IMG/VR virus record: IMGVR_UViG_2737471833_000010 | Span: 1-27,813 of that record | Length of the DNA stretch: 27,813 bases | Strand: one strand, 5' to 3' | Origin: a virus | Lineage: Duplodnaviria; Heunggongvirae; Uroviricota; Caudoviricetes | Shown: positions 1-27,813 of the stretch, piece after piece | Layout of the letters: every line of letters starts with the position of its first letter | How positions within the stretch are numbered: position 1 is the first letter of the stretch | The notes under the pieces: generated by a model | Database searches by the model: none | Seen by the model: the letters and a program-made list of their open reading frames with translations, nothing else | What the model was told of the DNA's origin: nothing | Position numbers and translations under genes: made by a program

Positions 1-7263: not shown

Positions 7264-7644
7264 TTAAGGCCATTGGGTTGGTGGAAGATCGTGGGTTTTT
7301 ATCTGCGTATTTGCTTCCACACATTTATCATAGTCTAATTTCTCTACAGCAAGCAATAGTGATTCAGCATACATCAATCCTTGTTTGATGTTCATAACAT
7401 TTATGCTTGCACTTGCGGCATCCATATCCTTTGCTGTCTCTACCATGTGCTCAAAGCTTTGAGCAATAGAGTCAACACCGTTTTTCATCCTTGTAAACAC
7501 TAATTTTAGCTCATCAAGGCTTGGATTCGTTAGATCATACATCCCATGCATTCCATGGGCTTCGAATAACTCTGACAACGATCTAAGGGCGAAGTTCACA
7601 GAATCAATAACTTGGTCGTACTTTTTCTTATCAAGATCATTCAT
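7264..7644 (-). CDS. Hypothetical protein (126 aa) at the rex position downstream of cI
   Basis: Intact ORF MNDLDKKKYDQVIDSVNFALRSLSELFEAHG... in a markedly AT-rich block. Same orientation as cI. Predicted helical, no recognisable motif. Confidence 0.55.
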   Translation of the reverse strand: MNDLDKKKYDQVIDSVNFALRSLSELFEAHGMHGMYDLTNPSLDELKLVFTRMKNGVDSIAQSFEHMVETAKDMDAASASINVMNIKQGLMYAESLLLAVEKLDYDKCVEANTQIKTHDLPPTQWP

Positions 7645-7761
7645 TAAAAATATAACCTTTTAACTATTTGATATTGCTGCATTTATATCAATATATGTAT
7701 TTCACATATATCACCCAAACGTCTCTTCAGGTCACTGGCTATCAGCTATGTGACGATAAAG

Positions 7762-8469
7762 TCACGAACTTTTCAGCCACTCCCTTGCCTCGATGTCATC
7801 CAGATGGCGTGACTGCTTCAGAATACCAGCCACATACTCCACCTTTGCTACTTGATGATAAGGCAACGTTATTGGTCTGTGGTCCTGGTTGATGCTTGTA
7901 AACTGGTATTCTCCATCTCTGTCATAGCCAAGAACTTTGATCATGTTGTGTCCTTCAACGGTTCTGACAAACACCTCATCACCCGGGAATACTTTGGTGT
8001 TAGGCTCAATGAGTACATATTCTCCTGATTTTATTCTAGGCCACATGCTGTCTCCTTTCACACGAAGACCAAAGGCATCTGGATCATCGCTATAAATCTT
8101 GAGCCACCCATCGCGCTCTTCGGTCATCTCGATGGCACCATCAACACCAAGAATTGCCTCACCAACCACGCGCACTAACCCTTTTTTTAATTTGCCAACA
8201 AATGAAAGAGTATCTTCATCATTCGCTCCATTTAACGAAGTGCCGTGCTGAAGCCAAACAACATCAACGTTTAGAAATTTCGCAAGCGCATTCATTTTTT
8301 CCTGACGCGGTAAAGACTCAGCATTAAACCATTTGCTAACGCCTTTGGACGAAAGAGAAAGGGCACGGGCTATAGCCATTCCCCTACCATGTTCATCAAG
8401 ACCAGCTTCTTTACAGGCTTGCGCTAGCCGCTGGGCGAATTCTTTGCGCACTTTTTCATTCTGAACCAT
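7762..8469 (-). CDS. cI: CI-type prophage repressor with S24 (LexA-like) autopeptidase domain (235 aa)
   Basis: N-terminal HTH region, then a C-terminal domain with GDSMWP (catalytic Ser) and a downstream Lys. Divergent from cro. Confidence 0.85.
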   Translation of the reverse strand: MVQNEKVRKEFAQRLAQACKEAGLDEHGRGMAIARALSLSSKGVSKWFNAESLPRQEKMNALAKFLNVDVVWLQHGTSLNGANDEDTLSFVGKLKKGLVRVVGEAILGVDGAIEMTEERDGWLKIYSDDPDAFGLRVKGDSMWPRIKSGEYVLIEPNTKVFPGDEVFVRTVEGHNMIKVLGYDRDGEYQFTSINQDHRPITLPYHQVAKVEYVAGILKQSRHLDDIEAREWLKSS

Positions 8470-8547
8470 GAGTACGATACTAAAGCACTTGCAAAAACTT
8501 TCAGTTCAATCATAATGCGTACTGAAAGTACGAAAAAGGATATCCCT
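8470..8547. promoter_or_regulatory. cI/cro divergent promoter-operator region (OR, pR, pRM)
   Basis: Candidate pR: -35 TTGCAA at 8489-8494, -10 CATAAT at 8511-8516. Perfect palindrome CGTACTgaaAGTACG at 8518-8532 and a further AGTACG half-site at 8471-8476. Operator assignment is inferential. Confidence 0.45.
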
Positions 8548-8775
8548 ATGCAAAATCTTGATGAGCCGATTAAAGGTGTCGGCATCCCTGAAGTTGCGAA
8601 GGCTTGTGGAGTTAGCGAAAGGGCTGTCTATAAGTGGCTCAAAAACGGCTTCCTCCCTAAGACTGAGTTTTTTGGGAAAACGAAATACGCATCAAAAATC
8701 GAAGAGATTTCTGGTGGCAAATATCAAGCAAGCGAAATGCTTGAAATAAGCAAAAAGAACCTTCTGGCTGCATAA
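8548..8775 (+). CDS. cro: Cro-like HTH regulator (75 aa)
   Basis: ATG at 8548 preceded by AAGGA. HTH-like segment IPEVAKACGVSERAVYKWL. Divergent from cI. The upstream in-frame ATG at 8515 would lie over the operator palindrome. Confidence 0.7.
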   Translation: MQNLDEPIKGVGIPEVAKACGVSERAVYKWLKNGFLPKTEFFGKTKYASKIEEISGGKYQASEMLEISKKNLLAA

Positions 8776-8782
8776 GTAACAC

Positions 8783-8828
8783 CGCTATTTTCACAATGGA
8801 CATTCGTCCTACGTCGCTGACAAAGCGA
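8783..8828 (+). promoter_or_regulatory. nutR: boxA-like CGCTATTTTCACAA and boxB hairpin TCGCU-GACAA-AGCGA
   Basis: boxB at 8814-8828 has the same GACAA loop as the nutL element. The boxA match is approximate. Confidence 0.5.
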
Positions 8829-8858
8829 GTCCCAATATATCTGACCAACTAAGGCCAT

Positions 8859-8874
8859 ATGCGTTTCCACGCAT
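8859..8874 (+). terminator. Candidate tR1-like hairpin ATGCGT ttcc ACGCAT
   Basis: A 6-bp stem between nutR and cII. No strong U-tract, so possibly Rho-dependent or not a terminator. Confidence 0.25.
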
Positions 8875-8913
8875 ACCTTTCAACTAACTATTCACTATTG
8901 GAAATCTTAAGAA

Positions 8914-9210
8914 ATGGAAAGAACAAGTTACAGCAAACTATCACAGCGTGACGTTGATCGCGCAGAAACAGATTTACTCATCAACCTGTCAACGCTTACC
9001 CAGCGCGGTTTGGCAAAGATGATTGGCTGTCATGAATCGAAGATAAGCAGAACGGACTGGAGATTTATTGCTTCGGTCTTGTGTGCTTTCGGAATGGCAT
9101 CAGACATCAGTCCGATTAGCAGGGCTTTTAAGTATGCGCTTGATGGACTCACCAATAAAAAACGCCCGGCGGCAACCGAGCGTTCTGATCAAATACAAAT
9201 GGAATTTTAA
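8914..9210 (+). CDS. cII: CII transcriptional activator (98 aa)
   Basis: C-terminus ...LTNKKRPAATERSDQIQMEF is near-identical to recalled lambda CII (…ILTNKKRPAATERSEQIQMEF). Confidence 0.85.
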   Translation: MERTSYSKLSQRDVDRAETDLLINLSTLTQRGLAKMIGCHESKISRTDWRFIASVLCAFGMASDISPISRAFKYALDGLTNKKRPAATERSDQIQMEF

Positions 9211-9232
9211 CAACATCCAACGAGGTAATTAT

Positions 9233-9505
9233 ATGCGAAACAAAGGCTTTAATCCACCTGATACACACAAAGAAGCTAAGCGTTTGCGCTTCCTTCGTTC
9301 CATTGATGAAAGAACTCAAATCTCTTTTGTGAAAGTTGCCAGAACTGAGCTTCTGAAGGCTGAGGCGAGGGCGTTGCTCCCGTCTCTACCAAAAGAGGAG
9401 GGATATACGTTCATTCCAAACGCATTTCTGGAAAAGCTGCTCAAAGAAGACATATCCGTAAGTCAGTTTAACGATGTTCTTAAGGTCTTTCGTCAAGGCA
9501 GGTAG
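9233..9505 (+). CDS. Hypothetical protein (90 aa) between cII and the replication initiator
   Basis: ATG at 9233 preceded by GAGGT. The ORF-track extension overlaps cII and is rejected. Confidence 0.5.
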   Translation: MRNKGFNPPDTHKEAKRLRFLRSIDERTQISFVKVARTELLKAEARALLPSLPKEEGYTFIPNAFLEKLLKEDISVSQFNDVLKVFRQGR

Positions 9506-9507
9506 TT

Positions 9508-10455
9508 ATGAGCAATACAGCAAAAATCTACGATTTCAGCGCCGCACACGAGCGCAGGAGCAACAGGATGGAGAACCAGAAAACTGGTTACATTCCGTTG
9601 TACCGGAGCATTCTGAAACAGTCATGGGCGAAAGATGTTTATCTTCGCACCCTGTGGGAAAACCTTCTCCTGAATGCCGCCAGAAAGCCATACAAAGCGA
9701 ATTTCAAAGGTCATGAATGGCATCTGCAACCCGGTCAACTGGTTGTGACAGCAGCTGATTTAGGTCTTCAGTTATGCGACAGGCATGGCAAGCCGGCAAG
9801 CCGTGATCAGGTTGAGCGGATGCTTCAGGTTTTTGTGAAAGAGGGGATGATCACTATTGATGGAGAGAAGCAAAAAGGTCGTGTGATCACCATCACAAAT
9901 TACCATGAATATGCTCAAAAAATGGACAATTCACCCGCACATGAAGCCGCACAAACAACCGCACATGATGCCGCACATGATGAAGCCAGTAATGGCGCGG
10001 CTTTCAGCGTACATGCCGCACATGAAAGCGCACATGAGGCCGCACAAACAACCGCACATCATGAACAAGAAGGTATTAACAAGAATATAAATAATACCCC
10101 CCTACCCCCCAATGGGGGAGGCGATGGGCAGGTTAAACATGAACGTCGCAAGGCAGAACGAATCGACTACGAATCCTTCCTGAACGCCTACAACACCGAA
10201 GTCGGTGACAGACTGCCACACGCTGTTGCGGTCAACGAGAAACGCAAACGCCGCCTGAAGAAAATCATCCCGCAACTGAAAACGCCAAACGTGGACGGTT
10301 TCAGAGCGTATGTCAGGGCGTTTGTACATCAGGCCAAGCCGTTTTACTTCGGAGACAACGACACTGGCTGGACGGCAGATTTTGATTACCTGCTGAGGGA
10401 AGATTCGTTAACGGGAGTACGGGAAGGGAAGTTTGCAGACAGGGGGATTGCATGA
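9508..10455 (+). CDS. Replication initiator, lambda O-like N-terminus with phage replisome-organizer C-terminal domain (315 aa)
   Basis: [10 protein letters not shown]... resembles the lambda O start MTNTAKI. Iteron repeats are embedded mid-gene, giving an [14 protein letters not shown] peptide repeat. Stop overlaps the helicase start (ATGA). Confidence 0.8.
9935..10063. repeat. Putative replication origin iterons: two blocks of four 12-bp direct repeats (CCGCACATGANN)
   Basis: Repeat starts at 9935, 9947, 9959, 9971 and at 10016, 10028, 10040, 10052, each with 12-nt periodicity. Followed by an AT-rich tract at 10064-10095. Lies inside the O-like gene, as ori-lambda does. Confidence 0.55.
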
Positions 10456-11828
10456 AACAGGATATCGAAGCGAGCGTTATCGGTGGCCTGCTGATTGGTG
10501 GATTAACACCAACTGCCAGTGACGTTCTGGCAACGCTGGAGCCGGAAGCGTTTTCAATTCCGCTCTACCGGAAAGCCTTCGAGGTTATCCGCAAGCAGGC
10601 GAGAAACAGAAACCTAATCGACGCGCTGATGGTTGCCGAGGCGTGCGGAGAGGAGCATTTCACGTCAATCCTGATGACCAGCAAAAACTGCCCGAGCGCC
10701 GCAAACCTGAAGGGATATGCCGGAATGGTCGCGGATAACTATCACCGCCGTCTGGTGCTGGAAATCATGGACGAAATGCGTGAACCAATTCAGAGCGGAA
10801 CCATCGACGCATCGAGTCAGGCGATGGACGAGCTGGTAAAGCGTCTTTCAGCCATCAGAAAGCCACGTGACGAGGTAAAACCTGTACGGTTAGGGGAAAT
10901 CATCACCGACTACACTGACACGCTTGACAGGCGTCTGAGGAACGGAGAAGAGTCAGATACCCTGAAGACCGGAATCGAAGAACTTGATGCCATCACCGGA
11001 GGGATGAACGCGGAAGACCTGGTGATAATCGCTGCTCGTCCTGGTATGGGGAAAACCGAGCTGGCGCTGAAGATTGCCGAAGGCGTTGCAAGCCGCGTTA
11101 TTCCTGGTTCTGACGTCCGGCGCGGGGTATTGATTTTCTCAATGGAAATGAGCGCATTGCAGATTGCAGAGCGAAGCATTGCCAACGCCGGGAGGATGTC
11201 GGTTAGCGTACTGCGAAATCCTGCATCGATGGATGACGAAGGCTGGGCGCGTGTTGCTAACGGCATGAGTCAGCTTGCAGATTTGGATGTATGGGTAGTC
11301 GATGCCTCGCGGTTATCGGTAGAAGAAATTCGCTCAATCGCAGAGCGGCACAAACAGGAAAATCCAAACCTGTCACTCATCATGGCGGATTATCTTGGCC
11401 TGATTGAGAAGCCGAAAGCAGACCGCAACGACCTCGCAATTGCTCACATCTCAGGAAGCCTGAAGGCGATGGCGAAAGACCTGAAAACGCCTGTTATCTC
11501 CCTAAGTCAGCTTTCGCGCGATGTTGAGAAGCGACCAAACAAACGCCCGACAAACGCAGATTTGCGTGATTCAGGAAGCATTGAGCAGGACGCAGACTCA
11601 ATCATCATGCTCTATCGGGAAGCGGTATATGACGAGAACAGTAGCGCCGCGCCATTTGCTGAAATCATCGTGACGAAAAACCGTTTTGGCTCACTTGGTA
11701 CGGTTTACCAGCGGTTCTGTAACGGACACTTTGTTGCATGTGACCAGGATGAAGCCAGACAGATTTGCACAGCATCAAATGCACCTGCTGCGCGTGGCAG
11801 ACGATATGCACAAGGGGCTGACGTATGA
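10452..11828 (+). CDS. Replicative DNA helicase, DnaB family (458 aa)
   Basis: N-terminal DnaB-like domain, Walker [10 protein letters not shown], and RecA-like C-terminal motifs (SMEMS, ...SQLSRD...). Translationally coupled to the initiator. Confidence 0.9.
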
Positions 11829-11854
11829 CCATCTACATCACTGAGCTAATAACA

Positions 11855-11883
11855 GGGGCTATTTACACAGTAGCCCTTTTTTA
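11855..11883 (+). terminator. Intrinsic terminator after the helicase gene
   Basis: GGGGCTA tttacacag TAGCCC followed by TTTTTTATT. Confidence 0.55.
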
Positions 11884-11909
11884 TTGGATTAAGAACGAGG
11901 GGGATCCTG

Positions 11910-12113
11910 ATGGACACCGTTAACGGAATGTGTTCAGACGCACCGCGTGCCAAAAAATGTAAATGCGGAAAATCACCGACAATATTCGACATGGAGAACG
12001 TGTGCCAAATCTACTGCGCTAACCACGCCGCTGTGGCGGCCGCGAATTATCGCAGTGCGGTAACGGAGTGGAATAACCTGAAATCTGTTAGAGAGGGAAG
12101 TCATGAATCTTGA
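11910..12113 (+). CDS. Small Cys-rich hypothetical protein (67 aa)
   Basis: GAGGGGGA lies upstream of the ATG. Cys pattern CKCGKS...C..YC..H suggests metal binding. Confidence 0.45.
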   Translation: MDTVNGMCSDAPRAKKCKCGKSPTIFDMENVCQIYCANHAAVAAANYRSAVTEWNNLKSVREGSHES

Positions 12114-12285
12114 CGAGCAAGATGCACAAACTATTAGCTCATACATAAGGGCATCAAGACCAGATTACAAAGGTCCGGTATTCGTAGATTTATCTCGCCT
12201 TGAGGAGATTTACATGTGGGAAGCAAAGCTACGTACGCATTTTTTTATTCGTAAGATGACTAGCAACATTACAAAACCAATGTAA
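12103..12285 (+). CDS. Hypothetical protein (60 aa)
   Basis: GAGAGGGAAG lies upstream of the ATG. Overlaps the previous gene by 11 nt. AT-rich. Confidence 0.45.
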   Translation: MNLDEQDAQTISSYIRASRPDYKGPVFVDLSRLEEIYMWEAKLRTHFFIRKMTSNITKPM

Positions 12286-12299
12286 CTGGAGAGGTGAAT

Positions 12300-12515
12300 A
12301 TGAGCACACTCGCAGACCTTATTCATGCCGATATGGCGGAAGATGGAGCAAGGCGTAATAGGTACTGGAAATCATCAAGCCTTCCAGTTTGTGAAAGATT
12401 CAACCACAGGCCAAAACCAAAACGTAGCCGGCGAGACAAAGTGTTGAAAAAACTCATGCAAATTAACATGGCTGGTTTTGTCAGATTCGTGAGTGAAACG
12501 ACTAACGGGGATTGA
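12300..12515 (+). CDS. Hypothetical basic protein (71 aa)
   Basis: ATG at 12300 preceded by GGAGAGG. Arg/Lys-rich centre. Confidence 0.45.
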   Translation: MSTLADLIHADMAEDGARRNRYWKSSSLPVCERFNHRPKPKRSRRDKVLKKLMQINMAGFVRFVSETTNGD

Positions 12516-12516
12516 T

Positions 12517-12801
12517 ATGGGCGAATCAAGAAAGCAGTTTGAGGAATACGTTGCCAAAAAATTGAGATTACCATTCGAGATGATAACCGAGGCAAGAAAT
12601 GGTGATAGGTACTTCGCATTTTCAAGCATGGATATTCGTCACTCCTTAAATGAGTGGTGGACTTTATGGCAGGCATCGCGAGCAGCTATCGAGATTGAGC
12701 TTCCTGAAAGCTTTACCATGCATAGTGGGCGAACCCCATATCTGTATGTAAGCGAGGTGCAGAGCGCCATCCGCGCTGCTGGAGTCAAAGTGAAGGAGTG
12801 A
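12517..12801 (+). CDS. Hypothetical protein (94 aa)
   Basis: ATG at 12517 is 1 nt after the upstream stop. The ORF-track N-terminal extension is rejected. Confidence 0.5.
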   Translation: MGESRKQFEEYVAKKLRLPFEMITEARNGDRYFAFSSMDIRHSLNEWWTLWQASRAAIEIELPESFTMHSGRTPYLYVSEVQSAIRAAGVKVKE

Positions 12802-12803
12802 GT

Positions 12804-12971
12804 ATGAGCGCATACGAAGAAATCATGTTAGCCCTGCGATTCTTTTTCGGTGTGGAAGAAGATGAAAACGTAAATGAGATTATCGGGCAAGACCATGACC
12901 CGATAGGGACTATTGCAGCTGCACTTGACGATTACAGGAGCGTAAATGGTGAGGAAACTAACGTTTGAACT
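12804..12971 (+). CDS. Small acidic ORF (55 aa)
   Basis: AAGGAGTGAGT lies upstream of the ATG at 12804. Overlaps the ninB start by 26 nt. Confidence 0.3.
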
Positions 12972-13389
12972 AAGAAGCACCATCCATCAGCAGAACGCCA
13001 TTCAAGCTATCCAGCAAATCCTTCCAGACCCAACCAAACCAATCGTAGTAACCATTCAGGAACGCAACCGCAGCTTAGACCAGAATCGAAAGCTTTGGGC
13101 TTGCCTTGGTGACGTCTCTCGTCAGGTTGAATGGCATGGTCGCTGGCTGGATGCAGAAAGCTGGAAGTGTGTGTTTACCGCAGCATTAAAGCAGCAGGAC
13201 GTTGTTCCTAACCTTGCCGGGAATGGCTTTGTGGTAATAGGCCAGTCAACCAGCAGGATGCGTGTAAGCGAATTTGCGGAGCTATTAGAGCTTATACAGG
13301 CATTCGGTACAGAGCGTGGCGTTAAGTGGTCAGACGAAGCGCGACTGGCTCTGGAGTGGAAAGCGAGATGGGGAGATCGGGCAGCATGA
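12946..13389 (+). CDS. ninB: NinB (Orf-family recombination mediator) (147 aa)
   Basis: [74 protein letters not shown]... is near-identical to recalled lambda NinB. Confidence 0.9.
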
Positions 13390-13559
13390 TGCGATGTTAT
13401 CGGTGCGGTGAATGCAAAGAAGATAACCGCTTCCGACCAAATCAACCTTACTGGAATCGATGGTGTCTCCGATGTGAAAGAACACCAACAGGGGTGTTAC
13501 CACTACCGCAGGAAAAGGAGGACGTGTGGCGAGACAGCGACGAAGTATCACCGACATAA
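13386..13559 (+). CDS. NinD-like zinc-ribbon protein (57 aa)
   Basis: ATGA overlap with the ninB stop. Product [34 protein letters not shown]... has two CxxC pairs. Size matches lambda NinD. Confidence 0.55.
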
Positions 13560-13702
13560 TCTGCGAAAACTGCAAATACCTTCCAACGAAGCGCTCCAGA
13601 AATAAACGCAAGCCAATCCCAAAAGAATCTGACGTAAAAACATTCAATTACACAGCTCACCTGTGGGATATCCGGTGGCTAAGAGAACGTGCGAGGAAAT
13701 GA
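13526..13702 (+). CDS. NinE-like protein (58 aa, GTG start)
   Basis: AGGAGG lies 5 nt upstream of the GTG at 13526. Product [57 protein letters not shown] resembles recalled lambda NinE. Not in the ORF track (under 60 aa). Confidence 0.5.
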
Positions 13703-14064
13703 CCATGGATTATTCACAGTTAAGTGATTTTGAAATTAACAAGCGAGTGGCAATTTGCTGTGGATTTGCTCCCGAAGATTGCGAAATCGCAAAGTTGGGA
13801 ACATCAATCGTTGGTGTTGAGTGGGATGACGAAACTGGTTATGCAATAAAAACGGTTGATTACTGTAAAAGCCCATCAGACGCAGAGCCGATTATCGTAG
13901 AGAACAGAATTGGCATTATTCCAGCGCCAGAAAATGGATTATGGAAGGCAGCGCATAGAAAAGTTGGCAGTGATAGTACCCCATATCATATGACTCAAGA
14001 TGAAAACCCACTCCGCGCTGCCATGATTGTCTTTCTCATGATGCAGGACGCCAATAATGCTTAG
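13699..14064 (+). CDS. Hypothetical nin-region protein (121 aa)
   Basis: ATGA overlap with the NinE-like stop. Possibly DUF2591/NinX-type, but not recognised with confidence. Confidence 0.5.
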
Positions 14065-14233
14065 CCCATCCCAATCCATCCAATACCAGAAAGAAAGCGT
14101 CGAGCGGGCTTTAACGTGCGCTAACTGCGGTCAGAAGCTACATGTGCTGGAAGTTCACGTGTGCTCCGATTGCTGCGCAGAACTGATGAGCGATCCGAAT
14201 AGCTCAATGTACGAGGAAGAAGACGATGAGTGA
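14057..14233 (+). CDS. NinF-like zinc-ribbon protein (58 aa)
   Basis: Product [58 protein letters not shown]. Size and Cys pattern match lambda NinF as recalled. Overlaps its neighbours by 8 nt on each side. Confidence 0.5.
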   Translation: MLSPSQSIQYQKESVERALTCANCGQKLHVLEVHVCSDCCAELMSDPNSSMYEEEDDE

Positions 14234-14735
14234 TGTTAAAGAAAAAGATATCCCCGGCTTTGAGGGTATATATAAAGTAACTGAAAATGGAGACATCATT
14301 TCATGCCGTAAATCAAAAAAATTATCTCATGGCATTAAACCAGGAGGATATGCATTTGTCGGTCTGTATCCAGGTGGCGGGAAAAGACCATCATATAAAA
14401 TGGTTCACAGAATTGTTGCAGAAGTATTTATTGATAACCCAGATGGCAAACCGGAAGTTAATCACAAGGATGGAAATAAACTTAATAATAAAGTTGAAAA
14501 TCTTGAGTGGGTAACGCGAACAGAAAATGCGAAACATGGATTTGATTCCGGATTGCTTGTTCATGGGTTTAATCATCACTTCTGCAAACTAACGCCAGAA
14601 CAAGTGAAATCAATATATAAATCAAAAGGCAAATACAGAGATATAGCCAAAGAATTTGGTGTTTGTGCGCAGACAGTGTGCAACATAAAAAACAAATCAG
14701 CGTACCGACGTTTTTTGGAGGGTATTGATGTTTAG
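14226..14735 (+). CDS. HNH homing-type endonuclease (169 aa)
   Basis: HNH core ...VNHKDGNKLNNKVENLEWVTRTENAKHG... and a C-terminal basic DNA-binding region. The gene is conspicuously AT-rich relative to its neighbours. Confidence 0.8.
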   Translation: MSDVKEKDIPGFEGIYKVTENGDIISCRKSKKLSHGIKPGGYAFVGLYPGGGKRPSYKMVHRIVAEVFIDNPDGKPEVNHKDGNKLNNKVENLEWVTRTENAKHGFDSGLLVHGFNHHFCKLTPEQVKSIYKSKGKYRDIAKEFGVCAQTVCNIKNKSAYRRFLEGIDV

Positions 14736-15003
14736 AAGCAAAAAATGGCTTCAGGCAGTCAGGGATATTGAATTTTGCGTTCTTTGCGGAAGATACGGAG
14801 TTCAGGCCGCTCACAGAAATGAAGGGAAGGGGGTTGGGATTAAAGTAGATGATTGCCTTACTGCTGCGCTATGTGTTGATTGTCATTCAAGAATTGATAA
14901 TGGGAGAGATATGAGCAGGGAAGAGCGAAGGGCTGAAATGGATCGGGCCATTGTGCTTACCCTTAAAAAATTGGTTAACAATGGGAGGGTGTTTGTCCAA
15001 TGA
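14728..15003 (+). CDS. DUF1364-like (YbcO-type) protein (91 aa)
   Basis: GGAGG lies 7 nt upstream of the ATG at 14728. Cys/His pattern FCVLCGRYG...AAHRNEG...CVDCH. Precedes rusA, as ybcO-type genes do in related prophages (recalled). Confidence 0.55.
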   Translation: MFRSKKWLQAVRDIEFCVLCGRYGVQAAHRNEGKGVGIKVDDCLTAALCVDCHSRIDNGRDMSREERRAEMDRAIVLTLKKLVNNGRVFVQ

Positions 15004-15362
15004 ACGAATATCAGTTTGTGCTTCCATACCCGCCGTCGGTGAACACCTACTGGCGAAGACGGGGAAGCCAATATTACATAAGCGATAAAGGCCAGAAATA
15101 CCGAAAAGATGTACAGCAAATAATCCGCCAACTCAAGTTAGACATTTTCACCAAATCACGACTCCGCATCAAAGTCATCGCAGACGTTCCAGACTCCCGC
15201 CGCCGCGACCTCGATAACATCCTGAAAGGTTTACTCGATTCCCTTATCCACGCCGGATTTGCGGAAGACGACGAGCAATTCGATGACATTCGCGTAATTC
15301 GTGGTGTGAAAGTACCAGGCGGACGGCTTGGAATAAAAATCACCGAACTGGAGAACGTATGA
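15000..15362 (+). CDS. rusA: RusA Holliday-junction resolvase (120 aa)
   Basis: LPYPPSVNTYWRRRG...VPDSRRRDLDNILKGLLDSL...GGRLGIKITELENV parallels recalled E. coli RusA (…MPDRRRRDLDNLQKA…). ATGA coupling on both sides. Confidence 0.9.
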   Translation: MNEYQFVLPYPPSVNTYWRRRGSQYYISDKGQKYRKDVQQIIRQLKLDIFTKSRLRIKVIADVPDSRRRDLDNILKGLLDSLIHAGFAEDDEQFDDIRVIRGVKVPGGRLGIKITELENV

Positions 15363-15547
15363 ACGCCACAATTCAAACGATACCAGAGCTTCTTATCCAG
15401 ACACGAGGCAATCAGACCGAAGTGGCGAGGATGCTTTCCTGCGCAAGAGGAACAGTGCTCAAGTACAACCGAGACAGAAAAGGCGAGCGTCACGTAATAG
15501 TTAACGGCGTCCTGATGGTCAAACAGGGCAAGAGGGGAAGACGATGA
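15359..15547 (+). CDS. ninH: NinH-like small DNA-binding protein (62 aa)
   Basis: MNATIQTIPELLIQTRGNQTEVARMLSCARGTVLKYNRDRKGERHVIVNGVLMV resembles recalled lambda NinH (…GNQTEVARRLKCSRGTVRKY…). Confidence 0.65.
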   Translation: MNATIQTIPELLIQTRGNQTEVARMLSCARGTVLKYNRDRKGERHVIVNGVLMVKQGKRGRR

Positions 15548-16062
15548 GCATAAGAGAACTAAACCTCACCAAAGAGCAGCACGATTGGCTGAATGGATGG
15601 CTTGAACTGTGGGGCGCATGGGTTTATTCAGGTCGTCTGGAAAAGCGCATGAGCAGCGTAATAGCGAAGTTCATGGAGAGCGTAGAGCCGGGAAGAGTTA
15701 TGACAAGGCCAATGTGCAATGATGATGATGGAATGTTGATTTCTCAGGTCGTCGATTCCGTCATGTACATTGACAAGAAAGCCTTTGGCATCCTCCTCAG
15801 CTACTACGCTCATGGTTCATCTAAGCGAGCAATTGCATCCTACTATCACGCGACTGCAAAGCCACGCAAGATGTGTGGACGTGGTGGCGATGGATGGAGA
15901 AAACCTTCACTGGCAACCTGTAGAAACGAAATTGACGACATCCTGAAAGCGTCGTTATTTGTTTTGTACCAACCAATGCAAAATGCTTTCAAAATGCGTA
16001 AACGTGTTGAGAAAGTTAAGCATGTTGCTGTTAAAAGCCTTGACATGCAATTATCCATTTAG
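15544..16062 (+). CDS. Putative late-gene antiterminator Q (non-lambda Q family) (172 aa)
   Basis: Position immediately after ninH and immediately before a consensus-like promoter, a short terminated leader, tRNAs and lysis genes. Contains Cys/His clusters. The family is not verified. Confidence 0.55.
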   Translation: MSIRELNLTKEQHDWLNGWLELWGAWVYSGRLEKRMSSVIAKFMESVEPGRVMTRPMCNDDDGMLISQVVDSVMYIDKKAFGILLSYYAHGSSKRAIASYYHATAKPRKMCGRGGDGWRKPSLATCRNEIDDILKASLFVLYQPMQNAFKMRKRVEKVKHVAVKSLDMQLSI

Positions 16063-16069
16063 CCATAAT
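16040..16069 (+). promoter_or_regulatory. Candidate late promoter pR' (-35 TTGACA, -10 CATAAT, 18-nt spacer), with qut expected nearby
   Basis: TTGACA at 16040-16045 and CATAAT at 16064-16069, overlapping the 3-prime end of the Q-like gene. Confidence 0.4.
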
Positions 16070-16080
16070 TAGAAGGTAAG

Positions 16081-16122
16081 CTGCCGTTAGTGACTCTTAA
16101 GTTGCAACGGTGGCTTTTTTTT
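16081..16122 (+). terminator. Candidate tR'-like intrinsic terminator
   Basis: GC-containing stem (CCGTT...AACGG, with flanking pairs) followed by a run of eight T at 16115-16122. Lies about 10-50 nt downstream of the candidate pR' start. Confidence 0.45.
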
Positions 16123-16126
16123 GTTT

Positions 16127-16201
16127 GGGTCAGTCGTATAAAGGTCATTACGGAAGGCTGTTAACCTTCTTATCGTGGTTCGAGTCCACGCTGTCCCGCC
16201 A
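16127..16201 (+). tRNA. tRNA-like gene, possibly degenerate tRNA-Asn(GTT)
   Basis: Hand-folded: acceptor GGGTCAG/CTGTCCC with one T-T mismatch, weak D-arm, anticodon stem GAAGG/CCTTC with loop CTGTTAA, T-arm CGTGG-TTCGAGT-CCACG, then G-CCA. Could be a pseudo-tRNA. Confidence 0.35.
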
Positions 16202-16206
16202 AATAT

Positions 16207-16282
16207 GCTGGTTTAGCTCCAATGGTAGAGCAGTCGCCTTGTAAGCGAATGGGTAGCGGTTCAAGTCCGTTAACCAGCACCA
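16207..16282 (+). tRNA. tRNA, anticodon TGT (Thr) by hand folding
   Basis: 76 nt: acceptor GCTGGTT/AACCAGC, D-arm GCTC-CAATGGTA-GAGC, anticodon stem GTCGC/GCGAA with loop CTTGTAA (anticodon at 16240-16242), T-arm AGCGG-TTCAAGT-CCGTT, discriminator A and encoded CCA. Confidence 0.65.
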
Positions 16283-16524
16283 TAACTGAGCCGTAGCCAC
16301 TGACTATCCTGGATTCATCAGTGATAGTTACGCTGCGGCATTCTACGCATGACCTTCGTGAAAGCGGGTGGCAAGAGGTTGCGCTAACAACCTCATGCCG
16401 TTTTGCCCGTGCATATCGGTCACGAACAAATCTGATTACTAAACACAGTAGCCTGGATTTGTTCTATCAGTAATCGACCTTATTCCTAATTAAATAGAGC
16501 AAATCCCCTTATTGGGGGTAAGAC

Positions 16525-16848
16525 ATGAAGATGCCAGAAAAACATGACCTGTTAGCCGCCATTCTCGCGGCAAAGGAACAAGGCATCGGGGCAATCCTTG
16601 CGTTTGCAATGGCGTACCTTCGCGGCAGATATAATGGCTGTGCGTTTACAAAAACAGTAATCGACGCAACGATGTGCGCCATTATCGCCTGGTTCATTCG
16701 TGACCTTCTCGACTTCGCCGGACTAAGTAGCAACCTCGCTTATATAACGAGCGTGTTCATCGGCTACATCGGTACTGACTCGATTGGTTCGCTTATCAAA
16801 CGCTTCGCTGCTAAAAAAGCCGGAGTAGAAGATGGTGGAAATCAATAA
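16525..16848 (+). CDS. S: Holin S, lambda class I, with dual start (107/105 aa)
   Basis: [38 protein letters not shown]...[17 protein letters not shown] is near-identical to recalled lambda S. The Met1-Lys2-Met3 dual-start motif is present. Confidence 0.95.
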
Positions 16849-17308
16849 TCAACGTAAGGCGTTCCTCGATATGCTGGCGTGGTCAGAGGGAACTGATAAC
16901 GGACGACAGAAAACCAGAAATCATGGTTATGACGTCATTGTTGGCGGAGAGCTATTCACTGATTACTCCGATCACCCTCGCAAACTTGTCACGCTAAACC
17001 CAAAACTCAAATCAACAGCAGCCGGGCGCTATCAGCTTCTTTCCCGTTGGTGGGATGCCTACCGTAAGCAGCTTGGCCTGAAAGATTTCTCTCCGAAAAG
17101 CCAGGACGCTGTGGCATTGCAGCAGATTAAGGAACGTGGCGCTTTACCGATGATTGATCGCGGTGATATTCGTCAGGCTATCGACCGTTGCAGCAATATC
17201 TGGGCTTCACTTCCGGGGGCTGGTTATGGCCAGTTCGAGCATAAGGCTGACAGCCTGATTGCAAAATTCAAAGAAGCTGGCGGAACAGTCAGAGAGATTG
17301 AGGTATGA
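16832..17308 (+). CDS. R: Endolysin R (lytic transglycosylase) (158 aa)
   Basis: [51 protein letters not shown]... is near-identical to recalled lambda R. Confidence 0.95.
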
Positions 17309-17742
17309 GCAGAGTAACCGCGATTATCTCCGCTCTGGTTATCTGCATCATCGTCTGTCTGTCATGGGCTGTTAATCATTACCGTGATAACGCCATGACC
17401 TACAAAGAGCAGCGCGATAAGGCCGCATCCATCATCGCTGATATGCAGAAGCGTCAACGTGATGTAGCAGAACTCGACGCCAGATACACAAAGGAGCTTG
17501 CTGATGCTAACGCGACTATCGAAAGTCTCCGTACTGATGTCTCTGCTGGTCGTAAGCGCCTGCAAGTCGCCGCCACCTGTGCAAAGTCAACGACCGGAGC
17601 CAGCAGCATGGGCGATGGAGAAAGCCCAAGACTTACAGCAGATGCTGAACTCAATTATTACCGTCTCCGAAGTGGAATCGACAGGATAACCGCACAGGTT
17701 AACTACTTGCAGGAGTACATCAGGACGCAGTGCCTTCGATGA
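17305..17742 (+). CDS. Rz: i-spanin Rz (145 aa)
   Basis: N-terminus [30 protein letters not shown] matches recalled lambda Rz: a TM helix followed by a coiled-coil periplasmic domain. Confidence 0.9.
17504..17689 (+). CDS. Rz1: o-spanin Rz1 lipoprotein embedded in Rz (+1 frame) (61 aa)
   Basis: AAGGAG lies 7 nt upstream of the ATG at 17504. Signal peptide with lipobox LVVSAC, then a Pro-rich mature region. Embedded-in-Rz architecture as in lambda. Confidence 0.75.
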
Positions 17743-17915
17743 TAGCGATAATTTTACTCATCATCCTTCACATCTGGCTCTGTAGACAGGATGGTGATCA
17801 CTTCTGGAGTGAATCCAGATTAAACATCTCATTGCTGATGCTTGAAGTTGAGCATCTGGCGCGCGGTAAGGGGCTGCGTTGAGATAAGAGCCAGTCATTA
17901 CAAATACCAGGATTT

Positions 17916-17942
17916 AGCCTCGCATTCGCGGGGCTTTTTATT
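17916..17942 (+). terminator. Candidate intrinsic terminator downstream of the lysis cassette
   Basis: AGCCTCGC attc GCGGGGCT followed by TTTTTATT. Preceded by an ATTACAAA motif at 17897-17904. Confidence 0.4.
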
Positions 17943-17963
17943 CCCAACTCTATAGGTAATTTT

Positions 17964-18485
17964 ATGACCCAGCATATTGGCGTAAAACTGATTAACGCCT
18001 TTCCGATGACGAGACAGGCATATAACGATTTTCGTGGCTGGCAGCTTCCTGCCGGAGAAAACGGCGAGGATGAAGGCTATCTGGTTGAATATCTTGATGG
18101 CGGAAAACCTAACACCGATCGCTTTGATGGCTACGTTAGCTGGAGTCCAAAAGAAGTATTCGAAAAGGCTTATCGTCCGGTATCAGGGCTAAGTTTCGGC
18201 CTTGCCATTGAAGCGCTCAAGTTGGGGAATAAAGTTTCCCGTGCTGGCTGGAATGGTAAGGGTATGTGGCTGGCATACGTTAAACCGTACACTGAGGCTG
18301 TTCATACTGGCAGTACGCCTTGCTTTTGCAGTCGCGTCTTTGAGTTGCCTGAAGGTACGCATGGAGAATCGAAACGATCTCCGAAACAACTTCCGTATAT
18401 CGCCATGAAAACAGCGGACGATAAATTAGTGCCGTGGCTGGCTAGTCAGACTGATGTTCTAGCAGAAGACTGGCAAATCATTTAA
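17964..18485 (+). CDS. Hypothetical protein (173 aa), possibly DUF2829-type
   Basis: Intact ORF with AGGT upstream of the ATG. Contains ...AGWNGKGMWL... The family assignment is from weak recollection. Confidence 0.5.
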   Translation: MTQHIGVKLINAFPMTRQAYNDFRGWQLPAGENGEDEGYLVEYLDGGKPNTDRFDGYVSWSPKEVFEKAYRPVSGLSFGLAIEALKLGNKVSRAGWNGKGMWLAYVKPYTEAVHTGSTPCFCSRVFELPEGTHGESKRSPKQLPYIAMKTADDKLVPWLASQTDVLAEDWQII

Positions 18486-18495
18486 CCATGTAGCC

Positions 18496-18529
18496 ATTAC
18501 AAAGCCCATCTACTGGTGGGCTTGATAAT
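18496..18529 (+). repeat. Conserved intergenic hairpin element, copy A (ATTACAAAGCCCA...TGGGCTTGATAATG)
   Basis: 7-bp stem AAGCCCA/TGGGCTT with an 8-nt loop, flanked by ATTACAA and GATAATG. Near-duplicate of the element at 19090-19128. Confidence 0.6.
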
Positions 18530-18718
18530 GAAACCGGAATTTATTCTGGGCAACCAGTTACGGCAGTACAGCGAAACAACCCAAGCCAGAAAGTGGGGAA
18601 ATAACACTGGCAGCCACTGAAAGATGAACCTCCAGCCTTATGGCAAAAAAGATTCTTTGTGGTGGCGGACTGATGGAAAGACATCCTAATCAAGCAACCA
18701 CTCTACAGGGTCATAATT

Positions 18719-19087
18719 ATGAACGACAAGCAAATTGAAAAAGAAATCGCAGCCAATGGTAAGGCGGCTCGCGTTACTCCTGAACACATTGCCAGCATAA
18801 TCGCCAGCGAACATTACTTTACGGCCGCTGATGGTGCTCGCTTTGCTCATGTGCGGAGAAGCGAAACATACAGCGTAAAAATCCCAGACCAGCCTGACGA
18901 GCTGGAGCTGCTGACATTCTGCGTTCTGGTGCTGAAGAATGGCTTTACGGTCACCGGGGAAAGCGCCTGCGCCAGCCCAGAGAACTTCGATGAAGAAATC
19001 GGGCGCAAGATTGCTCGCCAGAATGCTGTAAACAAAATCTGGATGCTCGAAGGTTACTTGCTGAAGCAGAAGCTAAGCGAACAGTAG
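18719..19087 (+). CDS. Hypothetical protein (122 aa), possibly Gp49/gene-66-type phage protein
   Basis: Intact ORF MNDKQIEKEIAANGKAARVTPEHIASIIASEHYF... Family recollection is weak. Confidence 0.5.
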   Translation: MNDKQIEKEIAANGKAARVTPEHIASIIASEHYFTAADGARFAHVRRSETYSVKIPDQPDELELLTFCVLVLKNGFTVTGESACASPENFDEEIGRKIARQNAVNKIWMLEGYLLKQKLSEQ

Positions 19088-19089
19088 TT

Positions 19090-19128
19090 ATTACAAAAGC
19101 CATTCCATACAGAGTGGCTTTGATAATG
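19090..19128 (+). repeat. Conserved intergenic hairpin element, copy B (ATTACAAAAGCCA...TGGCTTTGATAATGG)
   Basis: 7-bp stem AAAGCCA/TGGCTTT with a 12-nt loop and the same ATTACAAA and GATAATG flanks as copy A. Confidence 0.6.
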
Positions 19129-19249
19129 GCTTATACCCTACACGGGATAACTTAACTGATATCCCTTTTAACGGATAAACGGAGCCAATAATGGCAGAGA
19201 ATGTCGGCATTATGGCAGTGAAATTTGGATAAATCGGAGATTAGTACAT

Positions 19250-19600
19250 ATGCCGCCACGAATCCCAAAAGCCTGCCGTGTTCGCGGTTGCCGCCATACC
19301 ACCACAGATCCGTCAGGCTATTGTGAAAGCCACAAAAGCGAAGGCTGGAAGCAATACAAGCCAGGCCAGTCCCGGCACCAGCGCGGTTATGGTTCGAAAT
19401 GGGATGTTATCCGTGAACGTGTGCTCAAGCGTGACAAAGGCCTGTGTCAGTTATGTCTGCGTGCCGGTGTGGTGCGTGAGGCGAAAACCGTTGACCACAT
19501 CATTCCTAAAGCGCATGGCGGCACAGATGCCGACAGCAATCTGCAGAGCCTGTGCTGGCCGTGCCATAAGGCGAAGACGGCCCGTGAACGGCTAAAGTGA
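19250..19600 (+). CDS. Packaging-associated HNH endonuclease (116 aa)
   Basis: Zinc-finger Cys pairs CRVRGC...C and CQLC...CWPC, with HNH core ...VDHIIPKAHGGTDADSNLQSLCWPCH... Lies immediately upstream of terS, as in HK97-like cos phages. Confidence 0.8.
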   Translation: MPPRIPKACRVRGCRHTTTDPSGYCESHKSEGWKQYKPGQSRHQRGYGSKWDVIRERVLKRDKGLCQLCLRAGVVREAKTVDHIIPKAHGGTDADSNLQSLCWPCHKAKTARERLK

Positions 19601-19626
19601 TAATAATTCTCAACTGTCTGAGGGGA

Positions 19627-19686
19627 GGGGCGGGTCAAATCCCTGTGACCTGACGTCTTCCGGACTGCCCGCCCCATCGTTTTTTT
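19627..19686 (+). promoter_or_regulatory. Long GC-clamped hairpin with T-tract between HNH and terS (terminator-like; candidate cos/terminase recognition region)
   Basis: GGGGCGGG at 19627-19634 pairs with CCCGCCCC at 19668-19675. An internal GGTCA/TGACC stem and a GACGTC palindrome lie within the loop. Followed by ATCG plus seven T. Confidence 0.35.
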
Positions 19687-19725
19687 ATACCCGCGAAAAA
19701 TGAAATTTAACCAGGAGTGCCGCAT

Positions 19726-20220
19726 ATGGCTGGAACGGCGGGGCGTTCCGGGCGTCGCCCCAAGCCAACGGCGCGCAAGGCGCTGGCCGGAAACCCCGGC
19801 AAGCGAGCCCTGAACAAAGATGAACCTGTTTTTACGCCCATCAAAGGTGTTGAGCCACCGGAGTGGTTCGCTGAAGAAGATCTACCTCTCGCCACGATCA
19901 TGTGGCAACTGACAACCAAAGAACTCTGCGGTCAGGGCCTGCTGTGCGTGACTGACCTCGCGGTGCTTGAGCGGTGGTGCGTGGCCTATGAGTTCTGGCG
20001 ACGTGCCGTGAAAAATATTGCCATACAGGGCAACACCATCACCGGTGCAATGGGCGGCAGGGTTAAAAATCCGGAGCTGACCGCCAAAAAAGAACAGGAG
20101 TCCGAGATGAGCAGCACGGGGGCAATGCTCGGACTCGACCCCAGCAGCCGCCAGCGTCTGATTGGCCTGGCGGGGCAGAAGAAAGCCACTAACCCGTTTC
20201 TGAAAATCATCGAGTCATGA
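19726..20220 (+). CDS. Terminase small subunit, P27-type (164 aa)
   Basis: [34 protein letters not shown]... is the typical basic N-terminus of P27-family TerS. CAGGAG lies upstream of the ATG at 19726. Stop overlaps the terL start (ATGA). Confidence 0.8.
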
Positions 20221-21950
20221 GCCGGAAATCTTACCCCAACGTAAATGCTGCCAATCAGTATGCCCGTGATGTCGTGCGCGGAAAGATTGTGGCCTGCCAG
20301 TTTGTGATTCAGGCCTGCCAGCGCCATCTTGATGACCTGATGGCGGAAAAAAGTAAGTCGTTTCGTTACCGCTTCGACAAGGACCTGGCTGAACGGGCCG
20401 CCAAATTTATTCAGCTGTTGCCGCACACCAAGGGTGAGTGGGCATTCAAGAGGATGCCTATCACGCTGGAGCCGTGGCAGCTCTTTGTGATCTGCTGCGC
20501 GTTTGGCTGGGTCAATAAAGGCTCCCGGCTGCGCCGCTTCCGTGAGGTGTATACCGAAATCCCCCGTAAGAACGGCAAATCGGCAATCTCTGCCGGTGTC
20601 GCCCTGTATTGTTTTGCCTGTGATAACGAGTTCGGCGCGGAAGTGTATTCCGGTGCCACGACGGAGAAACAGGCATGGGAAGTCTTTCGTCCGGCAAGAC
20701 TGATGTGTAAACGCACACCCATGCTGACGGAAGCGTTCGGGATTGAGGTTAACGCTTCAAACATGAACCGTCCGGAGGATGGCGCGCGGTTTGAACCGCT
20801 GATCGGTAACCCCGGTGATGGTTCATCACCCCACTGTGCGGTGGTGGATGAATATCACGAGCACGCCACCGATGCGCTTTACACCACGATGCTTACCGGG
20901 ATGGGGGCGCGACGTCAGCCACTGATGTGGGCCATCACCACCGCCGGGTACAACATTGAGGGGCCGTGCTACGACAAGCGGCGGGAAGTCATCGAGATGC
21001 TCAACGGCTCGGTGCCTAACGATGAACTGTTCGGGATCATCTATACCGTTGACGAAGGTGACGACTGGACCGACCCGCAGGTGCTGGAAAAAGCCAATCC
21101 AAATATTGGCGTGTCGGTTTATCGCGAATTTTTGTTAAGTCAGCAGCAGCGTGCGAAAAATAACGCCCGTCTGGCAAACGTCTTTAAAACAAAACACCTC
21201 AATATCTGGGTGTCGGCGCGTTCGGCTTATTTCAATCTGGTGAGCTGGCAGAGCTGCGAGGATAAATCACTGACCCTTGAGCAGTTCGAGGGGCAACCGT
21301 GCATTCTGGCCTTTGACCTGGCGCGTAAGCTGGATATGAACAGCATGGCGCGACTTTATACCCGCGAGATTGACGGTAAAACGCATTACTACAGTGTGGC
21401 CCCGCGCTTCTGGGTACCGTATGACACGGTGTACAGCGTCGAGAAAAATGAAGATCGCCGGACAGCCGAACGCTTTCAGAAATGGGTGGAAATGGGCGTC
21501 CTGACCGTTACCGATGGTGCAGAGGTGGATTATCGCTACATCCTCGAAGAGGCCAAAGCGGCGAACAAAATCAGCCCGGTCAGTGAGTCACCCATCGACC
21601 CTTTCGGGGCGACCGGGCTGTCACATGACCTTGCTGATGAAGACCTGAATCCCGTTACTATCGTCCAGAACTTCGCCAATATGTCCGACCCGATGAAAGA
21701 GCTGGAAGCAGCGATTGAATCGGGGCGCTTTCATCATGACGGCAATCCCATCATGACCTGGTGTATCGGCAATGTGGTCGGCAAAAACATGCCTGGTAAC
21801 GATGATTTAGTGAAGCCCGTCAAGGAGCAGGCGGAAAACAAAATCGATGGTGCGGTTGCACTGATTATGACGATCGGTCGGGCAATGCTCAAAGAACCTG
21901 ACGATTTCCTCTCATCTCTTGATCCGGACGATGATCTCTTAATTCTATGA
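20217..21950 (+). CDS. Terminase large subunit (577 aa)
   Basis: Size, position and ATPase/nuclease-like motifs (e.g. ...[10 protein letters not shown]...) are consistent with Terminase_1-type TerL. Confidence 0.9.
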
Positions 21951-22111
21951 AATCACTAATTGCTGATGTTATCGGGCTGGCTGGTTTTGGCCTGCTTACG
22001 TGCGGGGTTTACCTGCAGTTTGGTATGGCTCCGGCTCTGATTTTGTCCGGTGCTTTACTGCTGGTGGGCGCACTGGCTATGGCCAGAAGGGGGACGCGTG
22101 CTGCTTGATGC
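21947..22111 (+). CDS. Small predicted two-helix membrane protein (54 aa)
   Basis: ATGA overlap with the terL stop. Hydrophobic product [49 protein letters not shown]. Overlaps the portal start by 14 nt. Confidence 0.3.
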
Positions 22112-23324
22112 TCTGTTCAGAAGTAAATCACTGGAGAATCCTTCCACCCCGATAACCGGGGATGCCGTTGATACTGATGGGCTGTTCCGGGCAGACGTTT
22201 ATGTCAGTCCTGAGACTGCGATGAAACTGGCTGCGGTGTATTCCTGTATCTATGTCCTGTCTTCCAGCCTTGCCCAGATGCCGTTGCATGTTATGCGCAG
22301 GCACAAGGGGAAGGTTGAACCCGCACGCGATCATCCGGCGTTTTATCTGGTTCATGATGAGCCCAATACCTGGCAAACCAGCTACAAATGGCGCGAACTG
22401 AAGCAACGTCACATCCTTGGCTGGGGGAATGGGTATACCTGGGTGAAACGTAATCGTCGCGGTGAAGTCATATCCCTGGATTGCTGTATGCCGTGGGAAA
22501 CGACGCTGATGAATACTGGTGGCCGATATACCTACGGTTTGTACAACGAATATGGGGCGTTTGCGATCAGTCCGGACGATATGATCCACATCCGTGCGCT
22601 GGGTAATAATCAGAAGATGGGGCTGAGTCCGATTATGCAACATGCCGAAACAATAGGCATGGGGATGAGCGGTCAGAAGTACACAGAAAGCTTCTTCAGC
22701 GGTAATGCCCGTCCGGCGGGGATAGTATCCGTTAAAAGCGGACTCAATAAGGAAAGCTGGGGCTGGCTTAAAGATCAGTGGCAGAAGGCATCGCAGGCGT
22801 TACGCCGCCAGGAAAACAAAACCATGCTGCTGCCAGCCGATCTGGATTACAAGGCACTGACTGTGTCGCCAGTTGACGCTCAGATCATTGACATGATGAA
22901 ACTGAACCGTTCAATGATTGCCGGTATTTTCAATATTCCTGCGCACATGATTAATGACCTCGAAAAAGCCACCTTCTCCAATATTTCTGCGCAGGCGATT
23001 CAGTTTGTCCGCTACACGATGATGCCGTGGGTGACGAACTGGGAGCAGGAGCTTAACCGTCGCTTGTTTACCCGCGCTGAGTTAGCCGCCGGGTATTACG
23101 TCAGGTTCAATCTGACGGGGCTTTTACGCGGAACTCCGCAGGAGCGCGCGCAATTCTATCACTTCGCTATTACCGATGGATGGATGAGCCGTAATGAGGC
23201 CCGCGCATTCGAGGATATGAATCCGGTTGAAGGGCTGGACGAGATGCTGGTAAGCGTGAATGCTGCTAACCCGGCAGGAGATTTTAAGCCCCCAAAAAAC
23301 GATGAGGGAAAAACCAATGAATGA
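22098..23324 (+). CDS. Portal protein, HK97 family (408 aa, GTG start)
   Basis: AAGGGGGA lies 4 nt upstream of the in-frame GTG at 22098. Length and position fit a portal. The ORF-track ATG start at 22050 lacks an RBS. Confidence 0.8.
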   Translation: MLLDALFRSKSLENPSTPITGDAVDTDGLFRADVYVSPETAMKLAAVYSCIYVLSSSLAQMPLHVMRRHKGKVEPARDHPAFYLVHDEPNTWQTSYKWRELKQRHILGWGNGYTWVKRNRRGEVISLDCCMPWETTLMNTGGRYTYGLYNEYGAFAISPDDMIHIRALGNNQKMGLSPIMQHAETIGMGMSGQKYTESFFSGNARPAGIVSVKSGLNKESWGWLKDQWQKASQALRRQENKTMLLPADLDYKALTVSPVDAQIIDMMKLNRSMIAGIFNIPAHMINDLEKATFSNISAQAIQFVRYTMMPWVTNWEQELNRRLFTRAELAAGYYVRFNLTGLLRGTPQERAQFYHFAITDGWMSRNEARAFEDMNPVEGLDEMLVSVNAANPAGDFKPPKNDEGKTNE

Positions 23325-23919
23325 CCGTGAAATCCGTTGTTACAGCGGTGAGGTGCGTGCTGAGAGGCATGACGATAACCCGGCGCACATTATCGGTTAT
23401 GGATCGGTGTTTGACTGTCGTTCTGAGCTGATATTCGGTTCATTCCGCGAAATCATCCGGCCCGGCGCTTTTGACGATGTGCTTGGTGATGATGTACGCG
23501 CACTGTTTAACCACGATCCTAATTTTATTCTTGGGCGTAGTGCAGCAGGCACGCTGAATCTTTCAGTTGATGAGCGCGGATTGCGCTATGACATCCAGGC
23601 TCCGGAGACACAGACCATTCGTGATCTGGTGCTGGCCCCGATGCAACGTGGAGATATTAACCAGTCATCTTTTGCTTTCCGTGTCGCCCGTGACGGCGAG
23701 GAGTGGTATCAGGATGAGGACGGGGTTGTTATTCGCGAGATAACCCGCTTTTCCCGTCTGCTGGATGTCAGTCCTGTGACATATCCTGCCTATCAGGAGG
23801 CTGACTCGGCTGTTCGCTCCATGAAAGCATGGCAGGAGGCGCGCAACAGCGGCGCGCTACAGAAAGCCATTAATCAACGTATGGCGCGTGAACGCGTCCT
23901 GACCCTTCTTAACGCGTAA
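23317..23919 (+). CDS. Prohead maturation protease, HK97 family (200 aa)
   Basis: MNDREIRCYSGEVRAERHDDNPAHIIGYGSVFD... is typical of HK97-type prohead proteases. Lies between portal and capsid genes. Confidence 0.85.
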   Translation: MNDREIRCYSGEVRAERHDDNPAHIIGYGSVFDCRSELIFGSFREIIRPGAFDDVLGDDVRALFNHDPNFILGRSAAGTLNLSVDERGLRYDIQAPETQTIRDLVLAPMQRGDINQSSFAFRVARDGEEWYQDEDGVVIREITRFSRLLDVSPVTYPAYQEADSAVRSMKAWQEARNSGALQKAINQRMARERVLTLLNA

Positions 23920-23929
23920 AGGAAACATC

Positions 23930-27813: not shown

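Follow-up and report, generated by a model that had tools for sequence, protein, structure and literature searches.

The replication origins of phages lambda, P22 and L have been placed at repeats in the middle of the O or 18 gene (PMC8022706; PMC7466680). Four repeats of about 20 bp were described for lambda ori and likewise for P22 (PMC8022706), and in lambda the iterons lie together with an A+T tract inside gene O (PMC7466680), whose product binds the origin by its N-terminal part (PMC2629481). The lambda repeats were described as palindromic. Each lambda iteron binds a dimer of O, and the C-terminal part of O interacts with P. Six lambda-type iterons were reported for the Stx phages 933W and P27, and the binding of O to them was demonstrated (PMC7466680). 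For phage L, a putative origin was annotated in gene 18 (GenBank MW013503, rep_origin 31650-31726) and was described as 'six imprecise repeats', without a two-block architecture or a spacer motif (PMC8022706).

The window, i.e. the whole stretch of 27.8 kb that was analysed here, carries an initiator gene of this kind with a different arrangement of repeats. With a probability of roughly 85%, positions 9935-10094 are considered to be the origin from which this lambdoid prophage replicates, located in the linker-encoding part of the prophage's initiator gene. An earlier note, made from the sequence of the window alone, had proposed origin-like iterons at this place, and the proposal gained comparative support from the co-variation of initiator and repeats over five classes and from a layout common to 43 loci. 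Iterons in this gene are expected by a specialist and the principle is textbook; a modest degree of novelty lies in the conserved division into two blocks, the rule of equal unit numbers in them, the spacer motif common to all classes and the residues that may determine specificity. As far as found in the literature searched, the two-block design of the family was not spelled out before, and no publication on the origin of this allele was found by full-text search, in which subscription journals were thinly covered and an earlier mention is therefore possible. The coordinates of the features are listed in Table 1.

Table 1. Features in and around the putative origin, with their positions in the window
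Feature	Position	Strand	Basis or content
Initiator gene, lambda O / P22 gp18-like, 315 aa, containing the putative origin	9508..10455	+	ORF
N-terminal domain (from MENQK), predicted winged helix, putative repeat reader	9568..9924	+	AlphaFold2 model
Iteron block 1	9935..9982	+	four 12-nt units: CCGCACATGAAG, CCGCACAAACAA, CCGCACATGATG, CCGCACATGATG
Inter-block spacer, 33 nt	9983..10015	+	motif CCAGTAATGGCGCGGC at 9986-10001, class-independent
Iteron block 2	10016..10063	+	four 12-nt units: CCGCACATGAAA, GCGCACATGAGG, CCGCACAAACAA, CCGCACATCATG
A+T-rich tract, A-strand-biased; candidate DNA-unwinding element	10064..10094	+	81% A+T
G+C-rich junction, start of the C-terminal module	10095..10120	+	TACCCCCC twice (direct repeat), CCCCCCAATGGGGG dyad
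C-terminal domain of the initiator, HK97-type, putatively helicase-recruiting	10108..10455	+	sequence shared with HK97 O
DnaB-like replicative helicase gene, P22 gp12 / HK97 P type, putative partner of the initiator	10452..11828	+	Pfam

The initiator gene and the repeats in its linker

The genes in this part of the window are arranged in the order cI-like repressor, cro-like gene, cII, O-like initiator and DnaB-like helicase, and the last two of them overlap by four bases. The initiator, which had been called O-like in the earlier note, was confirmed as such by the match of its aa 20-132 to Pfam PF04492 (Phage_rep_O; 56.7 bits against a gathering cut-off of 28.7; E=3.6e-15), and the DnaB-like helicase gene lies next to it. 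It also matched PHROG 345 'replication initiation O-like' (E=6e-100), and no family for it was found in NCBIfam. The helicase gene was assigned by Pfam DnaB_C (E=9.5e-78) and the DnaB N-terminal domain (E=4e-13), together with TIGR03600 phage_DnaB (E=7e-93, below the trusted cut-off of TIGR03600). The N-terminal domain of the initiator was modelled by AlphaFold2 on a 26-sequence alignment (mean pLDDT 82), and helices 24-36, 62-68 and 79-91 and a beta-hairpin wing at 95-109 were obtained, the predicted fold being a winged helix-turn-helix. Foldseek search with this model returned weak matches, all of them winged-helix DNA binders (best E=0.013, with no match below E=0.001), and no hit at E<=1 was given by a PDB sequence search with the initiator.

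By pattern search, SCGCACA was located on the + strand at starts 9935, 9947, 9959, 9971, 10016, 10028, 10040 and 10052, exactly where the earlier note had counted eight copies of (C/G)CGCACA. Both strands of the window hold 17 matches to this motif (9.3 expected), with eight of them lying in register on a single strand in a span of 124 nt; judged by order of magnitude from the genome-wide 7-mer frequency, the probability of a chance origin of the 12-nt core spacing would be negligible. Strict 12-nt periodicity, as claimed before, was found within each block of four and does not extend over both, because from the last core of block 1 to the first of block 2 there are 45 nt, with a spacer of 33 nt between the blocks, and the blocks thus share no single 12-nt register. 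Period-12 arrays at 9935-9980 and 10015-10046 were detected by Tandem Repeats Finder, and these are two of the three arrays scoring at least 40 in the window, the third (a 13-nt repeat of 1.9 copies at 23838-23862) being unrelated to the iterons. Start-to-start spacings of 12, 12, 69 and 12 were obtained by a repeat search, in which no inverted repeats within or between the 12-nt units were found, the units being direct repeats without dyad. Both blocks are in the reading frame with the core beginning at codon position 2, and the units (9935-10063) sit between the N-terminal domain, which ends at about 9924, and the C-terminal module, which starts at about 10108, i.e. in the linker of the initiator as the earlier note had it, and as in lambda.

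The A+T-rich tract that had been noticed after the repeats was delimited as 10064-10094 (AACAAGAAGGTATTAACAAGAATATAAATAA; 19 A, 6 T, 4 G and 2 C, with a strong A/T strand bias), and the 31-mer at 10067 has the lowest stability in the initiator gene and ranks in the top 0.1% of the whole window. Further candidate elements were considered and discarded. The lone CCGCACA at 9542-9548, as a ninth and possibly autoregulatory site, was rejected because the identical leader sequence is present in locus L122, whose iterons are AGGTAAC; the match is limited to the 7-mer. A true unit of 24 nt, made up of pairs of 12-mers, was rejected since the blocks of most relatives consist of three units. The G+C-rich dyad at 10105-10118 was considered as a hairpin of the origin, by analogy with the dyad that lies on the right side of the A+T tract in lambda; this was unsupported, the hairpin being no better than in shuffled sequence (z=-0.15), and the element moves with the C-terminal protein module, the G+C-rich junction as a whole travelling with the HK97-type form of this module.

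Layout, spacer and core classes among relatives

A collection with one genome per bacterial species was scanned, by which 44 loci were obtained and 38 were usable; these 38 prophages of Enterobacterales, together with the window and four phages, made up the 43 aligned loci. All 43 align gaplessly, with the same number n of 12-nt units on either side of a spacer of 33 nt and then an A+T tract with GAACAAGAA, and the element GAACAAGAA..AAT of this tract is conserved across iteron classes. Both blocks are equal in unit number in every one of these loci, of which 37 have 3+3 units and 5 have 4+4; the remaining one, a Sodalis locus, has 3+3 and extra units in two additional upstream clusters. Single-block relatives are limited to L092 and L118, in both of which the gene is disrupted. 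The distinct geometry put forward in the earlier note stood as far as 12-nt direct repeats in two equal blocks are concerned and as far as lambda is the standard; the usual arrangement of the family is, however, 2x3 and not 2x4, and a short-repeat origin of such architecture had already been proposed for phage L. The units of the window follow the patterns T,A,T,T in block 1 and T,T,A,T in block 2 (A denotes the CAAACAA unit), from which the fourth unit appears to have arisen through different duplications in the two blocks, so that the equal numbers would not simply reflect one block copied onto the other.

Among the phages, Klebsiella phage 2b (N-domain 85% identical) has 4+4 units like the window, and Yersinia phage vB_YenM_29.18 (75%) has 3+3 units with the cores CCGCACA, CCGCACT and CCGCGCA. 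In Salmonella phage S.Inf 5-2 (47%), 3+3 repeats of xCGAT(G/A)AACCAT stand 12 nt apart and are accompanied by a C-terminal domain as in the window and by a DnaB-like helicase. The units of Enterobacter phage ENT1 (46%) are G(T/A)CGA(A/G), with the layout unchanged. Only N-domains of 98-100% identity were given by a scan of IMG/VR, which is informative on polymorphism and not on diversity: the array length (4+4) was invariant in 79 of 79 near-identical loci, the minor-allele sums over these loci were 10 at core positions 2-7 and 59 at positions 8-12, and no polymorphic site was found in the A+T tract among 59 distinct near-identical sequences, although the tract is coding.

The motif CCAGTnnTGnCGCGGC in the spacer keeps a fixed register in 43/43 loci of all iteron classes, starting 15 nt downstream of the start of the last core in block 1 and 30 nt upstream of block 2, and its register is retained in phage L. 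The match in the window (9986-10001) is exact, and the motif occurs nowhere else in it. In some codons of CCAGTnnTGnCGCGGC, position 3 is better conserved than positions 1-2 and the amino acid varies, and these conserved third positions, together with the class-independent register, suggest a DNA-level role that would be common to all specificities. On inspection by eye, no DnaA box, IHF consensus or GATC was recognised in the spacer. The conserved motif is a feature which the origin model leaves unexplained.

Five core classes were distinguished in the 43 loci, i.e. CGCACA (21 loci), CGCGCA/CGAGCA (10), CGAT[G/A]AAC (4), GTCGAA/GACGAG (1) and AGGTAAC (7), or in short form CGCACA, CGCGCA, CGATGAAC, GTCGAA and AGGTAAC. 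These classes coincide with the groups of the N-domain and track its divergence, which is the pattern expected if the N-domain reads the repeats; the indication is indirect, and since the co-variation rests on few clades, part of it could be shared ancestry. Between the CGCACA and the CGCGCA/CGAGCA loci, 2 of about 118 alignment columns discriminate perfectly, and the divergence of the two classes overlaps (identity within CGCACA down to 63%, between the classes up to 85%). Domain residue 62 (ORF aa 82), the first of helix 62-68, with which the predicted HTH begins, is A/P in the CGCACA loci and S in the CGCGCA loci. Domain residue 80 (ORF aa 100), the second of the recognition helix 79-91 in the predicted HTH, is D and H, respectively, and the three remaining classes have Q, K and K there. 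One or both of these residues are candidate specificity residues.

Among the loci sharing the N-domain and the iterons, similarity stops right after the A+T tract, and the C-terminal domain and the downstream gene (lambda P or DnaB-like helicase) are swapped together at this boundary. The HK97-type C-terminus is combined with the DnaB-like helicase in the window, in HK97 and in S.Inf 5-2, and the lambda-type C-terminus with Phage_lambda_P in Klebsiella 2b and Yersinia 29.18, both of which have the window-type N-domain and iterons. The C-terminal sequence of the window type is joined to different N-domains and iterons in HK97 O and in S.Inf 5-2. This module boundary is consistent with the organisation of lambda O into an origin-binding N part and a partner-binding C part. 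Many database proteins are partial, with their ends close to the junction of the A+T tract and the C-terminal module.

At 98-99% identity, the initiator gene matches O of CUS-3, JEP4, Gally, Kapi1 and HF4s and of about fifty Stx2a-converting phages, the module occurring both in Stx2a-converting phages and in P22-like phages such as CUS-3. Its N-domain and repeat segment were found in 278 of 5,426 complete E. coli genomes (about 5%), usually once each, and none of the near-identical records inspected has a rep_origin annotation at the repeats. Replication of Stx phages is linked to the expression of the toxin gene (PMC7466680), and the Stx-phage origin experiments found in the literature concern lambda-type O and iterons. 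The layout described here could serve as a simple rule for the annotation of origins across many enterobacterial prophages.

The putative origin and competing explanations

The reading of 9935-10094 as an origin draws on the gene context, the conserved layout, the co-variation, the DNA-level constraint and the population data, and equally on the A+T tract, the module boundary, the limitation of single blocks to broken genes and the precedent of lambda, P22 and L. Binding, unwinding, helicase recruitment and origin activity are inferred by homology and comparison. In the proposed mechanism, the eight directly repeated CCGCACA(T) cores would be bound head-to-tail by the N-terminal winged-helix domain. 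Since the cores are 12 bp apart, slightly more than one helical turn, successive proteins would spiral gently round the DNA. The two arrays of four, with the fixed 33-bp spacer between them, would form a nucleoprotein complex analogous to the lambda O-some, by which the adjoining A-rich tract (10064-10094) would be destabilised and opened. The C-terminal domain of the initiator would then recruit the DnaB-like helicase that the phage itself encodes in the following gene, and replication would start. The units are without the dyad symmetry of the lambda iterons, so the lambda mode of binding by O dimers would not be simply transferable.

Translated in frame, the repeats give a regular (P/A)AHxx peptide, and His-rich linkers exist in other proteins, as would suit a protein-level feature, i.e. 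a His/Ala-rich linker selected for flexibility or metal binding and without any role as DNA sites. Such a feature is most improbable in view of the codon positions and the other classes. In 128 units from 20 CGCACA-class loci, positions 2-7 (CGCACA) hold 1.8-2.0 bits, position 8 holds 1.4 and positions 9-12 hold 0.1-0.6; the third codon positions in the core, which are unit positions 2, 5 and 8, have 2.0, 1.9 and 1.4 bits, respectively, and the codon after the core has 0.1-0.6 bits at all three positions, so that synonymous core sites are fixed while the adjoining codon is free. The linker peptides are unrelated between classes (PAHxxAH, EVTNEVTNQVTN, PDEPSEEPSG and PVEGSDEPPVE), and PAHxxAH gives way to EVTNEVTN or PDEPSEEP with the core third positions invariant, yet the 12-nt period, the block sizes and the spacer are retained. 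Phage L shows this layout with a period of 11 nt, which rules out a repeat of codons and yields no peptide repeat. The comparison supports the repeats as DNA sites, with the His/Ala-rich peptide as a probable by-product of their in-frame reading; the earlier note, in which the peptide was described correctly and was held to be forced by the DNA, agrees with this. Two constraints plainly overlap here, a DNA element prescribing the amino-acid sequence of a linker. 

The swap of the C-terminal module directly after the A+T tract, and the partial database proteins ending near the junction, could instead point to a segment that is chiefly a recombination junction, a low-complexity, slippage-prone linker whose conservation results from frequent horizontal transfer. 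Slippage, however, predicts variable unit numbers, whereas all 79 close relatives keep 4+4, unit numbers are equal in both blocks of every aligned locus, the fourth units in the two blocks of the window come from apparently different duplications and the cores differ between classes in step with the N-domain. That the segment is chiefly such a junction is considered very unlikely, and recombination at this point would fit into the origin model as an accompanying effect and not as an alternative function. It is also unlikely, if less remotely so, that the sites of the initiator serve mainly for control (autoregulation, titration or handcuffing) and that replication starts elsewhere. Roles in both initiation and copy control are ascribed to plasmid iterons (PMC3401445), and cloned lambda iterons inhibit lambda replication in trans (PMC3349717), which would be in keeping with control sites. 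Against this, the blocks account for two of just three high-scoring arrays in the window, they directly adjoin the least stable coding stretch, and the order of iterons and then A+T tract is found at the same place of the gene as in lambda, where this arrangement is the origin.

Within the origin reading, a bolder and rather doubtful possibility is that the family has an origin architecture of its own, in which equal head-to-tail arrays of monomer sites with a period of 11-12 bp bracket an invariant 33-bp spacer. If this is true, the initiator would assemble as two matched oligomers (trimers or tetramers) round a central element, and CCAGTnnTGnCGCGGC would be read by a conserved second surface of the initiator or by a host factor. 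Equal numbers of units in the two blocks would be needed for function, e.g. for symmetric loading of the helicase. The choice of D, H, Q or K at the start of the recognition helix would be a simple and transferable determinant of iteron specificity. As a compact natural system for the reading of short direct repeats by a winged-helix initiator, the family offers natural variation in the form of five specificity classes, periods of 11 or 12 bp and layouts of 3+3 or 4+4.

Comparison with known systems

The window resembles lambda in the place of the repeats, midway in the initiator gene and flanked by a Phage_rep_O N-domain and a partner-binding C-domain, in having the repeats on the 5' side and the A-rich tract on the 3' side, and in having the module boundary right after the A+T tract; relatives of its module carry the lambda-type C-terminus of O together with lambda P. 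It differs from lambda in its direct repeats of 12 bp, which number eight (in the family usually six) and have a core of 8 bp without dyad, in the two equal blocks split by a conserved 33-bp spacer, and in its partner, which is a DnaB-like helicase in the window and P plus host DnaB in lambda. Under a narrow definition of lambda iterons as dyad-symmetric and of ~19 bp, the 12-nt direct repeats of the window fall outside and are not lambda-type iterons, though they would probably work alike.

With 933W and P27, the window shares the position of a lambdoid origin inside O, a variable iteron number and the occurrence of its module in Stx2a phages; the O and iterons of 933W and P27 are of the lambda type, whereas the module of the window belongs to another specificity class and geometry. 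On iteron plasmids, Rep monomers bind to direct repeats, the iterons being about 17-22 bp, and E. coli oriC has arrays of DnaA boxes, with two arrays of closely spaced sites at a period of about 11 bp. The likeness to these systems is an analogy, i.e. initiators of winged-helix or HTH type standing head-to-tail on direct repeats beside an A+T-rich unwinding element; the proteins are unrelated, and the sites are non-coding there and translated in the window. HK97, whose O is annotated as similar to P22 gp18, has the same C-terminal domain and DnaB-like helicase partner as the window and, in the corresponding position, four 12-nt-spaced repeat units of GCTAA type with an A+T tract after them, but its N-terminal domain is another one, its repeats form a single block and it has no 33-nt spacer motif.

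Phage L is the closest described relative, and its origin is also putative. In its sequence, three TGTCCAACGGA units 11 nt apart are followed by a 33-nt spacer with ACCAGTAATGACGCGGC, by three further units and by an A+T tract. Its gp18 is itself below the threshold of Pfam PF04492 and is a distant homologue of the initiator of the window, with 22% identity over the full length (BLASTP, pairwise E=2e-9). Phage L and the window have in common two equal blocks of short repeats, the 33-nt spacer with its motif, the A+T tract and the DnaB-like helicase gene, and they differ in period (11 nt in L, 12 nt in the window), core sequence and unit number (3+3 and 4+4, respectively). On the match of these architectures, the putative origin of the window would be another specificity class of the same family.

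Unit number and spacer motif of the two iteron blocks

The unit counts of the two iteron blocks were equal at each locus (window 9935-10063; loci L001-L129), being 3+3 or 4+4 and never 3+4. The fourth units of the window are of separate origins, by different duplications in block 1 and in block 2. The spacer motif between the blocks, CCAGTnnTGnCGCGGC, was kept in a fixed register in all five iteron core classes and in Salmonella phage L, and some of its third codon positions were more conserved among the family loci than the amino acids encoded there. The coordinates of this motif are presented in the table, together with those of the degenerate and expanded relatives and of the features flanking the blocks.

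Coordinates of features in and around the initiator gene and in its relatives
Feature	Locus	Position	Description
90-codon ORF	Window	9233-9505	Between cII and the initiator gene; same position as HK97 gp53 and P22 orf48
AGGAGCAACAGGATG	Window	9553-9570	Shine-Dalgarno-like AGGAG, 7 nt 5' of the ATG of the conserved MENQK
Spacer motif CCAGTnnTGnCGCGGC	Window	9986-10001	Inter-block position; in all family loci
Spacer motif CCAGTnnTGnCGCGGC	Phage L (L131)	31683-31698	Inter-block position
TCAGAGCGTATG	Window	10301-10325	Small second period-12 repeat, 2.1 copies, in the C-terminal domain; encodes RAYVRAFV
Degenerate locus	Xenorhabdus ehlersii (L092)	1840-2060	Only block 1 and spacer retained; gene broken
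Degenerate locus	Symbiopectobacterium MAG (L118)	1840-2060	One block; gene broken
Expanded locus	Sodalis MAG (L119)	1836-2110	3+3 plus two additional upstream clusters of two units each

Start of the initiator gene and partial relatives

Nucleotide-level conservation of AGGAGCAACAGGATG extends to almost all of the 43 loci, and the internal start at MENQK may serve as an additional translation start for the initiator; in the annotation of Klebsiella phage 2b, the initiator begins at this start. A lone CCGCACA at window 9542-9548, where the initiator ORF encodes its 20-residue leader, was considered as an iteron and rejected, because the same leader is found at a locus whose iterons are AGGTAAC (L122).

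The database relatives of window 9568-9930 (proteins P0001-P0072) were mostly 'partial' proteins, with lengths of about 146-211 aa. The contigs of these partial relatives stop at, or shortly past, the junction between the origin and the downstream module, probably because assemblies break where prophages have this module in common.

Comparison with HK97 O

The TCAGAGCGTATG repeat was common to the window, HK97 and S.Inf 5-2. HK97 O (locus L006, 8860-9030) differs from the initiator of the window in its N-terminal domain but, like the window, carries units spaced at 12 nt, four in number (TTAGCTAAAACA, GCTAATAAAACA, TTAGCCAAGTCG and GCTAATGGGTAT). The tract that follows these units is A-rich and contains a 14-nt repeat. 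The TACCCCC..GGGGG junction located 3' of this tract is the same as that in the window.

Follow-up and report, generated by a model that had tools for sequence, protein, structure and literature searches.

The question raised by this locus is whether five small open reading frames (ORFs), packed between the terminator behind a phage helicase gene and ninB, act as one module in the place assigned to lambda ren, or whether they are separate genes sharing a slot. In the window, by which the whole analysed stretch of 27,813 nucleotides of viral DNA is meant, the tR2-to-ninB interval holds five tightly packed small genes on the plus strand, encoding proteins of 67, 60, 71, 94 and 54 aa (ORF1 to ORF5). 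All five were found where the first-pass annotation had placed them; only the length of ORF5, given there as 55 aa, needs correction, to 54 aa from its ATG or 56 aa from a GTG at 12798. The five genes are an ordinary, freely reshuffled accessory set, neither a conserved unit nor a counterpart of ren, and the region probably represents the left-hand end of the nin region of a lambdoid phage, a hypervariable accessory slot occupied here by five independent small-gene cassettes.

The boundary sequence ATGACCATCTACATCACTGAGCTAATAACAGG (11825–11856, plus strand) lies at the helicase stop codon and forms the left-hand recombination junction bounding the slot. It is nearly unchanged in an alignment of the window with lambda, Sf6 and HK97, it is labelled "bsq6; boundary sequence" in the Sf6 record, and the ends of BLAST HSPs pile up at it, at 11820–11850. 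An intrinsic terminator, a homologue of lambda tR2 (P22 "L2"), occupies 11854–11884 on the plus strand, with a 10-pair stem and a 5-nt loop in a hairpin at 11854–11878 and then a T-run, in agreement with the terminator previously proposed at 11855–11883. It aligns with the tR2 of lambda and Sf6, with the flanks kept and the stem changed on both arms, and the corresponding terminator is annotated as tR2/L2 in the Sf6 and P22 records. A 32-codon "NinA-like" ORF (11825–11923, plus strand; HK97 gp56, P22 NinA) runs across the terminator with 52% identity to P22 NinA (E 6.5e-8); annotated in HK97 and Sf6, it stands outside the five-ORF set and is probably incidental to the conserved terminator sequence, not a functional gene. 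The conserved right border of the slot is ninB (12946–13389, plus strand), the gene for the Orf recombination mediator (PF05772, E 3e-54), and downstream of it follow NinD, NinE, NinX, NinF, RusA, NinH and Q. Bounded by the tR2 homologue and its boundary sequence on one side and by ninB on the other, the five ORFs run on the strand of the pR operon. Scanned with Rfam and for repeats, the region yielded neither an RNA family nor any meaningful repeat, and a 117-aa ORF on the minus strand (12323–12676) was set aside as a shadow of ORF3 and ORF4.

All five starts are preceded, at 4–6 nt, by a Shine-Dalgarno (SD)-like site (GAGGGGG, GAGGGA, GGAGAGG, GGGGA and AAGGAG for ORF1 to ORF5), and the tight packing described earlier was borne out: ORF1 and ORF2 overlap by 11 nt and ORF5 and ninB by 23 nt, while gaps of 14, 1 and 2 nt separate ORF2 from ORF3, ORF3 from ORF4 and ORF4 from ORF5. 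These strong ribosome-binding sites (RBSs), with overlaps or 1–2-nt gaps, suggest that the block is set up for co-transcription and coupled translation. Every ORF has a full-length PHROG match (E 7e-50, 5e-40, 5e-35, 4e-23 and 2e-32 for ORF1 to ORF5), and close homologues differ preferentially at third codon positions (variable sites by codon position 10/9/23 for ORF1, 6/10/18 for ORF3 and 8/6/23 for ORF5); the full-length matches plus the third-position variation mark the ORFs as genuine small phage genes. The earlier remark that none was recognisable holds for function, which is assigned to no family, but not for membership, since all five belong to catalogued families (PHROGs, DUF7301, HK97 gp60, Sf6 gene 48). 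Scans of the five proteins against Pfam, NCBIfam and PADLOC gave DUF7301 as the sole match, with no defence-system family of PADLOC-DB 2.0 matching any ORF at E<=1. PDB sequence searches with all five ORFs and an ORF4 profile returned nothing meaningful, fold comparison gave no informative match, and two phage accessory-gene screens list none of the five peptides in their supplementary files.

The content of the slot was compared across 157 distinct tR2-to-ninB intervals, in which 13 combinations of the five genes and about 31 ORF sequence clusters, a few of them out-of-frame artefacts, were found; because an interval had to contain one or more of the five genes to enter the set, frequencies in it are biased. 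Each gene is kept individually, and the expectation that the ORFs would be conserved as a unit in related prophages failed. All five genes occur together once, with a 41%-identical ORF4 allele, and among 5426 E. coli genomes a single one reaches 80% or more coverage of the query, with an ORF4 allele different from that of the window. Lambda and P22 have no gene in the slot, HK97 has one and Sf6 four; this variation among related phages makes the position an accessory-gene hotspot. HSP endpoints concentrate at six positions, which match gene junctions and motifs in ORF4. At the recombination junction GAGAGGGAAGTCATGAA (12091–12107, plus strand), a ninB-type RBS and start codon that here starts ORF2, HSP ends cluster at 12090–12100; the same string also precedes and starts ninB in lambda, and HK97 gp60 ends in it. 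Among phages, the cassettes reassort at the tR2 boundary sequence, the ninB-type RBS and ATG, the invariant ends and centre of ORF4, and the 5' end of ninB.

The same flanks, namely a replication gene, the boundary sequence, tR2 and ninB, enclose the left end of the nin region in HK97, Sf6 (genes 45–49) and Stx phages, and the same mosaic exchange at conserved junctions is seen there. Cassettes are shared as well, ORF1 being gp60 of HK97 (which has gp56 and gp60), ORF4 belonging to the Sf6 gene 48 family and ORF2–ORF3 forming the Stx block, whereas no second instance of the present five-gene set with its chimeric ORF4 allele came to light. Partial or complete loss of genes 46–58 leaves Sf6 viable and speeds up its lysis (PMC5630979), adding dispensability to variable content as a property of the slot. 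Because the genes are absent from lambda and P22 and the Sf6 deletions are viable, they are presumed dispensable on permissive laboratory hosts.

The position had been called the ren slot in the first-pass annotation, from which an alternative follows: a functional module in the ren position, conserved as a unit, that serves anti-exclusion or acts as a toxin-antitoxin-like neutralising pair or set. Lambda ren is similarly small, non-essential and part of the pR operon, close to where the replication genes end, but it sits at 40280–40570, after P and upstream of tR2, with ninB directly following that terminator, whereas in the window the tR2 homologue precedes all five ORFs. BLASTP of the five ORFs against lambda Ren and the Ren homologue of E. 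coli KCJ3K291 gave no match at E<=10, and their PHROG matches are to function-unassigned families, not to the Ren family. In KCJ3K291 the Ren homologue (E 3e-15) lies upstream of tR2 and ORF1–ORF3 downstream, so that the true ren position is occupied alongside them; the ren assignment is thus dropped. The tight coupling of the five genes and the opposite character of ORF3 (basic) and ORF5 (acidic) would fit a module, and so would the behaviour of ORF2, which is accompanied by the close ORF3 allele in all 35 of its 35 intervals; no recombination endpoint falls between the two. ORF3 (12300–12515, plus strand; 71 aa, pI 10.4; phrog_1785) passes the Pfam model DUF7301 (PF23975) at 108.6 bits against a cut-off of 27, over residues 1–64 of the 65-position model; DUF7301 occurs in 222 phage records, including ST64T, VT2-Sakai and Klebsiella and Cronobacter phages, and a literature search found no paper on DUF7301 or PF23975. 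Divergent DUF7301 genes (45–64% identity) occur without ORF2, however, and in Stx phages ORF2 has a nonsense codon at position 35 beside an intact ORF3. Of the marks of a type II toxin-antitoxin system, obligate co-occurrence across the family is missing from ORF2–ORF3, as is an autoregulated promoter of its own, the latter as judged by a consensus scan. With 13 gene combinations, no promoter-like site on the plus strand and no PADLOC match added, the neutralising pair envisaged earlier is not borne out, and a conserved module of either kind is highly improbable. ORF2 and ORF3 are nevertheless the only genes of the five that travel together, and conceivably form one two-gene unit.

A different objection is that some of the ORFs, chiefly ORF2 and perhaps ORF1, are nonfunctional, being decaying or spacer sequence that rides with its neighbours. 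ORF2 (12103–12285, plus strand; 60 aa; phrog_21123), mostly omitted from annotation by PGAP, is AT-rich as first noted (38% GC, the window having 49%), shows the least codon-position bias of the ORFs (8/6/15; chi-square p about 0.1), and in the Stx-phage lineage has gathered further substitutions beyond its premature stop; moreover, in the four E. coli chromosomes (prophages) checked, PGAP/RefSeq annotates no gene of the ORF1 or ORF2 type. Against this stand the full-length PHROG matches of both ORFs, their strong and correctly spaced SD sites, the third-position excess of ORF1 with zero stop codons in 40 variants, and a full-length relative of ORF2, 41% identical, in Serratia phage Eta. ORF2 is the least secure gene of the five, but it is very unlikely that it or ORF1 is such a relic. 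For ORF1 (11910–12113, plus strand; 67 aa; phrog_6308), the issue is instead whether it is a divergent zinc ribbon of the Lar type, alleviating type I restriction, in a slot for interchangeable anti-restriction genes. ORF1 is 98.5% identical in amino acids to HK97 Gp60, on which a literature search found nothing, and its family is very small, with 16 clusters at 90% identity. The Cys-rich pattern pointed out at first reading is real, with C8, C17, C19, C32, C36 and H39 kept across the family, as is an AVxEWNxL motif, and the protein is putatively zinc-binding. Its C-x-C-G, 12 residues, C-x3-C, 13 residues and A-V-x-E-W-N parallel the CPFCG...C..CG...AIxAWNRR of Lar (PF14354), likewise a family of small Cys-rich proteins with a C-terminal W-N motif; bona fide members (E 2.5e-13) directly precede ninB in other prophages. 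A profile-profile comparison by hhalign pairs exactly these elements in register (P 0.004), and the AF2 model of ORF1, a beta-hairpin followed by a long helix, was counted in favour too. The likeness, however, stays at a motif pattern and a weak profile score under every family threshold: the HH probability was 8.7%, and 7 of 200 column shuffles scored as high. Ten family members scanned against Pfam at E<=10 gave no Lar match, while the Lar protein of MB64, as positive control, was detected at E 2.5e-13, and NCBIfam at E<=1 gave no match to ORF1. When 1.84 billion representative proteins were searched with a profile of ORF1, 8 close relatives or fragments were all that came back, and thus no bridge to a known family. 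The AF2 model was left out of the fold search because its pLDDT of 59 is too low for use, and for most members of the Lar family the biochemical function is likewise putative. A Lar identity for ORF1 is accordingly judged quite unlikely.

ORF4 (12517–12801, plus strand) encodes 94 aa, or 102 aa from a GTG at 12493, and belongs to phrog_343, the family of Sf6 gene 48, 933W L0091 and phiTE_015, which is present in temperate and virulent phages of many Proteobacteria. Its homologues bear the precomputed assignment PF26207; a literature search found no paper on PF26207 or phiTE_015. Near-invariant segments at residues 1–10, 48–63 and 85–94 enclose two hypervariable cassettes, which reassort. Gene 48, the Sf6 homologue, falls inside the deleted range 46–58. 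ORF5 (12804–12968, plus strand; phrog_1603, E 1.5e-32) is very acidic, with a pI of 4.05 and a net charge of -11, and its final 7 codons overlap the start of ninB. It is 91% identical to its counterpart in Salmonella phage BTP1 and 49–61% identical to those in Klebsiella phages of 137–147 kb. The occurrence of ORF4 and ORF5 relatives in unrelated virulent phages argues for self-contained functions. On composition, ORF5 might, speculatively, mimic DNA as a small acidic protein in the manner of T7 gp5.9; no sequence resemblance between the two is known.

How the genes would be expressed was considered from the signals around them. A consensus scan of 11500–13500 found no sigma-70-like promoter site on the plus strand, a scan that weak or non-sigma-70 promoters could escape, and the sole terminator-like site on that strand is tR2, upstream of the block. 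By analogy with lambda, transcripts from pR would reach the five genes only through N-type antitermination at tR2, and since they would be read in this way alone, the genes are predicted to be delayed-early lytic genes. A moron, in the sense of Juhala and Hendrix, is a gene insertion that brings along a promoter and terminator of its own and is expressed in the prophage state. The five genes resemble morons as extra dispensable genes between conserved ones, present or absent among relatives, but they lack promoter- or terminator-like signals around the individual genes and lie inside a delayed-early operon past tR2; they are thus unlikely to be morons expressed from the prophage.

Within the preferred reading of a slot filled by independent cassettes, the most likely role of each gene would be to encode its own small modulator, acting on functions of the host or of rival phages, and the five proteins would not constitute one multi-gene machine. 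ORF1 would be a zinc-binding and possibly Lar-like protein, ORF4 a scaffold bearing two variable specificity cassettes, and ORF3 and ORF5 the basic and the strongly acidic members of the set. A bolder proposal, that the slot is a small counter-defence island whose cassettes would each counter a different host or prophage barrier, and in which ORF4 is a modular specificity protein and ORF1 a cryptic Lar-like zinc protein, is tentative and on balance unlikely; under it, the ORF4 cassettes may track variable host targets.

As found, the locus is one further arrangement of catalogued small genes in a long-recognised variable region of lambdoid phages, and as such matters little. It also exposes an annotation gap, as RefSeq misses ORF1- and ORF2-type genes in four of the four E. 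coli prophages inspected. The two-cassette hypervariability of ORF4, a protein with no function proposed so far, is the signature expected of a participant in an arms race. Finally, the tR2-to-ninB junctions mark a natural cassette site that could supply anti-defence or host-takeover screens with about 30 small gene families.

The window belongs to a phage or prophage of E. coli of the lambdoid type. Across about 35-39% of its first 25 kb it shows 93-97% identity to CUS-3, HK97, HF4s, Gally and mEp506, which match it best overall. An O-like initiator (9508-10455, + strand) and a DnaB-like helicase (10452-11828) are followed by five small + strand genes, here ORF1 to ORF5, and then by NinB (12946-13389), NinD, NinE, NinX, NinF, an HNH/NUMOD4 endonuclease, a DUF968-like gene, RusA, NinH and Q. 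By this gene order, the five ORFs lie at the left edge of an otherwise canonical nin region. Within the O-like initiator there is a repetitive stretch rich in His and Ala, probably reflecting intragenic origin iterons like those of lambda O. The homing-endonuclease-like gene (HNH_3 plus NUMOD4; 14226-14735, + strand) is inserted between NinF and the DUF968/DUF1364-like gene, and a relative of it fills the slot between the tR2 terminator and ninB in some contigs, for example at 1926-2537 of locus L258. Two tRNA genes (16127-16198 and 16207-16279, + strand; Rfam 55 and 61 bits) lie between Q (15544-16062) and the lysis genes.

The positions assigned by the first-pass annotation were confirmed: ORF1 at 11910-12113 (67 aa), ORF2 at 12103-12285 (60 aa), ORF3 at 12300-12515 (71 aa), ORF4 at 12517-12801 (94 aa) and ORF5 at 12804-12968, the last being 54 aa counted from its ATG versus the 55 originally reported. 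Sequence inspection revealed a purine-rich SD-like site 4-6 nt upstream of all five ATGs. ORF1 overlaps ORF2 by 11 nt and ORF5 overlaps ninB by 23 nt, with gaps of 14, 1 and 2 nt at the ORF2-ORF3, ORF3-ORF4 and ORF4-ORF5 boundaries. A terminator scan returned a single + strand terminator, at 11854-11878 and followed by a T-run, and no + strand promoter-like site was found in the region scanned. For each ORF, one PHROG family matches over the full length: phrog_6308 (7e-50), phrog_21123 (5e-40), phrog_1785 (5e-35), phrog_343 (4e-23) and phrog_1603 (1.5e-32) for ORF1 to ORF5, all labelled "unknown function"; ORF3 also matches Pfam DUF7301 at 108.6 bits. Among close homologues taken from viral contigs, variable sites are enriched at third codon positions, with counts at positions 1/2/3 of 10/9/23 in ORF1, 8/6/15 in ORF2, 6/10/18 in ORF3 and 8/6/23 in ORF5. 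The description of these ORFs as small accessory genes of unknown function was right. The homologues of ORF1 and ORF2 are left without PGAP/RefSeq annotation in all four E. coli chromosomes inspected; unannotated gaps of at least about 470 bp follow the helicase or ren (L001 4001-4470, L002 4001-4687, L392 1200-1670 and L393 597-1070), with intact ORF1 and ORF2 homologues inside.

The block had been placed in the ren slot of lambda, but it lies downstream of tR2, and ren lies upstream. In lambda, ren (40280-40570) is located between P and tR2, and ninB (40644) directly follows tR2. The window can be aligned with lambda, Sf6 and HK97 across the helicase stop codon, a boundary sequence of 32 nt (ATGACCATCTACATCACTGAGCTAATAACAGG) and the hairpin; the terminator flanks are conserved, and both stem arms change together. 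This element is annotated as tR2/L2 in Sf6 and P22, and the short ORF spanning it as NinA; the corresponding 32-codon ORF of the window (11825-11923) is 52% identical to P22 NinA. The block is thus inserted on the downstream side of tR2, at a point where neither lambda nor P22 has anything. Furthermore, a prophage of E. coli KCJ3K291 carries a Ren homologue (909-1199 of L392; 43% identity to lambda Ren over 58 aa, E 3e-15) directly upstream of the boundary sequence and homologues of ORF1, ORF2 and ORF3 downstream, so that the place of ren and the tR2-ninB slot are different. At E<=10, no resemblance to Ren was seen for any of the five ORFs. A difference of 1 nt joins the NinA-like ORF to ORF1 in some E. 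coli genomes, giving a 98-aa "hypothetical protein" (P0002, in a cluster of 20 member sequences) that is probably a gene-calling artefact.

Comparison across related phages and prophages showed that the block is not conserved as a unit. By megablast with a 1146-bp query, no phage record and only one of 5426 complete E. coli genomes reached at least 80% coverage, and pieces were present in 532 E. coli genomes. From 302 viral-contig loci collected via the five proteins, plus reference loci, 157 distinct tR2-to-ninB intervals were obtained, a sample biased by the retrieval of each locus through one of the five genes. These contain ORF4 alone (48), ORF1 alone (38), ORF4-5 (22), ORF2-3-4 (21), ORF1-2-3-4 (8), ORF3-4 (6), ORF1-2-3 (5), ORF5 (4) and several singletons, the set of five being complete only in E. 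coli SFAD3, there with a 41%-identical ORF4 allele. The intervals hold about 31 ORF sequence clusters, a few of them out-of-frame artefacts, including small membrane proteins, an HNH endonuclease, an FlbD-like protein and bona fide Lar-family (restriction alleviation) proteins.

Mosaic exchange occurs at conserved junctions. BLAST HSP endpoints against all loci cluster at 11820-11850, the tR2 boundary sequence; at 12090-12100, the string GAGAGGGAAGTCATGAA, which is the ORF2 start in the window and the ninB RBS and start codon in lambda; at 12500-12540, the ORF3/ORF4 junction with the invariant ORF4 N-terminus; at 12690-12700, the end of the ORF4 central motif; at 12750-12770, the start of the invariant ORF4 C-terminus; and at 12940-12950, the 5' end of ninB. 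None falls between ORF2 and ORF3. All genes abutting ninB terminate in ..E(E/K)TN(V/L), since their last codons fall within the conserved ninB start.

In all 35 intervals that contain ORF2, the close ORF3 allele is present too, and a neutralising antitoxin-toxin pair was a conceivable reading of such neighbours. DUF7301 genes of 45-64% identity, however, directly follow tR2 without ORF2, and in Stx phages ORF3 is intact despite an ORF2 knock-out, so the association looks like simple linkage in one module and unlike an antitoxin-toxin pair. That knock-out is a GAG-to-TAG change at codon 35, leaving 34 codons, as in phi330 (2013-2117 of L004) and in Stx2 phages; substitutions are denser behind the stop than ahead of it, which suggests that ORF2 is in decay in this lineage. 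ORF2 is the weakest gene case of the five (38% GC, weakest codon bias), and a full-length relative, 41% identical, exists in Serratia phage Eta. ORF3 is basic (pI 10.4) and widespread (222 phage records), and ORF5 is strongly acidic (pI 4.05, net charge -11); its relative in Salmonella phage BTP1 shares 91% identity with it, and those in Klebsiella phages of 137-147 kb share 49-61%. Neither ORF3 nor ORF5 gave a function-giving structure or family match.

For ORF1, membership in the Lar family (PF14354) was weighed. ORF1 is HK97 gp60 (98.5% aa identity), in an area labelled "ninA" in CUS-3, and its family is very small, with 16 clusters at 90% identity and 8 representatives in a profile search of 1.84 billion proteins. 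The conserved C8, C17, C19, C32, C36 and H39, accompanied by a motif AVxEWNxL, parallel the zinc ribbons of Lar, and a true Lar gene directly precedes ninB in E. coli MB64. In hhalign against 47 Lar sequences from viral contigs, the expected elements were in register, yet at no better than P 0.004 and a probability of 8.7%, and 7 of 200 column shuffles reached the score; the AF2 model is a beta-hairpin plus a long helix with pLDDT 59. Lar is thus a lead for ORF1, not an assignment.

The ORF4 family is broad, with 126 protein clusters and 144 phage records, among them those of P22-like, Chi-like, Proteus and Pectobacterium phages. Near-invariant in its alignment (A6) are MDESRKQFEE(W), W.AWQASRAAIEIELP and AIRAAGIKVKE, and between them lie two stretches, V1 and V2, that are hypervariable. 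In 123 parsed proteins, 26 V1 types and 23 V2 types form 51 combinations, and 13 pairs of V1 types have at least two V2 types in common (four-gamete test positive); the cassettes therefore recombine. The window allele is itself a chimera: across 12503-12701 its DNA shows 100% identity to Sf6 gene 48, and beyond that stretch it diverges. In the central motif, constant amino acids with varying third positions indicate selection on the protein; the invariance of both ends at third positions too points to conservation of the DNA itself, although for the N-terminus the search pattern partly imposed it. The invariant C-terminal segment also contains AAGGAG, the SD site for the gene that follows.

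In lambda, genes beyond tR2 are reached by pR transcription after N-type antitermination, and pR transcription would likewise reach the five ORFs only after N-type antitermination at tR2. The block is probably dispensable: lambda and P22 are entirely without it, and when Sf6 was evolved experimentally, genes 46-58 were lost wholly or partly from 61 of 82 isolates, which grew faster (PMC5630979); these genes include gene 48, the ORF4 homologue. The nin gene pool comprises 30-50 genes, about 10 per phage (cited in PMC5630979). The region is of an ordinary, already catalogued kind, and its combination is new. The one feature that a specialist might follow up is the hypervariability of the two cassettes in the ORF4 family. 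In conclusion, the five ORFs may encode dispensable factors that modulate functions of the host or of competitors.

Follow-up and report, generated by a model that had tools for sequence, protein, structure and literature searches.

The late-gene control region and the lysis genes lie on the + strand of the window, which here means the whole 27,813-nucleotide stretch of phage DNA that was analyzed (Table 1). The gene of the late antiterminator Q, the late promoter pR', the terminator tR' and two tRNA genes are joined by a structured leader to the lysis genes S, R and Rz. An earlier note on this DNA, made by reading the sequence, had recognized the Q, pR', tR' and tRNA architecture, and every feature that it listed was found. 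The consensus-like promoter was also present, although it does not follow the Q gene as described but overlaps the final 23 bases of the Q open reading frame (15544-16062).

Table 1 Features of the late control region and lysis cassette in the window.
Feature	Coordinates	Strand	Evidence
Q, late antiterminator, 172 aa, Q21 family, L/Sf6 specificity subtype	15544-16062	+	phmmer, Pfam
Late promoter pR': -35 TTGACA (16040-16045), 18-nt spacer, -10 CATAAT (16064-16069)	16040-16069	+	
Putative Q-binding element (QBE), tandem 8-mers AATTATCC/ATTTAGCC between -35 and -10	16049-16064	+	Alignment
Predicted transcription start	~16076	+	Alignment to phage 21, curated start site
Predicted sigma-dependent pause element (SDPE) TAAGCTG	16077-16083	+	Identical to curated phage 21 SDPE, same alignment columns
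tR' intrinsic terminator: hairpin 16078-16116, eight T 16115-16122	16078-16122	+	Fold, alignment
tRNA-Asn, anticodon GUU, G73, encoded CCA; U4-U69 and U13-U22 mismatches	16127-16201	+	ARAGORN, Rfam
tRNA-Thr, anticodon UGU, G1-C72, C2-G71, A73, encoded CCA	16207-16282	+	ARAGORN, Rfam
Conserved 5' leader of lambda-type S gene, boundary sequence 'bsq3'	16284-16524	+	Lambda homology, CUS-3 annotation
Leader hairpin 1	16290-16339	+	Fold, phage 21 alignment; followed by a T-run in phage 21
Leader hairpin 2, weak GTTTTG tract after inner stem	16364-16410	+	-25.6 kcal/mol, z -4.6; conserved in lambda
Leader hairpin 3, GAACAAATC ... GATTTGTTC	16424-16464	+	Fold; hardly any variation among 74 unique copies
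Stem-loop ATCCCC-TTATT-GGGGGT, just before the S dual start	16503-16519	+	Fold; sequence identical to lambda
Holin S (S107/S105 dual start, ATG 16525 and ATG 16531)	16525-16848	+	Pfam Phage_holin_3_1, E 1e-29; Sf6 homologue annotation
R	16832-17308	+	Position after S; Sf6 homologue annotation
Rz	17305-17742	+	Position after R; Pfam Phage_lysis, E 2e-36; Sf6 homologue annotation

Residues 1-162 of Q matched Q21 in PDB entries 6JNX and 6P18 with an E-value of 1.6e-91 (phmmer), and the protein matched the Pfam family Phage_antitermQ (PF06530) with an E-value of 1.6e-25 and 89.8 bits (cutoff 26). Residues 1-102 were nearly identical to Q21, while the C-terminal third diverged between the window and phage 21. 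A consensus scan indicated that pR' fits 11 of the 12 consensus positions. The promoter and QBE aligned column for column with the curated pR' and QBE (QBEu/QBEd) of phage 21 (OL657228, 39506-39746), in which the module comprising pR', QBE, SDPE, terminator, tRNA-Asn and tRNA-Thr has been curated. The two phages share the Q family, and their -35 elements, SDPEs, terminator hairpins and both tRNA genes are identical. In contrast, the -10 element is AACACT after a 17-nt spacer in phage 21, and the QBE reads ATTGAGCA/AATGAGCA there instead of AATTATCC/ATTTAGCC. The QBE sequence of the window is that of the L/Sf6 subtype; it was identical in phage L by alignment, and the 16-nt QBE proposed for that phage is the same (PMC8022706).

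The tR' hairpin at 16078-16116 folded with -20.2 kcal/mol (z -4.4), none of 200 shuffled sequences being equally stable, and together with the run of eight T this confirmed the terminator described before. The hairpin (16077-16114) is identical in the late terminator of phage 21. Its T-run, in contrast, is changed in phage 21 by one T and one base, and the 5-nt spacer also differs by a base or an indel. The annotation tR' is carried by Sf6 and HK75 at the corresponding terminator. With the Q homology, the promoter with tandem elements, the pause element and the downstream terminator all present, the locus is, as judged from its sequence, a Q21-type late antitermination module. Q is predicted to act on the QBE and thereby to permit read-through of tR', and its binding specificity would be that of the subtype to which the element belongs.

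Exactly two tRNAs were called by ARAGORN in the window, Asn(gtt) followed along the strand by Thr(tgt). Rfam recovered the same two genes with RF00005 (gathering score 29), tRNA-Asn at 55.3 bits (E 1e-10) and tRNA-Thr at 61.5 bits (E 3e-12), so that the proposed Thr(UGU)-like tRNA was substantiated by both programs. The other gene had been regarded as a degenerate Asn-like tRNA, a description that did not hold: it scores well over the threshold, carries the anticodon GUU, G73 and an encoded CCA, and is identical base for base in phage 21 and phage L. The tRNA-Thr sequence is likewise unchanged in phage 21. Across 33 loci, nucleotide diversity was 0.009 for tRNA-Asn and 0.010 for tRNA-Thr, against 0.04-0.06 for the flanking leader and 0.10 for the 5-nt inter-tRNA spacer. 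The tRNA genes, 4-6 times less variable than the flanking leader, are thus under purifying selection relative to the flanking DNA, and degeneration of tRNA-Asn was ruled out. In E. coli, the identity elements are GUU and G73 for Asn, and G1-C72, C2-G71, G35 and U36 for Thr. An alignment showed that the synthetase identity elements are all present in both phage tRNAs and are shared with E. coli asnT and thrU.

Codon usage of the late genes was compared with that of the host. ACA accounted for 19% of the Thr codons in 15 late open reading frames and for 10% in 48 K-12 genes (Fisher p 0.003), an approximately twofold enrichment that makes for a modest codon argument. In contrast, no bias was found among the Asn codons of the late open reading frames, with AAC at 52% versus 58% in the K-12 genes (p 0.28).

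The DNA from tRNA-Thr to S matches lambda 44945-45185, the sequence immediately ahead of S, at 95-96% identity; the value was 95.7% over 16284-16560 and 95.4% over the 241-bp block. This block occurs in 132 phage records, 72 of which cover at least 80% of it, and is 95-98% identical in lambda, HK75, CUS-3 and HK629. Phage CUS-3 annotates it as boundary sequence bsq3. Mosaic breakpoints were located within the block at ~16344/16354 and at 16509. Segment 16284-16430 folded with -61.1 kcal/mol (z -6.1). Hairpins 2 and 3 and the stem-loop that precedes the S dual start recur in lambda; in hairpin 2, an A-A mismatch of the window stands where lambda has a G-C pair. The inverted repeat GAGGTTG/CAACCTC noted previously does sit at 16375-16394, but it is the core of the longer hairpin 2. 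We take the stem-loop at 16503-16519 to correspond to the lambda sdi element, with its role in the S107/S105 start choice. A covariation analysis of the three leader hairpins in 74 unique copies yielded one-sided changes and no compensatory pairs, so that thermodynamics and conservation are what the leader structures stand on. The substitutions in hairpin 2 among these copies were one-sided and some of them break pairs; the copies of hairpin 1 hold no compensatory changes by which its pairing could be tested. No known RNA family was found in the leader by Rfam at a permissive E-value, the search of 15000-17500 returning the two tRNAs and a chance match to snoU85. The block had also been described as holding no open reading frame over 15 codons, which overlooked a 50-codon, GTG-initiated frame at 16321-16473. 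As a gene this frame was rejected: 11 of 68 homologous copies do not keep it open, its variable sites are distributed 11/11/14 over the codon positions, and it is without a coding signature.

Comparison with named phages showed how widely the arrangement recurs. From Q through S, Sf6 (NC_005344, 35980-36786), HF4s, Kapi1, vB_EcoP-720R6 and CurroJimenez are 97.5-98.3% identical to the window. Annotations exist in Sf6 for each of these features, Q, pR', tR', tRNA-Asn, tRNA-Thr, the 241-bp leader and S, and Sf6 differs from the window there only by point differences and by a T-run 2 nt shorter. Elsewhere the window's genome is a mosaic unlike that of Sf6, its early region resembling CUS-3/HK97 and its head genes SfV. 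In phage 21, the likeness extends ~61 bp past tRNA-Thr and takes in hairpin 1; the S21 pinholin cassette then follows 119 bp after tRNA-Thr, whereas the window continues with the lambda S leader. In lambda, what stands before that block is not tRNA-Thr but a tRNA-less leader that follows the 6S RNA terminator. Salmonella phage L/ST64T (MW013502) is identical to the window in pR'/QBE, tR' and tRNA-Asn. However, its second tRNA is a diverged copy that is annotated Leu(TAA) and receives no ARAGORN call, and the leader and holin beyond it differ from those of the window. The published description of phage L reports a Q of this type, this QBE and tRNAs at this position, and cites the Asn/Thr tRNAs of Sf6 (PMC8022706).

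The resemblance to Shiga-toxin phages proposed in the earlier note is real in its parallel order. Stx2c phage 2851 (NC_049943) also has a Q21-type Q, promoter and terminator, and its features run from Q, pR' and tR' through tRNAs to the late genes. Nevertheless, the closest model, on sequence comparison, is phage 21 together with Sf6 and not an Stx phage, the exact arrangement being annotated in the former two. Similarity of the window to phage 2851 ends by 16150. The tRNA set differs as had been suspected, since phage 2851 has tRNA-Ile, Arg and Arg upstream of stx2c and further open reading frames, whereas the window has Asn and Thr and contains neither cargo nor scar. A distant search with the Asn/Thr cassette gave just generic tRNA similarity to unrelated phages, and no Stx phage appeared in the ten commonest organism groups or in 40 sampled rows of its 213 records.

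These comparisons bear directly on the view that 16283-16524 is an empty cargo slot, that is, that the 240 bp from tRNA-Thr to S represent an Stx-type cargo site vacated or left unfilled after loss of a toxin-like moron. Phage 2851 shows that tRNAs, stx2c and more open reading frames can stand between tR' and the lysis genes behind a Q21-type module, and leader lengths do differ among relatives. However, the supposed slot is the conserved S leader itself, as its near identity in lambda, HK75, CUS-3 and HK629, its 132 phage records and its bsq3 annotation attest. No remnant of a foreign gene is present in it, and between the tRNAs and the holin neither cargo genes nor their remnants were found, the only open reading frame there being the GTG frame described above. 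In a census of 111 IMG/VR loci, the Asn and Thr pair occurred in 31, and in all 31 the end of tRNA-Thr abuts the leader block with nothing inserted. These tRNA-bearing loci comprised 15 that follow L-type QBE modules, 9 that follow 21-type modules and 7 that follow a lambda-type 6S terminator, and the junction always fell at the T-run. Where loci differ in length or carry insertions, the change maps upstream of the block, at 153-588 nt beyond the terminator. Truncated-tRNA scars do exist, but they belong to the Stx2c phage, which retains only 24 nt of tRNA-Asn after tR', and to HK75, which retains a tRNA-like T-arm. Alignment therefore identified an ordinary conserved spacer without a deletion scar in the window, the outcome that the earlier note had named as contradicting it, and loss of a cargo gene from this site is very improbable. 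The variable slot is the interval between the terminator T-run and the S leader, and in this phage the tRNA pair fills it.

By homology with phage 21, a Q21-family Q would bind the pair of tandem 8-mers that separates the -35 from the -10 element of a constitutive pR', load onto the RNA polymerase that has paused at the TAAGCT element just past the start site, and enable it to read past the tR' hairpin and its T-run, 40 nt farther downstream. The Q21 mechanism has been described (bioRxiv 10.1101/651190; PMC6606751). The tRNAs would be made mainly within the Q-antiterminated late transcript, because tRNA-Asn begins 4 nt past the terminator T-run and the tRNAs have no promoter of their own, a consensus scan having found no second promoter-like site on the + strand between pR' and S. 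Host tRNA-processing enzymes may then cut them out; excision of the homologous tRNAs from late mRNA is stated to be not known (PMC8022706). Their likely role is extra decoding of Asn codons and of the Thr codon ACA during late protein synthesis. About half of otherwise identical Q21-type late regions are without the tRNAs, which are therefore dispensable. The 241 bases after tRNA-Thr are the structured S leader, whose stem-loop may set the S107/S105 start choice.

Two other roles for the tRNAs were weighed against decoding. They might serve chiefly as punctuation for RNA processing, with decoding supply secondary: RNase P and 3' processing would remove the qut/tR' leader and define a 5' end a few nucleotides before hairpin 1, and this new end could stabilize the lysis and late mRNA. 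The spacing is compatible with such a role, as tRNA-Asn lies just past the T-run and hairpin 1 starts 7 nt past the CCA of tRNA-Thr. Moreover, tRNA-less leaders keep a closing helix at the same place, ending where tRNA-Thr ends; two haplotypes, each represented by 25 loci, differ in this helix by a linked G-C to C-G swap, and the T-arm of HK75 is kept at that place. In the lambda and HK75 leaders, the helix concerned is TTGTGCTG/CAGCACAA. On the other hand, the support for the helix amounts to one linked change, maybe a single evolutionary event, and the identity elements and anticodons are strictly conserved, which a pure processing role does not require. A predominantly processing function is thus unlikely. 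It is equally doubtful that the tRNA pair and S leader form an RNA-processing unit in which tRNA excision, just before hairpin 1, defines the 5' terminus of the mRNA for lysis and late genes and in which tRNA-less relatives, lambda included, retain a tRNA-like closing helix and T-arm for cleavage. If this were true, the lambdoid late leader would hold a hitherto unrecognized tRNA-mimic processing signal.

In other phages, phage-borne tRNAs have been shown to act against defences that cleave tRNA, and colicin E5 cuts the class of tRNAs that includes tRNA-Asn. The pair could accordingly be imagined as replacements that resist host anticodon nucleases and are kept for differing from the host Asn and Thr tRNAs, with just 58% identity of tRNA-Asn to asnT and 66% of tRNA-Thr to thrU. 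Yet the anticodon loops, CUGUUAA and CUUGUAA, do not differ from their host counterparts; known escape tRNAs, in contrast, have an altered loop. The locus has no linked tRNA-targeting system, and the absence of the tRNAs from about half of the related late regions also speaks against a protective function, which is the least probable of the readings considered.

Decoding supply within a conventional late operon remains the preferred reading. The region very probably combines the standard late-operon control of a lambdoid prophage of the phage 21/Sf6 type with a lysis cassette of the lambda type, and Q, the promoter, the terminator and the two intact tRNA genes are a late-gene switch that has already been described. 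The Q-to-S stretch is ~98% identical to Shigella phage Sf6, HF4s and other phages in which the same features are annotated. Furthermore, at least 80% of 16030-16530 was found in 283 of 5,426 complete E. coli genomes, where PGAP labels tRNA-Asn and tRNA-Thr at the matching position. The arrangement has little discovery value, being annotated in phage 21, Sf6, L and Kapi1 as well as by PGAP in hundreds of E. coli genomes. What changes is where variation should be sought: prophage scans should not count the 240 bp of the S leader among insertion sites, and the variable position of the late leader in this lineage is the interval from the T-run to the S leader, which holds the tRNA pair.

By its sequence, the stretch from Q to S is a phage 21/Sf6-type late control module and would function as one: all testable sequence-level features defining that module were found in the window. 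The Q ORF matched the Pfam family Phage_antitermQ and the solved Q21 structures (6JNX and 6P18, E 1.6e-91), and we assign its product to the Q21 antiterminators. Residues 1-102 are almost identical to those of Q21, with divergence in the C-terminal third, where the DNA-contacting residues fall (PMC8022706). The promoter overlaps the final 23 bases of Q, and between its -35 and -10 lie two 8-mers, AATTATCC and ATTTAGCC, whose 16 bases are the Q-binding element (QBE) proposed for Salmonella phage L (PMC8022706). None of 200 shuffles was as stable as the tR' hairpin (-20.2 kcal/mol, z -4.4). The Q, promoter, hairpin with eight T, two tRNAs and GAGGTTG/CAACCTC hairpin reported in the earlier note were all recovered where it had placed them, by the Q21 match, consensus scan, folding, ARAGORN and Rfam.

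Features of the late control region and S leader, with related helix sites in other phages
Feature	Position	Strand	Basis or remark
Q ORF, 172 codons	15544-16062	+	ORF scan
Promoter pR', TTGACA-18-CATAAT	16040-16069	+	11/12 consensus positions
Pause element TAAGCTG	16077-16083	+	Alignment with phage 21
tR' hairpin	16078-16116		Folding
T-run, eight T	16115-16122		3' of tR' hairpin
tRNA-Asn(GUU)	16127-16201	+	ARAGORN; Rfam tRNA model 55.3 bits (gathering score 29)
tRNA-Thr(UGU)	16207-16282	+	ARAGORN; Rfam tRNA model 61.5 bits (gathering score 29)
Leader hairpins	16290-16339, 16364-16410, 16424-16464	+	Folding, three stable
GTG ORF, 50 codons	16321-16473	+	Within S leader
Stem-loop	16503-16519	+	End of leader block, immediately before ATGAAGATG dual start of S
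Helix sites in relatives	HK75 (L002) 1728-1786; lambda (L005) about 1040-1145 (lambda 44840-44944); 50 IMG/VR loci		Long-range helix in tRNA-less leaders

The curated genome of phage 21 carries the -35, QBEu/QBEd, -10, start site, sigma-dependent pause element, terminator, tRNA-Asn and tRNA-Thr in the order and spacing of the window. The terminator hairpin, the TAAGCTG element and both tRNA genes are identical, whereas the T-run differs by one T and one base, the 5-nt inter-tRNA spacer by one base, and the 8-mers read ATTGAGCA and AATGAGCA. Sf6 and the Escherichia phages HF4s, vB_EcoP-720R6 and CurroJimenez share 98% identity over the whole Q-to-S stretch. The arrangement is real and already known: the Sf6 record annotates the promoter, qut site, tR', tRNA-Asn and tRNA-Thr as 'similar to phage 21', and the two tRNAs have been described at the same place in Sf6 (PMC8022706). 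Phage L matches the window base for base in promoter, terminator and tRNA-Asn. Its tRNA-Leu(TAA) (L131 788-859, MW013502) is a diverged copy of the tRNA-Thr gene, with acceptor and T arms alike and D and anticodon arms changed; ARAGORN gave no call for it, which makes a role in decoding Leu codons doubtful.

Exactly two tRNA genes were called by ARAGORN in the entire 27.8-kb window, one of them the tRNA-Thr(UGU) anticipated earlier. The other had been described as a degenerate Asn-like tRNA, but judging from sequence neither gene is degenerate. The tRNA-Asn has U4-U69 and U13-U22 mismatches and retains its GUU anticodon, G73 and an encoded CCA, and the tRNA-Thr has G1-C72, C2-G71, UGU, A73 and CCA. 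Nucleotide diversity across 33 loci was 0.009 for tRNA-Asn and 0.010 for tRNA-Thr, compared with 0.10 for the spacer between them and 0.04-0.06 for the adjacent leader, which fits purifying selection on the tRNAs. In the anticodon loops they match the host tRNAs exactly; recent capture from the host is argued against by overall identities of only 58% to E. coli asnT and 66% to thrU. Of 5426 complete E. coli genomes, 283 contained at least 80% of 16030-16530, and in these PGAP annotates both tRNAs.

The segment between tRNA-Thr and S (16284-16524) had been proposed as an empty cargo slot, but it proved to be a conserved spacer with no deletion scar. It aligns with lambda 44945-45185, directly upstream of lambda S, at 95-96% identity (95.4% over the 241-bp block, 95.7% over 16284-16560), as well as with the equivalent stretches of HK75, CUS-3 and HK629, and the CUS-3 record annotates it as boundary sequence bsq3. 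The block occurs in 132 phage records (72 at ≥80% coverage), and its reading as a vacated cargo site was rejected on this conservation. Mosaic breakpoints fall within it: phage 21 shares only 16284-16344, HK97-type phages only the part from 16354 onward, and several Salmonella phages diverge past 16509, at the start of a different holin region. The fold of 16284-16430 had z -6.1, and GAGGTTG/CAACCTC (16375-16394) forms the centre of the longer 16364-16410 hairpin (-25.6 kcal/mol, z -4.6). The terminal stem-loop presumably corresponds to the lambda sdi element, which sets the S107/S105 ratio. Covariation does not prove these structures, as 74 unique block copies held no compensatory changes. 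The block had also been said to lack any ORF over 15 codons, yet it contains a 50-codon GTG ORF, annotated in some phage records as a hypothetical protein. This ORF is probably not a gene: of 68 homologous copies, 11 have a broken reading frame or no start codon for it, and its variable sites (11/11/14 over the three codon positions) show no codon-position bias.

When Q21-type phages were compared in pairs from the Q stop to the S start, the variable slot fell upstream of this block. Homology ends at the terminator T-run (16127) and picks up again at 16284; the gap holds the tRNA pair in the window and Sf6, and 177-294 bases of lambda-like leader in HK75, CUS-3 and HK629. Scanning IMG/VR with a 27-mer of the leader gave 120 loci, of which 111 extended far enough upstream to be analysed. 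Both tRNAs were present in 31, where the end of tRNA-Thr directly adjoined the block in every case, and the other 80 had no tRNA at all. Upstream of the 31 pairs lay an L/Sf6-type QBE (15), a 21-type QBE (9) or a lambda-type 6S RNA terminator (7), all joined at the T-run (TTTTTTATTTGGGTCAG). Q21 modules without tRNAs were about as numerous as those with them, at terminator-to-block distances of 161-303 nt; behind lambda-type terminators, tRNA-less distances reached 588 nt. Because the same Q21 modules occur with or without tRNAs and at variable distance from the block, the pair is, on sequence grounds, an optional cassette occupying this position. No insertion between the pair and the S leader was found in the 31 tRNA-bearing loci. 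In HK629 (L004 1527-2230, NC_019711), a 704-bp insertion immediately after the pR' -10 brings an HNH endonuclease gene together with a TATGCT element and a terminator of its own, and the pre-existing pause element and tR' hairpin are shifted about 700 bp downstream.

The parallel drawn with Shiga-toxin phages held for the general layout; cargo, Ile/Arg tRNAs and scars were sought in the window and not found. Stx2c phage 2851 (NC_049943) has a Q21-type Q, promoter and terminator, and after tR' its tRNA-Asn is cut down to the first 24 nt (L007 5298-5322), followed by unrelated DNA, tRNA-Ile, Arg, Arg and stx2c; the difference in tRNA sets had been noted correctly. The sequence places a recombination junction inside its tRNA-Asn gene and suggests that recombination linked the Stx2c late region with a phage 21-like module that bore tRNAs. 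Scars thus appear in other phages, 2851 and HK75, and not in the window. Where the 3' half of tRNA-Thr would lie, HK75 carries a T-arm (GCCGGTTCGATTCCGGC) plus a strand resembling an acceptor, and Rfam scored this below threshold as a tmRNA/tRNA-like domain (20 bits, E 7e-5).

In tRNA-less late leaders, a long-range helix is retained whose end coincides exactly with that of tRNA-Thr in the window. It is closed by TTGTGCTG/CAGCACAA in 25 of 50 loci (interior mostly 86 nt) and by TTGTGGTG/CGCCACAA in the other 25 (mostly 121-220 nt). The two forms differ by a G-C to C-G swap, which is perfectly linked and may have arisen only once in evolution. In HK75 the T-arm lies in the interior. The structure may represent either the remains of a tRNA or a processing signal that mimics one. 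That the 5' end of the lysis mRNA is set by such a signal, either tRNA excision or this helix in tRNA-less relatives, seems very unlikely.

The prophage is a mosaic of early, nin and lysis regions similar to CUS-3, HF4s and HK97 (96-97% identity over roughly one third of query 3000-27813) and of head and tail genes, from about 19660 onward, similar to Shigella phage SfV (97.6%). Directly after Rz, in a moron position between lysis cassette and head genes, a 173-aa ORF (17964-18485, +) matched Pfam Tad2-like (Thoeris anti-defense 2-like domain, PF11195; E 3e-25) and is a candidate anti-Thoeris gene. A 169-aa ORF with HNH_3 and NUMOD4 domains (14226-14735, +), inserted within the nin region ahead of a DUF968-like ORF and RusA, looks like a homing endonuclease.

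By homology to phage 21 (bioRxiv 10.1101/651190, PMC6606751), pR' would be constitutively active, RNA polymerase would pause at the TAAGCT element, and Q bound to the tandem 8-mers would load onto it and carry it through tR'. The tRNAs would come chiefly from this antiterminated late transcript and be released by host processing enzymes, as tRNA-Asn starts 4 nt 3' of the T-run and a plus-strand consensus scan from pR' to S found no further promoter-like site. Asn codon choice did not differ between 15 late ORFs of the window and 48 K-12 genes. ACA accounted for 19% of the codons for Thr in the former (9.6 per 1000) and 10% in the latter (4.9 per 1000; Fisher p 0.003), and these counts modestly favour a supply role for tRNA-Thr(UGU).

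What the first reader, a model, noticed from the sequence alone, without database searches (positions are those of the whole stretch)
17897..19130. Repeated ATTACAAA-hairpin-GATAATG elements following two unknown genes between the lysis and packaging modules
Two near-identical ~35-bp elements (18496-18529 and 19090-19128) each begin with ATTACAAA, form a 7-bp stem (AAGCCCA/TGGGCTT and AAAGCCA/TGGCTTT) and end with GATAATG. Each starts within about 10 nt of the stop codon of an unknown gene (173 aa and 122 aa). A third ATTACAAA-plus-hairpin sits after Rz (17897-17942), that one with a T-tract. The hexamers are too far apart for a sigma70 promoter, and copies A and B lack U-tracts, so they are not canonical terminators. 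They may be RNA processing or stability elements, protein-binding sites, or the borders of independently mobile gene cassettes in the lysis-to-terminase slot.
Basis: seen in the sequence. Interest (0 to 1): 0.5.

Follow-up and report, generated by a model that had tools for sequence, protein, structure and literature searches.

The report
Conserved hairpin punctuating phage gene cassettes
The two repeated elements are real members of a widespread, apparently undescribed family of sense-strand stem-loops that sit right after stop codons in the late operons of enterobacterial temperate phages, most likely acting on the mRNA and also marking the joints where accessory (here anti-defence) genes are swapped between phages.

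Summary
Observation confirmed and extended. ATTACAAA and GATAATG are not separate boxes. They are the two feet of one longer imperfect hairpin: a lower stem CATTA/TAATG, a conserved 2x2 internal loop CA/GA, a 9-10 bp GC-rich upper stem and a 4-6 nt loop. Copy A is 18495-18530 and copy B is 19086-19131.

The third site (17897) is only a relic left foot fused to an unrelated canonical terminator.

A covariance model finds exactly two copies in the window. It finds many copies in P22, Sf6, HK620 and prophages across Enterobacterales, and the copy-B block occurs in 47% of complete E. coli genomes.

Compensatory changes and a strong G-U asymmetry show the sense strand folds, which points to RNA. 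Copies start 0-15 nt after the stop codons of more than 20 unrelated genes, including major tail genes. In some phages a canonical terminator occupies the same position instead. Mosaic breakpoints fall at the hairpin feet.

The two "unknown" genes are a Tad2-like protein and an Acb4-family (PF13876) protein, both related to known immune-signal sponges.

Best reading: an intercistronic mRNA 3'-end-protecting or processing stem-loop whose conserved sequence also serves as a recombination linker, analogous to T4 PeSLs. The function is inferred, not shown. No Rfam family or paper describing it was found.

The parts
17730..17882 (+). 50-aa ORF (Sf6 gene 65 homologue) overlapping the end of Rz. In Sf6-type phages it is followed directly by a full hairpin A.
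   Evidence: ORF list; phrog_11822 at 2e-37; Sf6, SEN22 and other contexts.
17896..17904 (+). CATTACAAA: relic left foot of a family hairpin, and the recombination joint.
   Evidence: Homology with Sf6 ends exactly at 17904. Sf6 has ...GCCAGTTCATTACAAA followed by the rest of hairpin A. In an O157:H7 prophage the same site has decayed to CATTAAAAA. The covariance model does not hit it.
17916..17943 (+). Canonical intrinsic terminator (8-bp stem, 6 GC pairs, TTTTTATT tail), unrelated to the hairpin family.
   Evidence: Terminator scan; fold at -16.4 kcal/mol; discriminant +17.5; the same element is annotated as a Rho-independent terminator in epsilon34 and mEpX1.
17964..18485 (+). 173-aa gene whose C-terminal half is a Tad2-like domain (anti-Thoeris sponge / AcrIIA7 family).
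   Evidence: Pfam PF11195 at 3e-25, residues 77-173; PDB Tad2 9eib and 8v3e at 1e-16.
18492..18533 (+). Hairpin A. Lower stem 18495-18499 / 18526-18530, internal loop CA 18500-18501 / GA 18524-18525, upper stem 18502-18510 / 18515-18523, loop 18511-18514.
   Evidence: Covariance model 62.9 bits, E 1.7e-13; fold; covariation.
18545..18685 (+). Conserved non-coding or small-ORF leader between hairpin A and the next cassette. It is 96-98% identical in epsilon34, HK620, Kapi1, E212 and P22, where it abuts a family hairpin directly instead of the 122-aa gene.
   Evidence: BLAST breakpoints; sequences.
18719..19087 (+). 122-aa gene of the PF13876 family (N4 Gp49 / Sf6 gp66), which is the Acb4 anti-CBASS sponge family.
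   Evidence: Pfam at 7.7e-37; PDB Acb4 9e4w at 0.0034; the paper linking Acb4 to PF13876.
19086..19131 (+). Hairpin B. Lower stem 19086-19093 / 19124-19131 (includes the A and G of the stop codon), internal loop CA 19094-19095 / GA 19122-19123, upper stem 19096-19105 / 19112-19121, loop 19106-19111.
   Evidence: Covariance model 50.1 bits, E 2.6e-10; fold; 55 of 80 gp66 homologues are followed by a family hairpin.
19131..19179 (+). Two tandem TATCCC-N5-7-GGGATA palindromes that follow the hairpin in many independent contexts. Possibly part of the same composite intergenic block.
   Evidence: Sequences; alternative 2:3 pairing in the fold.

Best explanation
Copies A and B belong to a family of sense-strand RNA stem-loops that punctuate the Q-antiterminated late operons of enterobacterial temperate phages.

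**Anatomy.** Each copy forms in the late polycistronic mRNA directly 3' of a cistron. Its AU-rich lower stem starts at or within about 15 nt of the stop codon. Its GC-rich 9-10 bp upper stem begins about 12-13 nt past the stop codon in the tightest cases.

**Proposed function (inferred).** The hairpin acts in cis as a 3'-end-forming and protecting element. It would be a barrier to 3'-5' exonucleases after downstream cleavage. It could also be a T7-R1.1-like processing site cut at the conserved CA/GA internal loop. Either way it would stabilise and raise expression of the upstream cistron, here two sponge-type anti-defence genes and elsewhere the major tail protein, without stopping antiterminated transcription.

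**Evolutionary consequence.** The roughly 40-bp sequence is nearly identical in many phages. It therefore also serves as a patch of homology at which phage and host recombination systems exchange whatever lies on either side, so it marks cassette borders.

**Shown versus inferred.** Shown: the structure, the folded strand, the position and orientation, the conservation, and the mosaic joints. Inferred: the RNA-level function, the nuclease involved, and the recombination mechanism.
For: **Structure**
- 26 pattern-selected sequences: 90% of cells paired, 9 pairs with double changes, covariation 0.375 against 0.17 shuffled and at most 0.12 in slid registers.
- 56 model-aligned sequences: 91% paired, 12 of 17 pairs with double changes, covariation 0.409 against 0.18.

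**Strand**
- In 49 distinct hairpins there are 64 G-U wobbles on the sense strand against 3 on the antisense strand.
- The contiguous upper stem is 8.7 bp on the sense strand against 5.7 bp on the antisense strand. The sense strand is better in 44 of 49.

**Position and orientation**
- The stop codon lies 2 nt before ATTACAAA in at least 8 unrelated gene families and 3-15 nt before it in most others.
- 54 of 74 contexts have an open frame of at least 60 codons ending within 20 nt 5' of the element. The antisense control gives 6 of 74.

**Unbiased synteny sample**
- 77 of 80 major-tail-gene orthologues (72-100% aa identity) carry the hairpin 0-1 nt after TAA and 6-13 nt before the next gene's SD/ATG.
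- Their foot ATTACAAAG/CTTGATAAT is invariant, while the top shows C-G, U-G and U-A states at the same pair.

**Positional equivalence with terminators**
- After gp66 homologues, 55 of 80 have the family hairpin and 20 of 80 have a canonical intrinsic terminator.
- The same alternation occurs after gene 65 and after Tad2-like genes.

**Not itself a canonical terminator or promoter**.

**Geometry is uniform.** The upper stem is 9 bp in 34 of 49 and 10 bp in 6 of 49. The CA/GA loop is kept even where the lower stem is replaced, as in TTTCCG..CAGAAA.

**Mosaic joints**
- Breakpoints against eight phages fall at 17904, 18490-95, 18543-45 and 19087.
- Hairpin A occurs with at least 14 left and at least 14 right flank classes. 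The Tad2-like, hkbL and gene-65 lefts each occur with three different rights.
- Four loci have a joint inside the loop.

**Restricted location.** The window has only two hits in 27.8 kb, both in the lysis-to-terminase slot.
Against: - There are no transcript, cleavage or half-life data of any kind. The RNA function is inferred from sequence evolution only.
- A plain exonuclease barrier does not explain why the foot sequence and the CA/GA loop are so strongly conserved.
- The total helix (5-8 + 2 + 9-10 bp) is at the short end for E. coli RNase III. This rests on my knowledge of the enzyme and was not tested.
- In some prophages hairpin B sits directly after a canonical terminator, where protecting the upstream 3' end would be redundant.
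- G-T wobbles are also tolerated in folded single-stranded DNA, so the strand asymmetry does not strictly distinguish RNA from sense-strand ssDNA.
- REP elements within 15 nt of a stop codon are reported to lower expression of the upstream gene (from memory: Liang, Rudd and Deutscher 2015). That would argue against an expression-boosting role.
- Most of the sequence sets were collected with patterns that fix the foot. Only searches are unbiased in that respect.
Confidence: 0.55

Rival explanations
1. Weak or conditional transcription terminator or insulator. The hairpin stops or attenuates RNA polymerase that has not been modified by Q, for example read-through or moron transcription in the lysogen. 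Q-modified polymerase reads through it.
For: - It occupies the same position as canonical intrinsic terminators after gp66-like, Tad2-like and gene-65 genes.
- It has a GC-rich stem flanked by an A-rich 5' side and a partly U-rich 3' side (UUGAUAAU), which resembles a degenerate bidirectional terminator.
- The stem-loops of T4 PeSLs act as terminators in reporters.
Against: - There is no U-tract.
- The terminator scan does not call it.
- The discriminant is -18 to -67, against +17.5 for the adjacent real terminator (formula recalled from d'Aubenton-Carafa 1990).
- It lies 6-13 nt upstream of the SD of essential tail genes.
- In O157 and other prophages it sits immediately after a strong terminator.
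- The conserved lower stem and CA/GA loop are not needed for termination.
Confidence: 0.2
2. Pure DNA-level recombination linker. The conserved sequence persists only because it is repeatedly used as homology for module exchange, as in Susskind-Botstein linkers and PeSL-like shuffling. It has no RNA function.
For: Breakpoints fall at the hairpin feet and inside the loop, and flanks reassort in a factorial manner. PeSLs are a precedent.
Against: - Homology use does not require a hairpin.
- It does not predict compensatory changes or the 64:3 sense/antisense wobble asymmetry.
- It does not predict a fixed position 0-2 nt after stop codons.
- It does not explain conservation in the syntenic, non-mosaic position after the major tail gene.
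Confidence: 0.1
3. Folded single-stranded-DNA site for a dedicated recombinase or transposase, like an integron attC site or a REP/RAYT or IS200-type hairpin, making gene-plus-hairpin units actively mobile.
For: - It is an imperfect hairpin with conserved mismatches, located 3' of cassette ORFs.
- The fold is strand-specific.
- GTAG or GTAA often sits at the 5' foot.
- An 8-9 bp direct repeat (C)ATTACAAA flanks the 599-bp terminator-plus-Tad2 segment, at 17897-17904 and 18496-18503.
Against: - I saw no integron integrase, RAYT or IS200-type gene in the loci I inspected.
- The attC core sites are absent from the sequence.
- Joints are not at one fixed nucleotide: they occur at the feet, just downstream, and in the loop.
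- The hairpin top is not linked to the upstream gene.
- The folded strand is the sense strand, and the element also occurs at a fixed syntenic place in a structural operon.
- GTAG is usually simply the upstream stop codon.
Confidence: 0.05
4. Double-stranded DNA operator or unusual promoter, either a palindromic protein-binding site or a -35/-10 pair brought together by the hairpin.
For: It has TTACAA and GATAAT hexamers and overall dyad symmetry.
Against: - Spacer length varies from 20 to 26 bp across the family.
- No promoter is called.
- A dsDNA site would not show G-U-type strand asymmetry or compensatory changes in its centre.
Confidence: 0.03

Closest known systems
PeSL (promoter-early stem-loop) cassettes of T4-type phages (Arbiol et al. 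2010, PMC2839356; Comeau et al. 2014, PMC4122927)
   Same: Both are short conserved intergenic motifs containing a stem-loop. Both start at the upstream stop codon and are concentrated in the variable region rich in accessory genes. Recombination joints map in and next to both motifs, so that ORFs are inserted, deleted or replaced between copies (one search compared).
   Different: PeSLs are composite, with a strong sigma-70 early promoter plus a terminator stem-loop. This element has no promoter and no U-tract. It lies in a Q-antiterminated late operon of temperate lambdoid phages, has an unrelated sequence, and has a conserved 2x2 internal loop. Mini-circles have not been looked for.
REP / BIME extragenic palindromes of enterobacteria
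   Same: Both are imperfect palindromes placed just after stop codons inside operons. REPs are known to protect upstream mRNA from 3' exonucleases (malE-malF; from my knowledge of Newbury et al. 1987). GTAG-like bases sit at one foot of both.
   Different: The sequence is unrelated. The element occurs 1-5 times per genome and, in every context I inspected, inside prophage or phage DNA, not at hundreds of chromosomal sites. I saw no RAYT partner. Here GTAG is usually the stop codon itself.
T7 early RNase III processing sites (R1.1 type)
   Same: Both are intercistronic hairpins in a long phage polycistronic transcript. Both have an upper stem of about 10 bp, an internal loop and a lower stem. 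In T7, a single cut in the loop leaves a stabilising 3' hairpin on the upstream mRNA (established knowledge, Dunn and Studier 1983). The geometry here is 9-10 bp + 2x2 loop + 5-8 bp.
   Different: The lower stem is shorter and the internal loop smaller. There is no sequence similarity and cleavage is untested.
Stem-loops after major capsid genes of lambda, HK97 and P22
   Same: Both are unexplained conserved-position stem-loops right after a highly expressed late structural gene. The P22 record annotates one at 6102-6119 as 'similar in location to stem-loops in phage HK97 and phage lambda'. The window has such hairpins after its capsid gene at about 25185-25230.
   Different: Those stem-loops are sequence-unrelated and are not hit by the covariance model. 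They are not known to share a conserved foot or loop or to mark mosaic joints.
Integron attC sites
   Same: Both are imperfect hairpins 3' of promoterless cassette ORFs. In both, the foot is conserved, the centre is variable and the fold is strand-specific.
   Different: No RYYYAAC/GTTRRRY core sites and no integron integrase were seen. The folded strand is the sense strand. Joints are not at a fixed position.

Membership tests
Intrinsic (Rho-independent) terminator | GC-rich stem-loop | tested here: met
   Upper stems of 9-10 bp, at -11.5 to -14 kcal/mol.
Intrinsic (Rho-independent) terminator | Run of U immediately 3' of the stem (at least 5 T in 8) | tested here: not met
   The tails are TTGATAAT and TTTGATAA. 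The scan does not call them. The discriminant is -18 to -67, against +17.5 for the terminator at 17916.
Sigma-70 promoter | -35 and -10 hexamers separated by 16-18 bp | tested here: not met
   TTACAA and GATAAT are 21 bp (A) and 26 bp (B) apart, and 20-26 bp apart across the family.
PeSL (T4-type phages) | Composite motif containing a strong sigma-70 early promoter | tested here: not met
   No promoter-like site is found in or next to the element.
PeSL (T4-type phages) | Conserved intergenic stem-loop flanking variable ORFs, with recombination joints in the motif | tested here: met
PeSL (T4-type phages) | Formation of excised mini-circles by recombination between copies | not testable with these tools
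   Requires inverse PCR on infected cells.
REP / BIME | High-copy chromosomal distribution, REP consensus and a RAYT partner | tested here: not met
   There are 1-5 places per E. coli genome, in prophage contexts. The sequence is unrelated to REP. I saw no transposase-like gene adjacent in the loci inspected.
REP / BIME | Protects upstream mRNA from 3' exonucleases | not testable with these tools
   Requires mRNA half-life measurements.
Integron attC | R''/R' core sites (RYYYAAC ... GTTRRRY) and an adjacent integron integrase | tested here: not met
   The feet are CATTACAAAG / CTTGATAATG. No integrase gene lies next to the elements in the annotated loci.
RNase III site, T7 R1.1 type | Helix of about two turns interrupted by an internal loop about 10 bp from the apical loop, in an intercistronic position | tested here: inconclusive
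   The geometry is 9-10 bp + 2x2 loop + 5-8 bp and the position is intercistronic. The total length of 16-20 bp is at the lower limit.
RNase III site, T7 R1.1 type | Cleavage by RNase III | not testable with these tools
   Requires in vitro cleavage or rnc-mutant transcript mapping.
Any Rfam family | Match to a curated covariance model | tested here: not met
   No hit on the hairpins at E up to 5. At gathering threshold the whole window gives only two tRNAs.

The most novel reading that the evidence does not exclude
The hairpin is a sequence-specifically recognised element. Its invariant foot and CA/GA loop would be the binding or cleavage site of a particular host or phage protein. It would act as a portable 'cassette terminus' for lambdoid phages. 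In that role it would set the expression level of whatever gene is placed in front of it, notably anti-defence sponges that must be abundant. It would also actively target cassette exchange, a phage counterpart of attC or PeSL working on folded sense-strand nucleic acid.
Probability: 0.12. Interest if true: 0.8.

Novelty: new variant of a known kind. Interest (0 to 1): 0.55.

Why it matters
- **A testable recombination linker.** If the reading holds, lambdoid phages, the classic system for mosaic genome evolution, have a concrete, searchable and experimentally tractable linker at the borders of accessory and anti-defence gene cassettes. Modular-evolution theory postulated such linkers. To my knowledge the clearest worked example so far is the T4 PeSL.
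- **A new structured RNA motif.** The motif is widespread and unannotated. The copy-B block is in about 47% of complete E. coli genomes, and copies are present in P22, Sf6 and HK620. It may tune expression of structural and counter-defence genes.
- **Practical uses.** The motif is a good landmark for finding new accessory or anti-defence genes in the lysis-to-terminase slot. It also flags spurious small ORF calls: P22 orf25 starts inside the hairpin.

Tried and rejected
- **Promoter reading.** Rejected because the spacer is variable (20-26 bp) and there is no scan hit.
- **Antisense-strand terminator.** The minus strand has a better U-run (UUUGUAAU / UUUUGUAAU). It was rejected because common variants (GCCTA, GCTCA) and the conserved U-G pairs become C-A mismatches on that strand. 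Its stem is 5.7 bp against 8.7 bp, and only 3 of 49 hairpins are better on the minus strand.
- **Third ATTACAAA site as a family member.** Rejected.
- **ATTACAAA at 12164 and 12268.** No hairpin partner and no covariance-model hit, so treated as chance.
- **Small ORFs starting at the ATG of GATAATG.** The ORFs are 30 aa after A and 9 aa after B. They have no SD and are not conserved across right-flank classes.
- **IS target site.** In SEN22 the IS sits in the gene-65 ORF, not in a hairpin.
- **Model genomes.** Lambda and the K-12 DLP12 prophage have no copy.
- **Literature.** Six full-text searches, including exact sequence strings, plus a keyword search within the epsilon34 genome paper found no description of the element. 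The JMB papers on HK620 (Clark 2001) and Sf6 (Casjens 2004), which define 'boundary sequences', could not be read. The Sf6 record annotates only bsq7 within gene 63 in this region.
Full report
**1. The observation**

The sequence is as described. ATTACAAA occurs five times in the window against 1.18 expected. The composite ATTACAAA-N15-35-GATAATG occurs only at 18496-18530 and 19090-19128, against none in 100 shuffles.

The two 'boxes' are complementary to each other. The inverted repeats run 18495-18508 / 18517-18530 and 19090-19105 / 19112-19127. As RNA, each element folds into one long hairpin:

| Feature | Copy A | Copy B |
|---|---|---|
| Lower stem | CATTA/TAATG, 5 bp | AGTTATTA/TAATGGCT, 8 bp (includes the A and G of the TAG stop) |
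| Internal loop | CA/GA | CA/GA |
| Upper stem | AAGCCCATC/GGTGGGCTT, 9 bp | 10 bp |
| Apical loop | 4 nt | 6 nt |
| Free energy, z-score | -19.9 kcal/mol, z -3.9 | -20.6 kcal/mol, z -5.2 |

The promoter/terminator scan calls nothing at A or B. It does call the canonical terminator at 17916-17935.

**2. The third site**

The site at 17897 is different in kind. A covariance model built from the family does not hit it.

Homology with Sf6 ends exactly at 17904, the last base of ATTACAAA. In Sf6, SEN22 and many prophages the same 50-aa gene is followed by ...CATTACAAA continuing into a complete hairpin A. In the window, epsilon34, HK620 and others, CATTACAAA continues instead into TACCAGG plus an intrinsic terminator.

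The third site is therefore a relic left foot at a recombination joint. In an O157:H7 prophage it has drifted to CATTAAAAA.

**3. A family, not a pair**

A pattern scan of viral contigs gave about 55 folding hits with 27 distinct sequences and at least six unrelated upper stems between identical feet. These include AAGCCCA/TGGGCTT, AAAGCCATTC/GAGTGGCTTT, AAGCGTC../..GGCGCTT, AAGGGCGG/CTGCCCTT and AAGGGTA/TGCCCTT.

| Measure | 26 pattern-selected sequences | 56 model-aligned sequences |
|---|---|---|
| Cells paired | 90% | 91% |
| Pairs with changes on both sides | 9 | 12 of 17 |
| Covariation score | 0.375 | 0.409 |
| Shuffled control | 0.17 | 0.18 |
| Slid registers | at most 0.12 | at most 0.105 |

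The second alignment leans towards the model by construction.

The model finds exactly two copies in the 27.8-kb window, at 62.9 and 50.1 bits. It finds one in P22 (40308-40350, after rha, overlapping the annotated orf25) and none in lambda or the K-12 DLP12 prophage.

A stricter pattern scan of one genome per species gave 42 folding hits, nearly all in genomes named as Enterobacterales. Genera include Escherichia, Enterobacter, Leclercia, Kluyvera, Yokenella, Pantoea, Serratia, Morganella, Budvicia and Xenorhabdus. The matches in most other phyla did not fold and are about as many as chance predicts (my own estimate was about 23). A handful of folding hits sit in metagenome bins labelled otherwise but carry the same enterobacterial phage flanks.

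The 101-bp block containing hairpin B is present in 2,543 of 5,426 complete E. coli genomes, with no annotation under it beyond the end of the upstream Gp49-family gene. Rfam has no match.

**4. Which strand folds**

In 49 distinct hairpins the sense strand has 364 Watson-Crick pairs and 64 wobble pairs in the upper stem. The antisense strand has only 3 wobbles. The contiguous stem is 8.7 bp against 5.7 bp, and the sense strand is better in 44 of 49.

The common variants GCCTA and GCTCA keep a U-G pair on the sense strand but would give C-A mismatches on the other strand. So the structure is selected on the strand that is the mRNA. Formally it could also be the sense DNA strand.

**5. Position**

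Stop-codon distances are tight. The stop codon lies 2 nt before ATTACAAA in at least eight unrelated upstream gene families, as TAG or TAA followed by CC, TC, TT or AT. It lies 3-15 nt before in most others. There are 21 upstream and 25 downstream protein clusters.

Orientation is consistent. An open frame of at least 60 codons ends within 20 nt 5' of the element in 54 of 74 distinct contexts. The antisense control gives 6 of 74.

The contexts are not limited to the lysis-to-terminase slot:
- Copies lie directly after a major tail protein gene (phrog_853, Big_2 domain).
- Copies lie just upstream of terminase small-subunit genes.

**6. Unbiased samples chosen by gene, not by motif**

*Major tail gene.* Of 80 orthologues with 72-100% aa identity, 77 have the hairpin 0-1 nt after TAA and 6-13 nt before the next SD/ATG. 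The foot ATTACAAAG/CTTGATAAT is invariant. The top shows C-G, U-G and U-A states at the same pair. This shows that the foot is under stronger sequence constraint than the top or the neighbouring coding DNA.

*gp66 gene.* Of 80 homologues, 55 are followed by a family hairpin and 20 by a canonical intrinsic terminator at the same place.

*Tad2-like gene.* The enterobacterial homologues carry hairpin A and some others carry terminators. Several divergent members have a completely different lower stem (TTTCCG ... CAGAAA) but keep CA/GA and an A-like upper stem. Four loci have a joint inside the hairpin loop.

**7. Mosaic joints**

Against Sf6, epsilon34, HK620, Kapi1, mEpX1, E212, IME10 and P22, homology segments begin or end at these window positions:

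| Position | What lies there |
|---|---|
| 17904 | End of ATTACAAA |
| 17939-41 | End of the terminator T-run |
| 18490-95 | 5' foot of hairpin A |
| 18543-45 | Just after hairpin A |
| 18685 | End of the conserved leader |
| 19087 | 5' foot of hairpin B |
| 19200 | Junction with the HK97-like module |

Hairpin A is found with at least 14 left and at least 14 right flank classes. The Tad2-like, hkbL and gene-65 lefts each occur with three different rights. Hairpin B follows gp66 in most cases but also follows six other lefts.

Gene plus hairpin often travel together, but the hairpin is not gene-specific.

**8. The genes**

The 173-aa protein has a C-terminal Tad2-like domain. Pfam PF11195 scores 3e-25, and PDB Tad2 and AcrIIA7 chains score down to 1e-16.

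The 122-aa protein is PF13876 at 7.7e-37. That family was defined as the Acb4 anti-CBASS sponge family in bioRxiv 10.1101/2024.12.30.630793. It has a weak PDB match to Acb4 9e4w.

The slot therefore carries two likely immune-signal sponges. That they function this way here is inferred from family membership.

**9. Mechanism**

*Shown:* a conserved sense-strand hairpin of fixed geometry sits at cistron 3' ends in late operons. In some phages a terminator occupies the same position. It lacks a terminator's U-run, scoring -18 to -67 against +17.5 for the real terminator (discriminant recalled from d'Aubenton-Carafa 1990).

*Inferred:* in Q-antiterminated transcripts it acts post-transcriptionally, either as a 3'-exonuclease barrier or as a processing site.
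- The uniform upper stem above a conserved internal loop recalls T7 R1.1-type RNase III sites, where a cut in the loop leaves a protective 3' hairpin. The stem is 9 bp in 34 of 49 hairpins and 10 bp in 6 of 49.
- In the tightest contexts the GC core begins 12-13 nt after the first base of the stop codon. That is about the leading edge of a terminating ribosome. This is my inference from known ribosome footprints.

The conserved roughly 40 bp also supplies homology for exchange by Red-, Erf- or RecA-type systems. This gives the joints seen and parallels PeSL-mediated shuffling in T4-type phages.

**10. What remains unexplained**

- Why the foot and the CA/GA loop are invariant, which suggests a specific protein partner.
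- Why hairpin B sometimes directly follows a strong terminator.
- What the two TATCCC...GGGATA palindromes that follow the hairpin in many independent contexts do.

**11. Verdict**

This is a new, widespread variant of the known class of intercistronic or cassette-boundary stem-loops. It is not a promoter and not a canonical terminator, and nothing suggests a demonstrably mobile element. I found no prior description in Rfam or in six full-text searches plus a keyword search within the epsilon34 genome paper.

Noticed in passing
window 19131-19179; also L030, L121, L157, L213, L215, L131: Two tandem palindromes, (T/A)TATCCC(C)-N4-7-(G)GGGATAA, about 28 bp apart, follow the hairpin within 0-2 nt in at least seven independent sequence contexts. 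They precede different genes (DUF2560/hkbM, HNH endonuclease and others). The stems are conserved in sequence and the loops are not. The inner halves can also pair with each other (GGGATA/TATCCC), giving alternative structures. Their function is unknown.
   Followed up: partly
L219 (P22 NC_002371) 40308-40406: The annotated P22 orf25 (40329-40406) starts at an ATG inside the loop of the family hairpin and runs through the TATCCC palindromes. That ATG is absent from hairpin B of the window, so orf25 is probably not a real gene.
   Followed up: partly
window 17964-18185 and 18719-19087: phrog_9467 (155-aa profile) matches the N-terminal 74 residues of the Tad2-like protein and, separately, residues 66-117 of the Acb4-family protein. 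This suggests that other phages carry a fusion of that N-terminal domain with an Acb4-like C-terminal part, so domains are shuffled between the two sponge-like genes.
   Followed up: no
window 19191-19232: A 13-codon remnant of the DUF2560 (hkbM / P22 orf80) gene start. Homology to P22-like phages ends at about 19200, where the HK97-like HNH-terminase module begins. This marks the joint between a P22-type accessory slot and an HK97-type packaging module. The same joint is present in L093.
   Followed up: partly
window 25160-25235: Two stem-loops lie directly after the putative major capsid gene (23930-25159). They are CCGCGTAATGCGG followed by T7, and GTGCCCGC-GTTCTG-GCGGGCAC just before the next SD. 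This matches the 'stem-loop after the coat gene' annotated in P22 and said there to occur in HK97 and lambda. They are not related in sequence to the hairpin family.
   Followed up: no
window 16127-16279: Two tRNA genes lie upstream of the lysis cassette, as in Sf6 (tRNA-Asn and tRNA-Thr there).
   Followed up: no
L209 about 5565-5625: One genome copy carries a tandem duplication of the 3' half of the hairpin: GTTACGGTCGCCCTTGATAATG occurs twice in a row.
   Followed up: no
L003 (epsilon34) gene 68; g341c gene 64: In some P22-like phages the same lysis-to-terminase slot holds a free-standing GIY-YIG nuclease gene between the terminator and a family hairpin.
   Followed up: no
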